Shown: positions 1 to 64,000 of the stretch, one piece after another
How the letters are laid out: each line of letters starts with the position of its first letter
Numbering within the stretch: the stretch's first letter is position 1
From: an uncultured bacterium
GTDB taxonomy: Bacteria; Patescibacteriota; Dojkabacteria; SC72
Length of the DNA: 64,000 nt
Direction of reading: 5' to 3'
Assembly (NCBI GenBank): GCA_903840015.1
Contig: CAIMEL010000004.1
Span: 97,452 to 161,451 of the forward strand
Position numbers and translations under genes: made by a program
Notes under the pieces: model-generated
Database searches by the model: none
Told to the model about the DNA's origin: nothing
What the model saw: the letters and a program-made list of their open reading frames with translations, nothing else

Positions 1-1237
1 CAAGAACTCAGCTTTACCAATACTTTGTGCAACACTTCTCTCTGATGAAGACATTACCATACGGAATTTCCCTGACTTAACGGATGTACATAAACTTGTA
101 GACCTTATGACATCTCTTGGTTCTAAAATTGAATGGGACAAAGAGAAACAGGTTATCAAAATCAATAACTCTAAATTCAAAAGTTCTTTTGGCAAAGAGG
201 GATTTCCACTCGGTATGCGAGGTGCGATTTTGCTTCTCGGACCATTGGTCTCTCGTATGAAGAATATTGAGGTCAAAGCAGAGGTTGGTGGTTGTACACT
301 TGGTATAAGAGAGTTAGATCCTCATTTGGAAGTCTTAGAAAAATTAGGAGCAAATATCAGCTTTAATGAACATCTTAAAATTAAAGTTAAGAACAAATTG
401 AAAGGTGGTTTCCTCTGGCAAGATTATATGAGTGTAACAACTACTGAGAATTTCATTATGGCAGCTGCAAAAGCTGAAGGTGAATCAATTATGATTAATG
501 CAGCTTCAGAACCTCATGTTCAAGACCTCTGTCTCTTTCTTAATTCGATGGGGGCTAAAATTGAGGGGATTGGAGCATCAAAATTAATCGTTACAGGAGT
601 AAATGATTTGCATGGAACAGATTTTACAATCTCTTCAGATCATCATGAGATAACAACATTACTAGCCCTTGGAGCTATGACCGGTGGAAATATACGAGTT
701 AATAATGCAGAGCCAGAGTATTTTCCTTTAATCAATAAGTCATTTGAGAAATTTGGTATTAAGATAACATATGAAGATGAAGATGAAACTGCAATTGTAA
801 ACAGTATAACCTCGTTGAGAATACAAGAACCATATACAAAAAATATGCTCCAGAAAATAGAGGCAGCTCCTTGGCCATATTTCCCTACAGATTTACTACC
901 ATTAATGGTTGCACTAGGTGTTAAGTCTGAGGGTTCAATAATGTACTGGAACAAATTGTATGAAGGAGGGTTCTTCTGGATTCCAGAGATGATTAAATAT
1001 GGAGCCCATATTGTTATGTGTGACCCATATCGCATTATTGTTTATGGAAACAAACCATTAAAGCCAGCAACCGTAGAAGCACCAAATATCATCAGGGCAA
1101 CAGTTTCTTTGCTTATGGTTGCATTAACCATAGAAGGTGATAGTATTATAAAAAATAGTGACTCAATTAAGAGAGCTCATCCGAACTTTATCGAAAATCT
1201 TCAAAAACTTGGAGCAAATATAAGATGGATAGAATAG
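1..1237 (+). CDS. murA: UDP-N-acetylglucosamine 1-carboxyvinyltransferase (MurA). The 5' end is truncated by the window edge, and the reading frame is open from nt 2.
   Basis: Frame-2 translation from nt 2 reads KNSALPILCATLLSDEDITIRNFPDLTDVHKLVDLMTSLGSKIEW, which is the typical MurA/EPSP-synthase-fold N-terminal region. It is continuous with the 376-aa ORF at 107..1237. Confidence 0.85.
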   Translation, partial: KNSALPILCATLLSDEDITIRNFPDLTDVHKLVDLMTSLGSKIEWDKEKQVIKINNSKFKSSFGKEGFPLGMRGAILLLGPLVSRMKNIEVKAEVGGCTLGIRELDPHLEVLEKLGANISFNEHLKIKVKNKLKGGFLWQDYMSVTTTENFIMAAAKAEGESIMINAASEPHVQDLCLFLNSMGAKIEGIGASKLIVTGVNDLHGTDFTISSDHHEITTLLALGAMTGGNIRVNNAEPEYFPLINKSFEKFGIKITYEDEDETAIVNSITSLRIQEPYTKNMLQKIEAAPWPYFPTDLLPLMVALGVKSEGSIMYWNKLYEGGFFWIPEMIKYGAHIVMCDPYRIIVYGNKPLKPATVEAPNIIRATVSLLMVALTIEGDSIIKNSDSIKRAHPNFIENLQKLGANIRWIE

Positions 1238-1971
1238 AAAGAGAAAAATCTATGTTAACACCAATTGAAATACCTCAAACACAATTTGACAAAGAATTGC
1301 CTGTAATGTTACAAAGGACATCTTGTGGCATAGCAAGTTTATATACGGGTTTGAGATATATGGGCTACAGGCTACCAGATTATTCAATCTTTGCACGCGA
1401 TTACGTTTCATCTGCAAGATATAGCGTTCCGACATATTTTGCACGGACCCAAGTAAGAGGAACTCCATTAGACATCCCTATTGATTACTATCCAAGCGAA
1501 ACAACTAATGATTTGGACAAAGCAAACAAGATTGCTTCTTCTCTCGGGAATGGAGATATCTTTCATATTTGGAAAAAAGAAGGTGATAGTTCAATCCAAC
1601 CACAAATGGCATTCTCTCTATCCAGAGGGTTTGATCACAGAGGTGTTAATCCGTTTTTACATCAACTGGGATTACCACTGAAAGCAGAAATAATCGAGTC
1701 ATCAAAGTTACCTGATTACCTGGACCCAAAGAGTTTCATATTAGCATCAATTCGCCAAAATGAATTAGGGTACCCAATATCAGCCAAGCTTCCTACACAA
1801 CATATCTCAACTCATATTGTACCAATACTACAAATAGGAGAAATCGGAACAACTAAGTTGGCTCTCTTTGCCGATCCTGTATTTATTAATCCAGAGGATG
1901 CCTTGCAAGTTAGATCCGTTCAAAGCATCGAGGCATGTATGGAAAAGTACACAATCATCACTCCCGAGTAG
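1225..1971 (+). CDS. Hypothetical protein with a peptidase C39-like (papain-fold Cys peptidase) signature.
   Basis: The motif QRTSCGIASLYTGLRYMGY matches the C39 pattern Q-x3-CG-x-A-S-x-x-M around the catalytic Cys. Candidate His residues lie downstream (THIV). The start overlaps the murA stop. The call rests on this one motif. Confidence 0.35.
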   Translation: MDRIEREKSMLTPIEIPQTQFDKELPVMLQRTSCGIASLYTGLRYMGYRLPDYSIFARDYVSSARYSVPTYFARTQVRGTPLDIPIDYYPSETTNDLDKANKIASSLGNGDIFHIWKKEGDSSIQPQMAFSLSRGFDHRGVNPFLHQLGLPLKAEIIESSKLPDYLDPKSFILASIRQNELGYPISAKLPTQHISTHIVPILQIGEIGTTKLALFADPVFINPEDALQVRSVQSIEACMEKYTIITPE

Positions 1972-1976
1972 GGTGT

Positions 1977-3422
1977 CTAAATAGCACCCAATTTGTTTAG
2001 GAAATCAGGTATCTGGTAGATACCCAAGCTATGACTCCCTTTTAACAGAATGGATACTTTCTTCTCTTTCAAATTTGTTAATCGATCATTTAAAAGTGCA
2101 GCCATCTCATCAGCCGAATCTATCTGCTCTCCTACACTGAAATATTTATACATATCTCCGATATAATAGACTTCATCAAAATTTTGACTCTGGATCAACT
2201 CTCCAAGTGATTTATGCTTTGCTTCAGAAACCTCTCCCAATTCTTTCATATCACCAAGAACAGCTATTCTATGATATTCGGGAGAACTAAACATCGAAGA
2301 GAAAGTTTTCACAGACATTTCCATAGAGGTAGGATTTGCATTATATGCATCATTAATAATCACCAAATCATTTTCATACCTTAAGACTTCAAATCTACCT
2401 TTAGTTCCAACATATTTCTCTACATATTCTACACAATCCTGAATACTAACATGTAAAATGTTCGCAGCTATTATTGCGGCCATAGCATTATATGCATATC
2501 CTTCACCAAAGACCTTTAATTTAACTTCAATATCATTATCATAGTAATGGAAATGGAATCTCGTACCTTCCGAATCAACAGATATGTCAGATATTCTGAA
2601 ATCCGCAGATTCATCTTTACCAAAAGTGACAATTGGAGAATTTGCATTATACCTATTCTTTATTGTTACTAATCTTTCATCATCAATATTTAGAATCAAG
2701 GGTTTTCCTGTACGCTCCATATAGTCAGCAAGGTCTTTCTTCTCATTGAAAACCTCTTCTATACTTCCAAGCTTCTCAGCATGAACATGACCAATATTCA
2801 AAAGAATTCCAATATCTGGATCTACTGAATTAACATGCCATGCTATTTCACCCTTACTATCCATACCACACTCCAACACTACAGCCTTTTCATCAGAATA
2901 CTTACTTAATATTCTAGCATTCCCCCAAACCGTATTAGAGTTATCACCACTTAATACTTTCATCTTGCTTTCAAGAATCTTAACTAACATCTCTTTTGTT
3001 GTTGTTTTACCAGTACTTCCAGTTATTGCTACAATTGGTGACGTAATAGAGGATATAGAATAATTAAGTATTTTCTCTAATCCTTCCCTTATCGAATCAA
3101 CTAAGATGATTGGTTTCTCAAGATCTCCCAATTGCCCACACTTCCCATTCTCACAAAGACTTACAGATGCACCTTTTTGTAATGCTTCAGAGATATAGTC
3201 ATGGCCATCGAATCTTTCACCTACAATTGGTATAAACAAGTCATTCTCTGATATCTCTCGCGAGTCATGATTAAAAGCTGTAAAGAAAACATTCTCATCA
3301 TAGTTTCTTATTTCAAACTCTGGATATTTCTCTTTTATTTCTTTAAGGAAGATTTTCATTTGTAAATTGGACAAATTTATATACTTCAATATATTAGTTC
3401 TGAAAGTTTTTTTCAATAACAA
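1977..3422 (-). CDS. murF: UDP-N-acetylmuramoyl-tripeptide--D-alanyl-D-alanine ligase (MurF).
   Basis: Carries the Mur-ligase P-loop VAITGSTGKTTTKEML. The N-terminal region FNHDSREISENDLFIPIVGERFDGHDYISEA is the MurF/MurE-type substrate domain. Length is 481 aa. Confidence 0.8.
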   Translation of the reverse strand: MLLKKTFRTNILKYINLSNLQMKIFLKEIKEKYPEFEIRNYDENVFFTAFNHDSREISENDLFIPIVGERFDGHDYISEALQKGASVSLCENGKCGQLGDLEKPIILVDSIREGLEKILNYSISSITSPIVAITGSTGKTTTKEMLVKILESKMKVLSGDNSNTVWGNARILSKYSDEKAVVLECGMDSKGEIAWHVNSVDPDIGILLNIGHVHAEKLGSIEEVFNEKKDLADYMERTGKPLILNIDDERLVTIKNRYNANSPIVTFGKDESADFRISDISVDSEGTRFHFHYYDNDIEVKLKVFGEGYAYNAMAAIIAANILHVSIQDCVEYVEKYVGTKGRFEVLRYENDLVIINDAYNANPTSMEMSVKTFSSMFSSPEYHRIAVLGDMKELGEVSEAKHKSLGELIQSQNFDEVYYIGDMYKYFSVGEQIDSADEMAALLNDRLTNLKEKKVSILLKGSHSLGIYQIPDFLNKLGAI

Positions 3423-3530
3423 TATCTATCGGACAAAGAGAGGAATTTCCAACAAACAGAAATATGTACCACAGAAAAAACATTTTGTACTATCCTAGAG
3501 TGTCATATTCCAGCCTGTAGTTATTTTTTC

Positions 3531-3559
3531 TTGACTCTATATATACCCAATGGTAAATT
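3531..3559 (+). promoter_or_regulatory. Putative sigma-70-type promoter of the mraZ operon: -35 TTGACT (3531-3536), a 17-nt spacer, then -10 TAAATT (3554-3559).
   Basis: The sequence was read directly, and the spacing to the mraZ ATG at 3607 is appropriate. Confidence 0.4.
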
Positions 3560-3560
3560 G

Positions 3561-3594
3561 GTGGAAAGAAGTGGCAGAAAGTGGAAAAAGGTGA
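3561..3594 (+). promoter_or_regulatory. Candidate MraZ operator: four direct GTGG/GTGA repeats with exact 10-bp periodicity (3561, 3571, 3581, 3591), between the -10 element and the mraZ start codon.
   Basis: The motif gtggaaagaa / gtggcagaaa / gtggaaaaag / gtgatatatt was seen directly. MraZ is known to bind direct repeats spaced by one helical turn upstream of its own operon. Confidence 0.45.
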
Positions 3595-3606
3595 TATATT
3601 TGAAAT

Positions 3607-4050
3607 ATGTTAATAGGAGAGTATAGAAGTAAAATTGGAGAGAAAAAGAGAGTGTCACTTCCGAAGCGCTTTTTGAAGGAATTGGGCGAAAACCTTATTC
3701 TAACAAGAGGATACGAAAAGGCATTAGTGCTGGTAAACAAGGAGATGTGGGAGAAAATAGCACAGAATGTCATAAATGGCTCTTTCACAAACAAAGATAT
3801 CAGAGATACTAGCAGATTCTTGGTTGGAGGTGCAAAGGAAATCAATTTAGATTCTCAAGGGAGATTCATAATACCAGAAGCACTTTTTGAACATTCTTCT
3901 TTACAAAAAGACATTGTCTTTATTGGACTAGTTAACTGGATAGAGATATGGGATGAGTCACTCTGGAAAGAAAGAGTCGCATATTTACAAGAACATGGAG
4001 AAGAAATAGCGGAGGAGATAAATAAGATGACTACCAATTCTAATGCATAA
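3607..4050 (+). CDS. mraZ: Transcriptional regulator MraZ.
   Basis: The N-terminus MLIGEYRSKIGEKKRVSLPKRF is typical of MraZ, and the second half-domain contains DSQGRFIIP. It is the first gene of the dcw operon. Confidence 0.85.
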   Translation: MLIGEYRSKIGEKKRVSLPKRFLKELGENLILTRGYEKALVLVNKEMWEKIAQNVINGSFTNKDIRDTSRFLVGGAKEINLDSQGRFIIPEALFEHSSLQKDIVFIGLVNWIEIWDESLWKERVAYLQEHGEEIAEEINKMTTNSNA

Positions 4051-4939
4051 GATTCATATTCCAGTTCTTCTAAGAGAGAGTATCGATTCCTTAGCAATCA
4101 AACCAAATGGTTTCTACATAGACTGTACACTTGGAGATGGAGGACATAGTATAGAGATACTACGAAAACTCTCACCAGAAGGTGTACTACTAAGTATAGA
4201 CAGAGATCAGAATGCTATAGATTTTGTAAAATCATTTTACAATGAAGAATCAAAGCAAGATAACTGGAAAATTGTAAAAGCAAATTTCAAAGAGCTAGAT
4301 TATTACGCTAAAGAGATTAGAAATTCTGCAGATGGAGTTTTAATGGACTTGGGCCTATCTTCAAGACAACTAGAGGAATCACACAACAGAGGATTTAGCT
4401 ATTTAGAGGAGAAAGAACCTCTAGACATGAGAATGGATATGGAATTGGGAGTAACTGCTAAAGATTTGATAAATGTCCTTCCTGAAAAGGAACTTTACCA
4501 GATATTTAAAATATACGGCGAAGAGAAATACTCATATCAAATAGCTAAAGCAATTAAAAGAAATATTTCTGATATCAATACAGTTGGAGATCTTACAAGG
4601 CTTATCTACAAGGTAATGCCAGCAGTCAACTTACATAAGAACCCTTCACGCAGGGTCTTTCAGGCCCTGCGGATAGTGGTAAATGATGAGTTGAACAGCT
4701 TAAAGGAAGGTTTAGATAACTCTTTTAAGATCTTAAACAACGGAGGGAGACTATCCGTAATCTCCTTTCATTCTTTAGAAGATCGAATTGTAAAACAATT
4801 TTTTTTAGAAAAATCGAGAAGCGGAGAAGGGGAATTGCTTTTCAAAAATCATATAGCCCCAACCGATGAAGAAGAAAAGCAAAACCCTAGATCCGCTTCA
4901 GCTAAGTTAAGAACACTTACAAAACATGACAACCCGTAG
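4043..4939 (+). CDS. rsmH: 16S rRNA (cytosine1402-N4)-methyltransferase RsmH (MraW).
   Basis: The N-terminus HIPVLLRESIDSLAIKPNGFYIDCTLGDGGHS matches RsmH. It sits immediately downstream of mraZ with overlapping start and stop. Confidence 0.85.
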   Translation: MHKIHIPVLLRESIDSLAIKPNGFYIDCTLGDGGHSIEILRKLSPEGVLLSIDRDQNAIDFVKSFYNEESKQDNWKIVKANFKELDYYAKEIRNSADGVLMDLGLSSRQLEESHNRGFSYLEEKEPLDMRMDMELGVTAKDLINVLPEKELYQIFKIYGEEKYSYQIAKAIKRNISDINTVGDLTRLIYKVMPAVNLHKNPSRRVFQALRIVVNDELNSLKEGLDNSFKILNNGGRLSVISFHSLEDRIVKQFFLEKSRSGEGELLFKNHIAPTDEEEKQNPRSASAKLRTLTKHDNP

Positions 4940-5237
4940 ACAAACAGAATCACAGAATCTACCAGCAACTATATTTCTCTTTACTGTTCTTGTATTTATA
5001 CTTTCACAACTAGTCATTAACTCAATCCTCACACCTTTAGGTGTAGAGTTGCAGAACTTAAATAGTGAGAAAAATTACCTAGTTGAAGAAAACAGATCTA
5101 TGGAAGAGCAAATAGCTAAAACAAATTCCATAACAGTTATTCAAAAATTAGCCAACAAATCGTTAAAGATATCATCATCTAACAAACGAACAGTTATATA
5201 TATCGAGAATCCAACCATTATCGCAGACAAACAGTAA
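4926..5237 (+). CDS. ftsL: FtsL-like cell-division protein (small bitopic membrane protein with a coiled coil).
   Basis: It is 103 aa with a single TM helix (ATIFLFTVLVFILSQLVI) followed by a heptad-like region. It lies in the conserved position between rsmH and ftsI. Confidence 0.5.
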   Translation: MTTRRQTESQNLPATIFLFTVLVFILSQLVINSILTPLGVELQNLNSEKNYLVEENRSMEEQIAKTNSITVIQKLANKSLKISSSNKRTVIYIENPTIIADKQ

Positions 5238-7072
5238 TGGCAAGCCTCAACCATCTTCACTCTATTAACAAAAGAGGGAAATCAAAAAAGAATAAAAATT
5301 CAGAGGGTAAAAAATCAAACATTCTACTAATAGGATACGGTATTACTTTCCTTGCAGGCCTAATAATCTTCCAATGCTTCAGATGGCAAGTGATCTATGC
5401 AGATAAGTTCGTAGCTCTCTCGAGAGAGCAGTACAACACAAATATTACACAGAAAGCACAAAGAGGGACTATATATGCGAGTGATAATACTATCTTGGCA
5501 GTAGATCAACCTACATGGAATATATATGCAACATTAAGCAAAGATCCTGAAGAGAGAAAACTCTTTTTTGACAACAAGGATGCATTTGTTGCAGAAGTCT
5601 CAGGAATTTTGAATATGAACAAAAACGAGATTGAAAGTAAACTAACAGATGATTTCGTCTATACAGCATTAAAGAAGGGGGTCTCAACAGAGAAAAAGAA
5701 AGCACTAGCAAAAGCTAAAATCTTTGGTGAAAACACAGAAGGTTTTGGACTCTATTTTGAAAGTGAAGAGAAAAGAATCTATCCAAATGGGACATTAGCT
5801 TCCCACATACTTGGGTTCTTGGGACAGGATGAACAAGGTAAAACAGTAGGGCAGTATGGAATTCAGGGATACTATTTCGGTGATATAACAGGAAAGGAAG
5901 GCTATTCATATGAAGAGAAAGATTCTTCTGGGAATGTTATTCTCACTGCTGAATACCAACCTATACTCCCTAGAGAAGGAAAAGATTTCAAACTAACCAT
6001 AATTCCAAATATCCAAAGCAAGGTAGAACAAAAACTGGAAGAAGGTGTAAAACATAGTAGGGCAAAGAGTGGAACTGCTATTGTCATGGATCCACATACT
6101 GGTGCAATTCTAGCAATGGCCAACTACCCAACATACGATCCAAATGAATACTGGAGGACTTCTGAGCCATGGATACTGAAGAACAGAGCAGTCTCGGATG
6201 TGTATGAATACGGATCAGTACAGAAACCGATCACACTGAGTATTGCATTAGAAACAGAAAAGATAGATGCTGATTTCATTTGTAATGATAGGACGGGATA
6301 TATTGATCTCTACAAAGCAACAGGGTATGAGGATCTAAGAGGTAGAAAGGTATATACTTGGAATAGGAAGGCTAGCGGGAAACTTGATATAGCTGGGATA
6401 TTCGGCAAATCCAACAATCCCTGTACAGCTACAGCTGCTTTGAAAGTAGATTCTCAGGAATTTTATTCCTCTCTTAGAGAGTTTGGTATTGGTGAATTCA
6501 TAGGGATTGGGTTACAGGAAGAGAGTAATAGCTTCATAAAATCTTTCAATGATATGACAAAGCTGGACATCATTATGTACTCGTTCGGACAGGGTATCGT
6601 AGCGACACCATTACAAGTTATCTCCGCATTAAGTACCTTTGCAAACGAAGGTGAACGTATGAGACCATACATAATCTCTGAGATTAAAGATGAGAAGGAA
6701 ACCATTCAGATACAGCCTCAAGTTCTCTCTACTCCCATCTCCAAGGAGACAGCAAATATAGTGAAGTACGCACTAAGAAAAGCTGTAGAGGAAGGTTCAC
6801 TCGGAGTATTTGCAACAAAACTAAAGGATTATGATATCGGTGCTAAAACTGGTACTGCCCAAATTGCAAAAACTAACGAACTTGGATACAAAGAAGATTA
6901 TACAAATGACACAGTTGTAGGATTTGCACCAGTAGATAATCCAAAGATTATAATGTTGGTTAAACTAGAAGAGCCTCAGATAGGGAAATACTCAACCCTG
7001 ACAACATCACCAATTTGGCAAGACATATTTCTAGCAATAGCTGATGACCTAGAAATTGCGAAGAAGAACTGA
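5237..7072 (+). CDS. ftsI: Penicillin-binding protein (class B transpeptidase, FtsI/PBP2-like).
   Basis: It has an N-terminal TM anchor, the PBP dimerisation region, and the transpeptidase motifs SGTAIVMDPHTGAILAMANYPTYDPN, SxxK-context, SxN-like and KTGT (GAKTGTAQ). Confidence 0.85.
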   Translation: MASLNHLHSINKRGKSKKNKNSEGKKSNILLIGYGITFLAGLIIFQCFRWQVIYADKFVALSREQYNTNITQKAQRGTIYASDNTILAVDQPTWNIYATLSKDPEERKLFFDNKDAFVAEVSGILNMNKNEIESKLTDDFVYTALKKGVSTEKKKALAKAKIFGENTEGFGLYFESEEKRIYPNGTLASHILGFLGQDEQGKTVGQYGIQGYYFGDITGKEGYSYEEKDSSGNVILTAEYQPILPREGKDFKLTIIPNIQSKVEQKLEEGVKHSRAKSGTAIVMDPHTGAILAMANYPTYDPNEYWRTSEPWILKNRAVSDVYEYGSVQKPITLSIALETEKIDADFICNDRTGYIDLYKATGYEDLRGRKVYTWNRKASGKLDIAGIFGKSNNPCTATAALKVDSQEFYSSLREFGIGEFIGIGLQEESNSFIKSFNDMTKLDIIMYSFGQGIVATPLQVISALSTFANEGERMRPYIISEIKDEKETIQIQPQVLSTPISKETANIVKYALRKAVEEGSLGVFATKLKDYDIGAKTGTAQIAKTNELGYKEDYTNDTVVGFAPVDNPKIIMLVKLEEPQIGKYSTLTTSPIWQDIFLAIADDLEIAKKN

Positions 7073-7107
7073 GATAATTAGATATCTTTAAATTAATATC
7101 TTAAGAT

Positions 7108-8136
7108 ATGACTGATATCATAAAGACCAGCTTAGAGTTACTTTTCATTTCCATTATTGCATCCACGATCTTTGCCCCAATAATGATAAATATTCTGTAT
7201 AAGTTTAATCAGGTTAGTGGAATCAAGAAAAGTAAAATAGGGGCTGCAGATGATGATAATTCTCTTTTTATGCGAATAATGAAATCAACAGCTACGAATG
7301 GAACTCCTAATATGGGTGGTATACTAATTTGGATCATAGTACCATTAATAACACTTCTGTTTGTACCTATGACCGAAACAATTAAGGTATTTCTTTTCGG
7401 TTTTCTTCTCTTTGGTCTCTGGGGATTCATTGATGTTGTTGTCTTTACTAACGGGTTTAAAAACAACGAGAAAATGAAGGCATTTCAAGAGACATTCGAA
7501 TGGAGATTAGGAAAATTACTTTTCTCGATATTCTTGAATATCATTGTGATGTTTCTTTTATACAGAACAGGTGAAATGGCATCCTTATCTTTCTGGGATA
7601 TCATTACGATAAACATCACACCAATAATGCTGATAATACTTGGAATCGTTGGACAGTTTGCAATATATGCAGCAGAATTAACAGATGGTGCAGATGGATT
7701 AATGATTGGGATATTTAGCATAATAAATGTTGCTTTAATTGTACTACTCCTCATTCAAGGTCAATTCCTCTTTATCCCAATACTCGCAATTATACTTGGA
7801 GCACAGATTATTGACCTTTACTTCAACATCCCACCAGCCCGTTTTTGGAATGGAGGACCCGGTGCAATGCCTTTAGGCTTTACAATGTTCTTCATAGCTA
7901 TTGTAACGAACAATATTCTCCCATATCTTTTCATGTCTTCAATCACATGGGTGATTATGGCTTCTAGTGCAATACAGATACTTAGTATGAAGTTTTTCAA
8001 GAAAAGAGTATTCAAAATTGCACCTTTACATCACCATCTTCAAGCTAATGGATGGCCTCAGTACAAGGTCGTTATGAGATTCTGGCTAATCACTCTGTTA
8101 GGATGTGTTGTAGGCCTTTACTTTGGGGTAATATAG
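7108..8136 (+). CDS. mraY: Phospho-N-acetylmuramoyl-pentapeptide transferase (MraY).
   Basis: It is a polytopic membrane protein carrying the MraY motifs TNGTPNMGG and ELTDGADGLMIG (N-x-x-DG-x-DGL). Confidence 0.8.
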   Translation: MTDIIKTSLELLFISIIASTIFAPIMINILYKFNQVSGIKKSKIGAADDDNSLFMRIMKSTATNGTPNMGGILIWIIVPLITLLFVPMTETIKVFLFGFLLFGLWGFIDVVVFTNGFKNNEKMKAFQETFEWRLGKLLFSIFLNIIVMFLLYRTGEMASLSFWDIITINITPIMLIILGIVGQFAIYAAELTDGADGLMIGIFSIINVALIVLLLIQGQFLFIPILAIILGAQIIDLYFNIPPARFWNGGPGAMPLGFTMFFIAIVTNNILPYLFMSSITWVIMASSAIQILSMKFFKKRVFKIAPLHHHLQANGWPQYKVVMRFWLITLLGCVVGLYFGVI

Positions 8137-8137
8137 T

Positions 8138-8845
8138 TTACTTACAGATAACACTACCTTGTTCACAGGAACAGATTTTGTTCTGTGTAAGGTGTTTAAA
8201 AGAATCTCCAGTAGAGAAAAGCTTTTCGCCATAATAACAGACATTGAGATCAAAAAGCTGTCCTAATTCATTTTGGTACAGTACAGAGAAACCCTCTTGA
8301 ATCTCAGGCATTTTGGAATATATCTTAAAAACATTAGAGATTAAACAGGTTCTATCATACAGTTTTACATCCCGATTCGTCATTGTTGTTAGAATAAGGG
8401 AATTTCCCCTAAATTCATAAAAACCCACTTGTGATGGGGCCAAATCGTTATCACCGCACAAAGCTTCTCGTTCAAGAATTATTTCAAGATATTCAGAAGT
8501 TTGATTTAAATCTACTGGCAAAACCCTTGTGTAATCTGGTTCTTCTTTTTCTAGATAATTTTGATATGTATATGAGAAGAGAAGGCTCTCTGTTGAAAAG
8601 GTTGAATAGGATATTGAGAAATCATTCTGATCGTCACACTTAATCTTGTTTGATCCTAAGCAATAACACTGTGTATTAGCTTTGTAGTTTTGAACAAAAT
8701 CACCCTTACGATAATCTATACCTCCGAAGGAACATCTACCTAAATCTGTTTTTTCATCAACTGTTATCAAAAGAACTACTAACAGCGATATTACCAGCAA
8801 ACCAGTTATGATTAATAACCAGTTCCTCTGAATTACTTTTGCCAT
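8138..8845 (-). CDS. Membrane-anchored exported hypothetical protein with two Cys-rich motifs.
   Basis: An N-terminal TM (LLIITGLLVISLLVVLLITV) is followed by a Cys-containing motif repeated at both ends of the ectodomain (CSFGGIDYRKGDF...CYCLGSNKIKC and CYYGEKLFSTGDSF...CSCEQGSVICK). Confidence 0.4.
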   Translation of the reverse strand: MAKVIQRNWLLIITGLLVISLLVVLLITVDEKTDLGRCSFGGIDYRKGDFVQNYKANTQCYCLGSNKIKCDDQNDFSISYSTFSTESLLFSYTYQNYLEKEEPDYTRVLPVDLNQTSEYLEIILEREALCGDNDLAPSQVGFYEFRGNSLILTTMTNRDVKLYDRTCLISNVFKIYSKMPEIQEGFSVLYQNELGQLFDLNVCYYGEKLFSTGDSFKHLTQNKICSCEQGSVICK

Positions 8846-8893
8846 GACAGAAGTATTCTACCATAGATTTCATCTTAGTGGTAAAATCAACCT

Positions 8894-9784
8894 ATGCATG
8901 ACTCACATATCCATCTTGCTTTGGAGCCATTAAAATCAAACATCTCAGATGTCGTAAACTCATTTATTAAGGACAATGGGATATACATTTTAACACAGGG
9001 AACAGACCTCCTTGACTTCAATGAGACTCTGGAGATTGGATTGAAATATAATCAGACAGTACAGGTAGCCTTAGGTTTACATCCTACATATTTTGAGGAA
9101 AGCACAATACAAAAAGGCTATTTCAAGAATCTCTATGAAAAAAGTCTAAAACATCTTGATGAATTTGAATCCTTAGTACGAACAAACCACAAACTAATCT
9201 CTGCTATAGGGGAAACAGGATTAGACTATCATCAACTTTCACTAAACAAGACAATTTCTGCAGATATTAAAGCTCAAATAATAGAGATACAGAAATTAGG
9301 ATTTAGGAAACAATTAAATCTTGCAAAGGAATATAACCTTCCTCTCAGTATACATGCGAGAGATGAAAATGGCAGTAGCAGATGTGTCCAAGACGTTACA
9401 CAAATAGTTGCAGAGGAGGGTAGAGGACTCTTGAGAGGAAGTTTCCATAGCTATACAGGTAATCTAAAGTCACTGACAGATATTTTAGACTTAGGCTTCC
9501 ATATTGGATTTAATGCAATTATTACCTACAAAAGTGGAGAAGATGTTCGAGAGATATTGAGGAATACTCCTACAGATCGAATACTATTTGAAACAGATGG
9601 ACCATTTCTTCCTCCACAATCAGTAAGAAAAAACAAAAAGATCAAAGAAAAATTCGCTCAACCTTCACATATTAGAGAAATTCTCAACACGGCTGCAGAG
9701 ATTAAGAAGATAGATCCGAAAGATTTAGAGAAGATTACTGATGAAAATTACCAAAGTTTGTTTGCACCTACTCCGCAGAGTTAA
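8894..9784 (+). CDS. tatD: TatD-family metal-dependent hydrolase/DNase.
   Basis: The N-terminal DSHIHL metal-binding motif, HPT and internal H/E/D motifs are typical of the TatD amidohydrolase fold. Confidence 0.7.
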   Translation: MHDSHIHLALEPLKSNISDVVNSFIKDNGIYILTQGTDLLDFNETLEIGLKYNQTVQVALGLHPTYFEESTIQKGYFKNLYEKSLKHLDEFESLVRTNHKLISAIGETGLDYHQLSLNKTISADIKAQIIEIQKLGFRKQLNLAKEYNLPLSIHARDENGSSRCVQDVTQIVAEEGRGLLRGSFHSYTGNLKSLTDILDLGFHIGFNAIITYKSGEDVREILRNTPTDRILFETDGPFLPPQSVRKNKKIKEKFAQPSHIREILNTAAEIKKIDPKDLEKITDENYQSLFAPTPQS

Positions 9785-10469
9785 AGATACACACCCACTC
9801 TCCGTGTGGAGAATCTTTCAAATTATCTTCAAGCAACTGATCTCTAACTCCGGATATACTACCAAAATAGTGCTTCTCTCTTAGCTTGGAAATATCTCTT
9901 GCTAAGAAACAAGTAACATCTGGTGAAATAGTTTCAACAAGTTCCAACAAATCAAATAATCTATTTGGTGATTCATACACAACCAATGTGCTACCTAAAG
10001 ACAGATATTTTTCTAAAAGTTTAGTCTTTTTACTTGAGGTCTTAGGAAGAAATCCGAGAAAACAGAATTTGTCTGTAGGTAAACCGGAAACAGATAATGC
10101 AGCTACTATGGCAGAGGGGCCTGGAATTGGTATAACCTCATACTCTTGTGCTCTAAGTTCAGCGACCAACCTGTATCCAGGGTCAGATATCAGGGGAGTA
10201 CCGCAATCTGAAATGAGAGCAAGATCCAAACCCATATTCAATTTCTCAAGTATTTTAGCCATCATCATACTATGATTCTGATCTCTGTAAGAAACTAATG
10301 TAGAGGGGATATCGTATCTATCCAATAGTTTTCGTGATTCTCTAGTATCTTCAGCAAGAATGAAAGGGACTTTCTTTAAAGTTTCAACAGCACGCATCGT
10401 AATATCTTCCAGATTACCGATTGGAGTAGCAACTACATAGAGTTTTCCTTTATTCATCTTTGATATCAT
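9768..10469 (-). CDS. rsmI: 16S rRNA (cytidine1402-2'-O)-methyltransferase RsmI.
   Basis: The motif KGKLYVVATPIGNLEDITMRAVETLKKVPFILAEDTRESRKLL is the diagnostic tetrapyrrole-methylase-fold RsmI N-terminus. Confidence 0.85.
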   Translation of the reverse strand: MISKMNKGKLYVVATPIGNLEDITMRAVETLKKVPFILAEDTRESRKLLDRYDIPSTLVSYRDQNHSMMMAKILEKLNMGLDLALISDCGTPLISDPGYRLVAELRAQEYEVIPIPGPSAIVAALSVSGLPTDKFCFLGFLPKTSSKKTKLLEKYLSLGSTLVVYESPNRLFDLLELVETISPDVTCFLARDISKLREKHYFGSISGVRDQLLEDNLKDSPHGEWVCIFNSAE

Positions 10470-11187
10470 CTAAATTTAAAACACATTCCATTAAATCTAC
10501 TTTGTCTAGATCTTTTGAATTAACTGCTGAATTTACAGAAAACTTCCCAATCTGTTCCCTCCTCAGGGAAATTGCTGTTGCATAGCTATTTAGTTTCTTG
10601 CCTAAATCATCTATCAAAGTTCTAATGTAGGTACCTGTTGAACATCTAGCATGAAATGTAACTAAAGGCCAATCATATTTTAAGATTTGAAATTCACCGA
10701 TATTGATATCCTTCTTTTCTAAAATGACTTCCTTTCCCTCTCTAGCAAGAGTATATGCTTTTTGGCCATTGATCTTCTTTGCAGAGTAACTCGGTGGGAG
10801 CTGTGAGATTTTCCCTTTGAAATAATTCTCTATGACAGCTTCTATTTCAGATTGTGGGATGGGAGTTGAGGTCTCTGCTTTGGAAATTTTTGTTCCTGTA
10901 GAATCCTGTGTATCTGTAGCATATCCGAATTCACCTGTCACTATATATACTTTTTCCTCTTGATGAAACTTTTCCATTAATTTAGTTCCTCTACCAAGTA
11001 AAACTATTAAGAGTCCAGTGGCAAAGGGATCTAGAGTACCTGCATGACCGATTTTTTGTCCTTTGGGTAATATCTTTTTCAGTTTTCTAATTACATCATA
11101 TGATGTAATACCTTCCTCCTTGTCTATTAGCAAGATTCCATCTATCATATACTGTAAATTAATATTATCATTGATATGATACCACAA
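10450..11187 (-). CDS. truB: tRNA pseudouridine(55) synthase TruB.
   Basis: The motif GILLIDKEEGITSYDVIRKLKKIL...GHAGTLDPFATGLL matches the TruB catalytic Asp region. Confidence 0.85.
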   Translation of the reverse strand: MWYHINDNINLQYMIDGILLIDKEEGITSYDVIRKLKKILPKGQKIGHAGTLDPFATGLLIVLLGRGTKLMEKFHQEEKVYIVTGEFGYATDTQDSTGTKISKAETSTPIPQSEIEAVIENYFKGKISQLPPSYSAKKINGQKAYTLAREGKEVILEKKDINIGEFQILKYDWPLVTFHARCSTGTYIRTLIDDLGKKLNSYATAISLRREQIGKFSVNSAVNSKDLDKVDLMECVLNLDDIKDE

Positions 11188-11723
11188 TGTTAAACGGCAT
11201 TACCTTAGCAATTGTTATGATATTGATTCTACTTACTGCAGGTTTTGTTCTAACCGTTCTCATTAGTGCATTTTTAGTACCTCTGTTTAAAACTCCAAGA
11301 GATGTGTTAGAGGAGATAGTTACGATAATGGATTTAACAAAAAATGATGTTTTGGTTGATCTTGGAAGTGGAGATGGTAGATTAATATTACAAGCATATG
11401 AACAATCTAGGTGTAAATGTTTCGGGTATGATATCTCTCCTATGATGATGATACATGCAAATACAAACAAGAATTTAACTTTTCCCTTTACTAAAGATAT
11501 TGTATTCCAACCAGAAGATATCTTTAAAGTTAGTTTGAAAGATGCAACAAAGATCTATTGTTATCTTGAACCAAAGAGTTTAGATATATTGAAAACAAAA
11601 CTAAAAGAATTTGTAGAGAAGAAAGGAGAGATATTTAGTTACAAATATCCTATCGAAGGATTAAAGAACGGTAAAGAAATTATTCTCAGTAATGATGTCC
11701 CACTATATATCTACAGAGGGTAG
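11187..11723 (+). CDS. Membrane-anchored class I SAM-dependent methyltransferase-like protein.
   Basis: An N-terminal TM segment is followed by the methyltransferase motif I VLVDLGSGDGRL. Confidence 0.45.
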   Translation: MLNGITLAIVMILILLTAGFVLTVLISAFLVPLFKTPRDVLEEIVTIMDLTKNDVLVDLGSGDGRLILQAYEQSRCKCFGYDISPMMMIHANTNKNLTFPFTKDIVFQPEDIFKVSLKDATKIYCYLEPKSLDILKTKLKEFVEKKGEIFSYKYPIEGLKNGKEIILSNDVPLYIYRG

Positions 11724-11795
11724 AAGAGGGGAATAAATGTAATACTGAGAAACAGTAAACAGAGATTCCCCTCTTGGGTTCTACCGGAATGGGTA

Positions 11796-12134
11796 TTATT
11801 GCGCGAACAGGAAACTTGTTGACAGCCAAAAGGCTCCAAGCAGTGGTAGAAGAGTTAGTATAACAGCAACGATGCTGAGAAAATCTTTCTTCTCCTTCTT
11901 GGCAAGCTCCCAGAGCTCTATTGAGAAACTCAACAGAAAAACAAGGCATGTGGTGAACATAAAATTTGCATTCACGCCATCATTGACTCGTAGAACGAAA
12001 TACACAACGAGAACGATAGTATAAATAGCAAATTGAACATAGTTCAACTTCCTTTTCTGCGATACTCCTTGCACAAGGTTTATGTTGGCAAGCAAAAGCA
12101 TTGCCCCAAAGTACAGCAAATCTAATCCGTTCAT
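11796..12134 (-). CDS. Small hypothetical membrane protein with about 4 predicted TM helices. Its coding status is uncertain.
   Basis: The ORF translation is uniformly hydrophobic with four helix-length segments. No similarity was recognised. Confidence 0.25.
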   Translation of the reverse strand: MNGLDLLYFGAMLLLANINLVQGVSQKRKLNYVQFAIYTIVLVVYFVLRVNDGVNANFMFTTCLVFLLSFSIELWELAKKEKKDFLSIVAVILTLLPLLGAFWLSTSFLFAQ

Positions 12135-12336
12135 GTTATCTCCTTTTTTTGAATTTGGTAGAACCCAATATACCCTCGATTAAGAGAACATATTGGGTTA
12201 CCAAATTGAAAAGGAGTCCGGTAAAACTTTTAATGAGCAGTTTCCATATATCAATAGAAATTAATATACAGAGACACATATTATACTATAGGGCAAACAG
12301 AATCTCAACTCACTCTTAATACTGTATAATAACAAT

Positions 12337-13536
12337 ATGGCAATCTATGAACCCTTAGCATCAAAATACAGGCCCAAAACTTTGGATGACTTTGTTGGTC
12401 AAGAACACCTAATTGGTGAAAATGGTCCTCTTCGAAAATTCATTCAAAGTGGAAAAATTCCATCTATGATCTTCTGGGGTCCTCCGGGGACAGGAAAAAC
12501 AACATTAGCATATATACTCTCTTTAAATCTGTATTACGATTTCCATAAACTTCAAGCAGTGACAAGTGGGAAAGACACTTTGAGGAAGATAATAAAGATA
12601 GCGCTTGGGAATCAACAGTATGGCAAAAAGACAATACTCTTTCTTGATGAGATACATAGGTGGAACAAAGCACAACAGGATGCTCTTTTACCATACGTAG
12701 AGAAAGGTATCATAATACTCATTGGGGCTACAACAGAAAACCCATCATTTACAGTTAATAGTGCTTTACTCTCAAGAACAAAAGTATTTGTGTTCAAACA
12801 ACAGACAGAAGAAGATATATCCAAACTCTTAAAGAGAATAGCTAAGACAGAGTATCCTGACATTAAGATAGGGAAGAAGGGTTTTGAAATGATGGCAAAT
12901 CTTTCCAATGGAGATATTCGTTCTGGATTAAATATATTGGAAATGGCTACAACCTTAGCAGAAACAACCAAATCTAAAACCCTAACAGAGGAAACCATAA
13001 AAGAAACTATCCAGAAACCTGTATACTACGACAAAACAGGAGAGGAGCATTACAATATAATCTCTGCAATACACAAATCTATGAGATCTTCAAACCCTGA
13101 TGCCGCTAGTTATTGGGTCGGCAGAATGTTAAGTGGAGGGGAAGACCCACTTTACATAGCACGAAGATTGTTAAGATTTGCTAGCGAAGATATTGGGAAC
13201 GCAGATCCACAGGCGGTAATACTAGCTAATTCTGTATATGAAGCGTGCCAGAAGATTGGTATGCCTGAGTGTGAAATATTTCTCATACAGCTAACCATAT
13301 ATCTAGCAAAAGCTCCAAAAGACAACACTGCATATGTAGTAGAGCGTTTAGTCAAAGAAGATATTGAGAAATTTGGAAATCTACCAGTACCTTTAAATAT
13401 TCGAAATGCTGAAAGCGAATTAATGAGAGAAATAGGGTATGGTAAAGGATATGAGTACGATCATGATCTACCAAGCAAAAAATCTACCCAGCAATGTTTA
13501 CCTGACAAATTGAAAAATCGTAAATATATTAATTAA
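12337..13536 (+). CDS. rarA: Replication-associated recombination protein A (RarA/MgsA AAA+ ATPase).
   Basis: Contains Walker A GPPGTGKTTLAYIL and Walker B ILFLDEIHRWNKAQQD. The C-terminal motif WVGRMLSGGEDPLYIARRLLRFASEDIGNADPQA is characteristic of RarA. Confidence 0.9.
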   Translation: MAIYEPLASKYRPKTLDDFVGQEHLIGENGPLRKFIQSGKIPSMIFWGPPGTGKTTLAYILSLNLYYDFHKLQAVTSGKDTLRKIIKIALGNQQYGKKTILFLDEIHRWNKAQQDALLPYVEKGIIILIGATTENPSFTVNSALLSRTKVFVFKQQTEEDISKLLKRIAKTEYPDIKIGKKGFEMMANLSNGDIRSGLNILEMATTLAETTKSKTLTEETIKETIQKPVYYDKTGEEHYNIISAIHKSMRSSNPDAASYWVGRMLSGGEDPLYIARRLLRFASEDIGNADPQAVILANSVYEACQKIGMPECEIFLIQLTIYLAKAPKDNTAYVVERLVKEDIEKFGNLPVPLNIRNAESELMREIGYGKGYEYDHDLPSKKSTQQCLPDKLKNRKYIN

Positions 13537-13587
13537 ATTTTATCCGATGGCTGGAAAGTTACAAACAATATATATATAATACAAGGA

Positions 13588-14805
13588 ATGGAAATCAAAA
13601 CAGATAAAGAAATAATTGAGAGGATACTAGAAAAAGGGGTAGAACAGATTCTCCCTTCAAAGGAGAATTTTAAAGAACTTCTTGAATCAGGTAAACAGAT
13701 AAAAATGTACCAGGGTTTCGATCCTACAGCACCAACATTACATATAGGGCACACAGCGTTGCTACACAAGTTGGAAGATTTTAGAAAGCTTGGCCACAAG
13801 GTCTACATTGTCATCGGTGATTTCACTGCAAGAATAGGAGACCCAGATAAAAAATCAACAAGAAAACCTCTAACCAAAGAGGAAGTAGAGAGTAATATGA
13901 AGGTATATCGGGCACAAATAGGCAAGATACTTGATATAGACAATAAAGAGAATCCAGTGGAGTTTAGATACAATAGTGAATGGCTTGAGAAATTAAACTT
14001 TGCCGACATATTACATCTAACTTCCAAGTACACAGTACAACAGCTATTAAAAAGAGAGATGTTCCAGTTAAGACTTAAAGAAGACCGACCTATCTACCTA
14101 CATGAGTTTATGTACCCAGTTATGCAGGGATATGATTGTGTCATGCTAGATGTAGATTTGGAATTAGGTGGTAATGATCAACTATTCAATATGCTTGCAG
14201 GTAGATACCTCATGAATGTTCTCAAAGGTAAAGAAAAATATGTTATGACAGGCAAACTCTTAGAAACTCAAGATGGCTCCAAAATGGGTAAAACAACAGG
14301 AAATATGATTAGAATGGATGACACACCAGAAGATATATATGGAAAAGTTATGGCTTTCTCTGATGATATGATATTAAAAGGATTTGAAATACTAACCTTT
14401 TCTACAATGCCAGAATTAGATGAATACAAAGAACGCCTTGAGTCTGGTGAGAACCCAATGATTCTTAAAAAAGAATTAGCCTTTATGATAACCTCCGAGA
14501 TTACTACAAAAGCGGAGGCCCTAAAAGCCCAAAACTTTTTTGAATCTATCTTTCAGAACAAAGACCAAGAAACTGAAATTCCTGAGAATGTAATCTCAAA
14601 GAAAGAGATTCCGCTAAATGAATTGCTAGTAGAAATCAAATTCGCTTCAAGCAAAGCACAAGCGAAACGACTTGTGGAGCAAGGTGCTGTAAAAATAAAT
14701 AGTGAGAAAGTATCTCAGTACAACCAAGTACTGAATATAGATAACGACCAATCACTCATATTGAAGGTTGGGAAGAATATTTGCAAGATTACATATAAAT
14801 CTTAA
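13588..14805 (+). CDS. tyrS: Tyrosyl-tRNA synthetase.
   Basis: Has the class I HIGH-like motif PTLHIGHTAL and the KMSKS-like motif KMGKT. The C-terminal S4-like domain (LNELLVEIKFASSKAQAKRLVEQGAVKIN) distinguishes TyrRS from TrpRS. Confidence 0.8.
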   Translation: MEIKTDKEIIERILEKGVEQILPSKENFKELLESGKQIKMYQGFDPTAPTLHIGHTALLHKLEDFRKLGHKVYIVIGDFTARIGDPDKKSTRKPLTKEEVESNMKVYRAQIGKILDIDNKENPVEFRYNSEWLEKLNFADILHLTSKYTVQQLLKREMFQLRLKEDRPIYLHEFMYPVMQGYDCVMLDVDLELGGNDQLFNMLAGRYLMNVLKGKEKYVMTGKLLETQDGSKMGKTTGNMIRMDDTPEDIYGKVMAFSDDMILKGFEILTFSTMPELDEYKERLESGENPMILKKELAFMITSEITTKAEALKAQNFFESIFQNKDQETEIPENVISKKEIPLNELLVEIKFASSKAQAKRLVEQGAVKINSEKVSQYNQVLNIDNDQSLILKVGKNICKITYKS

Positions 14806-14859
14806 CTTCGGGGGATAATATATAAAATAATTAAACCCCCGAACAATGGGGTGTTTTAA

Positions 14860-16317
14860 ATGAACCAGATAGAGAGATTAGAAAATAGAATAATAAAAAT
14901 TGCTCCAAGGAGTTTCAAGTCAGATATTCAAAATGCCATTGCATATGGGAAAACTATCTACAAAAACAGAACCAGATACAATGGAGATCCGATGATTCTT
15001 CACACACTAAGTCTTGCAATTGAATTAGAGAAACTTCATTTAGATACAATCACCATTCTTGCAAGTATATTACATGAAGTAGAAATAGATGAAGAAACAG
15101 AGAAATATATAAAAGCTCACTTTGGGGATACTGTTCTCTACATCATCCGAGAAACTAAGAGGATTAAGGATATAACGAAAGCCCAGGATACAGATCCAGA
15201 GATAATAATAAAATACATATTAAACAGTTCTTCAGATTTGAGACCAATCATTCTTAAAATAGTAGATACCTTACAAGACATTCATACAATCAAAAACATT
15301 CCAGAAGAAGATAAAAAAGACACACTTAACAGGGCCCTCAACATATATTCTACCCTTGCTGAATATTTACATTTTACAGAGATAAAGAGAGAGATTGATG
15401 AATATGCTTTCAAAGAGCTTTTGCCTCTTGAATATCAGAGTATATCTCAGAAATTAGAAGAGATGGGAATCAATGAGAACTTGTATCGAAAATATGTTAA
15501 CAAATTAAAGCAAAATACAGAGAGTATAACTCCGAAGCCAAGAATTGAAGGTAGGATAAAAAGTAAATACAGTATCTACAAGAAACTTAAGAAGTATGAG
15601 AAAGAATGGATTAACCCAAAACTGGATAGCCTAAATGACCTTTTAGCTTTTAGATTAATAGTGAAAAATGTAGAAAGCTGCTACAAAGCAGTCGAGAAAC
15701 TGATGGACTCGTCAGATTTAAATTATGATAAATTTAGTGATTACATTTCAAACCCTAAAAAGAATGGCTATATGGCTATGCATTTCACACTAGTTTTTCC
15801 TGAAATAAACAATAGGGAGATAGAGATACAAGTCTTAACGGAAGAAATGCACCATACCAACACATACGGTTCAGCTTCACATATTGCGTACAAAGCAAGC
15901 CAATCAAGATATGCAAATCCTTCAAATGAATACAGTTGGGTAAAAGATATAAATGATCGACTTGAAGATTGTAAAAATCAATCAACAAGAGAAAAAGATA
16001 TCCCTCTAAAAGTAGATATCTTTCAAGAAGATATCTTTGTTCTAACACCAAAGATGAAAATCATTCCTCTACAGAAGGGAGACACTGTGTTAGACTTCGC
16101 GTACAAACTACACACAGCAATAGGTAATAGTGCATCATCAGCTAAAGTAAATGGACAACCCAAAAGTCTAGCACATATATTGCAAACGGGGGATGTAGTA
16201 GAGATTAAAACAGATAAAAACAAACAGTGTCAGAAAGAAAAGGCACTCAATTTCTCTAACTCAGAAAGGACAAAATCAAAGATAAAGAAGTTTTTAACAA
16301 GAAGCTTAAAAAAATAA
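14860..16317 (+). CDS. Short RelA/SpoT-homologue (p)ppGpp synthetase with HD-like, synthetase and TGS domains and no ACT/RRM domain.
   Basis: The HD-like region is ILHTLSLAIE...LASILHEVEID. The synthetase motifs RIKSKYSIYKKLKK, DLLAFRLIV, GYMAMHFT and EIQVLTEEMH are present. The TGS region is IFVLTPKMKIIPLQKGDTVLDFAYKLHTAIG. Confidence 0.75.
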   Translation: MNQIERLENRIIKIAPRSFKSDIQNAIAYGKTIYKNRTRYNGDPMILHTLSLAIELEKLHLDTITILASILHEVEIDEETEKYIKAHFGDTVLYIIRETKRIKDITKAQDTDPEIIIKYILNSSSDLRPIILKIVDTLQDIHTIKNIPEEDKKDTLNRALNIYSTLAEYLHFTEIKREIDEYAFKELLPLEYQSISQKLEEMGINENLYRKYVNKLKQNTESITPKPRIEGRIKSKYSIYKKLKKYEKEWINPKLDSLNDLLAFRLIVKNVESCYKAVEKLMDSSDLNYDKFSDYISNPKKNGYMAMHFTLVFPEINNREIEIQVLTEEMHHTNTYGSASHIAYKASQSRYANPSNEYSWVKDINDRLEDCKNQSTREKDIPLKVDIFQEDIFVLTPKMKIIPLQKGDTVLDFAYKLHTAIGNSASSAKVNGQPKSLAHILQTGDVVEIKTDKNKQCQKEKALNFSNSERTKSKIKKFLTRSLKK

Positions 16318-16454
16318 TTCAAAAGAGATAGAATATACAGTATGAAAAAAGAGACAAAGAAAAAAATTAACAACATAATAAATATAGCTATTGCTGTAAT
16401 ACTGCTAGGAAGTATAGTATTACCAATCCTGCTATCACTGTTCGTCAGATAGAC

Positions 16455-18458
16455 ATGATTCCATACAAAAAAAAGGATATCAGAGAAATAAAAGGAATAG
16501 GTGATAAACAAGCACTTCTATTTTCTAAATTAAAAATTTTTACTCTGAAGGACTTACTGTACCATATTCCCTTTAGGTATCTTGATACCTCTTCAATATC
16601 AAGTATCACTGAGTTTAAAGAGAGAGGAGAAGGAACCTTCCTAGCAAAGATAATCGATATTAAAACAACATATTTTCGTAAGACAATAACTACAGTAAAG
16701 GTAGAGGACGAAACTGATTCCCTTCGGTTGACATTCTTTAATCAAGGATATCTACAAAAAACCTTGAAGAAAGAAGATCTCTATCTTTTCAATGCGAAGA
16801 TAACTACTAAGGGAAACAGAAAAAATATCTACAATCCGAAGTTTGAAATATTTAAATATGATCCAAGTGAACAGTTGCATATTGGTAAGATGATAGGAGT
16901 ATACCCCGAAACTAAGGGTTTAACATCACGAACAATAAGGTCACGAATTAAGCATTTAGAAAAAGATATCACTGATATCCTTATGGACCCTTTAGCAAAG
17001 AATGACTTAGAGGAACTCGCAATAATTCCACTTCCCGAAGCTATCAAAAAAATACATTTTCCCAACTCAGAAGATGATATTACTTCCGCGAGAGAAAGAC
17101 TTGCTTTTGATGAGATGCTACAAATAGCGATCAGAATTGAGCAGAAACTATCGGAGAGACGCAAACAGAAAGCAAATCCTATACATATTGAAAGTAAATA
17201 TTTAAACAAATACATTAAGGGATTACCCTTTAAGCTTACGGGTGATCAGAACCTTGCCATCGAAGAGATACTTGCAGATCTCTCCAGAGATATCCCTATG
17301 AATAGGCTTCTCAATGGAGATGTAGGTAGTGGTAAAACTGTAGTAGCTTCAATAGCCATATTGAATAGTATAAAAAATGGATATTCTTGCATACTTCTCG
17401 CCCCTACAACTGTCTTAGCAAAACAACATTACGATACATTCAAGAAACTTTTCCAAGGAGAAAGAATTTCAATTGAATTATGTATTTCCTCAGAAAAAAC
17501 CATTAGTCAAGCGAATAACAAACTAATCATAGGCACACATGCGGTTTTAGAAGAAAAAATACTACCTAAAGACCTAAATCTTGTCATTATCGATGAACAA
17601 CATAGATTTGGGGTAGAACAGAGAGAATATTTCAAAAAAGATACCATTACCTCCCCTCATTACCTAACAATGACAGCAACCCCAATACCAAGAACATTAA
17701 CAGAGATATTCTTTGGGAGTATGGATGTATCTGAGATTAAAGAAAAACCAGCCGAGCGTAAAGTTGTTAAAACATTCTTTACTCCTCTAACAAAAAGAAA
17801 CAGCTGTTTAGAATGGACACGAGAAAAAATTTTGGAAAGTCAAAAAAGTGAACAGGCGTTCATCATATACCCCTTGATTGAGGAATCTGAATTAAGTTCC
17901 TCCAAATCCATTTTGAATGAATTTGAGAAATTAAGAGAAATATTCAAAGGATTAAAGATAGAGTATTTACATGGGAGATTAAAACCAGAATTAAAAGATG
18001 ATATTTTGAACAAATTTAGAAAGAAAGAAATTGATGTCTTAGTTTCGACAACAGTCATAGAGGTAGGTATAGATATTCCAGATGCTACCATTATGATAAT
18101 TGAGGATGCCGAGAGGTTTGGATTGGCACAACTCCACCAGTTGAGAGGCAGAGTAGGGAGAAGTAACAAAGAATCGTTCTGCTTTGTCATAGCAGGAGAA
18201 TCTGTAGAGAAGGATTCAGAGGCTGAGAAAAGATTAATTTACTTCTCAAAAAACAGTAGTGGCTTTGATGTTGCAGAGTATGATCTAAAACACCGAGGGC
18301 CAGGGGAGGTATATGGTACTGCACAATCAGGTATTCCAAACTTCAAAGTCGCAAATCTTTTTGATACAAAACTCCTGAAGAAAACGAGGCTGTTTGCAAA
18401 AAAGCTTCTTAAGGAAGATAATGATCCGAAAGATATATTAGAGAATCTCTTTAGATGA
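16455..18458 (+). CDS. recG: ATP-dependent DNA helicase RecG.
   Basis: Contains the helicase motifs DVGSGKTVVA, DEQHRFGV and QLRGRVGRS, and has an N-terminal wedge/OB region. Length is 667 aa. Confidence 0.85.
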   Translation: MIPYKKKDIREIKGIGDKQALLFSKLKIFTLKDLLYHIPFRYLDTSSISSITEFKERGEGTFLAKIIDIKTTYFRKTITTVKVEDETDSLRLTFFNQGYLQKTLKKEDLYLFNAKITTKGNRKNIYNPKFEIFKYDPSEQLHIGKMIGVYPETKGLTSRTIRSRIKHLEKDITDILMDPLAKNDLEELAIIPLPEAIKKIHFPNSEDDITSARERLAFDEMLQIAIRIEQKLSERRKQKANPIHIESKYLNKYIKGLPFKLTGDQNLAIEEILADLSRDIPMNRLLNGDVGSGKTVVASIAILNSIKNGYSCILLAPTTVLAKQHYDTFKKLFQGERISIELCISSEKTISQANNKLIIGTHAVLEEKILPKDLNLVIIDEQHRFGVEQREYFKKDTITSPHYLTMTATPIPRTLTEIFFGSMDVSEIKEKPAERKVVKTFFTPLTKRNSCLEWTREKILESQKSEQAFIIYPLIEESELSSSKSILNEFEKLREIFKGLKIEYLHGRLKPELKDDILNKFRKKEIDVLVSTTVIEVGIDIPDATIMIIEDAERFGLAQLHQLRGRVGRSNKESFCFVIAGESVEKDSEAEKRLIYFSKNSSGFDVAEYDLKHRGPGEVYGTAQSGIPNFKVANLFDTKLLKKTRLFAKKLLKEDNDPKDILENLFR

Positions 18459-18907
18459 AGATACATATAGTGCTAGATAATATAAGATCAGTTTTTAATG
18501 TAGGCAGTATATTTAGATCTGCCGATGGTGCAGGTAGTGTAGAGAAAATATACCTGTGTGGAATAACATCTCCCATTGATAATCCCAAATTAGAAAAAAC
18601 AGCATTGGGAGCGACAGAGATGGTTGATTCCGAACATTACGATACAACAGAGGAGGCAATAGAAGAGCTACGCTCAAGAAATATACCAATATACTCTGTG
18701 GAATTAACTGAGAAAGCTCAGAATTTCCAATCAATTAAATATCCCAATGAACTAGCTATTGTATTTGGTCATGAGAAGAAAGGTGTAGAAGAAGATATAC
18801 TAAAGGAGAGTGATAATCATATTATGATTCCAATGAGAGGGAAGAAAGAATCTCTTAATGTCGCAAATTGTGCAAGTATAATTCTTTACGAATTAACAAG
18901 AGAGTAG
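18455..18907 (+). CDS. SpoU/TrmH-family RNA 2'-O-methyltransferase (TrmL-like, minimal).
   Basis: SPOUT knot motifs NVGSIFRSADGAG, AIVFGHEKKGVEEDI and NVANCASIILYEL are present in a 150-aa protein. Confidence 0.75.
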   Translation: MKIHIVLDNIRSVFNVGSIFRSADGAGSVEKIYLCGITSPIDNPKLEKTALGATEMVDSEHYDTTEEAIEELRSRNIPIYSVELTEKAQNFQSIKYPNELAIVFGHEKKGVEEDILKESDNHIMIPMRGKKESLNVANCASIILYELTRE

Positions 18908-18927
18908 AATCTGCTAGAATATATCAT

Positions 18928-21450
18928 ATGGAGATTTCAAGAAAGAGTGTAGTGATTGCATCTTCGATAATAGCTTTGGCAGGGTTAGGATTTGTAGCAT
19001 ATTCACTTCTAAATGAACAATCAGAAGAGGGTGGAGCTTGGTTCAATAGTAGCTGGATGTACAGAAGAAGTTTAACTGTTGAAAACACTGGCACGACATT
19101 AACGAATGAGGATGTGCTGGTAGAATTTGATACAGCGACTCTTGTAACGAACAGTAAATTACAAAGCGATTGTGATGATTTAAGATTTGTTGATAGTGAT
19201 GACAGCACTCTCTTGAAATATTGGATAGAAGGAGAGTGTAACACAACAAATACCCAAATATGGGTACAGATACCAAGCTTACCGAATGGTGGCAAAACAA
19301 TATATGTTTACTACGGTAACGATACAGCAACAAGTGCAGAGGAAACCTGGAGCGGAGATTTCATTTTACTCTCCGACACATCTTGTCCTACTGGATGGAG
19401 CCAAGATACAGCCTTTAACGACAGATTCATGTATGGAGCAACAACTGCAGGCACAGATTATACGCCGACACTTAGTACACATAACCACGGAGGTTCAAAA
19501 AGTATAACAACTGGGGGCCCTTCAACTACGGTTCCACCAAGAGATCCTGGAGCAGGAGGTTCTTCCGGTTCATCTTCAACACATACCCATACAGCAAGCA
19601 TACCCATAGCAAACGCAACTGTGTTACCACCATATATGGATATGTACGTCTGCACAAATTCAAGATTAAACCTTGAAACAAATCTTGTAACACTATTTGA
19701 TTCTGAGACATTGCCAACTGGATGGACACAGTTTTCAGGATTGACTAACAGATTTCCGAGAGGTGGCACATACAGTGGGACAGGAGCTGGTACAAGTACA
19801 CATACTCATACAGTATCAAATGCCACCAGCTCAGGAGCCAGTGCGACACTTTCATTGAACACTGGTTTTGTAAACTACAATGTCCAAAATATTACACAAG
19901 CTCACACTCATACCATATACCCAACTTGTGGGTCTGCAAATCATATACCACCATATAGACAGATGGTTTACGCTGAAGTCACATCATCAACCTACGATTA
20001 TGGAAACCTCGTCTCAATGTTTTCCGACGATCCACCATTAGGCTGGACCTATTTCTCAAGCTTAGAAGATAAATTCGGATATGGGGTGAGCACTTTTGGT
20101 ACAAGAGATGGAGGGACAAGCACACATACACATAGCATAACCACAACAAGTAGTACCCCATCCTCGAATAGAGATATAGATGGAGGATCTTCAGCAGTAG
20201 CTCGAGGGAATCACACTCATACAGGAAGCGGTACAACATCTGCAGAATCCAATATACCTTCATATCGCACTGTGATTTTTTACCAAAGAAAATCATCTGT
20301 AAGTGTAACAGACACAAATACACCTCCTGTGGAAGAAATGTACAATCAAACACCAAACGCTCCTTCCTCTTTGCTAACAGAAGGCTCTACAAACCCGACA
20401 GGTATAACAGATTTAACTCCAGAGTTCAGTGCTGTATACACTGATCCAGATACTGGAGATACTGCTACACATTACCAAGTGCAAGTAAACACATCATCTG
20501 ATTTTACTGGAACGTCTATGTGGGATTCAACAAAAACACTCTTTGGAACCGCATTGGATATAAATGATCGTTCGCCAGACATATCATACAATGGTTCAAC
20601 ATTACAATGGAGTAGTACATACTACTGGAGAATCAAATTTTGGGACAACAATGATTTCAACAATGAAGGACCTTGGTCTACTGGAGGTCAATTTACTACC
20701 AATTACAAGCCGAATCAACCATCCACACCATATACAAGTGGAAGTGCAAACCCAGTAAAAACAACACTCACTCCAACGTTCTCAGCAATTTTCTCAGATA
20801 CAGACGCACCGGATACAGGGGATTCATACCAGATACAGGTAAACACATCCTCTGATTTCACTGGGACGTCTATGTGGGATTCCACAAAAACAGCTTTCTC
20901 TCCAGTAATAAATAACAATACAAGATCATCTAACATTACATACAATGGTTCTTCCTTAGTCGCTGGTACACAATACTTTTGGAGAATTATGTTTTGGGAT
21001 AATAATGATTTGGAAAGTATATGGTCTACGACGTCCAATTTCATTACAGCTGGTCCACCACAAAACCCTTCAGCACTACTAACTGAGGGTAGGACAAATC
21101 CTGTTACAATTGTCGCAGGCTATCCCAATTTTTCAGCTTTCTACACAGACCCCAATGGTGATTCTGCAACATATTACGAAATCGAAATCAATTCCAGCGC
21201 TACATTTACAGGAACTGTAATGTGGGATACAGGTAAAACAGCCACATCCATAACTTCAAATACAAGATCTCCAGATTACACATATGATGGAGTCCCATTA
21301 ACTGATACAAACAATGTTTACTACTGGAGAATCCGATTCTGGGATAGTGATGATACCGTCAGTGATTGGTCCTCAACAGCTCAATTTACTGACAAATTTA
21401 CTCACCTCATAATCGATGGTCTTCAGTTAAAAGGTGTTAAAATCAATTAA
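18928..21450 (+). CDS. Large membrane-anchored modular surface protein. It contains a DUF2341-like module, 3 tandem phage tail-collar-like repeats with HTHT motifs, and 3 tandem Ig/FN3-like repeats.
   Basis: The ORF track begins at 18868 and overlaps the preceding gene by 40 nt. The Met at 18928 (MEISRKS) directly precedes the signal-anchor helix VVIASSIIALAGLGFVAYSLL and is the likelier start. Domains were assigned by eye and are detailed in the findings. Confidence 0.6.
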   Translation: MEISRKSVVIASSIIALAGLGFVAYSLLNEQSEEGGAWFNSSWMYRRSLTVENTGTTLTNEDVLVEFDTATLVTNSKLQSDCDDLRFVDSDDSTLLKYWIEGECNTTNTQIWVQIPSLPNGGKTIYVYYGNDTATSAEETWSGDFILLSDTSCPTGWSQDTAFNDRFMYGATTAGTDYTPTLSTHNHGGSKSITTGGPSTTVPPRDPGAGGSSGSSSTHTHTASIPIANATVLPPYMDMYVCTNSRLNLETNLVTLFDSETLPTGWTQFSGLTNRFPRGGTYSGTGAGTSTHTHTVSNATSSGASATLSLNTGFVNYNVQNITQAHTHTIYPTCGSANHIPPYRQMVYAEVTSSTYDYGNLVSMFSDDPPLGWTYFSSLEDKFGYGVSTFGTRDGGTSTHTHSITTTSSTPSSNRDIDGGSSAVARGNHTHTGSGTTSAESNIPSYRTVIFYQRKSSVSVTDTNTPPVEEMYNQTPNAPSSLLTEGSTNPTGITDLTPEFSAVYTDPDTGDTATHYQVQVNTSSDFTGTSMWDSTKTLFGTALDINDRSPDISYNGSTLQWSSTYYWRIKFWDNNDFNNEGPWSTGGQFTTNYKPNQPSTPYTSGSANPVKTTLTPTFSAIFSDTDAPDTGDSYQIQVNTSSDFTGTSMWDSTKTAFSPVINNNTRSSNITYNGSSLVAGTQYFWRIMFWDNNDLESIWSTTSNFITAGPPQNPSALLTEGRTNPVTIVAGYPNFSAFYTDPNGDSATYYEIEINSSATFTGTVMWDTGKTATSITSNTRSPDYTYDGVPLTDTNNVYYWRIRFWDSDDTVSDWSSTAQFTDKFTHLIIDGLQLKGVKIN

Positions 21451-21461
21451 ATACGATATAA

Positions 21462-22211
21462 TTGCCTTCTATGAGTTTAAAACATGATTCTTTCAAAAAA
21501 TTAAGAAAAGAAAAAAGTAAATGGAAAGTAGATACACCTGAAGAATTTGAAATTCGGGAAGATGCTTTCTTAAAGGAAAGGTTGCAAAGTAAAGAACCTG
21601 ATATCAAAGCAACCGTAAGAATAACTGCTGGCAAAGTTAAAAATTTCATCATAGAAATACCTCGTGCTACAAGACCAATGACAGACAGGATGAAGGTAAG
21701 AGTTTTTGATATTCTAAAAGAGGATATTGTTAAAAAAGATATTCTAGATCTCTATGCAGGAGCAGGCTCTTTTGGCTTGGAAGCACTATCACGAGGAGCA
21801 AGCACTGTAACATTCGTAGATGCCTCTAAGAATGCGGACTTTGTTATCAAGAAGAACGTTGCTCATACAGGATTTTTAACACAGAGTGAGATAGTGAAAG
21901 AAAAAGTAGAAGATTTTCTTTTCAAAGCAACAAATCAAGAAGAGAGAAAAACTTTCGACATCATATTCCTCGATCCACCTTACAAGCTATTCAATACGAA
22001 GAAAACTTTCAAAATGGAATCCATTATCAACCTATCAACTAAACTTCTTTCTGGAGTAGCAAATCCAAAGAAAAAAGGATTCAAGGGAGCAATCATTATA
22101 AAGCATCCGAAACGATATGATTTAGAGAAATTAAAGCTTGAGAATATTCAAAGAATTGAAGAGATATCCTTCGGATTAAATTCCATCTCTTTCTTCATTG
22201 TTAAAACCTAA
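21462..22211 (+). CDS. rsmD: 16S rRNA (guanine966-N2)-methyltransferase RsmD-like.
   Basis: Contains RITAGKVKNFIIEIP, LDLYAGAGSFGLEALSRGA and FDIIFLDPPY (a DPPY catalytic motif). The N-terminal ~50 aa is probably over-extended by the ORF caller. Confidence 0.75.
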   Translation: MPSMSLKHDSFKKLRKEKSKWKVDTPEEFEIREDAFLKERLQSKEPDIKATVRITAGKVKNFIIEIPRATRPMTDRMKVRVFDILKEDIVKKDILDLYAGAGSFGLEALSRGASTVTFVDASKNADFVIKKNVAHTGFLTQSEIVKEKVEDFLFKATNQEERKTFDIIFLDPPYKLFNTKKTFKMESIINLSTKLLSGVANPKKKGFKGAIIIKHPKRYDLEKLKLENIQRIEEISFGLNSISFFIVKT

Positions 22212-22369
22212 CCACATTGCAAATTTTTTCTTAAAAATATAAAATAGCTACTAATGTATAAACAGTTCGGTATTAACAAAATCAAAATCAGCAAGATAGT
22301 TTTCCCCACACACCTTTTTTAATGATACGATCCTTTTTCACAACACTTTAAATTTTTTTACTTTTAATC

Positions 22370-24142
22370 ATGGATTCTGAAAATATATCTAAATTAGAAA
22401 AGATGAGACATTCTGCCTCTCATGTGTTAGCACATGCCATTTTGAAACTATACCCTGACACAAAATTGGGTATCGGCCCTGCTATAGACAATGGTTTTTA
22501 CTACGATTTTGATTTTACAGAACCAATAGAGGAGGAAGACCTAAAAAAGATTGAGAAAGAGATGAGAAAGATAATTAAAGAAGGGCTGACTATCGAGCAA
22601 ATCTTTATGTCACGAAAAAACGCCATAGATTACTATCAAAAAACAGATCAAACTTACAAATTAGAGTTACTTGAGGAGATTCCAGGAGAGGAACTCAGTT
22701 TCTTTGTAACTGGAGATAATGAGTTTGCAGACCTATGTAGAGGCCCTCATATCAGTAACACTAAAGAGATAGGGGCTATAAAATTGACGAAAACCGCAGG
22801 GGCATATTGGAGAGGAGATGAGACGAAGAAGATGTTAACCAGAATATATGGAACTGCGTTTGAAACAAAAGAGGAGCTTGAAAAATACCTTAAGGATCAG
22901 GAGGAGCTTGAGAAGAGAAATCATCGTAAACTTGGTAAACAGCTAGAGCTCTTTACCATTATTCCAGAAGTAGGACAAGGTTTGCCAATATGGCTACCTA
23001 GAGGATATGTCATGAGAAGAATACTAGAGGAATATATGTTAGAACTCGAAAGAGAAGCAGGATATGAACATATACTAACTCCACATATTAATAAGGAAAT
23101 ACTATTTCAAACTTCTGGACATTTACAATTCTACAAAGATTCTATGTATGCACCAATAACAGTTGAGGATGAAACCTACTACTTGAAACCTATGAACTGT
23201 CCAGCAGCAATGATGGTATACAAAATGACTCCAAAGAGTTACAGAGAGCTACCATACAAGCTTGGAGAGCTTGGAACTGTGTATAGATATGAGAAGAGTG
23301 GTGAGTTACATGGATTACAGAGAGTTAGAGGTTTTACACAGAATGATGCCCATCTGTTCTGTACTCCAGAGCAACTGGAAAGTGTTTTGAATGAAACTCT
23401 TGATTTGTTAGATATTTTCTACAAAGATGTGGGGTTCACCAATTACAAGTTTAGATTATCTCTATCAAGTAAAACAGAAAAGCAGGAGAAATATGCTGGA
23501 GATCCTGAGAAATGGGAATTTGCAGAGAATGCATTGAGAAAAGTATTAATAGATAGGGGATTAGAATTTGAAGAAATGCCTGGAGATGCAGCATTCTATG
23601 GACCTAAAATAGATATACAGGCAGTAAATGTTTTTGGGAAGGAAGACTCAGTATCAACTATGCAATTAGACTTCAATCTTCCTGAGAAATTCCAAATAAC
23701 ATATATAGATAGCGAGGGGAAAGAGAAACAGCCTTATGTAATTCACAGAGCATTAATAGGTTCCTTCGAGAGATTCTTCTCATTTCTGATAGAACATCAT
23801 GGTGGAGATTTCCCACTTTGGTTTACACCTGAGCAGGTATGTATTATACCTATTTCAGAGAAACAGAATGAATATGCATCAGGAGTATTCAAAAAACTTA
23901 AAGATGCAAAATTAAGGGTCAAGTTAGATATTAGGAACAAGAGTATGCAGGCACGAATTCGTGATGCAGAGAAAATGAAAATCCCTTACATCATAGTAGT
24001 GGGAGACAAAGAGATAGATACAGAAACAATATCTGTCAGGGCTAGAAGTAACAAGGAAGAGGGTCTTATGAAAGTACAGGAATTCATAGACAATCTCAGA
24101 GAAGAGATTAGAACGAAAGAAACTTTCACTAATAATATATAA
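22370..24142 (+). CDS. thrS: Threonyl-tRNA synthetase. The editing N2 domain begins MRHSASHVLAHA, and no TGS N1 domain is present.
   Basis: The motif RHSASHVLAHAILKLYPDTKLGIGPAIDNGFYYDF is the ThrRS second-additional domain. Class II motifs and a C-terminal anticodon-binding domain are present. Confidence 0.85.
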   Translation: MDSENISKLEKMRHSASHVLAHAILKLYPDTKLGIGPAIDNGFYYDFDFTEPIEEEDLKKIEKEMRKIIKEGLTIEQIFMSRKNAIDYYQKTDQTYKLELLEEIPGEELSFFVTGDNEFADLCRGPHISNTKEIGAIKLTKTAGAYWRGDETKKMLTRIYGTAFETKEELEKYLKDQEELEKRNHRKLGKQLELFTIIPEVGQGLPIWLPRGYVMRRILEEYMLELEREAGYEHILTPHINKEILFQTSGHLQFYKDSMYAPITVEDETYYLKPMNCPAAMMVYKMTPKSYRELPYKLGELGTVYRYEKSGELHGLQRVRGFTQNDAHLFCTPEQLESVLNETLDLLDIFYKDVGFTNYKFRLSLSSKTEKQEKYAGDPEKWEFAENALRKVLIDRGLEFEEMPGDAAFYGPKIDIQAVNVFGKEDSVSTMQLDFNLPEKFQITYIDSEGKEKQPYVIHRALIGSFERFFSFLIEHHGGDFPLWFTPEQVCIIPISEKQNEYASGVFKKLKDAKLRVKLDIRNKSMQARIRDAEKMKIPYIIVVGDKEIDTETISVRARSNKEEGLMKVQEFIDNLREEIRTKETFTNNI

Positions 24143-24164
24143 ATTAATACCTATTACTTTATTA

Positions 24165-24695
24165 ATGTACCAAGAGAAGAAGAAAGATTACGGTCCAAGA
24201 AGAAATGAATATATTCGAGTACCTAGAGTTCAATTGATAGGGGCTCAAGGGGAGAATTTGGGAGTTGTAGAAACAGGAAAAGCATTGATTTTGGCACAGG
24301 AAAGTGGACTGGATCTGGTAGAAGTAGGACCAAATGTAAGTCCACCGGTATGCAAAATTCTTGATTATTCAAAATATCTCTATCTGCAGAACAAGAAGAC
24401 AAGACAGAATAAAAATGGAAAGATGAAAGAAACAAAAGAATTCAGATTTTCACCAGTCATAGAACGGGCAGATATAGATCACAGAATTAAAAGATCTAAG
24501 GAATTTTTGAAGAAGGGTCACAATGTAAAAATCGTTGTAGTCAAAAAAGGGAGACAAACAAGAGAACAAGCTATGGATGTTTTCAACGATATATTGACTA
24601 ATTTCACCGATTATAGTAGTATCGAATCCGAATCTAAGTTCGAAGGAAATAGAATATCTTTGACTTTTAAACCAAATGGCAAGACAAAGAACTAA
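24165..24695 (+). CDS. infC: Translation initiation factor IF-3.
   Basis: The motif NEYIRVPRVQLIGAQGENLGVVETGKALILAQESGLDLVEV matches the IF-3 N-domain. It sits in the canonical thrS-infC-rpmI-rplT order. Confidence 0.85.
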   Translation: MYQEKKKDYGPRRNEYIRVPRVQLIGAQGENLGVVETGKALILAQESGLDLVEVGPNVSPPVCKILDYSKYLYLQNKKTRQNKNGKMKETKEFRFSPVIERADIDHRIKRSKEFLKKGHNVKIVVVKKGRQTREQAMDVFNDILTNFTDYSSIESESKFEGNRISLTFKPNGKTKN

Positions 24696-24888
24696 CAAAA
24701 CTGCAAGGAAAAGAATTTCAATCTCTAACCCTAGAGGTAATAAAAAGGCTAAAGTAATGTATAAGCAGAGCCATCAGGGGCATTTGAAGACTAAAAAATC
24801 ATCTCGAGAGAAGAGAAGACAGAAATCAAATGCATTGGTAGAGAAAAACATAGCAAAGAAAATGATTGCCAAGATAGTTAACATCTAA
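24676..24888 (+). CDS. rpmI: 50S ribosomal protein L35.
   Basis: It is a 70-aa basic protein reading MARQRTNKTARKRISIS...HLKTKKSSREKRR, and overlaps the infC 3' end as is usual. Confidence 0.8.
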   Translation: MARQRTNKTARKRISISNPRGNKKAKVMYKQSHQGHLKTKKSSREKRRQKSNALVEKNIAKKMIAKIVNI

Positions 24889-24898
24889 AGAAAATATT

Positions 24899-25237
24899 AT
24901 GAGAGTAAAAGGTGGAACAGTAAGACGAAGAAAACATAATAAAATCCTTTCAGCTACAAAAGGATACAGGATGACAAAAAACAACCTCTACAAGGTTGCT
25001 CATGAGGCATATCTACATGCTGGACAGTATGCATACGATCACAGACAGAAGAGGGCAGCTGTTGTGAGACGAATCTGGATTAACAAAATTAATGCAGCTT
25101 GTAAGAATAATAATATTCAATACAAAGATCTCATTAACAAATTAAAAACAAACAACATTGAGCTTAACAGAATGGTTTTGGCAGATATTGCATCAAATAA
25201 TTCAGAAGTGTTTTCATTTTTGGTAAAATCTTTGTAG
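24899..25237 (+). CDS. rplT: 50S ribosomal protein L20.
   Basis: The sequence MRVKGGTVRRRKHNKILSATKGYR...RQKRAAVVRRIWINKINAACK matches L20. Confidence 0.9.
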   Translation: MRVKGGTVRRRKHNKILSATKGYRMTKNNLYKVAHEAYLHAGQYAYDHRQKRAAVVRRIWINKINAACKNNNIQYKDLINKLKTNNIELNRMVLADIASNNSEVFSFLVKSL

Positions 25238-25255
25238 AGTTTTTTAAAGCTTTTT

Positions 25256-25286
25256 AAAGGACTCTGCAAAGAGTCCTTTTTTGTTT
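25256..25286 (+). terminator. Rho-independent terminator after rplT. It has a perfect 10-bp stem aaaggactct/agagtccttt with a GCAA loop, followed by a TTTTTTGTTT tract.
   Basis: The hairpin and T-tract were read directly, 19 nt after the rplT stop. Confidence 0.75.
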
Positions 25287-25315
25287 ACAAATATAATAGT
25301 ATACTTAAAACTATA

Positions 25316-26338
25316 ATGAACCAAATAGAAGATATACAAAAAGAATTTCAAATTGACAAAGAGAAACTTGATTATGCAGATATAAAAGAGAAATATCTTG
25401 GGAAACAGGGTTTACTCACTATTGCATTACAAGAGATAAGGAATATACCAGATGAACAGAGAGCGGAATATGGTAAGAAGGTAAACGATCTTAAGAATGA
25501 GATACTAGAAACACAAAACGTAGAACAACAAAAAACATATTCAAACAAAGAACGCATAGATCCTACAGCTCCATTTGATATTAATACCAAGGGAGAGAAA
25601 AGGAACAGGATATCACTAATATCCAAAGGTGCAGTTCACCCAATAACCAAGGAGGTGGAAACTCTTGTCGAGATATTCAAAGGTATGGGGTTTGATGTAT
25701 TGGAAAGTAGACAGATAGACGATGATTACCATATGTTCGAATCTGTAAACTTCCCCAAAGGTCACCCCGCCAGAGATATGTATGATACCTTTCTAACAGA
25801 AGATGGATATGTATTACCTGCACACACATCAACCATGCAAAACAGAGCACTCAAGCTATTTGGGCCTCCTCCAATAGCAGTTGTATTACCTGGCAGATGT
25901 TTTAGAAATGAGGCTACGGATGCTGGTCATGAACATACCTTTCATCAGATAGAAGGTGTATATGTAGACAAGGATATTTCACTTGGGAATATGTTAGCAA
26001 CAATCAAGACGTATCTGGAAGCATATCTCGAAAAGGAGTTGGAGGTCAAAGTACAACCTGCATATTTCCCATTTACAGAGCCTGACTGTGAGTTTGTCAT
26101 CAGCTGTCCTTTCTGTGACAAAGCAGGATGCAAAACATGTGGATATAGTGGTTGGATAGAAATAATGGGGTGTGGAATGATTCATCCAAATGTACTTCGA
26201 GAAGGTGGCATTGATCCTGATATTTACACAGGTTTTGCATGGGGTTTCGGTGTGGATAGGCTCACAATGATTAAAAAAGGCATTAAAGACATTCGACATC
26301 TGAGGGACTCTAACCTTAACTTCTTAGAACAGTTCTAA
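25316..26338 (+). CDS. pheS: Phenylalanyl-tRNA synthetase alpha subunit.
   Basis: The class II core reads FPFTEPDCEFVISCPFC...GWIEIMGCGMIHPNVL, and FAWGFGVDRL is motif 3. Confidence 0.9.
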   Translation: MNQIEDIQKEFQIDKEKLDYADIKEKYLGKQGLLTIALQEIRNIPDEQRAEYGKKVNDLKNEILETQNVEQQKTYSNKERIDPTAPFDINTKGEKRNRISLISKGAVHPITKEVETLVEIFKGMGFDVLESRQIDDDYHMFESVNFPKGHPARDMYDTFLTEDGYVLPAHTSTMQNRALKLFGPPPIAVVLPGRCFRNEATDAGHEHTFHQIEGVYVDKDISLGNMLATIKTYLEAYLEKELEVKVQPAYFPFTEPDCEFVISCPFCDKAGCKTCGYSGWIEIMGCGMIHPNVLREGGIDPDIYTGFAWGFGVDRLTMIKKGIKDIRHLRDSNLNFLEQF

Positions 26339-26339
26339 T

Positions 26340-28832
26340 ATGAAAACATCCATTAACCTCTTAAAACAATATGGTAATATCGATGCTTCAGACGAGAAAA
26401 TTATCCAACTAGTAAAGGATCATATTGGAGAGGTCGAGAGTACACACGATATCGGAGAGGAATACAAAAATATCACAATTGCTCAAGTGGTAGAAAAAGA
26501 GATTCATCCAGATTCAGAGAAACTGGGTGTATACAAAATAGATATTGGTGGAGACAATCATATTCAAGTAGTAGCAGGTGATAGGGAGCTACCTATTGGT
26601 GCGAAAGTGGCATACCTCGCTCCTGGAGCGACAGTACCATCTAGCGTAAATAGCCAGGAAAAACCCTTCGTAATTAAAGCAATCAAATTAAGAGGTGTAG
26701 AATCCCATGGTATGTTGGGCTCAGCCAGAGAATTAAATATTGGGAATGACCACAACAGAGTATTGATTTTGGAAGATGATGCACCTGTAGGAGAACCATT
26801 TGCGGAATACTATGATTTGAATGATGTCACTTTAGAGATAGAAAATAAAGCGCTGACAAATAGGGGAGATCTCTTTGGTATTCTTGGACTTTCTAGAGAA
26901 TTGACAGCAATTACTGGGAATCCTTTTACTAGCCCAACTTGGTACAACGGTCAGAACAATATCGAAGAACCTAATGGTAGAACATTACCCATAAAGGTTA
27001 TTAACGATGCAGAGATAACTTGTCCAAGATACTGTGCCGTTGTTTTAGAAAATGTAACTATTAAAGAATCTCCTGTATGGTTAAAATCTGCACTGATAAA
27101 ATCTGGTATCCGTCCGATAAACAATATGGTTGATATAACAAACTATATCTCCATACTCTTTGGTCAACCCTTACATGCTTTTGACTATGACAAGATCATC
27201 AACAACGATGAACACAGTAACGGAGAGGCCATTGTTAATATCCGTATGGCAAAGAATAACGAGAGTATGCTCGGGCTAGATGACAAAACATATACCCTTG
27301 ATGACTCTGTAATGGTCATTGCTGACAGCCTACATCCAATCGCAATTGCAGGCATTATCGGAGGCCAGAATACTGAGGTAGATAGTAATACTACACGAGT
27401 GATTTTGGAAGCAGCAAATTTTGAGAAAACAAGTATACGAAGGACTTCAATGAAACTCGGGATTTTTACGGATGCAGCAACACGATTTAAGAGAGCCCTT
27501 GATTTAAATCACTGTATGTCTGCCCTAAGCAGAGCAATTGATTTGGGGAAAGAGCTTACAGGGTCAAGTATAGCTTCCCGAATTATTGATATAAAACAAC
27601 CAATACCAGAAAATAAAAATATCTCATTAGATTTAAATCGTCTCAATACACACCTAGGTCTTTCACTTACCAAAGATACAGTGAAGAATATACTAACCAA
27701 TTTGGAATACAAGATAATTGAGGAATCAGATACTTCCTTAATTGTTGAAGTACCTTCTTGGAGACCAGATGTATCAATTCGAGAAGATATTCATGAGGAC
27801 ATTGGTAGAGTATATGGTTTTAATAACATACCCTTAGTATTACCTGAGAAGCAAATAGATACGAAACGAAAGAACAAGATCTTTGAGATGAAAAAAAGTA
27901 TTCGAAAAATACTTTCAGGCACAGGTGGATACGAAACCTTGAACTATAGTTTTGTTGATTCTAATCTTCTAAAGCGTTGTAATCTATCTCCTGATTCTGC
28001 TTTTAAATTAAAGAACCCGTTATCACCAGAACTCTCATTGATGAGGACATCGCTTTTGCCATCACTACTTTTAAAGGGACAAGAAAATATTCAAAGAGGT
28101 TTTGAGAATTTCATACTGTATGAATTAAACATCTTTCATAACCATAGTAGTTTTGATCAAGATAATTTACCTGAAGAGAACTGGTATCTATCAGCTATAA
28201 TTACAGAGAGAAATAAAACAGAGTTAGATGGTTCACCATACTATACTGCCAAGTACTATCTAGAAAGGCTTCTAAATGCAATAGGGAGAGAAAATATTAC
28301 ATATGATCTTGTAGCAGATCATTTAGAAATGGAATTACCGACAGAAATAAGGAATGTTTTACCTATGTTTGATCCCAACACTTCAGCCATCGTTAGCTTT
28401 AATGAGGTTCATCTAGGTATAATCGGAGAATTGAAAGAGGAGATCAAAGGGAACTTCAAACTTCCTCCACATAGTGCTGGATGGGAGATTAATATCACAG
28501 AATTAAGTAACATAGTAGAAAAAGCGAAAACACACAAGGAAACACCTATTTACCCATTCATCAAAGAGGATATATGTTTTGAGATAGACAAGGGAGTTAA
28601 ATACTCGGATATTGAGACTGATATAAAGAGGATTGTTAATAACAGTAAATTGATGGGTAGGGTGGAATGTTTAGATATTTACTCAAGTAAAGAATTGGTA
28701 GGGAAGAAAAGAATAACATACCGAATTGTAATATCTCATTATGAAAAAACTCTTGCAGAAAAAGATATACAAATAATAAAGAAACAAATAGAAGAAAATA
28801 TCTCCGAGAAATATAACGCTATAATTATCTAA
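26340..28832 (+). CDS. pheT: Phenylalanyl-tRNA synthetase beta subunit.
   Basis: It has an N-terminal tRNA-binding OB domain (EKLGVYKIDIGGDNHIQVVAGDRELPIGAKVAYLAPGA) and B3/4 and B5 regions. It is 830 aa and lies directly after pheS. Confidence 0.85.
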   Translation: MKTSINLLKQYGNIDASDEKIIQLVKDHIGEVESTHDIGEEYKNITIAQVVEKEIHPDSEKLGVYKIDIGGDNHIQVVAGDRELPIGAKVAYLAPGATVPSSVNSQEKPFVIKAIKLRGVESHGMLGSARELNIGNDHNRVLILEDDAPVGEPFAEYYDLNDVTLEIENKALTNRGDLFGILGLSRELTAITGNPFTSPTWYNGQNNIEEPNGRTLPIKVINDAEITCPRYCAVVLENVTIKESPVWLKSALIKSGIRPINNMVDITNYISILFGQPLHAFDYDKIINNDEHSNGEAIVNIRMAKNNESMLGLDDKTYTLDDSVMVIADSLHPIAIAGIIGGQNTEVDSNTTRVILEAANFEKTSIRRTSMKLGIFTDAATRFKRALDLNHCMSALSRAIDLGKELTGSSIASRIIDIKQPIPENKNISLDLNRLNTHLGLSLTKDTVKNILTNLEYKIIEESDTSLIVEVPSWRPDVSIREDIHEDIGRVYGFNNIPLVLPEKQIDTKRKNKIFEMKKSIRKILSGTGGYETLNYSFVDSNLLKRCNLSPDSAFKLKNPLSPELSLMRTSLLPSLLLKGQENIQRGFENFILYELNIFHNHSSFDQDNLPEENWYLSAIITERNKTELDGSPYYTAKYYLERLLNAIGRENITYDLVADHLEMELPTEIRNVLPMFDPNTSAIVSFNEVHLGIIGELKEEIKGNFKLPPHSAGWEINITELSNIVEKAKTHKETPIYPFIKEDICFEIDKGVKYSDIETDIKRIVNNSKLMGRVECLDIYSSKELVGKKRITYRIVISHYEKTLAEKDIQIIKKQIEENISEKYNAIII

Positions 28833-31552
28833 TCAGGTAATATAACGCCCTCTTCAACCGTGATTACAACATCCTTGTTCGCTATTTTTCCCTTGTTATC
28901 CTTCGTATAAACAGTCACCGTATGATTACCTATAACCGTAGAATTAGGTACAAAATAATTAACTAAGAATGTCCCATCAGCATTCAATGTTGCACCTGGA
29001 ATTACAGAACCATCAAAACTAACTTTAAATTCTGATATACTTTCCAGATATCTAACTACACCAGACACCTCCATATTACCATTTCTCTTCACCTTATCAT
29101 TACCTTTTGGTTTTACAACATCTATAAGAGGCGCATTATCTGGTCCTAGAGGTAGAGTACATAACCCACTTTCAGGTTCTTTTAACAGGTATGTACTGTT
29201 TTTAATAGCAAGCAAATGTTTTTCATATGCTTCTCTTTGGAAAACATTTTCCAATTTTGTACTCAATATATATTTGTTCACCGTGAGCTTGTATGCCAAA
29301 GCCTGCTCCAAGTTAGCTGGAGCTAGGTTACTATCTTTACATACAACTATGGTCTTACGATTATCAATCTGTGGCGCTCTTCCAGCAATATATACAGAGG
29401 CCTCTTTCTTACAATCAACTCCATCTGCAGGAGTTGCCCCCGTATCGATACAAACCGTTGTTGTTAATATTCCAGCTGGCCTATTAAATGAAGTAGGGGA
29501 AAACCTATCTACAACTCTTTTCATGAAGGAATTTGCAACAGGCATAGAAACATTCTCACCCCATGCTCCTGCTCGAATTTTCTCATTATTATTATTCCCT
29601 CCCCATACACCTACAACTAAATTCTGATGATAGAGGAAAGCTGTGAGGTCTTTAGCGTCATCAGTCGTACCAGTCTTACCACAAAGCTTCTTTTTACCAA
29701 TATAGTAGTAGGCATTACCCAATCTGTCACCAAAACCATTGAGATCACAAATCATCCAATTCACTAAATATACTTCTTTTTCATCAAAAACCCTCTTACC
29801 TTTTGTATCTTCTCTCTCCATTAGTACCTCTCCCTTAGAAGTTTCAACTTTAAGAATTGGGCTAGGATCATTACGCAAACCACCATTAGCAAGCACTCCA
29901 TACGCTGCAGTATGTTCTAGCAATTTAACCTCACCGGAACCTAATCCAAGACTCAAACCGTAACTTTCTTTAGAAGCTAAGTCCTTAACTCCAAGTTTCT
30001 CCATCGTTTGAAGATAGTTATCAATTCCTGCCAATTGCAATGTATATACTGCTGGAACATTTCTAGATAGAACTAGAGCTTTTCTAGCAGTTAGAAAACC
30101 TTCATATTTCTTATTCCAGTTAGTAGGTTTGTAATTACCAAATTTAATCTCAGCAATATCCGGTGTAGCCAACCAAGGGCCATAACCTTGATTTATCGCA
30201 GTTAAATATACAAATGGCTTCACAGCAGAACCCATCTGCCTCTGACTTACAGTAATATTCACATTCCCATCAACCCTAGGGTCCTCAACATTCCAGTAAT
30301 CAACAGATCCAACCATTGCAAGAACATCTCCATTCTTAGGATTTAAAACAACCATTGCACCGTTATTTACATTGAACCTTTTCGCATTATCGACTCCCTT
30401 CGCCACCTCTTCCTCAGCTATCTTCTGTAAAGAAGAGTCCAATGTTGTAGTTACTTTTAACCCACCTCTCTCAACACGATCTATACCGTATTCTTTCTCA
30501 AGAATCTGTTTTACATAGAAAACAAAATGCGGTGCTTTAATATCTATTCTCCTCGTCCTGTAAACAAGTACTTCATCCCTAGCTGCATCAATCTCCTCCT
30601 CTGTCACACCTGTAAGTTTTGAGTTTTTTAACATCTGATTAAGGACATATTCCTGTCTCACTTTTGCCAGATCAGGATTAGTCCCATACAAAGGAGAATA
30701 AACACCAGGACTCTGTATTAACCCGGCAATTAATGCACTTTCTGCAAGAGTTAGTTCACTAACATCTTTGCCAAAATATGAGTTTGCAGCAGCTTGGAAA
30801 CCATAATTTACACCACCAAGAGGAATCTCATTCATATACATCTGCAATATTTCATCCTTAGAAAAAGATTGTTCCATCTGCATAGTAATCAACACTTCCT
30901 TTATTTTCCTGGAATATGTTTGCTCATATGCCTCATCGCCAAGGACATCGTACAGGATAGTATTCTTGACTAATTGCTGAGAGATAGTACTTGCACCTCT
31001 AACTACTGCTCCTTTCGTAATATTCTGAATAACAGCTTTTACAATTCCCAAATAATCCACCCCCTTGTGTTGATAGAATTCAATATCCTCTGCAGCTAAG
31101 AGTGCCCACTTGGTATGTTCTGGGATTTTATCTATGGAAACAAATTCTCTATTCTTATCACCATATACGGTATACAGAATCTCCCCATCCTTATCTAAAA
31201 TCTGCGTACTTTGATCCGATGCTCTATCAACAAGTTCATTCGGTGAAGGTAGTGAGTTCTGAAGATTTTTAAGATATATTCCAACACCTATTAAAACAAC
31301 ACAACCAAGGAAAAACATCAAACCTATGAAAACATATAGTGCTTTCTTAGCCTTTTGTTTAAATATTCCCATCTTGGAATTATCTTTAGTAGCAGGACCT
31401 TTTCTTTCTGTCTTACGATTACTCACACCGTGATTACTGTATCTCTTAAAGTTTTTAAAACGAGAAAGATCAGTAGGAGTATATCCTCTAGAAAAAGCCG
31501 CCCTTTTTGGATTCTTCCTCCCTGAATTTGACATTCCAATACTATACTTCAT
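28829..31552 (-). CDS. Class A penicillin-binding protein (bifunctional GT51 transglycosylase/transpeptidase, PBP1A-like) with a long basic cytoplasmic tail and a C-terminal extra beta-rich domain.
   Basis: GT51 motifs EDIEFYQHKGVD and RGASTISQQLVKN are present. Transpeptidase SxxK-type and KTGT (GKTGTTDD) motifs are present. A TM anchor follows a K/R-rich N-terminus. Confidence 0.85.
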   Translation of the reverse strand: MKYSIGMSNSGRKNPKRAAFSRGYTPTDLSRFKNFKRYSNHGVSNRKTERKGPATKDNSKMGIFKQKAKKALYVFIGLMFFLGCVVLIGVGIYLKNLQNSLPSPNELVDRASDQSTQILDKDGEILYTVYGDKNREFVSIDKIPEHTKWALLAAEDIEFYQHKGVDYLGIVKAVIQNITKGAVVRGASTISQQLVKNTILYDVLGDEAYEQTYSRKIKEVLITMQMEQSFSKDEILQMYMNEIPLGGVNYGFQAAANSYFGKDVSELTLAESALIAGLIQSPGVYSPLYGTNPDLAKVRQEYVLNQMLKNSKLTGVTEEEIDAARDEVLVYRTRRIDIKAPHFVFYVKQILEKEYGIDRVERGGLKVTTTLDSSLQKIAEEEVAKGVDNAKRFNVNNGAMVVLNPKNGDVLAMVGSVDYWNVEDPRVDGNVNITVSQRQMGSAVKPFVYLTAINQGYGPWLATPDIAEIKFGNYKPTNWNKKYEGFLTARKALVLSRNVPAVYTLQLAGIDNYLQTMEKLGVKDLASKESYGLSLGLGSGEVKLLEHTAAYGVLANGGLRNDPSPILKVETSKGEVLMEREDTKGKRVFDEKEVYLVNWMICDLNGFGDRLGNAYYYIGKKKLCGKTGTTDDAKDLTAFLYHQNLVVGVWGGNNNNEKIRAGAWGENVSMPVANSFMKRVVDRFSPTSFNRPAGILTTTVCIDTGATPADGVDCKKEASVYIAGRAPQIDNRKTIVVCKDSNLAPANLEQALAYKLTVNKYILSTKLENVFQREAYEKHLLAIKNSTYLLKEPESGLCTLPLGPDNAPLIDVVKPKGNDKVKRNGNMEVSGVVRYLESISEFKVSFDGSVIPGATLNADGTFLVNYFVPNSTVIGNHTVTVYTKDNKGKIANKDVVITVEEGVILPD

Positions 31553-31648
31553 TTCTATATATCCGTATTATATGATATCTTAATATATATTATACAACTC
31601 TTTAATTCAACCCAAAGGTATATACAAGCTCATGATATAATAGGAGTT

Positions 31649-32941
31649 ATGAAAAATATTAAACCAAACACATTAAAAGGCTTTCGTGATTACTTCGCAG
31701 AGGAGATTGTCATTAGGGAGTACGTTGTAGAAACATTCAAGAGACTTGCAAAGAGATATGGGTTTGAAGGCTTAGAAACACCAGCCTTAGAGTACTCGGA
31801 GCTAATTCTCGGACAAAGTGGTGCAGAGGCTGAGAAATTGTATTACAGATTTGAAGATCAAGGTGGCAGAGATGTCATGTTGAAATATGAACTAATGATC
31901 TCGATGTGTAGAGCAGTAGCACAAAATATCAACAATATTATATTTCCTTACAAACGATATCAAATACAACCAGTATGGAGAGCTGAGAATGTACAGAAGG
32001 GCCGTTTAAGAGAATTTACACAGATGGATATCGATATCTTGGGAGTCGAATCTATGTATGCAGATGCAGAGATAATAGCATTTGGATCTGAATTCTTGAA
32101 AGAATTAGGTTTTAAGAAGTTTGTTGTAAGAATAAATAACCGAAAGATACTTGAAGGTATACTAGATGCACTGGACATCGATATTACGAAGTTTGAAGAT
32201 TTTTACATAACAATAGATAAATTACAGAAAATAGGGAAAGAGGCTGTCTCTGAGATACTGGAGGAAAAGGGTTTTAAGAAAGAGGATATTACAAACATAT
32301 TCCTTCTTCTTGATTCAAATGACTTAAATGAAATAGAGGCAAGAATAGGAAAAAGTCCAGTAGGGGAATCAGGAATTTCCGAAATCAAAGAGATTTTCTC
32401 AATACTCAATGGCTTAGGAATAGATCCTGCGAATTACAAATTAGATCTAACCTTAGCACGAGGCCTTGCCTCATATACAGGTCCCATATGGGAGTTTGAA
32501 ATAATTGATGGGGATGTAGGTTCCGTCAGCGGTGGGGGTAGATATGACAATGCAGTTAGTAAATATGTAGGAAGGAAAGTTCCTGCTACTGGGACATCTT
32601 TTGGACTAGAGAGAGTTACTCAGGTTCTACAAGACTTAAAAATCACAAACTTCAATGGAACACCGACAAATATTCTACTTTTAGCAATGAATACAGAATA
32701 TATTGAGCGTATTCAGGAACTTGCCAAATCGTTAAGAGAAAAAGGTAAAAATTGCATGATATATCCACCTACAAACAAATTAAATCTATGTTTAGGCTAT
32801 GCAAACAGAAAAAATATTCCTTGGGTCATAGTAGTGGGAGAGGAAGAATACAACAAAAAGTCTGTTCTTGTAAAGGATATGGCGAAATCAGAGCAATATA
32901 TAGTCGCTCCAGAAGAAGCACTTAAAAAAATATTAGAGTAA
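31649..32941 (+). CDS. hisS: Histidyl-tRNA synthetase (class IIa).
   Basis: The N-terminal motif LKGFRDYF, motif 3 GGGRYDNAV and a C-terminal anticodon-binding alpha/beta domain (NILLLAMNTEYIERIQELAKSLREKG...VIVVGEEE) are present. Confidence 0.7.
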   Translation: MKNIKPNTLKGFRDYFAEEIVIREYVVETFKRLAKRYGFEGLETPALEYSELILGQSGAEAEKLYYRFEDQGGRDVMLKYELMISMCRAVAQNINNIIFPYKRYQIQPVWRAENVQKGRLREFTQMDIDILGVESMYADAEIIAFGSEFLKELGFKKFVVRINNRKILEGILDALDIDITKFEDFYITIDKLQKIGKEAVSEILEEKGFKKEDITNIFLLLDSNDLNEIEARIGKSPVGESGISEIKEIFSILNGLGIDPANYKLDLTLARGLASYTGPIWEFEIIDGDVGSVSGGGRYDNAVSKYVGRKVPATGTSFGLERVTQVLQDLKITNFNGTPTNILLLAMNTEYIERIQELAKSLREKGKNCMIYPPTNKLNLCLGYANRKNIPWVIVVGEEEYNKKSVLVKDMAKSEQYIVAPEEALKKILE

Positions 32942-32973
32942 AGATTCTAGGCTAGATCATTTCTCAACGCTAC

Positions 32974-33582
32974 TTGATGAAAGCAAGGCAAGATGCAATA
33001 TTATTCCTTTCTCGCAACACTGCACTAAAAGAGCTCCTCCGGAAGAAGATTAACCACTTTAAAGATTCTGTACTTTTAAACAAAATATCTCTTGTAAATA
33101 TAGCAGAATACAACATTCGAGTAATTATTCTTGATGAACAAACAGATTATAGCCATATAAAAGAGATAGATTGTAAAAACATAATAGTTGTAATTAATAA
33201 TAAATCTCAAGAAACATACAATCGTATTTTTGAGAACGATATTTACCATATCTTAGAAGTTCCAATTAATGAGAATCTTTTATGCTCAATCCTGCTTAAA
33301 AGTTTTGAATTGCTCCAAGACAGATCTTCTAGAAAGATTAAGTATCATGGTTTAACACTTGATCTTGAATCAAACTTCGCTATATACAAAGATTGTAAAG
33401 TCAATTTAACACCAAAGGAAGCAGATGTTCTGCATCATCTAATTACAAAAGAAAAACAATTATCTCTCTCTGCCAGGTATTTACAAGTTGTAACATCCAG
33501 AATTAATCGTAAGTTTAAAACATGTACAGATACAAAGATAATTAGGAGTAGGTATGGGTATGGATACTATTTAGCAATTTAG
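32974..33582 (+). CDS. OmpR/PhoB-type winged-helix DNA-binding protein with a degenerate (pseudo-)receiver N-terminal domain.
   Basis: The C-terminal region LTPKEADVLHHLITKEKQLSLSARYLQVVTSRINRKFKTCTDTKIIRSRYGYGYYL fits the trans_reg_C consensus LTxKEfxLL...R..LRkKl...I.TvRGvGY. No phospho-acceptor Asp context was recognised in the N-terminal half. Confidence 0.5.
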   Translation: MMKARQDAILFLSRNTALKELLRKKINHFKDSVLLNKISLVNIAEYNIRVIILDEQTDYSHIKEIDCKNIIVVINNKSQETYNRIFENDIYHILEVPINENLLCSILLKSFELLQDRSSRKIKYHGLTLDLESNFAIYKDCKVNLTPKEADVLHHLITKEKQLSLSARYLQVVTSRINRKFKTCTDTKIIRSRYGYGYYLAI

Positions 33583-36185
33583 ATCTTTTTCTTCCACTGA
33601 ACTATTTTGTTCAGAGCTTCAATCGGAGTGAGATTATCTACATCTATTTTCTGTATATCCATTTCTATCTCTGACTGCTTCGCAGTGAAGAGGGGATATT
33701 GATATACATTTGAGAAAGGTTTGTCATCTTTAGATGCTTTAGAGTATATATTGGTCTCTCGAATCTGATTCTTGCCTGTAAACATACTTTTTTGTTCAAA
33801 ACTCTCCAGTATCTCATTTGCTCTCTTTATTACCTTAGATGGCAATCCAGCCATTTTTGCAACATATATTCCATAACTTCTATCAGTCCCTCCTTCGACA
33901 ATTTTTCTTAGGAATATGACCTCTCCCTTCTCTAATTCTTCCTCAACGAGAACATTGTAATTTTTTACCGAGTTAGGATATTTTTCTGATAACTTCAGAA
34001 GTTCGTGATAATGGGTAGCAAAAAGAGTTCTCGCTTTTATATCCACTAGAAGATACTCTGCAAGAGCCCAAGCGATACTAACTCCATCATATGTACTAGT
34101 TCCTCTTCCAATTTCATCAAGAATTATCAGACTGTATTTCGAGGCGTTATTAATAATATTTGAAGCCTCCTCCATTTCAACCATAAAGGTACTACGTCCA
34201 TGAGAGAGATCATCTGCGGCACCAACTCTGGTGAATATTCTATCAACTAAGGATATTCGTGCTGAAGACGCTGGAACAAACGAACCGATCTGAGCCATCA
34301 AAACAATTGTTGCTACCTGCCTTATGTATGTTGATTTACCAGACATATTGGGCCCTGTAAGAACACCCATATAACAATCTTTTCTATTTAGGTATGTATC
34401 GTTCGAAATGAATTCTTCATCTTGAATACTTTCGACAATTGGATGCCTACCTTTCTTTACTTCTATTACACCATCTCCATCACCCATCTCTAAAATATCT
34501 GGTTTTACATAGTTTTTTGTAATCGCAGTAAATGCAAAAGAGGCGAAGACATCAATTGTGCTAATAATGAAGGAGAGGTTCTGTATTTCCTGCAAATGTG
34601 TGAGAAGAGAATCACGAAATTCTAGAAACAATTTCAACTCTAAGTTACAAAGATTATCATGCGAATTCAATATAATACTTTCGCGTTCTTTTAATTCCTC
34701 TGTTATATATCTTTCACTGCTAACAAGCGTCTGTTTACGAATATACCTAGCTGGGACCTTTGCTTGATGTGTTTTAGTTACTTCTATGTAATATCCAAAT
34801 ACTTTATTGAAATTTACCTTAAGTGAAGTAATACCAGTTTTAATTCTTTCCTCCTCTTCGAAATTTTTTATCCAACTCTTGTTATCACCACTTAAGCTTC
34901 TCAATTCATCAACCTCTTTACTGAAACCAGTCTTAATGATATTTCCTTCTGAAATAGTAAGTGGTGGTTCATCTGCGATGGTATGGGATATTCTATCTAT
35001 CACATCTTGGAGAACAGAAAGATTTATTTCTTCATACCTAATTTCCAGATTTTTTCTTAGTAAATCGACTATCTCTAAGGACGCTATTAAAGAATACTCT
35101 AATGCTTTCAAATCTCTCGCATTTACCCTGTTCAACCCAATCTTTCCAACTATCCTTTGTATATCATTTATCCCTTCTAACTTTTCTCGAATGGATGTTA
35201 ATGATTCTCTGTTTTCCGTAAATGAAGAAACAAACTTCAATCTCTCATCTATGGATTTTTTCTCTATGAGGGGATTTAGCATCCAGGAGTAGAGAAGACG
35301 AGTTCCCATACGAGTCTCTGTTTCATTTAAGACTGAGAAGAGAGAGTTTGAGATGTCTCCAGTATATGAGTTGGAAACAAGCTCTAAGTTTCGTATAGTC
35401 GCTCGATCCAGTAGCATTGTGTTTCCAAGTCTTACTTTTCTTGGTTTCTGTATATGCAACGGATTCATCAACTGAGTATCCTCTATATGCTTGATCATCA
35501 TAGCTACAGGTATTAGTTCTTCTGAATCTGATGGAATGTCTATAGATTCTGTAGATTTGATATCAAAAAACGTCTTTATGATTTCTGCAGAATATGGAAG
35601 ATTCCTTGTAGCCTTCTCTATGAACTGTACTGGTAGAGAGGAGAGCGTTTCAAAAGATTCGCCCTCTAGTAACAATATTTCTACGGGAGAGAAAGAAGTT
35701 AGTACTTTGTCTACAATATTTTTAGAATCATCTGCAGTTACTACTAAGAATTTACCTGTAGAGATATCAGCAACAGATACATAGATATTTTTCTTACTAA
35801 AAAAGAATGCAACAATATTGCTGTCTTTTATGGAACTAGCCTGTTCACCATCTACCGTTCCTGGAGTAACAATTCTAGTTACTCCACGCTTGACTATACC
35901 CTTGGCGAATTTCGGATCTTCCAATTGATCAACTATTACAACAGAACATCCTGCTTCTATTAATTTGGGAAGATATTGATCTAATGCCTTGTGTGGAAAT
36001 CCCGCGAGTGGGATAGCATTGGTGCTTTTATCTCTCTTGGTCAGTGTGATATTTAATATCTTAGAAGTAAGCTTGGCATCTTCTCCAAAGGTTTCGAAAA
36101 AATCACCCATACGAAAAAGGAGTATTTTGTCAGGATACTGTTTCTTAAAACTTGTATACTGTTTCATCATTGGAGTGCTATCCAT
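33579..36185 (-). CDS. mutS: DNA mismatch repair protein MutS.
   Basis: The N-terminal mismatch-binding region reads MMKQYTSFKKQYPDKILLFRMGDFFETFGEDAKLTSKILNITLTKR. The ATPase Walker A TGPNMSGKSTYIRQVA and the MutS signature STFMVEMEE are present. Confidence 0.9.
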   Translation of the reverse strand: MDSTPMMKQYTSFKKQYPDKILLFRMGDFFETFGEDAKLTSKILNITLTKRDKSTNAIPLAGFPHKALDQYLPKLIEAGCSVVIVDQLEDPKFAKGIVKRGVTRIVTPGTVDGEQASSIKDSNIVAFFFSKKNIYVSVADISTGKFLVVTADDSKNIVDKVLTSFSPVEILLLEGESFETLSSLPVQFIEKATRNLPYSAEIIKTFFDIKSTESIDIPSDSEELIPVAMMIKHIEDTQLMNPLHIQKPRKVRLGNTMLLDRATIRNLELVSNSYTGDISNSLFSVLNETETRMGTRLLYSWMLNPLIEKKSIDERLKFVSSFTENRESLTSIREKLEGINDIQRIVGKIGLNRVNARDLKALEYSLIASLEIVDLLRKNLEIRYEEINLSVLQDVIDRISHTIADEPPLTISEGNIIKTGFSKEVDELRSLSGDNKSWIKNFEEEERIKTGITSLKVNFNKVFGYYIEVTKTHQAKVPARYIRKQTLVSSERYITEELKERESIILNSHDNLCNLELKLFLEFRDSLLTHLQEIQNLSFIISTIDVFASFAFTAITKNYVKPDILEMGDGDGVIEVKKGRHPIVESIQDEEFISNDTYLNRKDCYMGVLTGPNMSGKSTYIRQVATIVLMAQIGSFVPASSARISLVDRIFTRVGAADDLSHGRSTFMVEMEEASNIINNASKYSLIILDEIGRGTSTYDGVSIAWALAEYLLVDIKARTLFATHYHELLKLSEKYPNSVKNYNVLVEEELEKGEVIFLRKIVEGGTDRSYGIYVAKMAGLPSKVIKRANEILESFEQKSMFTGKNQIRETNIYSKASKDDKPFSNVYQYPLFTAKQSEIEMDIQKIDVDNLTPIEALNKIVQWKKKI

Positions 36186-36228
36186 AGTGAGAAAAGTATA
36201 TCACGAAACAGTAAAATATAACTACAGG

Positions 36229-38766
36229 TTACTTTCCAAGTATAAGCTTACTCTCCTCTTCAGAGACAACTTTTCTTGCATCAATAATATCTTCTGCAGT
36301 CACAGATACACCATATATACCAACTTGAACACAGTAACGTAGTAGAGGTTTACAATTTTCAACTACAACAATTACTCTCTCTGCTTTTGGTTTTACAACT
36401 TCCAAAACATTATCTAAAACTTTAAACACACTGTGTCTGGTCATATCATATTTTGCATCAGTATCATCCATCTTGAAACCTTGCATCTGTCTAACAATCC
36501 TAGGCATATTAATAATTAGACCATCTATCTTAGTATTTATTATTTCATCTGCAAGGATAATCTCTGCAGGATTGTCCAGGATGGCATAGATTTTAAAGGT
36601 TGATGTTCTCCTTAATTTCTCCCCTAAAAGCTGTTTCTTGAACTCCTTCATCATCTCATCATTCATAGGAGAGTGTATTGAGATTGAAACATTTCTCTTG
36701 TTGTATACATTTCGAATACGCTTTACTATCTTAATAACTCTCTTCAAGAGATCCAGATTATTCAGATAGTGGGTTGCTCCATAGACTTCGTCCGGTAGAC
36801 TCTGATTTTCATATATTTTACCCTTTTCTAAATCTCTAAATTCTTTAACTTTGGCGGAACCTATGGATATAATGACTTCGTCACCATGAACGAGGTTAAC
36901 ATACTCCAATATTTTTTCTGATATCTTTTTGGAATAATCTACATACTTCTTATCCTCGACATAGGCCATTAGATGTCTCTTCTCTTCTATGAGTATCTTA
37001 TCCAGGTCTATATAAACCAAACCATGAGAATTACCGATATAGTCAAAAAGCTTCTCACTCTCTAGATTAGCCAAAGAAAACACCTTTGTGGCCACTGGGG
37101 GTAGAGTCATATCTCTTGGCGGAATTTTTTCTCCTTCCTTAGGTATAACTTCAGCGTCTAGCAAATCAACCCCAGAAATATCTCCTTGGCTATACGCCTC
37201 TACAACAGGATGGAGTGGAGTAGGCTCAGGCACAGCGACATCTTTGTAGATTGTCCCTGCATTTCCATCTATTTTAACCCAATTACCATTCTTTAATAGC
37301 TCAGATGCATTTCCAGTTCCAACAATTGCAGGAATCCCAACCTCACGACAAAGAATAGAAGTATCACTTGTTAAACCACCTGTGTCCATAATGACACCTC
37401 CACAAGAGAGAATCATTGATTCCATTTCAGATGAATACTTCTTTATTAACAAGATATCACTCTTACTAAACTGCTTGTCTACAGGTGAATCTACTACAGT
37501 TATCTTACCTATTGCGACACCAAAACTCGCACCAATACCAGAGATTATGAAATCATCCTGTTTGACACTTGGGCTTAGTTTTGTATCAGATTCCCGTTTC
37601 GCAGAGTATATTAACTTCTCTAATCGTTTCGTTATCTCATTGCTATTCTTGTTAACCAAACGCTTAGCATCAGACATCGCCTGATTAACAAGTATATTCT
37701 CTCCTCTGTACTTTTCTAGAATTCCAAGTAATAACTCCCTTACATTTTTTCTTGAAACAACATTCTCAAAAGTTACAACATTTGGAGAAAGTAATGTCTC
37801 GTACATTGATTTATTCTGTAAAACCCAAAAACGCCCACCACAAAGTACCCATTCTACATTTTGAACCATACGAGATTTATCTTCAATTATCAAAGCTATC
37901 TTGGAAATCTCCTGCATATCCTTATCATCTAATTTTTGTCTATGACTCCATGCCGCGGATATCTTTATCTTCTCAATATTTTCACCATCTTTTTTACCCT
38001 GCTTCATAGTTCTCACCTTCATCCATTCCTGAGGAGCGATATGTTTTTCTACCAGTGTAAGATTCTTCTTGTTTAAGAGATACGTATCAGGTGTTATCTC
38101 TCCCAAAGAAATAACATCTCCCAAACCGAATACAGCTTCTATACTCAATTTACTGTTATCCTGAGTAATAGGGTCTACTGTAAAAGCAACACCGGAAACC
38201 TCTGCTTGTACCATTCTCTGAACAACAACTGCAACCTTAACATCCAATAGATCTATTCCCATCTTAGAAGCATACATAACAACATCATCAGTAAAGAGAG
38301 AAGCATAGACCCTTTTAATTGAATCTTTTAATTCTTTAAACCCTCTGACATTCAGTTCCGTCGTTAAAATACCCGTAAAGGAAACTTTCTCATTTTCTGG
38401 AAAAACTACAGATGATCTTACTGATACCCAAGCATCAGTAAAACCAGACAGACGTGTATACCCACTCAGTATTTCTTCTTCAGCTTCTTTTGAAAACTCA
38501 GACTTAAGGAAGGCGGCTTCTACATCACTTCCCTCTGGATTTCGATTGTTTGATAAAAGTTTCTTCTCATTTTCCTCAAGGCAGGGAAAAACAAATTCTG
38601 GGAAAAGCTTACTTGAAACAACAAAAAATTCTGGAACAGGAACATCCATATCCTTAAGTTTGAAAAGACTAACACCTTTCCTGCCTACAAGATTCTCAGA
38701 GAGTTGGGTAGAGGAGTAATCCTCATAGAAGAAGACATTCTTTTTCTTTGCACTAACATTATCCAT
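36229..38766 (-). CDS. PEP-utilising enzyme family protein (PEP synthase / pyruvate phosphate dikinase-like). The catalytic phospho-His position is occupied by Asp.
   Basis: It has an N-terminal ATP-grasp/PPDK_N region (GRKGVSLFKLKDMDVPVPEFFVV), a central swivel domain GGLTSDTSILCREVGIPAIVG (consensus GGRTSHAAIIAREhGIPAVVG) and a C-terminal TIM-barrel-like region. Confidence 0.65.
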   Translation of the reverse strand: MDNVSAKKKNVFFYEDYSSTQLSENLVGRKGVSLFKLKDMDVPVPEFFVVSSKLFPEFVFPCLEENEKKLLSNNRNPEGSDVEAAFLKSEFSKEAEEEILSGYTRLSGFTDAWVSVRSSVVFPENEKVSFTGILTTELNVRGFKELKDSIKRVYASLFTDDVVMYASKMGIDLLDVKVAVVVQRMVQAEVSGVAFTVDPITQDNSKLSIEAVFGLGDVISLGEITPDTYLLNKKNLTLVEKHIAPQEWMKVRTMKQGKKDGENIEKIKISAAWSHRQKLDDKDMQEISKIALIIEDKSRMVQNVEWVLCGGRFWVLQNKSMYETLLSPNVVTFENVVSRKNVRELLLGILEKYRGENILVNQAMSDAKRLVNKNSNEITKRLEKLIYSAKRESDTKLSPSVKQDDFIISGIGASFGVAIGKITVVDSPVDKQFSKSDILLIKKYSSEMESMILSCGGVIMDTGGLTSDTSILCREVGIPAIVGTGNASELLKNGNWVKIDGNAGTIYKDVAVPEPTPLHPVVEAYSQGDISGVDLLDAEVIPKEGEKIPPRDMTLPPVATKVFSLANLESEKLFDYIGNSHGLVYIDLDKILIEEKRHLMAYVEDKKYVDYSKKISEKILEYVNLVHGDEVIISIGSAKVKEFRDLEKGKIYENQSLPDEVYGATHYLNNLDLLKRVIKIVKRIRNVYNKRNVSISIHSPMNDEMMKEFKKQLLGEKLRRTSTFKIYAILDNPAEIILADEIINTKIDGLIINMPRIVRQMQGFKMDDTDAKYDMTRHSVFKVLDNVLEVVKPKAERVIVVVENCKPLLRYCVQVGIYGVSVTAEDIIDARKVVSEEESKLILGK

Positions 38767-38803
38767 TTTGTGCAGGGCAGTACAAAATTTATCTCTTTAA
38801 TAT

Positions 38804-39952
38804 CTAAACAATACCTTTAGCTTTCAATTTTTGCAAGTCGATATAGAATTCGTAGAGAATCTGAAGAATAACCATCGAAGGAACGGCTAGAAGACCTCCA
38901 ACTGGACCAAAGAAAATCAAAAATATTATAACTCCCAACATAACTAAGATAGGTTTTAAACCAACTGCATTAGACATAACCTTCGGGACTATCAAAGTAT
39001 TCTCTAATTGTTGATAGAGAGTGAAGATTGAGAGAAATATTATGGAGCTCCAAATACCCGTCGTTATTAATGCCACCAAAGCAACAACCAATGCACCAAA
39101 TGTTGCTCCGAACTGAGGAATTAAACAAGCTAAGCCAACAAAGAGTGCCAATGGAATAGCGAATGGAACATTTAGAATCGAAAGAAGAATTCCGGCAAAA
39201 AGTGTTACTAGGAAACTTACAGTAGCTTGACCAAGAACCCAACTACCAAGTTTCTTCTCTACATCTATTACTAATTTTTTTACTCTTTCTCTCTTAGGAT
39301 CCGAAACAATTCTAATCAATAATATATCGAAGAAAGAATCGTGCTCTAGAACAAGGTAAACGGAGAAAATGATTGAAGTCAAAAGTAGTGCGAAAACGCT
39401 AAAGAAGCCAGAGAAAAATCCTGCAATATTCTTTACATTATCCATTGTAGGAAGAGCTTTCAAAGTATCATAGATATATGGAGATACAATATCAAAATTG
39501 AATTGATGGTTACCGAGTTTGAAGTTCTGCAAAAATTGGACAAGATTCTCAAGCCAGGTAGGTAACACTTTTAACAATTCAGAGAACTGTGTTACAAAAG
39601 GCACAAACACTAACGATATCAAGCCTAATATGATCAAAGTTAGTAAAAAGTATGCCGTAAAAACTGCAAATCCCTTACTAAACTTCTTCCCTTCCAACCA
39701 AAGTACAACAGGACGCATAGAGGACATAAAGACAAAGCCTAAGAAGAGAAACAATGCTATTGAAAGAATTTCTTTCCCAAGGAATGCAACAGCAAGAAGA
39801 AAAATAACAAACAAAATCGTCTTCATAGAGAAGTCTATCGTTATTGTAGAATTATTTTTCCCAACAGAAGAGAGAATTTCTCGAACCTCACGGCTCCTGC
39901 TAACATTCTCTTCCGTTACTTTTCCACTTTTTACAGAAAATATTTTTGCCAT
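38804..39952 (-). CDS. AI-2E (PerM/UPF0118) family transporter-like membrane protein.
   Basis: The 382-aa protein has an 8-TM topology, a central soluble insert and the conserved C-terminal helices typical of the AI-2E family. The assignment is by architecture and weak motif resemblance only. Confidence 0.45.
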   Translation of the reverse strand: MAKIFSVKSGKVTEENVSRSREVREILSSVGKNNSTITIDFSMKTILFVIFLLAVAFLGKEILSIALFLFLGFVFMSSMRPVVLWLEGKKFSKGFAVFTAYFLLTLIILGLISLVFVPFVTQFSELLKVLPTWLENLVQFLQNFKLGNHQFNFDIVSPYIYDTLKALPTMDNVKNIAGFFSGFFSVFALLLTSIIFSVYLVLEHDSFFDILLIRIVSDPKRERVKKLVIDVEKKLGSWVLGQATVSFLVTLFAGILLSILNVPFAIPLALFVGLACLIPQFGATFGALVVALVALITTGIWSSIIFLSIFTLYQQLENTLIVPKVMSNAVGLKPILVMLGVIIFLIFFGPVGGLLAVPSMVILQILYEFYIDLQKLKAKGIV

Positions 39953-39982
39953 ACCTTGATTATATCAGTTTAACCATTCAAA

Positions 39983-41125
39983 CTAAAGATTTTTCATCTT
40001 TACAAGAACGATCGAGGATATATATGTAGTAACAGGAACTACAAGAATCAAACATATACTAGCAACTAATGTTCGAACTATTTCCTCAACTAAGAATTCT
40101 GTGTTTATGAGGATTCTAAAATTAGGATTATTTGCAGCAAGTAATATGACAAGAGTAAAGCTAGATCCAGCGTAGGCTATAAAAAGCGTATTAATCATTG
40201 AGGCGATGTGATCTTTCCCTATGTTCATTGCTTTTCGATACAGTACTTTTGAAGTTAAAGAGCTATCAGTTTGGTAAATTTCCATCATCGAAGAAACCTG
40301 ACCAATAGTTACATCATCTAATACACCTAAAGCTCCAATTACAATTCCCAAGAGGTATATAGAGGAGAGGGAGAATGATTTTGAGATTGTGTCATAAAGC
40401 ATTACGGCTGACTCTTCCCCAGTACCTGAAATATCTAAAGCTTTCACAACAACAAACCCAACACAGAAAATAAACATGACTCCTAATATTGACGAGATAA
40501 AGGCTATTAAGGATTTCCTGTTAAACCCATATGTAACAAAGGTAGAAGCAATAAGAAGTAGGAATACGGTTAAGATAGCTATGGGGAGGATGTTTCCATT
40601 AAGAGTACTGTTAATATTAGGAATTGCAACAAAATATATAACTATGAAGCTCAACACCAAACCTAGTACCGCTTTAATACCTCTGAAACCAGTCACAAGA
40701 AGTATCAGTACAACAAATATTAATAACAAGGATAATAACTGCCCCTCTCGAGAATAGCTCTCAATATTCCATTGATCACCCAATTCTTCAGAGGAATAGA
40801 GAGAAAGATACACAATTTTACCTTTCTTAAAGAAATCTGCTTCGCTATTAACAGCACTAATCAACGTTTCTACACTATCATTCTTTCTATCACCATCTAG
40901 AATCTCTACACTGTACTTAACACATATGAACTCTGATTCACCAGAGATATCGTCGCAATCAACTACAACGGACTCTAGAACCTTTCCTTTGTATGTCTCT
41001 AACTCCTCCAAGTGCTCCTGAGCAAATACAGAATTGCTAAATCCAAGGAAAGAAAAGAATACAAATATTCCAATAGCTATAACTTTCTTGAGATTATGAA
41101 TTGTCATAATGGTATATATTAACAA
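39983..41125 (-). CDS. Multi-pass membrane protein with an N-terminal signal peptide and a ~100-aa extracytoplasmic domain. It is possibly YibE/F-like.
   Basis: The signal peptide is followed by a Cys-containing ectodomain and about 8 TM helices. It is transcribed downstream of the sortase-substrate-like gene and separated from it by a terminator. Confidence 0.3.
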   Translation of the reverse strand: MLIYTIMTIHNLKKVIAIGIFVFFSFLGFSNSVFAQEHLEELETYKGKVLESVVVDCDDISGESEFICVKYSVEILDGDRKNDSVETLISAVNSEADFFKKGKIVYLSLYSSEELGDQWNIESYSREGQLLSLLLIFVVLILLVTGFRGIKAVLGLVLSFIVIYFVAIPNINSTLNGNILPIAILTVFLLLIASTFVTYGFNRKSLIAFISSILGVMFIFCVGFVVVKALDISGTGEESAVMLYDTISKSFSLSSIYLLGIVIGALGVLDDVTIGQVSSMMEIYQTDSSLTSKVLYRKAMNIGKDHIASMINTLFIAYAGSSFTLVILLAANNPNFRILINTEFLVEEIVRTLVASICLILVVPVTTYISSIVLVKMKNL

Positions 41126-41150
41126 AAATGGGGGAGATTTACTCCCCCAT
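41121..41150 (-). terminator. Rho-independent terminator on the minus strand after the 317-aa gene. The stem is tgggggag/ctccccca with a short loop, and a U-tract follows in minus-strand orientation.
   Basis: Plus-strand positions 41128..41150 read atgggggagatttactcccccat. The preceding aacaaaaa gives TTTTTGTT after the hairpin on the minus strand. Confidence 0.65.
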
Positions 41151-41171
41151 AATGAAACAACTTCAATTATC

Positions 41172-42125
41172 TTAAGCTATCTCTTTCCTTCTTAAAACGA
41201 CCACAGCAGAACTTAGAAGGAATCCAAACAAAGCTACAATACCAAATCCCATCATCAGCTTGTTACCAAGAACAAAGTTCAGAGCATCCTCAAGTTCACC
41301 AGAAGCAACTGGTAAACCATTTTCATCATATACAGCATCTCCATTCACACTGCTTTCCTTTGAATATGTGACTTTGATTTTCTCTTCTGCTTTTGTAACA
41401 TTACCAGCTTCATCTTGTATCTCTAATGTGTAAACATTTGGTCCCTCTTCTAAAACAATACCTATAACTTTGAATTCACCTTTCTCATCACACTTACCTG
41501 TATAGACATCAGTACCTCTCTTTATTGTTATCGAGCATCCTGTTTCAGCCTCTCCAACAAGTGTGAATTTCTCTGAACCAACTTCTCGAGGATATCCTAA
41601 ACTCTTAACTTCAGGACCTGTTCTATCCACTGTAACAATTCTCATATCAGACTGAGAAGAAATATATCTTTTTGGAAACCCTTTTACTCCAGCAACTGAG
41701 ACTGCATATTTACCCTCTTTCTCAGCTTTGTGAGAATATTCGAAATCACCTTCACTGCTTACCTTAACACGACCAACCTCTTCATTATCAACGTATACAA
41801 AAACTTCACTATATCCATCAGCAATACCTTTGATTGTAATATTCTCTTCTTTGGTAAGTATCTCAGTCCCAGAGAGGGAAGGAGCTTGAAGGGATTCATC
41901 GAATTCTGGATTTCTACTATATCTGACAAATGAAAAAATACCGTAACCGATTAAAAGTAGACCTAATGTGATGAATACTGTACCAACGATTTTAGATACT
42001 TTCTCTTGATCCTCAGGAGATTTTACTTCTATTTTAGAAAGCATTGAATCTTCGTTCTTCACTTCTTTCTTGGCAGTAAATTTGTCAACATTTCTGTTAA
42101 CTTTATTATCTTTTTTCTTTGCCAC
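41172..42125 (-). CDS. Cell-surface protein with Ig-like beta-rich ectodomains. It is a candidate sortase substrate, with LPVASG followed by a hydrophobic segment and RRKEIA at the C-terminus.
   Basis: A K-rich N-terminus and a TM/signal anchor are followed by beta-rich repeats. The C-terminus reads ...ENGLPVASGELEDALNFVLGNKLMMGFGIVALFGFLLSSAVVVLRRKEIA. Confidence 0.5.
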   Translation of the reverse strand: MAKKKDNKVNRNVDKFTAKKEVKNEDSMLSKIEVKSPEDQEKVSKIVGTVFITLGLLLIGYGIFSFVRYSRNPEFDESLQAPSLSGTEILTKEENITIKGIADGYSEVFVYVDNEEVGRVKVSSEGDFEYSHKAEKEGKYAVSVAGVKGFPKRYISSQSDMRIVTVDRTGPEVKSLGYPREVGSEKFTLVGEAETGCSITIKRGTDVYTGKCDEKGEFKVIGIVLEEGPNVYTLEIQDEAGNVTKAEEKIKVTYSKESSVNGDAVYDENGLPVASGELEDALNFVLGNKLMMGFGIVALFGFLLSSAVVVLRRKEIA

Positions 42126-42220
42126 CTTTAACCTATATTATAATTTATATGTTCACTGTTTTAGAATAATATAATTTGTCAAATAATGCAACTACGAGAA
42201 AAAACTAGTAAAATATAAAT

Positions 42221-42913
42221 ATGCAGGCAAAAACAATATCTAAAACAATCTTAACTCTTTTCTTAATACTATTTGTATTTGGTCCAATTATTGTTTTCCT
42301 CGCATATCCAACATACAACAATTTGCTTTTACTTAAAAAGGAGATATCAACATACAATATTGCCAAAGAGAAAACAGTTTCCTTACTTGCTCAAATTGCA
42401 CCTCTGAAAGAAAAATTTAATGAGGAGATTCTTGGGGTAACAAGTATAGAAGAGTCTCTAAGTGCACATAACATTGTACTTGATCAGAAGATTCTTGAAG
42501 ATCTGGACACAAGCCTAACAATAGAAGATATAAATATACATGGTTCAATATATCAAGGCGTCTCATCTAAAACTATGGATAAGGGCTTCTGGCATTTCCC
42601 TCTCTCTCAGTATCCTGGAGAGAAAGGCAATGTAGTAATAATAGGGCATCGATTCCTTAACATTCCTCCAGCTCGGGATACTTTTTACAATTTAGACAAA
42701 ATTAAGATTGGTGATGAGATAAAAGTTAAACACATTGAAGGAGAATATACATATATCGTAGTGGAGAAAAAAATTGTTGCTCCGAACGACATGTCGACCA
42801 TAGACAAGAGTGAAGATTACAGATTAACTTTAATAACTTGCACACCACTCTGGACCTCTGAAAAACGCCTTGTTGTGGTCGCTAAACTAGACAAATTATA
42901 CAAAAAAGTGTAG
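42221..42913 (+). CDS. Sortase (transpeptidase), class E-like.
   Basis: An N-terminal TM anchor, the catalytic His context VVIIGHR, the active-site motif LTLITCTP (TLxTC) and a downstream conserved Arg (EKRLVVV) are present. Confidence 0.75.
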   Translation: MQAKTISKTILTLFLILFVFGPIIVFLAYPTYNNLLLLKKEISTYNIAKEKTVSLLAQIAPLKEKFNEEILGVTSIEESLSAHNIVLDQKILEDLDTSLTIEDINIHGSIYQGVSSKTMDKGFWHFPLSQYPGEKGNVVIIGHRFLNIPPARDTFYNLDKIKIGDEIKVKHIEGEYTYIVVEKKIVAPNDMSTIDKSEDYRLTLITCTPLWTSEKRLVVVAKLDKLYKKV

Positions 42914-42948
42914 ACTTTGACCGCTATTTAAATCATTATACGAACTAG

Positions 42949-43974
42949 ATGGAACAATTTTACGAAAGAAAAGATATCGACAATAGTACAGTCGAATTTA
43001 AGATAAAAATACCTCAAGATAGTTTCCAAGAGACATATAACAGGTTACTAAAAGAGAAGACAAAGGAAACAGATGTTAAAGGTTTTCGAAAGGGCAAAGT
43101 TCCTAAGGAATTAGTGGAATCAGAGATGAGTGAGACAATAAAGATCCAATCATTTGAAAAGCTAGTTCCACTTTACATAACCACAGCACTAGAGAAAGAG
43201 AATCTCAATCCTATTGCACCTCCAGCTTACAAAGAGTTACCTGATTTCAAGAAGAATGACGATTTAGAATTTGTCATAGATATAACGATAATGCCGGAGT
43301 TCCAATTAGGGAATTTGAAAAAGATCAAAATCGAAAAAGAGGATGTTAAGATATCTTCAAAAGATGTAACCGATGCACTCGAGAGTATTCAGAAGAATTC
43401 CCCAACAAAGGCAAAAGAGATGAATGATGCGTGGGCAAAAGAGATAGCGAAGAGTATGAAGATTGAAAAGATAGAGAAATTGGTGGATCTTAAAAAATAT
43501 GTCAAAGATACCTTGAAGAAACAGAAAGAGCATATGATGAGACACAAATTAGAAGACAAAGCATTTGAACAAGCAATAGAATTAAGCAAAATTTCAATAC
43601 CAGAACCCGCAGTAAAATATGAAGCAGAGGAAAGAGAAAGAGCTTTCCTTCATGACATGGAGCATAAGAATATAAATGCAGATGATTTTCTCAAGGCAAA
43701 CAATATAACCCTTGAAAGAATGCGAGAGCTATGGTTGAAAGATGCAAAGCAAGCACTCGAGAGTGATGTCTTCCTAAAACTTTATGCAAAAGAAAAAGAT
43801 ATCAAGATATCTGATGAGGACTTGAAGGAAAAAATAGAATTAATTAAAAAGGGAGCTCCAAAAGATACAGATCCAAATATTTTTGAGAACGAACAGTGGA
43901 TTGAATATATTAAAAGAATAGAAGAGAAAGAAACAGCATTTAACAAATTTGTTAAGGAAGTTCTAGGAGAATAA
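42949..43974 (+). CDS. tig: Trigger factor, a short form apparently lacking the PPIase domain.
   Basis: The N-terminal ribosome-binding domain carries the signature [13 protein letters not shown]. It is followed by a long helical C-terminal domain, and no FKBP-like segment is recognisable in the 341 aa. It lies immediately upstream of clpP. Confidence 0.7.
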
Positions 43975-43990
43975 TATTTTTAATAAATAT

Positions 43991-44572
43991 ATGAACTTAA
44001 TACCTACAGTTATTGAGAAGGAAAGAGGAGGGGAGAGGGCATATGATATCTACTCCCGTTTACTGAAGGATAGGATCATATTTGTGAGTGGCCATATAGA
44101 AACAAATATGTCCAATACAGTAATCGCCCAACTTCTTTTTTTAGAGAAAGAGAATCCAGATGAAGATATACAGATGTTCATAAATTCTCAAGGCGGCCAG
44201 GTTACAGCAGGGATGGCAATACTTGATACCATGAACTATATAAAATGCGATGTTTCAACAATTGCAGTAGGACTTGCAGCATCAATGGGTACTGTATTAC
44301 TCTCCTCAGGGACGAGAGGAAAGCGATTTGCACTGCCTAACAGTAAGATACATATTCATCAACCATTGGGAGGAGTAGAGGGCCAAGCAAGTGATATAGC
44401 TATAGAGGCAGAGGAGATATTGAAGACAAGAGAAACCCTTTACAAAATTCTTTCTGAGAACAGCAAGCAAGCCATTAAACAGATAGAGAAAGATGCAGAT
44501 AGAGATAAATATTTTACTGCGAAAGAAGCAAAAGAGTATGGCTTGATAGATAAAGTAATTAGAAAAAGATAG
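43991..44572 (+). CDS. clpP: ATP-dependent Clp protease proteolytic subunit ClpP.
   Basis: The motif [37 protein letters not shown] is followed by the catalytic Ser context [11 protein letters not shown] and a His in HIHQP. Confidence 0.9.
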
Positions 44573-44574
44573 CT

Positions 44575-45093
44575 ATGAATCTAGACGATCCTACACAAAC
44601 AGAACAAGATAACAAACAAGAGGCACTATCAACAATCTTATTCAATATCAACCAGATGTATGAGCACGCTACAGAGGATGATATTCTTTCAGACACAATT
44701 TACGATGTCTCACTTCCAGAGGTTTATGCCTACCTTCAACAGATAGAGCAGGACCAAGACTCTCCAATAAAACTTTTACGAATAAGATATGTTTCTGTGC
44801 AGGATTTCGATACCATTGCAACAATCTACGATTATACTCAAGTGTATCCTGAGACAGAGGCACCATACAATCAAAGAATCTACTTTATTGAAGGGGCCGA
44901 TTTTGCATTAACCCTAATGCCAATAGAGGAGAAGAAAGGACAAATACAGATACATATGACAGCATTAGACGCCTCCCCAGATTTCATTACAGAGATGTTT
45001 GCAGAATTGGACAGGAAAAAATCTTTCGAAGATTTGGGATTGATTAAAGCCTCTCAATTGAAACCAACCACTAAGAAAAAAGCTAAGTCTTAA
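44575..45093 (+). CDS. Acidic hypothetical protein.
   Basis: The ORF is 172 aa with no recognised motif. Its 3' end overlaps the convergent doc gene by 11 nt. Confidence 0.4.
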   Translation: MNLDDPTQTEQDNKQEALSTILFNINQMYEHATEDDILSDTIYDVSLPEVYAYLQQIEQDQDSPIKLLRIRYVSVQDFDTIATIYDYTQVYPETEAPYNQRIYFIEGADFALTLMPIEEKKGQIQIHMTALDASPDFITEMFAELDRKKSFEDLGLIKASQLKPTTKKKAKS

Positions 45094-45502
45094 CTATACT
45101 TTTTTCTAAGAAATTCTCTAATCTTTCTCTAACAATATTCATATCTTCTACCTTGCTAGAAGCAGTATACACAGTGATATCAAACAACTCCTCATTGCTT
45201 GTCTCAAGAGAATAGCCATTTTTTTCCAGAAATAACATTAGAGCAAATATTCCCATTCGCTTATTTCCATCTTCAAAAGGATGATTCTTTATACACAGAT
45301 AGTAGAGAATAGCAGCTTTTGAGATTATAGTTGGATATAGTTCTTTTCCTGCTATTTGCTGGAAGGGCTGGGTTATTGAACTTTCTAGTTTCCCTCTGTT
45401 TACAACCCTATAACCAGGTCTATTACCAACTTCTCTCTCCATCTGTTCTGCAAAAATTAATGCTATATACTCTAATTCTTCAATGGTAATACTAGGTATC
45501 AT
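45083..45502 (-). CDS. doc: Doc (death-on-curing) / Fic-family toxin.
   Basis: It carries the Fic/Doc motif HPFEDGNKRMG (HxFx[D/E]GNKR) in a ~139-aa protein. Confidence 0.8.
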   Translation of the reverse strand: MIPSITIEELEYIALIFAEQMEREVGNRPGYRVVNRGKLESSITQPFQQIAGKELYPTIISKAAILYYLCIKNHPFEDGNKRMGIFALMLFLEKNGYSLETSNEELFDITVYTASSKVEDMNIVRERLENFLEKSIVKT

Positions 45503-45504
45503 AA

Positions 45505-45606
45505 TTAGGCATTTTGAAGTTTAATTAATGCTTCTTTGTACCTATCCATAACCTTTGTATAAATTTGCTTAAGATACTTTTTCTCTTCTTCTGACAGTTG
45601 CTTCAT
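45505..45606 (-). CDS. 33-aa ORF (MKQLSEEEKKYLKQIYTKVMDRYKEALIKLQNA) immediately upstream of doc with a 2-nt spacer. It is a candidate mini-antitoxin.
   Basis: Found by manual translation of the minus strand. It is below the ORF-track size cut-off, and its position is typical of a Phd/antitoxin gene. Confidence 0.3.
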   Translation of the reverse strand: MKQLSEEEKKYLKQIYTKVMDRYKEALIKLQNA

Positions 45607-45678
45607 ATCTTTACAATTATACACAAATATATATCCAAGTTGAAAAAAAGGACGAGAAAATATAGAATAGGGGAAGAT

Positions 45679-45755
45679 GGACGATTAGCTCAGCTGGTTA
45701 GAGCACTACATTGACATTGTAGGGGTCACTGGTTCGATTCCGGTATCGTCCACCA
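45679..45755 (+). tRNA. tRNA-Val (anticodon GAC), with encoded CCA.
   Basis: The cloverleaf was folded manually. The acceptor GGACGAT pairs with ATCGTCC. The D-arm is GCTC-AGCTGGTTA-GAGC. The anticodon stem is CTACA/TGTAG with loop TTGACAT. The T-arm is ACTGG-TTCGATT-CCGGT, and ACCA is at the 3' end. Confidence 0.9.
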
Positions 45756-45846
45756 TTTCATTTCCTCTTTGAAATTCCCCATGAACGATTCTTTTTTATG
45801 GTAAAATATACTTCGACTTGTTTTAATAAATAAAGGAACAAACTAT

Positions 45847-46854
45847 ATGACAAATACCATAAAATACCTTCTTGGAATCTTCTTAATCTCACTTGTATTC
45901 TTCCAATTAAACATAATCCCTGCGAAAGCGAATGAAAACCCAATACTCTTTTGGGGAGTAGGATGTACATACTGTGAAGAATTAAAGGATCAAGTTAAAG
46001 CAGAGAAATTGGAAGAGAATATAACGATAGAATATAAAGAGATTTACAACAACAAGGAGGATCTCACACTTTTCAAAGAAAAGATAAAAGAGTGCAATGT
46101 ACCAAATGAACAAGCAGTCATCCCCATGGTCTACATAGATGGGATATGTACATTTGGTGTAGATGATTCTATGAAGATATTAAAGGCTAAGATTGCAGGG
46201 GAGAACCTTGATAATCTCTTCGAGAACACACCAACAGGACTATCAAAAGGCCAGAAGAATACTATCATAATGTTGGCGGGCGTCTTCGTAATGCTTGCCG
46301 GTTTATTCTCTTTCGGTCTTTTAATCCAGGGTAGAAAAAACAAGAAAATCCAAATTGCAACAATATTGGCATTGATATTGGTAACATTCTTCTCTTCGAC
46401 AACTTCTGCACAGGCAATCTGCCCAATCTGTACTGTTGCTGTGGGTGCTGGCCTGGGACTTTCAAGATATTTAGCTATTGATGACTTAATAACAAGCATA
46501 TGGATAGGGGGATTAATTGTATCTACAATATTCTGGATGATAGATTGGCTTGCAAAAAAGAACAGGAAAAGTGTCTTAACAAAGATTATTACAGTCGTTC
46601 TTACATATCTTCTTGTTTTGGTCCCACTGTATTGGAGTGGTATAATAGGACACTTATTTAACACTATGTGGGGAATAGATAAAATCTTACTTGGAATAAT
46701 ATTGGGAAGTTTAGGATTCTTCTTAGGAGCACAGTTACATTTTTACTTGAAGAGAAAGAATTCTGACAAAACATATATACCTTTTCAAAAAGTAATTTTC
46801 CCTGTAGGTACACTATGGCTCTTAACATTAATCTTCTATTTCATTGTTTACTAA
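45847..46854 (+). CDS. Exported glutaredoxin/thioredoxin-like domain (CTYC) fused to a polytopic membrane domain bearing a second CxxC (CPIC). It is a putative thiol-disulfide oxidoreductase.
   Basis: A signal peptide is followed by GVGCTYCEELK, with VIPMVYIDGICTFG showing a Grx-like fold pattern, and then about 6 TM helices. The motif AQAICPICTVAVGAG sits at a helix start. Confidence 0.5.
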   Translation: MTNTIKYLLGIFLISLVFFQLNIIPAKANENPILFWGVGCTYCEELKDQVKAEKLEENITIEYKEIYNNKEDLTLFKEKIKECNVPNEQAVIPMVYIDGICTFGVDDSMKILKAKIAGENLDNLFENTPTGLSKGQKNTIIMLAGVFVMLAGLFSFGLLIQGRKNKKIQIATILALILVTFFSSTTSAQAICPICTVAVGAGLGLSRYLAIDDLITSIWIGGLIVSTIFWMIDWLAKKNRKSVLTKIITVVLTYLLVLVPLYWSGIIGHLFNTMWGIDKILLGIILGSLGFFLGAQLHFYLKRKNSDKTYIPFQKVIFPVGTLWLLTLIFYFIVY

Positions 46855-46875
46855 TTAAATTTTGTTAAATTAAAA

Positions 46876-47325
46876 ATGGCTAAAACAAAATCAGATATAG
46901 ACATGGAGAAAGTAGAACAGTTAGTTGACAAATATGATTCTTTGAAAAAAGAGCACAAATTAGATCTTTCTGCAGATGAAGATCTCTCTATCGCAATAAT
47001 GAATCTCATAAGTATAGAGGAACACCTATTCTTCAGTGGTGCAAAGACAAAAGATAGTAAGTATTACATAGTTCTTAAGGAGATTCGAGAGATGAGAAAA
47101 GATCTTTTAAAAAGAATAATCAAAGATTACGAGGGAGAGGTTTGGTGTATAAGTAAGCACTTACTTGGAGCAAGTTATCGATTAATGGAGTATGGAACAA
47201 AATATTTGGGTAGGGGAGAGAATGAAGTAGCTCAGGAAATGTTTGAGAAAGCATATAACTTGTATTCACTTTTCTGGGGATTAGTAATGGGACTCATTAA
47301 ACCTAAAGATATCAAGGAGGAATAA
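46876..47325 (+). CDS. Hypothetical protein (149 aa).
   Basis: ORF only, with no motif recognised. Confidence 0.4.
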   Translation: MAKTKSDIDMEKVEQLVDKYDSLKKEHKLDLSADEDLSIAIMNLISIEEHLFFSGAKTKDSKYYIVLKEIREMRKDLLKRIIKDYEGEVWCISKHLLGASYRLMEYGTKYLGRGENEVAQEMFEKAYNLYSLFWGLVMGLIKPKDIKEE

Positions 47326-47327
47326 TT

Positions 47328-47435
47328 ATGGAAAAGAAGAAAGAAGAAGTAAAAAAAGAAACAAAAGAGAAGAAAGATTTCTGGGGAGACTTAGGTGATT
47401 TTGTAAAAAAGGCAGTTGATTGCTGTCTTGAGTAA
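47328..47435 (+). CDS. 35-aa Lys/Glu-rich peptide ending in CCLE, with a strong AGGAGG ribosome-binding site 8 nt upstream.
   Basis: Manual translation gives MEKKKEEVKKETKEKKDFWGDLGDFVKKAVDCCLE. The GGAGG at 47316-47320 is one of the few strong SD sequences in the window. Confidence 0.3.
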   Translation: MEKKKEEVKKETKEKKDFWGDLGDFVKKAVDCCLE

Positions 47436-47437
47436 AA

Positions 47438-48046
47438 CTAACTTCTAATTACATAGTTTGTAATTTCAACATCAACGCCACTATCTCTTAATAGTCGCTT
47501 AGCTATATACTCAAGGAAGTGATTCCTATTTGGAGAGATGAAGCTATGATCCTCTACAGCAAGTAGTCTCAACCGATTTGATTCTCCAACACTAAGATGT
47601 ATTTTAGAGAGTAAAGTATCACATCTCTTCCTTGAAAGTCCTGGTATTTGCCTGTTTAATGTTGTTACGAGTGAATCCTTCAGACCTGCTTTTTGCAGAA
47701 GGGAGGTAGAAGCAGCAAGTACTTCATCACTATTCCAGAGAAACTTTTCCCATTCATTCCTATTAGTAATCAGTGTTACATTACCCTCACCTAATAGAGA
47801 GACCAATTCAAGAAATGATGCTTCAACATCTTCCTCTATAGTCGGTTTTGTCAAATGAGAAAGGATAGGCAGTTTAACAAGAGGATTAACAATGAGAGTA
47901 CCATCTATATCAACAAGACAAAAAACTGGGGAATCACCAAAATCCTCTCTTTTAATATGCTCCACAGATTCTGTAAAGGATGATACAGGAATCTCGGAAT
48001 ATGACAATCGCTCGCCGGGTTCACTATACTCTTCCTCAATAACCAT
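47438..48046 (-). CDS. HAD-superfamily hydrolase-like protein.
   Basis: The motif LVDIDGTLIV (HAD motif I, DxDGT) is followed by a VTLITNR (motif II-like) segment. The N-terminal ~40 aa may be an over-extension. Confidence 0.3.
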   Translation of the reverse strand: MVIEEEYSEPGERLSYSEIPVSSFTESVEHIKREDFGDSPVFCLVDIDGTLIVNPLVKLPILSHLTKPTIEEDVEASFLELVSLLGEGNVTLITNRNEWEKFLWNSDEVLAASTSLLQKAGLKDSLVTTLNRQIPGLSRKRCDTLLSKIHLSVGESNRLRLLAVEDHSFISPNRNHFLEYIAKRLLRDSGVDVEITNYVIRS

Positions 48047-48182
48047 TGTTTTACTTAAATACTAATTAAAGAATTGGTATGATATCATAAAGATAGAGAT
48101 GTCTAAAGTAATTAAAATACGTCTCCTCTTCTCCAAGCACTTCCAAGGGCCTTCTGTTATTTAACTTAATCATATTTACAAT

Positions 48183-48458
48183 ATGGGACAATTTGATCAG
48201 TTTTGTCAGAGCTGTGGTATTCCTATGAATATGGATGAAAAGGGTGGGGGAACGAATAAAGATGGGAGTAAAAATACAGAGTATTGTAGCAATTGTTACA
48301 AATCAGGGAAATTTACAGACAATTTCACCACTGCAAAAGAAATGATTACGCATATTAAGGAGGAACTTAGAAAACAGGGATACGGGCCTGTAAAAAGATT
48401 TTGGTATACATCACACATTTCACAATTAGGTAGATGGAGAAACAAAGAGACTAAGTAG
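48183..48458 (+). CDS. Zinc-ribbon domain protein (Zn_ribbon_2-like).
   Basis: CQSCGIPM...DGSKNTEYCSNCYKSGKF gives the C-x2-C...C-x2-C pattern typical of the putative zinc-ribbon family. Confidence 0.5.
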   Translation: MGQFDQFCQSCGIPMNMDEKGGGTNKDGSKNTEYCSNCYKSGKFTDNFTTAKEMITHIKEELRKQGYGPVKRFWYTSHISQLGRWRNKETK

Positions 48459-50247
48459 CACCAACCTGCTTGCTATACATCTGCGAATACAAACCATTTT
48501 GACCCATTAACTGTGGGTGACTTCCATCTTCTACTATTTTACCCTCATTCAAAACTAGGATTCTCCCTGCCTTTCTTACAGTTGCAAATCTGTGAGATAC
48601 TATCAATGTAGTCTTCTCTTTCGAATTCTCTTTAATATTATCAAATATCTTCTCCTCTGAAATACTATCTACAGCACTCGTCGGTTCATCAAGAACCAAC
48701 AATTTAGCATCCCTAAAAAAAGCTCGTGCAATTGCCAATTTTTGCCACTGTCCACCAGAAAGTTGAATACCATCCTTGATTTCTCTACTTAAGAAAGTCT
48801 TATACTTCAATGGCAATTCAGCAATAGTCGAATCTATATCTGCGGAGATAGCCGCATCTCTTACATTCTTTTCTTTCTTCTTTGTGATATCTCCGATATA
48901 TATATTGTCCTCTACCGTAATCGCCAATTTATTAAATGACTGAGAAAGAATACCTATATGTTTGTAATATGAATCAAGATCAACATCTTTAAGATTCTTT
49001 CCATTAATATATATATCCCCTTTCTGTGGGTCATAGATTCTTAATAACAACTTAATAATGGTGCTTTTTCCTGCACCATTCTTACCAACCAAGGCGATAT
49101 CTTCGTCCTTATCAACCTTAAAGGAAACATCCTGCAATATCCATTTTTCAGTATCCGGATATTTAAACCATACATTCCGGAATTCCAATTCCAATCCAGT
49201 AGAGACATTATCAAGTTGTTGATTGCCACTTTTTATCTTATTCTCCCAGTTAAGAACATTGTAAAATACATTTAAGGCATTTTTGTTACCTAATATCGTT
49301 GAAACCCTCTGCAAGCTTTGATCAATATCCATATAGAATTTCTGATAGGCAGATATAACAAAGGTCAGCATACCAATACTTAACTCTCCCTTGAAAACCA
49401 TCTGCAGGGAGTAAACCATAACAAAAATATTCACTACATTAGAGAGAAACGATAATAATGTTGTCCAAGTGTATCTTTCAATGTGGTTTTTCTGTAGTTT
49501 CTTGTTAAAAGCAATATTATACTTTCTTGCCTTCTCTATGAGATATCTCCCATACTTAAAGATAAAAACTTCTTGCAATCTCTCAAAGTTGGTACCCCAC
49601 AAAACCTCACGATAATTTGAATATATAATCTTCTCCTCTCCTTTGGCTGCCCATATATTCCAAAGTTTCTTCCCAAATCTCTTGGTAATTAAAGCTGCAG
49701 GAATTGATGCAAACAAAGCCAATACTGCAAGTAATGGCAACTGATTGAATATTGCTAGGAACGAAATTATCAAAACAGGAATAGCCGACAAACTATGTAA
49801 AGCTTCAAAAAAAGAATGTACTACAACCCAAGTATTCCAACCTAACATACTCTTACTATTTACAAACTTAGGATCTTCATATGCCTGAGGTTCTATCTCA
49901 GCATATTTATTTAAATACACATTGTCATCAAGATATGGAATCCATAGGTCTATTACAGAATCGATGTACTGATAGATATTGTTCACGACAAGCCAAATTA
50001 CCGATACGACGAAGAATATAGTGAGAGTAGGTATGACTTCCTCAAAGCCTTTACCTAAATTAATTGCATTTATACTTATATCAATTACCCTTGCTAGGAA
50101 GTAACTAATTAAAAGAGGATACAGATTTACAAAAAATCTCAAGACAACATATACCCAGATATACTTGGCAAATCTAGTATGGTGATAATATCTCTTGTAT
50201 ACAAACCACAAAAGTTTCAATATGTTTTGTTCTTTTACCTCTTGCAT
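48451..50247 (-). CDS. ABC transporter, fused permease/ATP-binding protein (type I exporter, MsbA-like).
   Basis: Six N-terminal TM helices are followed by the NBD, with Walker A GKNGAGKST, the signature LSGGQWQKLAIARAF and Walker B LLVLDEPTSAVD. Confidence 0.85.
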   Translation of the reverse strand: MQEVKEQNILKLLWFVYKRYYHHTRFAKYIWVYVVLRFFVNLYPLLISYFLARVIDISINAINLGKGFEEVIPTLTIFFVVSVIWLVVNNIYQYIDSVIDLWIPYLDDNVYLNKYAEIEPQAYEDPKFVNSKSMLGWNTWVVVHSFFEALHSLSAIPVLIISFLAIFNQLPLLAVLALFASIPAALITKRFGKKLWNIWAAKGEEKIIYSNYREVLWGTNFERLQEVFIFKYGRYLIEKARKYNIAFNKKLQKNHIERYTWTTLLSFLSNVVNIFVMVYSLQMVFKGELSIGMLTFVISAYQKFYMDIDQSLQRVSTILGNKNALNVFYNVLNWENKIKSGNQQLDNVSTGLELEFRNVWFKYPDTEKWILQDVSFKVDKDEDIALVGKNGAGKSTIIKLLLRIYDPQKGDIYINGKNLKDVDLDSYYKHIGILSQSFNKLAITVEDNIYIGDITKKKEKNVRDAAISADIDSTIAELPLKYKTFLSREIKDGIQLSGGQWQKLAIARAFFRDAKLLVLDEPTSAVDSISEEKIFDNIKENSKEKTTLIVSHRFATVRKAGRILVLNEGKIVEDGSHPQLMGQNGLYSQMYSKQVGAT

Positions 50248-50278
50248 AAGAAATAATTGTACTCGAACTTAAGAAGTG

Positions 50279-51223
50279 TTACAACAGCGACAGCAAGCCC
50301 TTAACATCTTTTGATCGCATAAGTTCCATTCTTAGATCTCCCGCACCTTCAAAATTATTTATATATGCCTTAATATATTTTTTCTGACTATCAAACAGGT
50401 TTTCTTCTTGATCATAACTTTTAAATATTTCCATATGTTTTCTTAAAATCATAATTCTCTCTTCTTTCGATATTTCCTCTCTACCAGAGAAAATCCAAGG
50501 ATCATTCAAGATATATCTTCCAATCATAACTCCATCCACCTTATACAGCTTTACATAATCTTCCAACTGATTCATACTTTTGACATCCCCATTACCAAGA
50601 ATTAAAGTATCAGGTGCAACAGTATTCCTAAGAGTTACACATTTCGCTATTTCATTCCATCGGGCAGGAGTGGAGTACCCTTCCTTTGCTAAACGACCGT
50701 GTACTGTTAACATTGATAATCCCTGCTCAAGGAGAGAACCAATCCAATTTTCTAAATCAATTTTTTCATAACCTATACGAGTCTTAACACTAACGGGCAA
50801 ATCTCCACTACTTTCCTTAACAGCTGCTATTATTTCTTTTGCTAAAACCTTGTCGTTAATCAAAGCAGAACCTCTACCACTAGACAAAACATCTCGTACG
50901 GAACATCCCATATTAATATCTATACCTGCCGGATGAAGCCCTTTCACATACTCTATTGTCTTTGCATAATATTCAGGGACATTACCCCACAATTGAACTA
51001 CAACCGGTTGCTCAGTAGGGGTAAAATCAAGTCGTTGAATAACCTTGTCTCTACCTTTTGAACAAAATCCCTCTACGTTTAAAAATTCAGTAAAGAAAAG
51101 ATCTGGTTTACCAATCTCCGAAATCACAGAACGAAATACACTGTTTGTAACACCCTCCATAGGAGCAAGCGCAGTTATGAATCCCCTCTCTTTTAAAATC
51201 TCTTGGTAGATATTCATTCGCAT
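50279..51223 (-). CDS. tRNA-dihydrouridine synthase (Dus family).
   Basis: The N-terminal motif ALAPMEGVTNSVFRSV and the TIM-barrel FMN-binding pattern are typical of Dus. Confidence 0.75.
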   Translation of the reverse strand: MRMNIYQEILKERGFITALAPMEGVTNSVFRSVISEIGKPDLFFTEFLNVEGFCSKGRDKVIQRLDFTPTEQPVVVQLWGNVPEYYAKTIEYVKGLHPAGIDINMGCSVRDVLSSGRGSALINDKVLAKEIIAAVKESSGDLPVSVKTRIGYEKIDLENWIGSLLEQGLSMLTVHGRLAKEGYSTPARWNEIAKCVTLRNTVAPDTLILGNGDVKSMNQLEDYVKLYKVDGVMIGRYILNDPWIFSGREEISKEERIMILRKHMEIFKSYDQEENLFDSQKKYIKAYINNFEGAGDLRMELMRSKDVKGLLSLL

Positions 51224-51300
51224 ATTCTACCACCTTACAAAAATACTTGCAGATATTTCCGTTTTGAAATAAACTTAATAGAAGATTTAACTGCCTAAAT

Positions 51301-51702
51301 ATGGAATCTAAAAACACAATCCTAGATAATTCAGGACAACAATCCCTTAGTGAGGTAAAAATTGATTCATATCAAATGATATTAATATATTCCTTCCAGA
51401 ATTTTTTAAGATGGTGGTATATTAAAATGCCTCTATGGCATCTTAGAAGGTTAGCAAGATTAAGCACAGTTGTAGATGATCAATTCTCCATCTCCCTTCT
51501 TCTTAAGAACTTTTTCATCCCATGGCATCGTGATTACTCAGCTATCGGTATTTTGTTTGGAATTGTAATGAAACTTCTTTATTTACCAATAGCTATAACG
51601 ATTTATTTGATCTCAGTCATATTCTATATTGCTATTACAATTGGATGGGTACTACTACCAATAGCGACTATTGTTTTCATATTAACCTCTATATTTAGAT
51701 AA
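51301..51702 (+). CDS. Small membrane protein (2-3 TM), co-oriented with and 2 nt upstream of the ClpC-like ATPase gene.
   Basis: The ORF is hydrophobic at its C-terminus (LYLPIAITIYLISVIFYIAITIGWVLLPIATIVFILTSIF). Confidence 0.4.
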   Translation: MESKNTILDNSGQQSLSEVKIDSYQMILIYSFQNFLRWWYIKMPLWHLRRLARLSTVVDDQFSISLLLKNFFIPWHRDYSAIGILFGIVMKLLYLPIAITIYLISVIFYIAITIGWVLLPIATIVFILTSIFR

Positions 51703-51704
51703 AG

Positions 51705-54425
51705 ATGGCATTAGACTTAGGAAGCAGAAAAAAAACATTAATAGGCTATCATGAGAAGAATAAGAATAGCTTTGGATTAATAGAAAAAGACTTTCCAATT
51801 ACCATAAATGAAAACGAATCACTCTTTACACTTACAAGAGACCATTTCTTTACTATCTCGTCACCACAGATAGAGTCTGTCCTAAAGAACTTCCTACGAT
51901 ACAAGAGGTTTAACGATATTAAAAGATTAATAGCAAATATTTTGGTATTTCCAGGATTGATAGTAGCCTTTGGGTATATTCTGAAATACTCCACATTACT
52001 AAACGATTATCCTCTTGTACTTAAGATATTAGAATACCCAATACTAAGTGTACTATTTGGAGTTTCGATATTAAGTGTAATAACTCTGTGGCATGATTTC
52101 TACGAGGACAAAAGTCACCCAGTACAACTCCCCAAAATAAAGAAAATCTCACAAAAGGATATTGACGAGATCAAGGCAACAGGCTTTAAATTTGGAAGAT
52201 ATGGGCATCTTGAAACTATCCATTTCGCAGGAGAAGAACTCTTAGAATACCTCTGTATATATACAATACATGGACAATTCAACACCTTAGCTCTTTACAG
52301 GGATCTTCTAGAAAACAATTTTGAGGTACAACAATTAATACGGAAATCAGGTATGGAATTTGATATAAATCTCTTTGAGCAGGAGGGTATTAATTCCGAG
52401 ACCATTCCTAATTACCCACAAACAGCCATAAGAAGCTTTCTGACATATGCAATAGAGGAGGCACTCCTAACGGAGAGCAAAGATTTACAACCACAACATC
52501 TCTTCCTAGCTATAACAAAGATATTTCCTGCCATACAGAAACTCTTGAAAAAGAACAATATCTCTATAGATATCCTTAGAGAAATAGTTGTTTACAACAA
52601 CAACGAAATTACCAGAAACTTAAGAACACAGTATCTCGATCCAAATATTCCTTACTACAAGAAGGGTGGAGTCGCAAAACAATGGATATATGGATATACA
52701 TTCATTCTTAGCCATTTTAGTAAGGAAATTAATAAAATAGTGGCGCAATCTAGAGATATATTCGGAATAGGACATGACGAGGAGGTCGATGCATTAGTTG
52801 CAGCACTTGGCAAACTTACAAACAAGAATGCATTGCTCATAGGAGAGCCAGGTGTTGGTAAATCGAGCCTAATACTTGGACTTGCTCAAAGGATTAATTC
52901 TGCGGATGTTCCACCACAGCTTAAAGATAAAAGAATTATTGAGTTTGATTTGAATGGATTAATTGCAATATCCAAGAAGGATGGAAATACAGAGGAATTA
53001 ATAATTAAGGCAATGCGCGAGCTAGAGAAAGCAGGTAATACGATTCTTTACATTGATGAAATACAGGAAATTATACCAAGGAAGGCAGAGGAATCCGGCC
53101 ATTCAATAGCGGGCATACTTCTTCCTTTCATATTGAATAGTAAATTTCCAATTATCGGAAGTATTAACTATTCTGATTACAAAAAGTATTTCTACAGTAA
53201 CGAATCACTAAGACAGAGTTTTACAAATATTGAGACAAAAGAGGTGAGTGGAGCTGATGCATTGAGAATATTGGAGAGCAAGGTGCACTCCTTAGAGAGA
53301 AATTTCAACTGCTATATTACCTTCCCAGCATTAGTGGCCTCTGTCGACTTAGCACAAAGATATATAAAGGAGAGGAAGTTACCAAGTAGTGCAGTGCAAA
53401 CCATCGAAGCAACATGTGCATGGGCACAATCTAATGGAATACAAAAGATAACCGCAGAACATGTCTCTAAGGCTGTTTCCTTACAGAAAAATATCAACAT
53501 AACAGCAATCGATCAGGAAGAAGGCAATCGATTGATGAAACTAGAGGAAAATATTAAGAGTAGAGTGGTAGGACAAGATGAAGCCATAGTCGCAGTTACA
53601 GAAGCCCTGAGGAGGGCCAGAACAGATATTAGAAATCCTAACAAACCAATAGGGACATTTCTCTTCATCGGACCGACTGGTGTTGGAAAAACACACCTGG
53701 CGAAGGTTGTTGGAGAAGAATTTTTTGGTATTGAGGAAAACATTATTAGGGTAGATATGTCAGAGTATCAGGATATACCAAGTATAAACAAATTCTTAGG
53801 TTCTGCAGGGGATGAGAATATAATGGGACAATCCTCCATCTCACTAATAGACAAGATTAAGAGTAATCCATATACAGTTGTTCTGTTTGACGAGATAGAG
53901 AAAGCACATCCTCAAATTCTGGATCTTTTCCTACAACTTTTTGATGAAGGCAGATTAACCAGCAATCAAGGAGAAACAGTAGATTTTACAAATTCCATTA
54001 TGATATGTACAAGTAATATAGGGAGTAAAATACTTCTCGAAGCCTTAGAAAACGACCAATCCCTATGGGAAGAGGCAAAAGAGAGGGCTTTGCTTGAATT
54101 AAGGCAATCTATCAAACCGGAATTACTAAACCGATTTGATAAAGTTATTGTATTTTCTCCACACGACACAAGCAATTTAGCTCAAATAGCAACACTCTTA
54201 CTCACAGATTTGGCAAAGCGACTATCAGAGAAGGGCATAACGATAACTTGGTCCTCACAAATACCTATGTTAATTGCAAACAAGTCAAATGAGCCCGGAC
54301 TTGGAGCACGTCCAATGAAGAGATATATCCAAGATAGGATAGAAGGTCAAATTGCAAAAGGATTGATAGAAAACAGTATAGAATCAGGAACTGAGGTTGT
54401 AATTAAAGAAAGTTGGATAATTTAG
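51705..54425 (+). CDS. ClpC/ClpB-like double-ring AAA+ unfoldase with an N-terminal extension containing two predicted TM helices.
   Basis: D1 has Walker A GEPGVGKSS and Walker B ILYIDEIQEI. D2 has Walker A GPTGVGKTHLAK, Walker B VVLFDEIEKAHP and the sensor GARPMKRYI. Clp_N-like repeats are present. Residues ~75-130 (LIANILVFPGLIVAFGYIL... and ILSVLFGVSILSVITLW) are hydrophobic helices. Confidence 0.75.
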   Translation: MALDLGSRKKTLIGYHEKNKNSFGLIEKDFPITINENESLFTLTRDHFFTISSPQIESVLKNFLRYKRFNDIKRLIANILVFPGLIVAFGYILKYSTLLNDYPLVLKILEYPILSVLFGVSILSVITLWHDFYEDKSHPVQLPKIKKISQKDIDEIKATGFKFGRYGHLETIHFAGEELLEYLCIYTIHGQFNTLALYRDLLENNFEVQQLIRKSGMEFDINLFEQEGINSETIPNYPQTAIRSFLTYAIEEALLTESKDLQPQHLFLAITKIFPAIQKLLKKNNISIDILREIVVYNNNEITRNLRTQYLDPNIPYYKKGGVAKQWIYGYTFILSHFSKEINKIVAQSRDIFGIGHDEEVDALVAALGKLTNKNALLIGEPGVGKSSLILGLAQRINSADVPPQLKDKRIIEFDLNGLIAISKKDGNTEELIIKAMRELEKAGNTILYIDEIQEIIPRKAEESGHSIAGILLPFILNSKFPIIGSINYSDYKKYFYSNESLRQSFTNIETKEVSGADALRILESKVHSLERNFNCYITFPALVASVDLAQRYIKERKLPSSAVQTIEATCAWAQSNGIQKITAEHVSKAVSLQKNINITAIDQEEGNRLMKLEENIKSRVVGQDEAIVAVTEALRRARTDIRNPNKPIGTFLFIGPTGVGKTHLAKVVGEEFFGIEENIIRVDMSEYQDIPSINKFLGSAGDENIMGQSSISLIDKIKSNPYTVVLFDEIEKAHPQILDLFLQLFDEGRLTSNQGETVDFTNSIMICTSNIGSKILLEALENDQSLWEEAKERALLELRQSIKPELLNRFDKVIVFSPHDTSNLAQIATLLLTDLAKRLSEKGITITWSSQIPMLIANKSNEPGLGARPMKRYIQDRIEGQIAKGLIENSIESGTEVVIKESWII

Positions 54426-54483
54426 TTGAAAAGACAACTGTTATTACATATAATCTCTGAGTTAATATATATTAATTATTGAT

Positions 54484-54645
54484 ATGGGTGCATTACCAAA
54501 AAGAAAAATTTCAAAAGCAAGAAAAGGAAAAAGACGATCTCAGAATGCTTTGAAGGTAGAAGGTATGACAAAATGTTCAAAATGCGGGAATGTAAAGAGA
54601 AGTCATTTTGAATGTGAGTATTGTGGTAACTATAAAACTAAATAG
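54484..54645 (+). CDS. rpmF: 50S ribosomal protein L32.
   Basis: Manual translation gives MGALPKRKISKARKGKRRSQNALKVEGMTKCSKCGNVKRSHFECEYCGNYKTK, the L32 N-terminal P-K-R-K-x-S-K-x-R motif plus a C4 zinc ribbon. It is below the ORF-track length cut-off. Confidence 0.85.
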   Translation: MGALPKRKISKARKGKRRSQNALKVEGMTKCSKCGNVKRSHFECEYCGNYKTK

Positions 54646-54657
54646 ATTGTTTACTTT

Positions 54658-55101
54658 ATGAAAAGATCATCAGATCCACGACATCTCGCAAGGATATTAG
54701 CTTTACAGCAGCTTTTTTCTGAAAAATTCTCAAATAATCAATTCTATACTGAGAGTATACCTTTAGAGGATTTACTAGAGTTAGATGAGATTGAGAGTTA
54801 TGATGAATCTCTTTTTGAAAAGATTTCAACAGGTGTCAGGGAAAATGTAGAACAGATAGACAAAACTATTGTTGAATTTGCCCCACAGTGGCCAATTTCA
54901 CAAATGAAGTTAGTTGATTTGCAAATACTACGGATTGCAATATATGAGGGATTCATAGGTAAGATAACTCCTCCGAAGGTTTCCATAGATGAGGCTATTG
55001 AGATTGCAAAAGATTTCGGTGGTGAAAGTAGTAGCAAGTTTGTTAATGGTGTACTTGGAGCAATATATGAATTGAATAAAGATAATAATGGAGAATCATA
55101 A
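54658..55101 (+). CDS. nusB: Transcription antitermination factor NusB.
   Basis: The N-terminus reads [13 protein letters not shown] and the C-terminus reads [25 protein letters not shown], matching the NusB conserved ends. Confidence 0.75.
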
Positions 55102-55774
55102 AGAAGTGGAGGAAAAGCTTGGTGTGGTTTTTTCAGACAAGACATTACTAGAGAAATCATTTATACATCGTTCATACATCAATGAAAATAGAGATAGAGA
55201 TGTTGAAAATAATGAGAGGCTAGAGTTTCTTGGAGATGCAGTACTTGAATTAATAGTTTCAGATCATTTGTATCAAGAATTTCCTGACAGAAGTGAGGGA
55301 GAATTGACTGCGATACGATCTGCAGCTGTTAGAACAGAGAGTTTAGCAGAACAAAGTAGAGATTTAGGAATTGGTATGTATCTACTTATGTCAAGAGGAG
55401 AAGAGGACTCAGGGGGTAAAGATAAAGATTTTCTTCTGGCAAATCTTTTCGAAGCAGTTTTGGGTGCCATCTATTTAGACAAGGGCTATGAAGAAGCGAA
55501 AACTTTCGTTTCAAGAACAGTTTTAAGTAAAATCCCTGTTATTATCAAGGAAGGATCTTTCGTAGATCCTAAGACAAAAGTACAAGAGATAATACAATCC
55601 AAGTTCAAAGAAACTCCTACTTACGAGGTCATAAAAGAGATAGGACCAGATCATGACAAACATTTTACGGTGACTTTGAAAACTGCTAGTAGAAAGTTCA
55701 CAGACGGAGAAGGTCCTAGTAAGCAGAAAGCAGAGGAAGATGCTGCAAGAAAAGCTTTAGATATATTGAAATAG
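55088..55774 (+). CDS. rnc: Ribonuclease III.
   Basis: It carries the RNase III signature [20 protein letters not shown], the catalytic E/D residues and a C-terminal dsRBD. Confidence 0.9.
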
Positions 55775-55819
55775 TGATATTGTTGAATAAAATGATATAA
55801 ACTGATAAAATTCACAACT

Positions 55820-56122
55820 ATGTTAAAAATAAGATTAAAAAGAATAGGAAGAAGGAAACAACCAAGTTACAGAGTTGTTGTAGTTGAATCCTCCAAGCCA
55901 AGAGATGGAAGAAGTATTGATGATTTAGGATCATACAGGCCAAGGAATAATCCTTCCATATTTGATATTGATTTGGACAAAGCCAAATCATGGATCAGTA
56001 ATGGAGCTCAAGCTTCTGAAACAGTTGCTCAATTCTTTGTAAAACTTGGCATCATGGAACCCATAAAGAAGGGCTCTAAAAAGCCAAATACTACAAAGAA
56101 GACAAAAGAGAATAAAGAGTAG
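55820..56122 (+). CDS. rpsP: 30S ribosomal protein S16.
   Basis: The sequence MLKIRLKRIGRRKQPSYRVVVVESSKPRDGRSIDDLGSYRP matches S16. Confidence 0.9.
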   Translation: MLKIRLKRIGRRKQPSYRVVVVESSKPRDGRSIDDLGSYRPRNNPSIFDIDLDKAKSWISNGAQASETVAQFFVKLGIMEPIKKGSKKPNTTKKTKENKE

Positions 56123-56155
56123 TATAATATATTATTAAGATATATTTTTTAAGCT

Positions 56156-56470
56156 ATGAAAGAGTTACTAGAGCATATTGTGAAGTCGATTGTTAATAAT
56201 CCCGATGATGTGAAGATAGAAGAAAGAGAAAGTGTAGATTTCCCTGGACTTACTATTTTGACAATAGAGGTTGCTGAGAATGATAAAGGTGTTGTCATTG
56301 GAAGAAAAGGTAGAACAATCAATGCTATTCGAGATTTAATCACCATAAATGCAATAAGGAACGAGAGAAGAGTCAAGGTTATGATCAAAGATGATAACAA
56401 CAGGCATACAGAAGAGGCAGTTGAAAGCACGGAGGCAGAGAATGAATCTATATTTAATGACGAGATATAG
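56156..56470 (+). CDS. KH-domain RNA-binding protein (UPF0109/YlqC-like).
   Basis: The KH type-II GxxG loop is seen in VIGRKGRTINAIRDL. It sits in the conserved position after rpsP. Confidence 0.75.
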   Translation: MKELLEHIVKSIVNNPDDVKIEERESVDFPGLTILTIEVAENDKGVVIGRKGRTINAIRDLITINAIRNERRVKVMIKDDNNRHTEEAVESTEAENESIFNDEI

Positions 56471-56474
56471 TTAC

Positions 56475-57203
56475 TTACTCTTTTAACTCTTCAGCCTTTT
56501 TAGAGAATATCCCAATTACATCAGCGTACTGAGTATACTCATTGAATGCTGCGTAGTAATCAACCTTGTAGGCTCTCTCAGGGACATAATATCCTATGAC
56601 TCCCAAATCAACACGCCATAGCTCTCCCGTTTTCTTAAAAGAAATATTATCTGCAGAGATTATATAAGGGGATGCAGAATACAAGCTATCCAAGAAACTT
56701 AAGATATCTTGCAAAGTACCAGTATATGATAAAGGTCCACTCACTCCTAGGTAAGATTTTTTCTCATTATTTTTGTCCTTGTTCGTGAACGAAACAGTAA
56801 CATCCCCAGCAGACAGAGATTTTGATGTAAGATTCTTCTCATTTGCCAAAGTATCTATGTAATATACAAACATAGACACCCTCAAAGTCTTTGGTATAAC
56901 ACTCTTGGCATTTAGCAAATCCACTTGCATAGTTGCATCATCTATTCCTTTTAATTTCGCCTCTAATTTAACCAAAGTATCTTCCTTTTGCTTTAGAGAT
57001 TCATATTCCTGTTGAAAAGCTATTGTAGCCTTTATCATTGGTACAAACACAAAGATACTCAACATTAGTAATATAATGGTTGCTGCAGCAGGTATTAAAA
57101 TATCCTCCACCTTTACTTTGGAGTCTTTTATTTTCTCGCTTATTGCTTCCAACTCCTTTTTTGTTTTATTACCCTCTGGTTGTTTGTTCGATAATGTTTG
57201 CAT
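56475..57203 (-). CDS. pilO: Type IV pilus assembly protein PilO-like.
   Basis: Its architecture is a short cytoplasmic N-terminus, one TM, a coiled coil and an alpha/beta domain. It is the last gene of the pilM-pilN-pilO operon, 1 nt after pilN. Confidence 0.55.
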   Translation of the reverse strand: MQTLSNKQPEGNKTKKELEAISEKIKDSKVKVEDILIPAAATIILLMLSIFVFVPMIKATIAFQQEYESLKQKEDTLVKLEAKLKGIDDATMQVDLLNAKSVIPKTLRVSMFVYYIDTLANEKNLTSKSLSAGDVTVSFTNKDKNNEKKSYLGVSGPLSYTGTLQDILSFLDSLYSASPYIISADNISFKKTGELWRVDLGVIGYYVPERAYKVDYYAAFNEYTQYADVIGIFSKKAEELKE

Positions 57204-57204
57204 A

Positions 57205-57921
57205 TTACTTACTATCTACTTTTAGGAAATTATCTAAAACAAAAGATCCGTAGAAAGAGAAAGTTACATCTTGAGAACTCTTCCCAACAGCCCTTAGAGA
57301 TATCTTTTCTATTCTCGAATCATTACCCAAAAGATACCATAGTTTAGCAACATCCTCTAAACTCTGTGCTTTCCCAGTGAATTCAATCCCATTCAATCCT
57401 GTAAAGGCAAAGGCCGTTAATGTACAATTGGTTTTACTAGTAATACCATTAATATATTCAAGTACTGCCTTTGCAGAATATCTACCTTTTTCAATATCAT
57501 TATACAAATATATTCTGTCTAAGATCTCATTGTTTCCAATAATCTTTTGAGATAACCCCTCAACCTGAGCTTCACTTTTTATTAATTTCTCCTTCTCAGC
57601 ATTCAGCTGAAATTTAAAAACTATGTTCAAGCCGACAATGAGAATAGAGATAACAAAAAGAATAATGAGGCTTACTATTGCACTCATATTAATCTTTTTC
57701 TTTTTTTCTTCTGTCTGAACCTCTTCCTTACTAAGGATTGGGATGAGATTAATACCACCATCAGATGCAATCACAGTATCTGGCACCTCACTTTTGGGTT
57801 TCAATGGGTGAGCAAGAGGAGTGGTTGCATTCTTTCCAAGGGTATCAGTGGCTGCAACAGGTACTGGTTTTGCCTGAGGTTCTATCTGCTTATTGTTATC
57901 AACAGGTGGAGTATTATTCAT
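57205..57921 (-). CDS. pilN: Type IV pilus assembly protein PilN-like, with a ~50-aa Pro-rich N-terminal extension.
   Basis: The conserved PilM-binding motif INLIP (consensus INLLP) is followed by a single TM and a periplasmic-type domain. It overlaps pilM by 8 nt. Confidence 0.65.
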   Translation of the reverse strand: MNNTPPVDNNKQIEPQAKPVPVAATDTLGKNATTPLAHPLKPKSEVPDTVIASDGGINLIPILSKEEVQTEEKKKKINMSAIVSLIILFVISILIVGLNIVFKFQLNAEKEKLIKSEAQVEGLSQKIIGNNEILDRIYLYNDIEKGRYSAKAVLEYINGITSKTNCTLTAFAFTGLNGIEFTGKAQSLEDVAKLWYLLGNDSRIEKISLRAVGKSSQDVTFSFYGSFVLDNFLKVDSK

Positions 57922-58945
57922 CTTTCATTGCTAAACCAATAGCAACCGAATAGGAGGGTCCGCTCTTGGCTATTATGTCCTTAAATTTATTGTCAACTGC
58001 AATATTGTTCCATGGCATAGACATCGTAGCGTTTACACCAAGACTCTTAGATACATACTCCTTCAATCCAGGTAAAAGGGCTCCATCGCCATTAAGCATA
58101 TAGTCAGTAGGAGCAACAGAGAGAGTTCGGTTTTTGTAAAATTCAACACCTCTTCTTACCTCAACCATAATGGATTCTACAATTGGACTCAAAACTGAAT
58201 ATATTTTGCCCTCCAAAACATTCTCAACAAGTCCATAATTTCGTTTAAATTCTTCAGCTCTCTGATACTCAAAATTGAATTTATTAATAACAGCCTGAGT
58301 TAATGAGTCCGAACCGATAGCTATACTCTGAGAGAAAACTAAATATCCATCGGAGAGAATACTCATATCAGTACTATTTGCACCAAAATCTAACATTATT
58401 AAGTCCTTCTTGCCACTTGATTTATACATAGCTCTTCCCATTGCAACAGATTCCGTCTCTATAGCTATTAAATCTAGGGAAGACAAAACAGCAATATTGA
58501 TATATATATCGATAACTTTTCTTGGGGCGGCAACAACCAAAACTCTCGGAGCATTCTTCTCTGTATTAAAACCTATTGGTACATAACTAAGTTGAACTTC
58601 ATTCAATGGCATAGGTATGTACTGTTTAGCTTCAAAGTACACCGCATCCTTTAATTCTTCTGCTTTCACACCAGGGAATTCTAAAAACCTAGTAAAGACT
58701 GAGAATTCAGGTAAAGCCATAACGACATTCTTATTCTTAATACGAGAAGAGTCATAGAGCTTTTTTAATACATCCGCAAGTTTACGTTGATCACTCTTAT
58801 CTTCACTATTAATAACTCCCTTTGGAGTCAGTTGAGATCCAAGATTAACTAACAATGGATTTGCAGAGGATATACGACTAAGTTCAACAGCTTTAACTGA
58901 ATGCGTTCCGAAGTCTATACCAACATGATCGGGCAGTTTGGCCAT
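57914..58945 (-). CDS. pilM: Type IV pilus assembly ATPase-like actin-fold protein PilM.
   Basis: The N-terminus VGIDFGTHSVKAVEL is an actin/FtsA-like phosphate-1 motif. It is ~343 aa and lies immediately upstream of pilN. Confidence 0.75.
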   Translation of the reverse strand: MAKLPDHVGIDFGTHSVKAVELSRISSANPLLVNLGSQLTPKGVINSEDKSDQRKLADVLKKLYDSSRIKNKNVVMALPEFSVFTRFLEFPGVKAEELKDAVYFEAKQYIPMPLNEVQLSYVPIGFNTEKNAPRVLVVAAPRKVIDIYINIAVLSSLDLIAIETESVAMGRAMYKSSGKKDLIMLDFGANSTDMSILSDGYLVFSQSIAIGSDSLTQAVINKFNFEYQRAEEFKRNYGLVENVLEGKIYSVLSPIVESIMVEVRRGVEFYKNRTLSVAPTDYMLNGDGALLPGLKEYVSKSLGVNATMSMPWNNIAVDNKFKDIIAKSGPSYSVAIGLAMKDE

Positions 58946-58990
58946 ATACTAATAACACTAAATTATTAAGTTATACTATGATAGCAGAAA

Positions 58991-61270
58991 CTAGAAAGGT
59001 TTCAAACCAATCTCGCTTTTGAAAACTAGTTTCTCACCACCAAAAAGAGCATTTATCAATTTACCATATTTGACATGATTTACAACATTTACAACAGGGT
59101 AGGGGTGCCTATCTTGTAAATGTAGTTCCCTAGCGATGTTTATACTAACACCAGTATCAGGATCTTTTCCAAAAGCTATTAAACCTCCTTCAACTATTAA
59201 AGCATCTTTCCTTGCATTCAGTGGTTTGTTCTCATTCAAAATATTTATGACACCACCACTCATCAGATAGGCTTCAATAACATCAAATCCTATTGAGGTA
59301 GAAGTTGTATGATCATCACCTTTTCCTATATTTATATTTCCATTAACAATGAAAACACATGCATCGGATTTTTTTACTCCCTTAAAATCAGGTTCAATAT
59401 TTAAATCTCCCTCAATCAAAAATACTCCTCTTCCATCACAGAGGAAACCTTTACTGACAGCTAGATTCCCCTCTACATTAGCAACATAAACCTTGTCCGT
59501 ACAGTATCCTTCCAAGCAGTAATCGGAAAGTTTACCATTTAACGATTTAATAGCAGGATCTATCTGTGTCATCACATCAGGAGAAACATTCTTTAATTTC
59601 TTAAAATAGGTATAGTAAATATCTTTAGTATAAGGATTTGTAATATTTGTAACTCTATACGAAGCATTTCTGTTAAGTAATATTCGAAGATTAAGAACTG
59701 AATCAACAGTACCGGTAAGAAGTTCAGTGGAAAGATCTGCTGTACTCTCTGTGAACCCATACTCAAAGAGATCACTCAGGAGCCATACATTACTTGATAG
59801 TTCACGAACATCAACACTAGTCCCTCCTTGTGAGAAGAAGAATCCACCTCGACTTTGAATCCATTCGCCTAATTTGAATCTTAATTGTTTAGTCGTTGAA
59901 TTACATGCCAAATCAAATGTTGTAACGAAGAAATCAATATACCCACCTCGATTGAGACCCAATCCCATTTTTTCTTCTCGATTTGCAAGATTTAATACCT
60001 TCCACAAAATATTATCTCCAGTAAGTTTTCCTACCAAATCAGATTCTTTCTGGAAGTTCAACAGAAAGGTACTACCATCAGGATAAGGGTATGTTATTTC
60101 AGCATTCTTTATCATATCCTGTTTCAATCGGAAAGCATTTCCGACAGAGTTGGTAATCCTAGTTTCATTATCCTGAGAATTCCAGAACAAACTAACCTCA
60201 GTTGGTCCATTGATTGTCATAGACAAAGGATCAACAGTAGGGGGGGTTAAATCAACTGTCCATTGATCACCTTTTCTCCAATCCTTGTAGAATCTAATCT
60301 GATTAGCTTTGTAAGGAAGCTTATTCAGCTTATCTGGATTTGTATAATTGTCATACGGAGTGAACCCAAACGTATCATTGGCCATAGCATATACATCATA
60401 TTTACCTTGATAGACCTGCTCATAGATATCAACTTTAGAGTCCTTGTTTAAGAACTCAATATTGAAATTGCTAACAACCTTATTAGTTTGCGAAAGAGTT
60501 AAGTTGGTAATTCTTACCATAGCTTTTCCAGTAGGTCCTTCAATCGTAAAATCAGAACCAACCTCAGCTACTTTTACCCAGTACATTTTGTCACCCAAAT
60601 ATGGAACGTAGATCTCTTTCCAGGAACCACTTACCTTTCGAACCATAAAACCAAAACTATAGTTATTTCTTGTCTTACCTGAAGATCTGCTTGCTCCTAG
60701 CCACTGTATCTCTGTAGGAGTTGTACCTGCCTTACTCATCCAGAAATACACAGCTTCAAGGGTCTTAACATCTACAGAGCTTGAATATTTAGCCTCGACA
60801 GCTACAGGGTTGTTAATACTCAACCCTGACGATATATTGCTCGTACAATCATAAATATTTGTATTGGACGGTTTGACGGGCTTGAATTCTACCTCGGCAC
60901 CTGTCCAGTTTGGATATTCATCACAATCTTCTTTCGCAGGATCACAGTAAGGAGGTATTTCATAACACATTCCAGTTTTTGTTTCGCCACATCCCTTATC
61001 ACACGATACACTCTTTGCTGGATATCCAGTATTGGTACTTGTAGTGCCTTCGGGACAAGCAGGTAGGGTACAGCTGTGAGGCGTACATGTGTCATCATCA
61101 TCTCCATCATCACAACCTGGAGAATTACAGGGAATAAAAGTCCTAGGAGGGGTACTCCAGTATGCTTTACATGCAGCATCACAAGGAGTACAACCATCAG
61201 CAGAAACTTTGTCAACAAAGAAAAGACTTAGAGTGAAAAAGATTGAGATTAAAATAAAAAGTTTTTTCAT
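58991..61270 (-). CDS. Large secreted protein of unknown function, with an N-terminal Cys-rich acidic region and a C-terminal beta-helix-like repeat region.
   Basis: The signal peptide MKKLFILISIFFTLSLFFVDKVSA is followed by 20+ Cys in the first ~110 residues, including DDGDDDDTC. The C-terminal ~170 aa has repetitive V/I-x-G-x-L/I patterns. It is 45 nt upstream of pilM on the same strand. Confidence 0.55.
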   Translation of the reverse strand: MKKLFILISIFFTLSLFFVDKVSADGCTPCDAACKAYWSTPPRTFIPCNSPGCDDGDDDDTCTPHSCTLPACPEGTTSTNTGYPAKSVSCDKGCGETKTGMCYEIPPYCDPAKEDCDEYPNWTGAEVEFKPVKPSNTNIYDCTSNISSGLSINNPVAVEAKYSSSVDVKTLEAVYFWMSKAGTTPTEIQWLGASRSSGKTRNNYSFGFMVRKVSGSWKEIYVPYLGDKMYWVKVAEVGSDFTIEGPTGKAMVRITNLTLSQTNKVVSNFNIEFLNKDSKVDIYEQVYQGKYDVYAMANDTFGFTPYDNYTNPDKLNKLPYKANQIRFYKDWRKGDQWTVDLTPPTVDPLSMTINGPTEVSLFWNSQDNETRITNSVGNAFRLKQDMIKNAEITYPYPDGSTFLLNFQKESDLVGKLTGDNILWKVLNLANREEKMGLGLNRGGYIDFFVTTFDLACNSTTKQLRFKLGEWIQSRGGFFFSQGGTSVDVRELSSNVWLLSDLFEYGFTESTADLSTELLTGTVDSVLNLRILLNRNASYRVTNITNPYTKDIYYTYFKKLKNVSPDVMTQIDPAIKSLNGKLSDYCLEGYCTDKVYVANVEGNLAVSKGFLCDGRGVFLIEGDLNIEPDFKGVKKSDACVFIVNGNINIGKGDDHTTSTSIGFDVIEAYLMSGGVINILNENKPLNARKDALIVEGGLIAFGKDPDTGVSINIARELHLQDRHPYPVVNVVNHVKYGKLINALFGGEKLVFKSEIGLKPF

Positions 61271-61271
61271 A

Positions 61272-62792
61272 TTATCTCAAGAGTAAATTAATCAATTCAA
61301 CTTGATCTAAAACAAAGTATTCCAATTCAAAACCTTCTGGAACATATGAATACAAGACAGAATATTTCCTGTCTAAACTTCTCTCCAAGAGACTCTGTAG
61401 AGACTCATCGAATTCAATCATATTGTTCATATCTAAGAACCTAATCGCAGCGATATAGTTAATATTTTCTAAGAGCGCAAGATCTCTCGACATATTGTTT
61501 TCACCCACGTAATTAAGGATCCTATCTATATCACCCTTGTAGTATGAATCACCAGTTTCTCGATATAACTCTTCTGCAGCTAAACCTATGTAGTAAATTT
61601 CCTGAGATTGTTTTTTAGAAATTCCAAAGGTATATATTAAATTCTGATATCCCTTTTTTAACAGTGCCTTATCTTCCTTAGAAAGAGATCCATCTTCGGC
61701 AGAGAGCCATTCGATCATCCCAAGTAACAAATCGGTATTTAGTCTTACATAGTTCTCACCACCAACAAAACCCGATTGTTGCCTACTTGTAGTAAGTACT
61801 ATCTCCTTCTCTAATATCGTAGAAAGACTTACCAATTTATTGTTATCGCTAAGCCAGTTTGACTCATACGATTTATACAAAGTCTCATCACACCAAGTCA
61901 GAGCATCTTCTTTCCAGTTAGTACTAAAAACATCTATACAATCTTTGCCACAACTCTCTATATTCCGAACAAAACTGTGCACATCATCACAGCTCGCCCC
62001 TCCATATTTCTTTATCTCAAACTGCCTCTTTGAATCCAATTCCGAACTTAAGAAATTCGCCAAATCTATTCTTTCCTCCTGCCCATATATATCAAAGGTA
62101 TTACTTAATGTTACTAATATTTTAAAGAAATATCTTCCAACAAGATATTTTGGAACTACAACCTCATTATCAATATCGACAAAAACATTCCTGTTCGTCG
62201 CATCAGTATAGAACAGTAACGCCAAAGGATGTATATCTTCTTCCGTATTTAATTTACGAATCCAACTAACAAGATTCTTTACCAAATCTCTTCTATTCTC
62301 TGCTAGACTTAATTCCTGATTCGTAATATTCCAACTAACAATGGAAGCTACAGGATCTACATAATTAAATGAGAAAAATTTCCTAATTCCCAAGAGTAGA
62401 GAAGAGTAGAGATCCTCTTTTTCGAAAACTATACCAAGTTTGGTTGCCTTGCCTTTCTGGACACCGATTATTGAAGGATGATCGCTTAGGATTGTTGGCA
62501 ATTCTATATTCCTTGCAGTTCCTTCAATATCAACATAATTGATCTTCACAAATTCTTCACCAATAACAATGTCTGTTAAAAGAAACTCCTGTGTTAAAGT
62601 TATACGAGAAGCACCTTCACAATTAACTTTAAAACCACTTTCTTGAAGACTTTTAACATTTTTGTAAACTGAACAATCCTTTTGATATGCCAGACCTAAA
62701 TAGAACATTCCTGAGATAGTGAGTAGTACAACAGCAGCGACAAAAAGTAGAATATAGGTAATTATTTTTCTCTTAGGCTTTGGATCATACAT
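61272..62792 (-). CDS. Membrane-anchored (N-terminal TM) protein of unknown function, 506 aa.
   Basis: An N-terminal TM (IITYILLFVAAVVLLTISGMFYLGLAY) is followed by a large soluble domain with no recognised motif. The stop is 1 nt from the start of the 759-aa gene. Confidence 0.5.
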   Translation of the reverse strand: MYDPKPKRKIITYILLFVAAVVLLTISGMFYLGLAYQKDCSVYKNVKSLQESGFKVNCEGASRITLTQEFLLTDIVIGEEFVKINYVDIEGTARNIELPTILSDHPSIIGVQKGKATKLGIVFEKEDLYSSLLLGIRKFFSFNYVDPVASIVSWNITNQELSLAENRRDLVKNLVSWIRKLNTEEDIHPLALLFYTDATNRNVFVDIDNEVVVPKYLVGRYFFKILVTLSNTFDIYGQEERIDLANFLSSELDSKRQFEIKKYGGASCDDVHSFVRNIESCGKDCIDVFSTNWKEDALTWCDETLYKSYESNWLSDNNKLVSLSTILEKEIVLTTSRQQSGFVGGENYVRLNTDLLLGMIEWLSAEDGSLSKEDKALLKKGYQNLIYTFGISKKQSQEIYYIGLAAEELYRETGDSYYKGDIDRILNYVGENNMSRDLALLENINYIAAIRFLDMNNMIEFDESLQSLLERSLDRKYSVLYSYVPEGFELEYFVLDQVELINLLLR

Positions 62793-62817
62793 AAAGGGAG
62801 GCAGTTATAACTTAATC

Positions 62818-63204
62818 CTATCCTAAATACTTAGAAAGCTCTCTAACAAGACCCTGATAATCCAAATCTGTTTTAACCAAGTACGAAGAAGATCCCAAAT
62901 CAAAAGATTCCTTTATCACAGCTTCACTTGTCATATTCGTAAGGACTACAATAGGCATATCACCATATTTGTCTGGATTTGCTTTCACAGCCCTCAACAC
63001 CTCCAAGCCATCAACACCTGGCATCATGAGATCAAGCAATACCAGATTTACACCTCCGATATTCTTCGACAACAAATCTAAACCTTGATACCCATCTAAA
63101 GCTGTCATTGCACTATATCCTGCAGATTCCACAAGCTCTTTATATGAATCTAAAAGTTCTTTTTCATCTTCTACGATTAATATTGTTTTTCCTTTGTCAG
63201 ACAT
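62818..63204 (-). CDS. Stand-alone CheY-like response-regulator receiver domain protein.
   Basis: The acidic pocket ILIVEDEKE, the phospho-acceptor context LVLLDLMMPGVDG, a T/S in VVLTN and a conserved K in YLVKT are present. It is 128 aa. Confidence 0.8.
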   Translation of the reverse strand: MSDKGKTILIVEDEKELLDSYKELVESAGYSAMTALDGYQGLDLLSKNIGGVNLVLLDLMMPGVDGLEVLRAVKANPDKYGDMPIVVLTNMTSEAVIKESFDLGSSSYLVKTDLDYQGLVRELSKYLG

Positions 63205-63222
63205 AATATATTATGTAAAAAA

Positions 63223-64000
63223 TTAATATGGCTGTAATAGCCCACTTCCATTATACACAGTATAATCAAAAATTGTAGAATAACTCTGATTGTTTTCCCT
63301 CGGTATCAAGACATCTTTACCTCTTGAAGCATTAGCGCAGGTCACAGTAACAGAAACTTTGACTGTTTTAAGATCTAATTCACCAGCACATCCCTCATTA
63401 TTTAATACCGATTTTACAGCCACAGTACCTGCAATAGGGGTAATTCTAATTTCATCAAGGCTATATCCACCTTTGACATCTTTCAAACCTATCTCAAGAG
63501 GCTCCAAGGTACTTTGTAGGGTCCAAGATGCTTTGTCCTGCAATCTGCTATTGGTACATTCAGTAGTACTTGAAATACAATAGGGGAGGATATCTTCCAA
63601 AGCGTACTCTTTGTATTCAATTAAATCAGAGACCTTTTTCCCATATACCTTATGCACTAGCAATCCAACAGAACTATATCCTCTTGGTTCTGTATAAAGC
63701 TGTAATTTACAACCATCTGCAACAGAAGAGTAGTTCGGTCCTACAATGTATCCCATTGTAGTAGAGTCTGTTAACTCAAGATATTCTTGAGAGGTAAGAG
63801 ATAATTTAACTTTAATACTAGAAGTTCCCTCTTTACACGATGCAAAAACATCACTATCCAAATCATCCATCTCATAACTTGCCAAGAGATTCTTCAAATC
63901 TTTATACCCCTGGACCTCTACATCTCCCTGCTCAACAGATTGAAATAGGGTAGTGGTATTTATTGAAGCAAATAGATTGATATATGAGTCAGCTATTTCT
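63223..64000 (-). CDS. Hypothetical Cys-containing beta-rich protein. Its 5' end lies beyond the window, as the frame stays open to nt 64000 on the minus strand.
   Basis: The ORF track starts at a TTG at 63897, but manual translation shows no stop codon between 63898 and 64000 in frame. Confidence 0.45.
   Translation of the reverse strand, partial: EIADSYINLFASINTTTLFQSVEQGDVEVQGYKDLKNLLASYEMDDLDSDVFASCKEGTSSIKVKLSLTSQEYLELTDSTTMGYIVGPNYSSVADGCKLQLYTEPRGYSSVGLLVHKVYGKKVSDLIEYKEYALEDILPYCISSTTECTNSRLQDKASWTLQSTLEPLEIGLKDVKGGYSLDEIRITPIAGTVAVKSVLNNEGCAGELDLKTVKVSVTVTCANASRGKDVLIPRENNQSYSTIFDYTVYNGSGLLQPY

Follow-up and report, generated by a model that had tools for sequence, protein, structure and literature searches.

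An HxH-repeat triplet remotely related to phage fibre tips, probably a single-chain pseudo-trimer, in a predicted surface protein of a Dojkabacteria-like bacterium

The middle of an 840-residue protein from a Dojkabacteria-like (Patescibacteria) bacterium is built of three repeats of about 100 residues, each with two HxH motifs, which profile-profile comparison relates to the tips of phage fibres. The product is best explained as an extracytoplasmic, membrane-tethered protein whose triplet would form, within one chain, the pseudo-trimeric equivalent of a metal-stabilised fibre tip with variable loops, located on the cell surface and probably used for binding, a reading that we hold with somewhat better than even confidence.

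The gene occupies a single open reading frame spanning 18868-21450 of the forward strand, in which the ATG at 18928 yields the 840-aa product (Table 1). The same start was called for an identical 840-aa gene on public contigs, and the N-termini of 42 homologues agree with it. An earlier note, written from the sequence of this DNA, gave nucleotide ranges that hold, but its amino-acid range for the N-terminal head ("aa ~60-150") is about 20 residues off, an offset that fits counting from an upstream TTG. No further paralogue was found within the window, that is, the whole 64-kb stretch of DNA that was analysed. A pilus locus was also sought around the gene; the closest pilus gene is pilM, at a distance of about 35 kb, which provides no evidence of linkage.

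Table 1. Features of the gene and its product (positions in the window; residues of the 840-aa protein)
Feature	Position	Strand	Basis
Whole gene, multidomain predicted surface protein, 840 aa	18928..21450	+	ORF list, public gene call, homologue starts
N-terminal signal-anchor, MEISRK then hydrophobic helix, aa 1-30	18928..19017	+	AlphaFold helix 5-30
DUF2341-containing beta domain, aa ~38-141	19039..19350	+	Pfam PF10102, AlphaFold
HxH repeat 1, aa 142-245: PTGW 154, HNH 185-187, HTH 219-221, PPY 234-236	19351..19662	+	
HxH repeat 2, aa 251-352: PTGW 263, HTH 292-294, HTH 326-328, PPY 341-343	19678..19983	+	
HxH repeat 3, aa 358-455: PLGW 370, HTH 400-402, HTH 429-431, PSY 444-446	19999..20292	+	
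Ig-like repeat 1 (Ig_Rha78A_N), aa 476-592	20353..20703	+	PF25788 best stretch 480-591; PDB 6i60_A
Ig-like repeat 2 (Ig_Rha78A_N), aa 594-709	20707..21054	+	Pfam; NCBIfam stretch 616-707
Ig-like repeat 3 (Ig_Rha78A_N), aa 711-822	21058..21393	+	Pfam; pLDDT above 90
Conserved C-terminal tail KFTHLIIDGLQLKGVKIN, aa 823-840	21394..21447	+	43-homologue consensus EGLxLEGIKIN-COOH
Stop codon of the 840-aa gene	21448-21450	+	

Motif inspection and pairwise BLASTP confirmed that the three middle repeats of ~100 aa, already recognised in the earlier note by their shared motifs, are real. All contain P(T/L)GW, (D/N)(R/K)F..G, two HxH motifs and (P/S)Y, and they are pairwise 28-32% identical over 93-99 aa (E 4e-9 to 4e-6). 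Their description as "HTHT" repeats overlooked that in repeat 1 the first of the two motifs reads HNH and not HTH. Repeat 1 also bears the invariant Cys153 and Cys242. The middle repeats are matched by no model of Pfam, NCBIfam or PHROGs, the last searched with the whole protein and with the middle region.

A profile of the HxH repeat retrieved 3826 protein clusters. In all of the ~170 proteins inspected (145 best representatives and 24 first matches), the number of repeats was 3 or 6, with split repeats merged and truncated proteins allowed for. The best match was found at the same triplet position of another protein for 483 of 506 repeats (95%). Histidine reaches a frequency of 0.90-0.99 at four positions per repeat in all three repeat classes. 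The second HxH motif is complete in 147 of 160 triplets; the first is incomplete in about a quarter of them, which counts against the pseudo-trimer reading. Variability within the repeats peaks in the loops between the HxH motifs, which also have low pLDDT values, and the whole-domain insertions seen in relatives all fall (13 of 13) within repeat 2, in the loop between its two HxH motifs; in two of these relatives, P0091 and P0032, the insert is Gly_rich_2. Nearly all relatives belong to Dojkabacteria and other Patescibacteria, and they are annotated just as "DUF2341 domain-containing protein". As judged from these sequence searches, the triplet is an uncatalogued module found widely among the surface proteins of ultrasmall bacteria and archaea.

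In the AlphaFold model of aa 136-462 (pLDDT 80, pTM 0.77), the three middle repeats probably fold into one rigid body, and the full-length model (pTM 0.51) presents the Ig domains as beads on a string. A Foldseek search against BFVD returned Pas28 and Pas29 of the Actinoplanes phage phiAsp2 as the only significant fold matches (E 3e-15 and 1e-14). Their TMq values of 0.56 and 0.61 extend across the whole module, the ceiling for one repeat being about 0.32, and are to be read with the fact that BFVD and AlphaFold share the same method and the same biases. Foldseek against the PDB gave no match. Both phage proteins are encoded in the tail module of phiAsp2, after a tape-measure-like gene, and the annotation of Pas29 mentions HXH motifs and a possible role as a receptor-recognising protein. 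These relatives surfaced by fold search only: when the middle region was compared by tblastn with 50,697 phage records, no match was obtained.

The link to other fibre tips is visible by profile-profile comparison only, since a HMMER model of the repeat was not significant against six Collar proteins. In hhalign, columns 1-99 of the repeat profile aligned with positions 26-176/185 of MdpB-like Collar+Gp10_C proteins with a probability of 92.4%, a score of 42.8 and a P of 5e-7, whereas 100 column shuffles reached at most a score of 17.5 and a probability of 1.9%, and the reversed profile scored 17.8. A second template set of six phage proteins gave a probability of 85% and a score of 37, versus at most 16.5 in the controls. 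The Collar flanks are aligned with high confidence, namely the G.I..F strand and P.GW on the N-terminal side of the core and (L/D)RGRFP.G on its C-terminal side, and can be seen in the query as FILLS..PTGW..NDRFMYG and equivalents. The Collar core, CDG...(S/T)R..Y..LF..IG..YG.G.G.TTF.LPD, is missing in all three repeats, and hhalign places there a gap of 32 residues. In the SU10 short tail fibre (7z47_I), the segment with the two HxH motifs has its counterpart in His194/196 and His230/232, which are proposed Fe2+ sites (PMC9509320).

By these profiles, the repeats are remote homologues of the Collar+Gp10_C fibre-tip superfamily and not Pfam members. Collar PF07484 (gathering threshold 24 bits) gave no match at E<=10 in the protein, nor at E<=1 in ten relatives, and Gp10_C PF21939 had no Pfam match in the protein. 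The designation "tail-collar-like" given in the earlier note thus stands for the order of the motifs, which reflects remote homology, and fails as a family assignment, with neither a Collar nor a PHROG match and with the core absent; of the two HMM families on which that note had staked its reading, only DUF2341 was matched.

The DUF2341 head was borne out by Pfam PF10102, which matches aa 81-139 with 62.5 bits against a cut-off of 23.4 (E 5.2e-17) and places the protein in this family. The AlphaFold model shows this domain as beta strands with pLDDT about 90, and the homologue alignment reveals two invariant cysteines, Cys82 and Cys104. The preceding K(K/R)(S/T)-hydrophobic N-terminus is kept among paralogues. 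The N-terminal helix and the conserved cysteine pairs make a surface location of the protein plausible, and the T9SS sorting tails carried by some distant WOR-3 relatives count for a surface location of the family. Among sorting signals, neither an LPXTG motif nor a Por_Secre_tail/T9SS CTD was found in the protein (Pfam, sequence). On inspection, the N-terminus MEISRK-SVVIASS differs from the class III signal of type IV pilin-like proteins in having no G/A at -1 and no E at +5. Should the N-terminal helix stay uncleaved and serve as an anchor, the HxH module would sit beside the membrane and not at the distal tip.

The C-terminal repeats, presented in the earlier note as "FN3/Ig-like", are of the Ig-like kind: Ig_Rha78A_N PF25788 matches in three stretches with 139.5 bits against 27.4 (E 5.7e-41), while fn3 PF00041 is absent from the Pfam matches even at E<=10. 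They are mutually 45-58% identical (E 1e-27 to 2e-42), with 58% between repeats 2 and 1 and 45-51% between repeat 3 and the other two, and each closes with Y(Y/F)WRI.FWD...WS...F. The only PDB sequence match of the whole protein is that of an Ig-like repeat to the N-terminal domain of a rhamnosidase (6i60_A, E 5.9e-6). Of the GH78 alpha-L-rhamnosidase models, NF041572 (cut-off 1800) reached 91 bits and NF041573 (cut-off 1720) 64 bits, both through their N-terminal Ig part only. The C-terminal tail occurs in about 25 Dojkabacteria paralogues and is unstructured in AlphaFold, with pLDDT below 50 for aa 830-840. Its use as a general sorting signal was rejected, as it is family-restricted among 1008 ORFs of Dojkabacteria loci and also in the window.

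In the arrangement that we propose, the core (aa 142-455) would consist of one unit present in three diverged copies along one chain. Each copy would be equivalent to one protomer of the homotrimeric intertwined tip (Collar+Gp10_C, gp12 type) found in the short tail fibres and baseplate proteins of phages, minus the Collar core. The three copies may pack with pseudo-threefold symmetry, and their HxH motifs, two per copy, would then gather into two layers of six histidines. By analogy with T4 gp12, T4 gp37 and SU10 gp16, these layers could hold Fe or Zn ions that lock the fold. Between the motifs, the long hypervariable loops would form the exposed face, binding a putative ligand or displaying inserted domains. 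DUF2341 is often the N-terminal neighbour of the triplet, the Ig-like domains, three in number, would serve as spacers, and the tail at the C-terminus would be a family-specific terminal element. Fusion of the protomers would dispense with trimerisation and with fibre chaperones. Such a domain would work like a trimer but would not be a homotrimer, because the protomer equivalents are covalently fused and their number is always 3 or 6. Taken as a whole, with its pseudo-threefold geometry, metal binding, binding function and attachment to a partner cell or polymer, this reading appears to us fairly probable. For a Patescibacteria organism, adhesion to another cell is a plausible predicted role.

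The same features could be accommodated if the triplet were a rigid metal-stapled spacer without a binding role, recognition being carried by DUF2341 or Ig_Rha78A_N. Phage fibres do use HxH layers as structural staples (PMC9509320, PMC3004832), conservation among homologues is high in the Ig_Rha78A_N domains, which are also found at the N-terminus of carbohydrate-active GH78 rhamnosidases, and DUF2341 directly precedes 83 of 173 triplets, the pair being duplicated as a unit in P0032. However, about half of the triplets lack DUF2341, the inter-HxH loops are hypervariable and take whole inserted domains, as is typical of a display or binding face, and the homologous phage domain is a receptor-binding tip, so that we regard a mere spacer as unlikely, though deserving consideration. 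The version of the earlier note, an "array" of three independent tail-collar receptor-binding domains, each folding and binding alone, would explain why no motif is missing from any repeat and why each aligns with an entire protomer of a fibre tip. It is improbable in view of the homologous phage protomers, which fold only as intertwined trimers (PMC3004832), and of the triplet model, whose pTM and global superposition on both phiAsp2 models concern the module as one body. The repeat number, always a multiple of three, the positional orthology and the AlphaFold packing point instead to the three repeats being one pseudo-trimeric domain.

HxH motifs occur in metalloenzymes too, and the histidines are the most conserved residues of the module, as would be expected of a metal-dependent enzyme or a metal-capturing protein with twelve conserved histidines as catalytic or storage sites. 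Yet no conserved acidic or nucleophilic residue accompanies them, the only other near-invariant residues being W, GG and P.Y; no enzyme family was matched in the Pfam, NCBIfam and PDB sequence searches, and the closest relatives are non-enzymatic fibre tips, which leaves such a function with little likelihood. The presence of a homologous triplet in the phiAsp2 tail module could also indicate that the gene is not cellular but encodes a tail fibre of some mobile element, such as a prophage. The gene is nevertheless flanked by the housekeeping genes recG, SpoU methylase, rsmD and thrS, in an order that recurs in another genome, and a prophage origin was rejected on this genomic context and synteny. 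Its GC content is just slightly above that of the flanks (0.38-0.39 vs 0.33-0.35), its product has an N-terminal membrane helix, Dojkabacteria genomes hold many paralogues each, and no phage gene was found in the window, nor any match in the tblastn search of phage records; a mobile origin is highly improbable.

Attachment to other cells is the way of life of Patescibacteria and DPANN organisms, and little is known of how they recognise these cells. Most of their large surface proteins bear no label but "DUF2341" or "hypothetical". Here, a compact and recognisable module, the triplet of about 100-aa HxH repeats, is defined within them and tied to a class of phage receptor-binding tips whose structure is understood. 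We tentatively suggest that episymbiotic Patescibacteria and DPANN might use a chaperone-independent single-chain fibre tip as a general and rapidly diversifying host-recognition module (more than 3800 clusters, two metal sites, both buried, and a hypervariable loop face that tolerates insertions), which phiAsp2-like phages would exchange with cells. If this were true, cell-to-cell attachment in these organisms would follow the molecular logic of phage adsorption. On the pseudo-trimer reading, the module should be monomeric, hold two metal ions and bind through its inter-HxH loops. The triplet would then be a natural case of a homotrimeric intertwined fibre fold turned into one chain, of relevance for engineering phage-like binders without trimerisation chaperones, and a curated family model would bring annotation to thousands of proteins.

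Compared with known systems, the protein shares DUF2341 and the annotation "DUF2341 domain-containing protein" with the DUF2341 (MJ1470) proteins of Patescibacteria and DPANN archaea. DUF2341 has been reported in giant Patescibacteria proteins, with an annotation-based tie to type IV pili-like systems (PMC11809585, PMC4858521); the HxH triplet is described in neither report, and the present gene, in contrast to that association, stands outside any pilus locus. With GH78 alpha-L-rhamnosidases (PDB 6I60), the three C-terminal repeats have in common the N-terminal Ig domain PF25788, but the 840-aa protein lacks their catalytic domain.

The order of elements in the repeats is shared with T4-type gp12 (PDB 1OCY, 1H6W; Collar PF07484 + S_tail_recep_bd) and with the C-terminal domains of gp10/gp11: a G.I..F strand, P.GW, RG.F.RG, GG, HxH and a final P.(Y/N)....IK strand. 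In gp12, a Zn on the threefold axis is held by three HxH motifs within a "knitted" trimer (PMC3004832), and further HxH metal-binding fibre tips are the T4 gp37 needle (2XGF), SU10 gp16 (7Z47), JUB59 C24 (6OV6) and the Pa223 fibre (9NXK). The best profile-profile match is provided by MdpB-like "microcystin-dependent protein" and actinophage minor tail proteins (PF07484 + PF21939, about 180 aa), of which one repeat covers the whole protomer minus the N-terminal ~25 residues. These proteins, however, are single-copy, presumed homotrimers that keep the Collar core, and identity in the aligned columns is only about 16%. Pas28 and Pas29 of phiAsp2 have the same single-chain three-repeat module (three repeats each by HMM), although they are only 18-22% identical to the query, carry extra HxH motifs per repeat, retain in repeat 3 a short "LCDG..G.PDM" remnant of the Collar core, and are virion proteins without membrane anchor, DUF2341 or Ig_Rha78A_N. 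Whereas the Collar+Gp10_C superfamily forms homotrimers of three intertwined chains, the query would bring together three protomer equivalents in one covalently fused chain.

The 840-aa protein starts at an ATG at 18928, the start also called on the identical public contig and consistent with the N-termini of 42 homologues. Pfam and repeat alignments confirmed the anatomy read in the earlier note, namely a DUF2341 domain, three middle repeats and three C-terminal repeats. DUF2341, whose model had been proposed as a check, matched at aa 81-139 (62.5 bits against a cut-off of 23.4). The three histidine-rich middle units (HxH repeats, together the triplet) share 28-32% pairwise identity (E 4e-9 to 4e-6), and the C-terminal repeats share 45-58%. 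The latter proved to be Ig-like, as suggested, but of the Ig_Rha78A_N family (three copies, 139.5 bits against a cut-off of 27.4) rather than fn3; NCBIfam and PDB matches were restricted to the N-terminal Ig domain of GH78 rhamnosidases. The fn3 and phage Collar models, also proposed as checks, found no match in the protein even at E ≤ 10 (Pfam). Two cysteine pairs are invariant across 43 homologues: Cys82/Cys104 (nt 19171, 19237) within the DUF2341 domain and Cys153/Cys242 (nt 19384, 19651) bracketing repeat 1. Each pair probably forms a disulfide bond, as would suit a protein located outside the cytoplasm.

Features of the protein, its genomic setting and its phage relatives (nucleotide positions unless marked aa)
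Feature	Position	Strand	Remarks
Single ORF	18868-21450	+	from ORF list; 840-aa product 18928-21450
HxH repeat 1	aa 142-245		shared P(T/L)GW, (D/N)(R/K)F..G, two HxH motifs, (P/S)Y
HxH repeat 2	aa 251-352		same motifs
HxH repeat 3	aa 358-455		same motifs
Conserved C-terminal tail	21394-21447 (aa 823-840)		KFTHLIIDGLQLKGVKIN; consensus EGLxLEGIKIN-COOH
recG	16455-18458		housekeeping neighbour
SpoU-type methylase	18455-18907		housekeeping neighbour
rsmD-like methylase	21462-22211		housekeeping neighbour
thrS	22370-24142		housekeeping neighbour
Membrane-protein ORF	56475-57203	-	downstream of pilM
Membrane-protein ORF	57205-57921	-	downstream of pilM
pilM	57914-58945	-	type IV pilus assembly; PF11104, E 8e-51
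759-aa ORF	58991-61270	-	just upstream of pilM; signal-peptide-like N-terminus, then Cys-rich, Asp-rich stretch
506-aa ORF	61272-62792	-	just upstream of pilM; N-terminal membrane helix
Pas28 and Pas29, Actinoplanes phage phiAsp2	NC_005885, 19272-25990		two large proteins directly after tape-measure-like gene

The middle repeats had been taken for an array of three domains; repeat counts across relatives describe them instead as one. Among the 145 best representatives, raw counts were 3 (110 proteins), 6 (21), 4 (11), 7 (2) and 8 (1). Every count of 4, 7 or 8 was traced to a repeat split by a 140-400-aa insertion or to a protein cut short where its contig ends, and with split repeats merged and truncated proteins allowed for, all 145 carry 3 or 6. 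The same rule held for the first 24 matches and for the ORFs of Dojkabacteria loci. The best match in another protein lay at the same triplet position for 483 of 506 repeat units; the triplication therefore predates the family, and the triplet is its unit of evolution. Insertions, which are whole domains, always fall in the inter-HxH loop of the second repeat (13 of 13 representatives), and in both proteins checked, P0091 (aa 342-577) and P0032, the inserted domain is Gly_rich_2 (PF21722, Pfam). The four histidines are conserved above all other residues (0.90-0.99 in every triplet position); all three repeats have a complete second HxH motif in 147/160 triplets and a complete first one in 121/160. 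DUF2341 lies immediately N-terminal to 83 of 173 triplets; one protein has the two duplicated as a pair, and triplets without DUF2341 also occur. Published work mentions DUF2341 in giant proteins of Patescibacteria and ties it, by annotation only, to type IV pili-like systems (PMC11809585, PMC4858521).

None of the curated libraries tried, Pfam, NCBIfam and PHROG included, holds a model for the HxH repeats. A word-indexed search with aa 140-456 returned only 24 clusters, whereas scoring 1.84 billion representatives with a profile built from 45 repeat units (A1) retrieved 3826 proteins at E ≤ 1e-3, of which 494 passed E ≤ 1e-30 and some reach 6510 aa. Members come from Patescibacteria, WOR-3 (with T9SS tails), a Dehalococcoidales assembly and a DPANN archaeon. 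The archaeal protein (MBN2422330.1, 5808 aa, Candidatus Woesearchaeota), a giant 'DUF2341 domain-containing protein', carries two triplets, so the module is common to ultrasmall bacteria and archaea. Full-text searches of the open-access literature found no description of the fused triplet.

To compare the repeats with phage fibre tips, Collar-domain proteins were taken from phage genomes, and an alignment of 31 MdpB-like proteins, all carrying Pfam Collar and Gp10_C, was built. Profile-sequence scoring against Collar proteins was not significant. In profile-profile comparison, A1 matched the MdpB-like alignment with a probability of 92.4% (P 5e-7, score 42.8; maximum of 100 column shuffles 17.5, reversed profile 17.8) and a set of six diverse phage proteins with 85% (score 37.2; maximum of 60 shuffles 16.5). 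Relaxed settings gave an end-to-end alignment of repeat columns 1-99 with protomer positions 26-176 of 185, in the order G.I..F, P.GW, a 32-residue gap, RG.F.RG, GG..TH and (L)(Q/P)PY....(I)K. The gap coincides exactly with the core of the Pfam Collar model, which explains why that model fails on the repeats. Judged from this alignment and the place of its gap, one HxH repeat corresponds to one whole fibre-tip protomer minus the Collar core. The tail-collar link drawn in the earlier note thus stands as motif-level remote homology, but not as membership by the family's own model.

Structure prediction and fold search, likewise suggested for the middle region, led to phage tail-module proteins. 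AlphaFold2, run on aa 136-462 with 25 sequences, gave an all-beta model (pLDDT 80, pTM 0.77) in which all three repeats show one strand pattern and only the inter-HxH loops have low confidence. In the full-length model (pLDDT 84), aa 5-30 form a helix, DUF2341 lies within a beta domain and the three Ig domains are confident; the lower pTM of this model (0.51) is what one would expect of Ig domains strung like beads and a triplet that forms one body. Predicted viral structures yielded two strong matches, Pas28 (E 3e-15, TMq 0.56) and Pas29 (E 1e-14, TMq 0.61), each with a fused three-repeat HxH module; the annotation of Pas29 mentions HXH motifs and a possible role in receptor recognition. Since a single repeat contributes a TMq of at most ~0.32, at least two repeats share the same mutual arrangement in these independent models.

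Housekeeping genes flank the locus, and in another assembly the closest homologue has them around it in the same order (recG, SpoU methylase, rsmD-like, thrS). Elsewhere the window encodes further housekeeping functions (murein synthesis, tRNA synthetases, mutS, clpB and others). G+C is ~35%. With one genome scanned per species, 203 relatives were found, which public records name 'DUF2341 domain-containing protein' or 'hypothetical'. Nearly all belong to assemblies of Candidatus Dojkabacteria (WS6) or other Patescibacteria, a single genome often having several paralogues. All this makes the window most likely a piece of Dojkabacteria chromosome and not a mobile element. At one syntenic relative (GCA_030153585.1, JASEKO010005300.1), the homologue and most neighbours (recG, thrS, pheS, pheT) are split into several short ORFs, which looks like the work of frameshift errors in assembly and not of pseudogene formation. 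Among pilus genes the nearest is pilM, ~35 kb off in a cluster spanning 56475-58945; the two membrane-protein ORFs downstream of it could be pilN and pilO. The 759-aa and 506-aa ORFs, with zero Pfam matches, may be pilus-associated.

An uncleaved N-terminal anchor, if present, would put the triplet beside the membrane with the Ig domains outward. Alternatively, the C-terminal end might be docked by its conserved tail. About 25 Dojkabacteria paralogues (loci L009-L077) share this tail, hydrophobic-x-hydrophobic-(E/N)G-x-L-x-G-(I/L)K(I/L)(N/D)-COOH, always directly after the last Ig_Rha78A_N domain; AlphaFold assigns it no structure, the unstructured stretch of the full-length model being the last 11 residues. 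It was absent outside the protein's own family among 1008 ORFs of Dojkabacteria loci and in the window, which makes a general sorting signal unlikely. Another class of paralogues, long ones of about 1300-2650 aa (loci L021, L030, L047, L053, L060, L062, L064, L073, L078), ends in a basic tail, ...EGG..V......K..I.AKKI.V(K/R)K(K/I).

Taken as one body, the triplet is consistent with a phage-type, metal-stapled fibre tip in the form of a single-chain pseudo-trimer. Its geometry would be pseudo-threefold, and the histidines would form two six-histidine metal sites. The hypervariable inter-HxH loops would be the exposed face, carrying the inserted domains or perhaps binding a ligand, and the triplet may take part in attachment to a partner cell. 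Unlike the window protein, which lacks the Collar core, Pas28 and Pas29 keep a short 'LCDG..G.PDM' remnant of it in their third repeat, intermediate in this respect between the window form and Collar proteins of the classic type. A1 also matched the SU10 short tail fibre gp16 marginally (E 0.043), over a segment with His194/196 and His230/232, for which Fe2+ binding has been proposed, as in T4 gp37 (PMC9509320). In gp12, HxH motifs equivalent to those of the repeats described here come from three chains and hold Zn on the threefold axis of a 'knitted' trimer (PMC3004832).

Follow-up and report, generated by a model that had tools for sequence, protein, structure and literature searches.

The enzymes closest to the protein described here are the PEP synthases (PEPS; EC 2.7.9.2), among them the archaeal multimeric enzymes 8a8e and 9dae and bacterial PpsA (2ols), and the PPDKs (1kbl, 1dik, 2r82), in which ATP-grasp domain, swivel domain and TIM barrel follow one another in this order. 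A different arrangement is found in the rifampin phosphotransferases (RPH; 5fbs/5hv1), HpeI (9goj), and PigC/RedH, where the ATP-grasp domain is followed by a substrate domain and a C-terminal swivel domain, and all of them use His. The ATP and Mg residues of rifampin phosphotransferase have been defined experimentally as Lys22, Arg117, Thr136, and Glu297 (PMC4844700). Moreover, a precedent for regulatory repurposing via the ATP-grasp and swivel domains is the Mycobacterium tuberculosis protein VadK (Rv1127c), a regulatory (di)kinase derived from PPDK that has lost the PEP/pyruvate function and lacks the C-domain but keeps the catalytic His422 and autophosphorylates (PMC13400623). Asp or Glu at the phospho-His position is used as an experimental mimic of phospho-His, as in VadK H422D, and this engineered "phosphomimetic" failed to complement (PMC13400623). 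Literature searches returned no PEPS or PPDK homologue that is His-less or Asp-bearing.

The window analysed here, a whole stretch of 64,000 nucleotides of Dojkabacteria DNA, contains an ORF of 845 aa (Table 1) that is very probably not a PEP synthase but an Asp variant, shared across the lineage, whose PEP site is dead. The ORF passes the Pfam thresholds of the PEP-utilising superfamily (PF01326 and PF00391), with 203 bits for PPDK_N (gathering threshold 27) and 60.6 bits for PEP-utilizers (threshold 23.1), and PEP-utilizers_C stays below its cut-off (16.3 vs. 22.8 bits). Domain order and folds are shared with PEPS, since the AF2 model (mean pLDDT 77.8) displays, by Foldseek, ATP-grasp, swivel, and TIM barrel in PEPS/PPDK order, with 2ols as the top match and PPDKs, 9dae, and 8a8e among the best ones; the relative domain arrangement in this model is unreliable because its pTM is 0.44. 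Sequence matches to PEPS run over the full length (E 2e-60 and 8e-53; profile E 9e-86). PPDKs have the three-domain swivel architecture and the reaction-centre positions in common with the ORF (Foldseek E 1e-29), but their sequence match is limited to the swivel domain (E about 1e-9). The ATP-grasp domain of RPH is homologous to that of the ORF (E 4e-38), with the same ATP residues, whereas the ORF differs from RPH-like kinases in its PEPS order, its central swivel domain, and its Asp.

Table 1. Features of the Asp-variant locus (window coordinates).
Feature	Position	Strand	Basis or remark
mutS, 868 aa, MutS domains I-V, 43 nt downstream of the Asp-variant gene	33579..36185	-	conserved neighbour
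PEP-synthase-derived three-domain ORF, Asp variant	36229..38766	-	845 aa; Pfam, NCBIfam and PDB matches
C-terminal TIM-barrel domain, aa 558-845	36232..37095	-	Pfam; Foldseek; alignment
Swivel (PEP-utilizers mobile) domain, aa 404-508	37243..37557	-	Pfam; AF2 model
Swivel signature GGLTSDTSILCREVGIPAIVG, aa 463-483	37318..37380	-	translation and alignment
GAT codon, Asp468, at the catalytic phospho-His position	37363..37365	-	first residue of helix 468-476 in AF2 model
Long predicted helix, aa 342-391, in the ATP-grasp/swivel linker	37594..37743	-	AF2 model
ATP-grasp (PPDK_N) domain, aa 25-319	37810..38694	-	Pfam; family alignment
K319 codon, at the canonical Arg (PPDK R337) of LQxR	37810..37812	-	alignment
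R29-K30 codons, GRKG phosphate loop (canonical GGKG)	38677..38682	-	clade comparison
AI-2E family transporter gene, 37 nt upstream of the Asp-variant gene	38804..39952	-	neighbour in most relatives, 76/83 loci
Terminator-like hairpin upstream of the YibE/F gene	41128..41150	-	consensus scan only

The swivel signature reads on the minus strand, from 37380 to 37318, ggt ggt tta aca agt gat act tct att ctt tgt cgt gag gtt ggg att cct gca att gtt gga, and its translation places Asp468 at the GAT triplet to which the preliminary description had drawn attention, where a single G-to-C change at the first base would indeed restore CAT. The same description took the protein for a three-domain PEP-utilising homologue with Asp in place of the phospho-His, and alignment to solved PEP synthases agrees with it: in phmmer and family-profile comparisons with PDB chains, Asp468 lies opposite the catalytic His of GGRTSHAAIVSRELGIP (8a8e) and of GGMTSHAAIVSRELGIP (9dae), and the His of rifampin phosphotransferase is likewise aligned with it. 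Pfam finds no response regulator, HAD, or P-type ATPase domain in the ORF, and Asp468 belongs to the PEP-utilizers swivel fold.

This Asp is conserved throughout the close relatives, being present in all 121 database homologues aligned with MAFFT (55-99% identity) and in 79 of 80 species-level Dojkabacteria loci, with Glu in the remaining one. Across Dojkabacteria loci, the codon is GAT in 70 cases, GAC in 13, and GAG in one, and the 99%-identical cluster of the ORF occurs on four other contigs. Within the Asp clade, whose monophyly is provisional because it was drawn from a quick NJ tree without support values, Asp is 98% conserved and T466-S467 are kept in the core family. At position 468, three isolated members have other residues, namely Asn in two sequences, one of them P0132, and Ala in P0138, which weakens models with an indispensable carboxylate. 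One base change would suffice to recover His, and the preliminary description had listed a sequencing or point error among its options. There is next to no chance that an ordinary PEP synthase was miscalled or misassembled in this way, or hit by a point error (CAT to GAT), because Asp is lineage-wide, recurs in independent assemblies of the 99%-identical protein, and is written with both GAT and GAC, so that the option was rejected. Moreover, a His at this position would not bring back a PEP synthase, since the PEP/pyruvate site has been lost too.

A PEP synthase or PEP-utilising dikinase with another His as phospho-carrier would agree with the three-domain architecture, with the full-length alignment to PEPS, and with the JGI and some NCBI records, in which the family is named pyruvate, water dikinase or phosphoenolpyruvate synthase. 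This reading is highly improbable, and it was rejected because the family alignment offers no invariant His elsewhere in the swivel domain, a result in line with the preliminary description. In addition, the canonical PEP/pyruvate-site Arg, Arg, Asn-Asp, and Cys are absent from all 75 aligned members, and the ORF misses the PEP synthase equivalog cut-offs of NCBIfam, at roughly half of them or less (NF005057, 301.3 vs. 598; TIGR01418, 288.7 vs. 739.75). RPH models are missed as well (173 bits vs. a cut-off of 999). The annotation "pyruvate, water dikinase" is unsafe for the Asp-variant family.

The nucleotide side of the protein is largely that of PEPS and PPDK, as the preliminary description held when it called the ATP-grasp domain intact. 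Across 75 species-level sequences there is no variation at K30, R117, T136, Q183, M185, E305, and Q317, and K30, R117, T136, and E305 correspond to the four ATP/Mg residues of rifampin phosphotransferase. The PEPS/PPDK nucleotide and Mg site is present except for R-to-K319 (Lys in 75/75 sequences) and D-to-N303, which together with G29R are clade-specific changes at the reaction centre, and it is here that the domain departs from an intact one. The motifs have changed in concert (GGKG to GRKG, QSR to QNK, TSH to TSD): R29, K319, and D468 occur together in 46 Asp-clade sequences, against G, R, and H in 23 canonical ones. Besides D468, all of the 17 conserved columns specific to the Asp clade belong to the ATP-grasp domain, which is as conserved in this clade as in canonical PEPS. 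The canonical counterparts of R29, K319, and D468 meet at the ATP beta/gamma-phosphate. Of the PPDK sites K22, R92, E323, Q335, R337, H455, R561, R617, E745, N768, D769, and C831, which we mapped onto the ORF by motif context known from the PPDK literature, six of 12 are kept in the ORF, namely the K, R, E, and Q of the ATP site and two conservative E-to-D changes in the barrel.

The claim that the TIM barrel looks intact stands for the fold, which matches the PEPS C-domains of 9dae and 8a8e (Foldseek TM 0.79-0.81), but not for the active site, where, in contrast with PEPS, the PEP/pyruvate/Mg residues have been replaced (R to D587, R to S634, R to Y662, N-D to P755-R756, C to V801) and the conservative changes are limited to E to D589 and E to D731. 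The relaxation of constraint is domain-specific: of the columns with 90% or higher conservation among 26 canonical PEPS, those still found in the Asp clade number 24 of 43 for the ATP-grasp domain, but only 6 of 24 for the swivel domain and only 2 of 53 for the C-domain. Likewise, at 46% ATP-grasp identity, canonical pairs are 56% identical in the swivel domain and 46.5% in the C-domain, and Asp-clade pairs 37.5% and 26%, respectively. In the short subfamily (685-754 aa), PEP-utilizers_C is unrecognisable, and the ATP-grasp domain and the (N)(S/A)D swivel motif are kept. Linkers in the family are 2-10 times longer than in PEPS. Canonical PEPS have ~20-35 aa between ATP-grasp and swivel domains; the linker at this place is poorly conserved in the family, with ~80 aa in the ORF and a length of up to ~285 aa among its relatives.

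On these grounds, the best reading of the ORF is that it descends from a PEP synthase of archaeal type and was put to another use in Dojkabacteria (WS6), a CPR lineage. The PEP synthase reaction is impossible for it, because the phospho-His is Asp and the PEP/pyruvate/Mg residues of the barrel are gone, and formation of PEP from ATP, pyruvate, and H2O (or Pi) is predicted to be absent. Conservation in the family indicates that strong selection persists on the ATP-grasp nucleotide site together with Asp468. Judging from its conserved residues, the ATP-grasp domain would still bind Mg-nucleotide, and the swivel domain could dock so as to present the Asp468 carboxylate to the ATP site, where it may serve as a phospho-His mimic, as a pseudo-substrate, or as a metal/base carboxylate. 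The protein could then act as a nucleotide-dependent switch or slow ATPase with no phosphoryl relay, a proposal to which we give about even chances. The barrel would be a scaffold, the output regulatory or structural rather than metabolic, and a link to the co-located mutS might exist. Such a protein would differ from VadK in having a barrel and Asp468, and the Asp that was engineered in VadK H422D is natural and fixed in the ORF family.

Asp conservation and the concerted change of two reaction-centre neighbours are no less compatible with a working catalytic site than with a mimic. Among ATP-grasp enzymes, RimK, LysX, and the graspetide ligases activate protein- or peptide-borne Asp/Glu carboxylates, and acyl-phosphate formation on carboxylates is generic ATP-grasp chemistry. 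In a working enzyme, the ATP-grasp domain would phosphorylate Asp468 to an acyl-phosphate, which the swivel domain would hand on either to a partner or to the remodelled barrel, and the phosphoryl group would there be transferred to a new acceptor or to water. Consistent with this are the near-fixed Asp in its retained T466-S467 context, the invariant ATP/Mg ligands, the concerted G29R, R-to-K319, and H468D changes, and a core-family barrel face on which new residues, most of them acidic, are conserved: D587, D589, D731, P755, and E803 occupy former active-site positions and could mark a new acceptor site, and H598, R685, R691, K710, and R720 are also conserved. However, the barrel site is not conserved clade-wide: hardly any canonical columns persist there, the C-domain has no conserved column peculiar to the clade, and in the short subfamily the site can no longer be recognised. 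The swivel and C-domains also change far more quickly than the ATP-grasp domain, and isolated members have Glu, Asn, or Ala at position 468. In addition, canonical enzymes attack the ATP beta-phosphate, and we know of no precedent for an acyl-pyrophosphate. A working enzyme of this kind therefore seems rather doubtful. Its bolder form, an "Asp-swivel" machine in which an ATP-grasp domain retooled by G29R and R319K phosphorylates Asp468 and the acyl-phosphate passes to a new acceptor in the barrel or in a partner such as MutS, is unlikely; if it is true, the PEP-utilising superfamily would have its first phospho-Asp (or phospho-Glu) carrier.

The loss of catalytic residues in two of three half-sites and the expanded, poorly conserved linkers could also be expected of a decaying remnant, a functionless pseudogene in the making. 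This is very improbable given that the ORF is intact (685-1044 aa) in >90 species-level genomes of about 0.6-1 Mb, that 99 columns are invariant across 75 family sequences down to 40% identity, that the ATP-grasp domain has not slackened relative to canonical PEPS, and that the genomic position is fixed. The repurposed PEP synthase descendant represents a natural, lineage-wide carboxylate for phospho-His in a swivel-domain dikinase, with relaxed constraint on the acceptor domain, and the co-changed reaction-centre neighbours make it a clean case for setting a pseudoenzyme switch against acyl-phosphate chemistry.

The finding bears on the metabolism ascribed to these bacteria. In CPR reconstructions, PEPS has been proposed as a stand-in for the often-missing pyruvate kinase (PMC7304191), and a minimal route from PGA to pyruvate to acetate is believed to support Dojkabacteria (PMC5113843). 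Since the step between PEP and pyruvate is beyond the Asp-variant protein, another enzyme is needed if such inferences are to hold for Dojkabacteria. Moreover, the retention of a protein of this size in genomes of about 0.6-1 Mb, beside mutS, makes it likely that it is important for these uncultivated bacteria.

The neighbourhood was searched for a functional partner, and only housekeeping genes were found (AI-2E transporter, YibE/F, MutS, HisRS, PBP1, PheRS, sortase, and trigger factor). A role in anti-phage defence was considered and rejected for lack of support, as the ORF matched no PADLOC model. In a consensus scan, no terminator-like sites were detected between the YibE/F, AI-2E, ppsA-like, and mutS genes, which may therefore form a single transcription unit. 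Almost all relatives have the Asp-variant gene immediately upstream of mutS; the whole region is collinear in relatives, and this adjacency may be simple collinearity within one lineage. It is absent in a more distant Asp group (P0182) and in a canonical CPR PEPS (P0354), and in the most divergent subfamilies it is the only synteny that survives.

The 845-aa PEP-synthase-like protein carries Asp468, encoded by a GAT codon, where PEP synthases (PEPS) have the phospho-carrier His (Table). In phmmer and family-profile alignments with PDB chains, the archaeal-type PEP synthases 8a8e and 9dae align over all three domains, and Asp468 exactly faces the His of their GG(R/M)TSHAAIVSRELGIP motif; the His of rifampin phosphotransferase also lies opposite Asp468. 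Thus, the replacement reported in the preliminary description is confirmed by both the codon and the alignments. Moreover, the family alignment shows no invariant His at any other position of the swivel domain; the possibility that a different His acts as carrier was therefore rejected. The NCBIfam PEP-synthase equivalogs, despite end-to-end alignment, give scores at about half of their cut-offs or below (301 vs. 598 and 289 vs. 740).

Table. Features of the ppsA-like protein and of the window
Feature	Position	Strand	Remarks
RelA/SpoT homologue	14860..16317	+	HD_4, RelA_SpoT and TGS
ORF convergent with mutS 3' end	32974..33582	+	about 200 aa; 4-nt overlap
ppsA-like ORF	36229..38766	-	845 aa
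Swivel signature	37380..37318	-	GGLTSDTSILCREVGIPAIVG
Asp468 codon	37365..37363	-	GAT
PPDK_N	aa 25-319		Pfam, 203 bits
PEP-utilizers mobile domain	aa 434-504		Pfam, 60.6 bits
PEP-utilizers_C			Pfam, sub-threshold, 16.3 bits vs. cut-off 22.8
Hairpin	41128..41150	-	strong, terminator-like, ATGGGGGAG-TAAAT-CTCCCCCAT then T run; just upstream of YibE/F gene
tRNA-Val	45679..45755		one tRNA-Val
PilM-like gene	57914..58945		
Large ORF	58991..61270	-	759 aa
Large ORF	61272..62792	-	506 aa

The Asp variant is shared by relatives. A protein database search returned 120 homologues (55-99% identity), whose source names, where given, are Candidatus Dojkabacteria or WS6, or generic ones such as 'bacterium'; Asp occupies the position in 121 of 121 aligned sequences, including a 99%-identical cluster found on four other contigs. 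A one-genome-per-species scan found 94 relatives, and among the 80 loci kept (41-78% identity) Asp is present in 79 and Glu in one (L072, GGLTSELAILCREFGIP). GAT, GAC and GAG are all used at this codon (70, 13 and 1, respectively, in all loci gathered), which indicates selection on the amino acid. The suspicion of a CAT-to-GAT sequencing or point error can thus be dismissed, and pseudogene decay was likewise rejected.

Selection seems to act mainly on the ATP-grasp domain. In 75 full-length species-level sequences, K30, R117, T136 and E305, the equivalents of the experimentally defined ATP/Mg residues Lys22, Arg117, Thr136 and Glu297 of rifampin phosphotransferase (PMC4844700), are invariant, as are Q183, M185 and Q317, and Lys319 always replaces the canonical Arg of 'LQxR' (PPDK R337 by motif). 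When columns with conservation of 90% or more across 26 canonical PEP synthases are taken as reference, the ATP-grasp domain of the Asp clade retains 24 of 43, the swivel domain 6 of 24 and the C-domain 2 of 53. For pairs whose ATP-grasp domains have diverged equally (about 46% identity), the swivel and C-domains are 56% and 46.5% identical between canonical enzymes and 37.5% and 26% identical within the Asp clade. A conserved residue that differs from canonical enzymes marks 17 columns of the Asp clade, 16 of them in the ATP-grasp domain (E24, R29, S33, F47, F109, W113, P123, Y154, Q187, D217, V218, P245, K266, I269, W273 and K319) and the seventeenth being D468, with none in the barrel.

The preliminary description had considered the TIM barrel intact, which holds for the predicted fold but not for its active site. 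The AF2 model (mean pLDDT 77.8) has eight barrel strands, and its C-domain has Foldseek matches of TM 0.79-0.81 in 9dae and 8a8e, to their PEP-binding domains. However, PDB-chain alignments and comparison of the 75 sequences with canonical PEPS indicate that every PEP/pyruvate/Mg residue is replaced: Arg and Glu of GLLRxE by D587 and D589, Arg of RTLD by S634, Arg of MLGxRG by Tyr, His or Phe at 662, Glu of mlEvP by D731, Asn-Asp of GTNDLTQ by P755-R756, and Cys of iCGq by V801. In the core family only (840-870 aa), these former active-site positions are conserved to new residues, and its barrel may hold a family-specific site.

The protein is not a PEP synthase. The reaction centre co-varies, with (G29, R319, H468) in 23 canonical vs. 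(R29, K319, D468) in 46 Asp-clade sequences, and, together with column retention, this leads us to infer that Asp468 and the ATP-grasp site function together and that conservation of the barrel as an acceptor site has been lost. These concerted changes and the near-absolute conservation of Asp would also suit a true aspartyl-phosphate relay; nevertheless, this main rival is unlikely, given that the acceptor domain is unconstrained and that Glu, Asn or Ala occasionally occupy the Asp468 position. The best reading of these sequence comparisons is a PEPS-derived protein whose function would be seated in the ATP-grasp nucleotide site and Asp468, so that it would be either a slow ATPase or a switch that depends on nucleotide, with the barrel providing a scaffold; the Asp468 carboxylate could mimic phospho-His, function as a pseudo-substrate or be a metal/base ligand. 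Repurposing of this kind is supported by VadK of M. tuberculosis, a PPDK-derived regulator in which the PEP domain has been lost, and by the experimenters' use of His-to-Asp at this same position as a phosphomimetic (PMC13400623).

When 1.84 billion cluster representatives were searched exhaustively with HMMER, 47 swivel domains in the best 150 hits had Asp in place of the His, in proteins of 685-1044 aa. In a quick NJ tree, these form one clade with several subfamilies, comprising the core, longer forms with expanded linkers (900-1040 aa) and a short one (685-754 aa) with the motif GGxN(S/A)D, in which domain searches detected no PEP-utilizers_C. Labelled matches in searches from two distant Asp members were again Dojkabacteria, plus one 'Nomurabacteria', followed by canonical archaeal PEP synthases and one canonical Patescibacteria PEPS. 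A second PEPS-like set near the Asp clade (profile-search proteins P0150, P0156, P0160-P0162, P0165, P0169, P0172, P0183-P0185 and P0203) retains the ATP-grasp residues, and in P0165 also a 110-bit PEP-utilizers_C domain, with a wholly degenerate, His-less swivel motif (e.g., SSDSSARL, GTDSYGII); thus, the phospho-His has been lost repeatedly or in several forms. The search also returned, outside the window, many giant proteins of 1000-2309 aa (P0179, P0191-P0201, P0192 and others) with one PPDK_N-type ATP-grasp and 2-4 His-bearing swivel domains, without PEP-utilizers_C, an architecture that we do not recognise.

Our literature search found no paper on a PEP-utilising enzyme that naturally has a carboxylate in place of the phospho-His, and none of the curated NCBIfam models claims the family, which database records annotate as pyruvate, water dikinase. 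This annotation matters, since PEPS has been invoked as closing lower glycolysis in CPR bacteria without pyruvate kinase (PMC7304191); for Dojkabacteria, only a minimal PGA-to-pyruvate-to-acetate route is described (PMC5113843). The Asp variant is also a natural test case for the fate of a swivel-domain dikinase once its His is replaced.

On the minus strand, the genes YibE/F, AI-2E transporter, ppsA-like and mutS follow one another with gaps of 30, 37 and 43 nt, and a terminator-like hairpin occurs only upstream of YibE/F, with none between these four co-directional genes. Downstream sequence was sufficient in 80 loci; in 74 of these, mutS starts on the same strand no more than 1.5 kb downstream of the ppsA-like gene (estimated median gap 64 nt), and in three more loci it lies 1.7-2.4 kb away. 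The two subfamilies that diverge most keep the pair, with different upstream neighbours, as do the long and P0340/P0339 subfamilies; a canonical CPR PEPS and one more distant Asp group lack it. We regard a functional connection with mismatch repair as a lead rather than a finding, given that collinearity in this lineage extends over the entire region. The pair tolerates interruption, as an IS200/IS605-type Y1 transposase gene (151 aa) separates it in the relatives' loci L001 (10583-11038) and L002; L022 and L025, the latter on the same contig as L001, likewise have about 590 nt between the two genes. In short-subfamily genomes, RuBisCO large-subunit and iPGM genes lie no more than a few kb from the pair (L086 224-1552; L085 12640-14229), in agreement with the nucleoside/RuBisCO route described for WS6. 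Many contigs among L004-L083 with a Dojkabacteria-type gene and synteny are titled 'uncultured Candidatus Saccharibacteria bacterium' in MAG records, probably a generic or wrong taxonomy.

The ORF convergent with mutS has no Pfam or PADLOC match, and relatives conserve it at the corresponding position (L001 13728-14342; L003 13183-13866). The two large ORFs directly upstream of the PilM-like gene gave no Pfam matches and could represent diverged components of pilus or secretion machinery, given that gene's adjacency. The window also encodes a RelA/SpoT homologue, in a reduced genome, and its remaining genes are housekeeping ones (Mur ligases, PBPs, aminoacyl-tRNA synthetases, RecG, ClpB and RNase III).

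Follow-up and report, generated by a model that had tools for sequence, protein, structure and literature searches.

The Candidatus Dojkabacteria genome (CPR/Patescibacteria) represented by the 64,000-nucleotide stretch analysed here (the window) encodes a 906-amino-acid type II AAA+ ATPase of the Hsp100/Clp family, whose ATP-binding and hydrolysis motifs are conserved in both rings. Across deeply diverged Patescibacteria, this ATPase is always encoded directly after a membrane protein of about 130 amino acids. The reading that we favour, and consider reasonably probable, is that the protein is a membrane-embedded remodeller of the Hsp100 family, which acts without proteolysis and together with an obligate small membrane partner. 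From its N-terminus, the ATPase consists of a four-strand mini-domain, a predicted hairpin (TM1, an outer loop of 12 residues and TM2), a Clp_N fold, a linker, a first AAA+ module (D1) and a second one (D2) followed by a D2-small domain. The features of the two genes are as follows.

51301..51702, + strand: small membrane partner gene (133 aa, ATG start; ORF listing)
51397..51537, + strand: small protein aa 33-79, conserved, positively charged helices, predicted cytoplasmic or interfacial (alignments, charge, AF2)
51538..51696, + strand: small protein aa 80-132, hydrophobic stretch of about 53 residues (hydropathy, AF2)
51705..54425, + strand: gene of the predicted membrane-anchored Hsp100-family double AAA+ ATPase (906 aa, ATG start; ORF listing)
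51738..51854, + strand: ATPase aa 12-50, small N-terminal four-strand domain, predicted cytoplasmic (AF2, alignment)
51927..51989, + strand: ATPase aa 75-95, predicted TM1, LIANILVFPGLIVAFGYILKY (hydropathy, charge, conservation)
52026..52094, + strand: ATPase aa 108-130, predicted TM2, with the conserved interfacial LWHD[FY]Y at its end (hydropathy, AF2)
52152..52622, + strand: ATPase aa 150-306, divergent Clp_N-fold domain
52650..52739, + strand: ATPase aa 316-345, family-specific conserved linker (column identity 0.78)
52740..53414, + strand: ATPase aa 346-570, D1 AAA+ module without M-domain insertion (Pfam AAA, AAA_lid_9)
52965..52988, + strand: ATPase aa 421-428 (AISKKDGN), equivalent of D1 pore loop 1, aligned to ClpC AGTKYRGE
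53415..54422, + strand: ATPase aa 571-906, D2 AAA+ module and D2-small domain (Pfam AAA_2, ClpB_D2-small)
53799..53831, + strand: ATPase aa 699-709 (GSAGDENIMGQ), equivalent of D2 pore loop 1, aligned to ClpC GSPPGYVGY
54012..54074, + strand: ATPase aa 770-790, site after sensor-1 where ClpC and ClpA carry the ClpP-docking loop, which the ATPase lacks

A conserved gene pair in Patescibacteria

Both open reading frames (ORFs) lie where a preliminary description of this DNA had placed them, with 2 nt between the stop of the small ORF and the start of the ATPase gene. Its proposal of a two-gene membrane module is strongly supported by gene adjacency: the small ORF precedes the ATPase gene, with a gap of -10 to +10 nt, in all 49 testable Dojkabacteria loci, and a homologue (hmmsearch E-values from 2.7e-38 to 2.5e-3) occupies the same position in each of the five distant Patescibacteria loci examined (L052, L054, L056, L057 and L058), where the neighbouring genes are unrelated. 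A promoter and terminator scan returned fewer sites than shuffled sequences and none between the two genes, and the only strong promoter-like site followed the ATPase stop, ahead of rpmF. From the linkage of the two genes we infer that the small protein and the ATPase associate physically. The module stands in a housekeeping context (dus, rpmF, nusB, rnc) with no defence island, and the PADLOC matches at the locus were to generic AAA+ proteins only (DolB, PDC-M37B); the reading as a defence system was thus rejected.

The 42 complete orthologues of the ATPase measure 893-907 aa and share its start codon, hairpin and length. Relatives form more than 120 clusters (59-100% identity) and their distribution is narrow, with 50 matches among 1.84 billion cluster representatives. 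Their genes are publicly named 'ClpC', 'ClpA' or 'AAA family ATPase'. Our literature search found neither a membrane-anchored Hsp100, ClpB or ClpC nor this ATPase in Dojkabacteria or other CPR bacteria.

The predicted membrane anchor of the ATPase

Searches of ATPase residues 1-350 against Pfam, NCBIfam and PADLOC gave no meaningful match. The mini-domain was modelled by AF2 with strands at residues 12-17, 22-25, 38-43 and 47-50 (pLDDT 82-91); it carries the motifs KT..G.H and TRDHFF, and T11, G14, H16, T44, R45, D46, F48 and F49 are invariant among close relatives. The two hydrophobic segments quoted in the preliminary description were found at aa 75-95 and 113-132, neither with a charged residue. 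Kyte-Doolittle means over 19 residues were 2.29 for TM1 and 2.07 for TM2, and additive sums on the Hessa scale were 0.8 and 1.7 kcal/mol for the two segments against a protein-wide median of 19.6. For TM1, the Kyte-Doolittle value stays between 1.9 and 2.9 in all 51 loci and the Hessa sum averages 0.1 over the orthologues. For TM2, which AF2 rendered as a helix at 112-137, the orthologue average is 2.7, and the best segment in the rest of the protein has 7.1; some orthologues have a TM2 of only marginal hydrophobicity (Hessa sum up to 5.8). The net charge is +3.6 before TM1, -1.1 in the loop (aa 96-107) and about neutral (-0.2) after TM2, a positive-inside pattern that fits a predicted N-in/C-in topology. 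Hydropathy, Hessa sums, flanking charges and conservation thus agree on a predicted two-helix hairpin, and the N-terminal anchor first suggested from the window appears as a conserved prediction in 51 loci, with the start codon upstream of it. Homologues of the extension, sought in related genomes, were found conserved in the 42 complete orthologues, and N-terminal TM-like segments are present in 17 of 17 distant family representatives.

These data bear directly on the reading of the anchor as an artefact, in which the hydrophobic segments would be helices buried inside a soluble N-domain, or translation would really start downstream of them. AF2 by itself cannot separate a TM from a buried helix and TM2 is weaker than TM1, which leaves such a reading some room. 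Against it stand the two charge-free segments of 19-21 residues with Kyte-Doolittle means above 2, a hydrophobicity kept while the sequence varies (51 species and the 17 distant representatives) and the positive-inside pattern. The start Met is conserved, with only 0-7 in-frame codons upstream in most of the 51 loci, and positions 1-130 are as constrained as the Clp_N domain (column identity 0.61-0.63 versus 0.62). The artefact reading is already largely refuted and we regard it as extremely improbable.

Behind the hairpin and the Clp_N fold, the linker follows the pattern Y.[KR].GG[IV]...W.YG[YF]TF.L..FS.D[IL]. It is recognisable even in the most distant relatives and has low pLDDT in the isolated N-terminal model.

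The small membrane partner

The preceding ORF had been described as a small membrane protein, in agreement with the hydrophobicity of its C-terminal 55 residues. Its 125 homologues (131-137 aa) are all unnamed or labelled hypothetical, and neither Pfam, NCBIfam nor PADLOC gave a match. Residues 33-79, with a net charge of +2.9, carry the motif WWY..MP.WHL..L.R.S.V.DD..S.S.L...FF.PWHRD, in which W38, W39, R53, D60, S63, P74, W75, H76, R77 and D78 are invariant in the alignments and the PW[HKR]x[DN] core is retained in most distant relatives. AF2 modelled helices at 24-62 and 64-69 with pLDDT above 90. The following stretch (Kyte-Doolittle up to 2.57, Hessa sums 1.4 and -2.3) contains no acidic residue and, in the window protein, a single Lys (K91). 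It probably forms a tight two-helix hairpin; the AF2 model, however, shows an uninterrupted helix at 81-132, so that one tilted helix is also in play. That the small ORF might be a paralogue of the ATPase N-terminus was considered and rejected (BLASTP E 0.11).

Two intact rings with degenerate pore loops

Pfam matches to the ATPase comprised AAA, AAA_lid_9, AAA_2 (PF07724, E 6e-46) and ClpB_D2-small (PF10431, E 2e-17). Both AAA+ rings proved intact, as previously stated, with the Walker motifs GEPGVGKSS/ILYIDE in D1 and GPTGVGKTH/VVLFDE in D2 and sensor-2 GARPMKRYI at aa 867-875. D1 further conserves sensor-1 and the Arg of SLRQSF, and D2 its TSN sensor-1, NRFD Arg finger and the GARP of sensor-2. 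The pore loops are degenerate. At the position of the D1 loop Tyr, 43 sequences have K (26), G (8), N (5), R (2) or S (2), and the loop as a whole has no aromatic residue in 36 of the 43. In D2, GYVG is replaced by a hydrophobic-Gly loop, variable in sequence and length, in which the residue before the Gly is L (18), F (14), Y (4), M (3), I or A (one each) in the 43 orthologues, with two gaps. This loop is deleted in the distant relatives P0256, P0268 and P0289, and Walker residues are lost in other relatives, which keep the TM hairpin; these losses argue that threading may not be the conserved activity.

The presence of an IGF/LGF ClpP-docking loop in D2 had been put forward as a point to check. 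The alignment has a six-residue gap opposite ClpC RNKYVGF, the pattern [ILVM]G[FLMIY] occurs nowhere in D2 of the window ATPase, and a docking tripeptide after D2 sensor-1 is absent from 43 of 43 orthologues. The M-domain is also missing: ClpC residues 398-455 have no counterpart and AAA_lid_9 matches contiguously over aa 517-605. The description 'ClpC-like' is therefore not supported, as the protein lacks the M-domain, a VGF/IGF-type ClpP loop and both canonical pore-loop tyrosines; for the same reason, any link to the separately encoded ClpP has no sequence basis. That ClpP ORF itself was borne out (43991..44572; PF00574, E 8e-80). The term 'unfoldase' is uncertain because of the degenerate pore loops.

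Comparison with known AAA+ systems

The AAA_2-type D2, C-terminal D2-small domain and GAR sensor-2 place the ATPase in the Hsp100/Clp superfamily. It shares with ClpA, ClpB and ClpC the pair of AAA+ modules, the D2-small domain and an N-domain of Clp_N fold, and among PDB sequences it matches ClpC (369 bits), ClpB (366) and ClpA (297) best. Of the features of ClpC, it has the double Clp_N N-terminal domain and, in both AAA+ modules, the Walker A/B, sensor and Arg-finger motifs; it lacks the coiled-coil M-domain that ClpC carries within the small domain of D1, a ClpP loop and the aromatic pore-1 loops (KYRG, GYVG). The D1-D2 junction is ClpA-like in that there is no M-domain and ClpA aligns in one stretch. 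Scored against the NCBIfam equivalog cut-offs, the ATPase is neither ClpA (TIGR02639, 403 bits versus 993; no IGL-type loop) nor ClpB (TIGR03346, 458 bits versus 1232, in two stretches around the missing M-domain, which in ClpB is long and serves DnaK coupling). It differs from all three in its N-terminal mini-domain and predicted TM hairpin, its GG[IV]...W.YGYTF linker, its obligate small membrane partner gene and the absence of the KYRG and GYVG tyrosines, from ClpA and ClpC in lacking the ClpP-docking loop and from ClpB and ClpC in lacking the M-domain.

FtsH, with which the preliminary description drew an analogy, is an AAA+ hexamer on the cytoplasmic face of the membrane, with two N-terminal TM helices per subunit separated by a periplasmic domain of about 70 aa; its single AAA+ ring is joined to an M41 metalloprotease. 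The ATPase also has two predicted N-terminal TM helices; unlike FtsH, it has two Hsp100 rings, an outer loop of only about 12 residues and no protease domain, with no Peptidase_M41 among the Pfam matches and ClpB_D2-small at the C-terminus. A further likeness is to Plasmodium HSP101 in PTEX and chloroplast Hsp93/ClpC at Tic110/Tic40, as Hsp100 proteins at a membrane with membrane partners; these are soluble proteins recruited via protein contacts and have kept canonical pore loops and M-domains. Hsp93/ClpC acts at the membrane together with Tic110 and Tic40 (PMC2064699).

Proposed mechanism and alternative explanations

In the remodeller model, 12 TM helices would hold a hexamer flat on the cytoplasmic side of the membrane, both termini of each subunit lying inside the cell. 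The ATPase would bind the small partner via its hairpin, mini-domain or Clp_N domain, and the partner could be an anchor, an adaptor or a substrate-delivery subunit. ATP would power the remodelling, extraction or disassembly of proteins embedded in the membrane or close to it, with no transfer to ClpP. D1 would probably serve mainly in assembly and ATPase regulation, and the hydrophobic-Gly loop of D2 in Dojkabacteria could still grip substrate. An extension that we consider rather unlikely is that the 12 TM helices of the hexamer and the partner hairpins form a membrane-embedded ring, a Patescibacteria-restricted AAA+ machine without canonical pore loops, which might extract, insert or let pass proteins or lipids at the membrane, or remodel the cell envelope in a Torsin-like manner.

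In a membrane-bound partnership with ClpP, the ATPase and the separate protease would together make an FtsH-like membrane protease, a direction at which the preliminary description had hinted. In the window, the tig-clpP pair precedes the module by about 7 kb on the same strand, with no clpX after clpP; in L052 the pair lies 2.4 kb upstream, and an operonic link there was rejected because a 16S rRNA gene lies between clpP and the module; L054, L057 and L058 have no clpP nearby, and L056 none among its called genes. A partly conserved tripeptide, IGY at ATPase aa 13-15, might be offered as a docking site, but it falls in a predicted beta-strand rather than a flexible loop and its pattern fits 23 of 43 orthologues, while D2 has no such tripeptide and a gap exactly where ClpC has VGF. 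Such a protease is decidedly unlikely. Genomic proximity also underlies the idea of an ATPase that serves a type IV pilus, competence or another envelope machine, where it might, for instance, extract or recycle pilins and other bitopic proteins; we judge this very improbable. The window has pilM and two probable pilN/O genes 2-4.5 kb downstream of the module, and L054 has a prepilin peptidase, a pilin and pilC 2.4 kb downstream; however, those of the window are on the opposite strand and pilus genes are absent from L052, L056, L057 and L058. Since small CPR genomes contain many pilus genes, the proximity may be due to chance.

More weight, although we still find it doubtful, can be given to a non-threading, Torsin-like ATPase, whose ATP cycle would set the assembly or conformation of a membrane complex with the small partner (a channel, a scaffold or an envelope-remodelling complex, for example) with no pulling through a pore. 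Torsins are related to Clp/Hsp100 proteins and have no aromatic pore loops; they associate with the membrane through an N-terminal hydrophobic domain and depend on transmembrane cofactors, LAP1 and LULL1 (PMC5425593). The conserved obligate membrane partner, the non-aromatic and hypervariable D1 loop, the D2 loop that varies in length or is deleted, the relatives that keep a hairpin without Walker residues and weak PF06309 Torsin matches in several orthologues all point this way. However, a hydrophobic or aromatic residue still precedes the D2 pore-loop Gly in 40 of the 43 Dojkabacteria orthologues, and a Clp_N fold is typically seen in unfoldases that bind substrates or adaptors. Torsin is moreover a single AAA+ module, luminal and eukaryotic, whose Arg finger is supplied by LAP1/LULL1, whereas the ATPase has two rings, both with intact Arg fingers, so that the active site is complete without a cofactor, and its helical partner of about 130 aa has no AAA-like domain. 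The ATPase is thus not a Torsin, and the resemblance is functional only.

Significance for the Hsp100/Clp family

Textbooks present Hsp100/Clp ATPases as soluble machines, and the known AAA+ quality-control enzymes with a membrane anchor (FtsH, archaeal LonB, Msp1) come from other clades. The lineage described here departs from the Hsp100 norm: it is predicted to be membrane-integrated, its small membrane partner is obligate and the M-domain, ClpP loop and canonical pore loops have been lost, and it keeps both ATPase sites despite these losses. This combination questions pore-loop threading as the conserved output of the Hsp100/Clp family. The current names 'ClpC', 'ClpA' and 'AAA family ATPase' would mislead reconstructions of CPR proteostasis. 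The module offers a simple prokaryotic two-gene system for the study of Torsin-like, cofactor-dependent membrane AAA+ action and, were the embedded ring to prove true, would represent an AAA+ membrane machine of a new kind and give bacteria a counterpart or relative of the Torsin-cofactor principle.

Genes and identity of the ATPase

The two ORFs claimed in the preliminary description match the ORF list of the window (GC ~35%). Two bases separate the TAA stop of the small ORF from the ATG of the ATPase gene. Public proteins that are identical or 82–88% identical carry the label Candidatus Dojkabacteria (WS6, CPR/Patescibacteria).

Genes of the module and Pfam domains of the ATPase
51301..51702, + strand: small ORF, 133 aa, ATG start
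51705..54425, + strand: ATPase ORF, 906 aa, ATG start
ATPase aa 377–478: AAA
ATPase aa 517–605: AAA_lid_9
ATPase aa 647–813: AAA_2
ATPase aa 823–900: ClpB_D2-small

The ATPase clearly belongs to the Hsp100/Clp superfamily, and its homologues are named ClpC, ClpA or "AAA family ATPase" in public sources. By the defining tests it is none of ClpA, ClpB and ClpC; against the NCBIfam models it reaches 458 of the 1232 bits required for ClpB and 403 of the 993 required for ClpA, and no curated family claims it. The earlier label "ClpC-like" did not survive a residue-level alignment to Bacillus subtilis ClpC, in which the M-domain (residues 398–455) has no counterpart, the pore tyrosine of the first AAA+ module (D1) is replaced by lysine (AGTKYRGE in ClpC, AISKKDGN in the ATPase), the GYVG of the second module (D2) is lost (GSPPGYVGY vs GSAGDENIMG) and a 6-residue gap falls exactly opposite the ClpP-docking loop RNKYVGF. 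ClpA aligns with the ATPase in one stretch. Among 43 orthologues, Walker A and B, sensor-1, Arg fingers and sensor-2 are conserved in both rings. In D1 the loop is hypervariable, and 36 of the 43 have no aromatic residue in it; in D2 its length varies, and 40 have a hydrophobic or aromatic residue before Gly (L in 18, F in 14, Y in 4, M in 3, I in 1). Full-text searches of open-access papers and preprints turned up no account of this family or of any membrane-anchored Hsp100.

The predicted N-terminal membrane anchor

The two hydrophobic segments reported in the N-terminus proved to be real, with Kyte–Doolittle 19-residue means of 2.29 (aa 75–93) and 2.07 (aa 108–126), no charged residues in the best-scoring windows, and additive Hessa-scale sums of 0.8 and 1.7 kcal/mol (median over the whole protein, 19.6). 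The region was modeled with AF2 (aa 1–345, mean pLDDT 80).

Predicted anatomy of the ATPase N-terminal region
aa 12–50: four short strands
aa 53–95: long helix with the first hydrophobic segment (TM1)
aa 103–109: short helix
aa 112–137: helix with the second segment (TM2)
aa 150–306: helical domain
52650..52739, + strand (aa 316–345): linker motif Y.[KR].GG[IV]...W.YG[YF]TF.L..FS.D[IL], between the Clp_N fold and D1

The linker before D1 has low pLDDT in this model of the isolated region; its motif is strongly conserved and family-specific, and it persists in the remotest relatives as well.

When the first 345 residues were used to scan genomes, 51 species-level loci (35–69% identity) were retrieved, nearly all from Dojkabacteria, across which the N-terminal extension is present and conserved. 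The ATPase ORF is complete in 42 of them (893–907 aa). TM1 peaks at aa 74–79 with a hydropathy of 1.9–2.9 in all 51, and a second peak at aa 102–116 exceeds the 1.6 threshold in most of them. Column identity is 0.63 for aa 1–72, 0.61 for the hairpin and 0.62 for aa 131–345, the hairpin being conserved in hydrophobic character, not in residues. Most loci have 0–7 in-frame codons upstream of the shared Met. Buried helices of a soluble domain, or a start downstream of the segments, were the readings named beforehand as contrary to an anchor, and neither is predicted from hydropathy and conservation. The net charge is +3.6 before TM1, −1.1 in the 12-residue loop and about neutral after TM2, which fits an N-in, loop-out, C-in topology, the sole one that would keep the ATPase rings cytoplasmic.

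The small partner gene

The small protein ends in ~53 hydrophobic residues and has no Pfam, NCBIfam or PADLOC match. None of its 125 homologues (131–137 aa) bears a name other than "hypothetical", and wherever a source organism is given it belongs to Dojkabacteria. In all 49 loci with enough DNA the gene immediately precedes the ATPase gene, and the gap of −10 to +10 nt suggests translational coupling. The next gene upstream, dus, has moved away in six loci while the small ORF stayed put. Five distant loci (L052, L054, L056, L057 and L058) have unrelated neighbors; in each, the small ORF stops within a few nt of the ATPase start, or the two genes overlap by 4–16 nt. All five small ORFs, one of which had been missed in gene calling, match the HMM of the Dojkabacteria protein (E 2.7e-38 to 2.5e-3). 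The two-gene membrane module proposed earlier is strongly supported by adjacency in 49/49 and 5/5 loci, and since this linkage outlasts large divergence and rearrangement, it is strong evidence, at the genomic level, for a functional pair.

Genomic context

The neighbors in the window are housekeeping genes (ABC transporter, dus, rpmF, nusB, rnc, rpsP and a KH-domain protein). Scans for promoters and terminators were not informative; a sigma-70-like near-consensus site (54426..54454, + strand; TTGAAA, 17 nt, TATAAT; 11/12) follows the ATPase stop directly, 30 nt upstream of rpmF. No other AAA+ paralogue or clpX was found in the 64-kb window (tblastn, E≤1e-2). The usual position of clpX is right after clpP; this slot holds a 172-aa acidic ORF (44575..45093, + strand) starting 3 nt after clpP and lacking a Pfam match. 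A 335-aa ORF (45847..46854, + strand; no Pfam match at E≤1e-5) has a signal-like segment at its N-terminus, contains GCTYCEE as a CxxC motif, is hydrophobic with several helices in its C-terminal half, and may encode a membrane thiol-disulfide oxidoreductase. Elsewhere, the module adjoins Band_7/SPFH genes (L057, 6911–7801; L058, 2565–3518) or a LemA gene (L054, 7703–8254). SPFH proteins are FtsH partners in other bacteria.

Wider family and possible function

Among 1.84 billion cluster representatives, a profile built from the N-terminal region matched only 50 proteins at E≤1e-3, 20 of them at E≤1e-30. The 17 full-length distant representatives (792–939 aa) all have N-terminal TM-like segments; two clusters are labeled, one as Patescibacteria group bacterium and one as Pacearchaeota (possibly mis-binning). 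The D2 pore loop is wholly lost in P0256, P0268 and P0289, and five homologues (P0253, P0254, P0262, P0273 and P0278) keep the hairpin, no longer carry Walker A or B residues in one ring or both and look like pseudo-ATPase derivatives. Orthologues stop at 520 aa in L014 (6001–7563) and at 546 aa in P0005, on a 395-kb contig; such premature stops in some MAGs are either assembly errors or pseudogenes.

A ClpP-coupled, FtsH-like protease is a less likely reading. The gene at 43991..44572 does encode ClpP, as claimed, directly 3' of the trigger factor gene tig, and tig–clpP lies ~7 kb upstream of the module; in L052, from a distant Patescibacterium, the distance is 2.4 kb, with a complete bacterial 16S rRNA gene (2871–4346; Rfam RF00177, 1495 bits) between clpP and the module. 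The IGF/LGF docking loop sought in D2 is absent from the window ATPase, where [ILVM]G[FLMIY] occurs only as IGY13 and LGL391, both outside D2, and no docking tripeptide follows sensor-1 in any of the 43 orthologues. A pilus-related role is also less likely. Downstream of the module, on the opposite strand, is a pilM cluster (56475..58945, − strand; PilM and two unannotated ORFs in PilN/O position) and L054 has prepilin peptidase, pilin and PilC genes (10061–12667), a proximity in two distant lineages that may be due to chance. An annotation artefact is less likely as well.

The strongest alternative is a non-threading role like that of the Torsins, which are related to Clp/Hsp100 proteins, lack aromatic pore loops, carry a hydrophobic membrane domain at the N-terminus and act with transmembrane cofactors (PMC5425593). 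The distant relatives without pore loop or Walker motifs speak for such a role; however, the Dojkabacteria proteins keep the hydrophobic-Gly D2 loop, intact Arg fingers and the Clp_N fold, which favors some substrate engagement. We prefer a membrane-tethered remodeling machine, in which the ATPase hexamer would be held at the inner membrane face by 12 TM helices, the small membrane protein would work with it as anchor or adaptor, and ATP would power, independently of ClpP, the remodeling or extraction of proteins embedded in the membrane or close to it.
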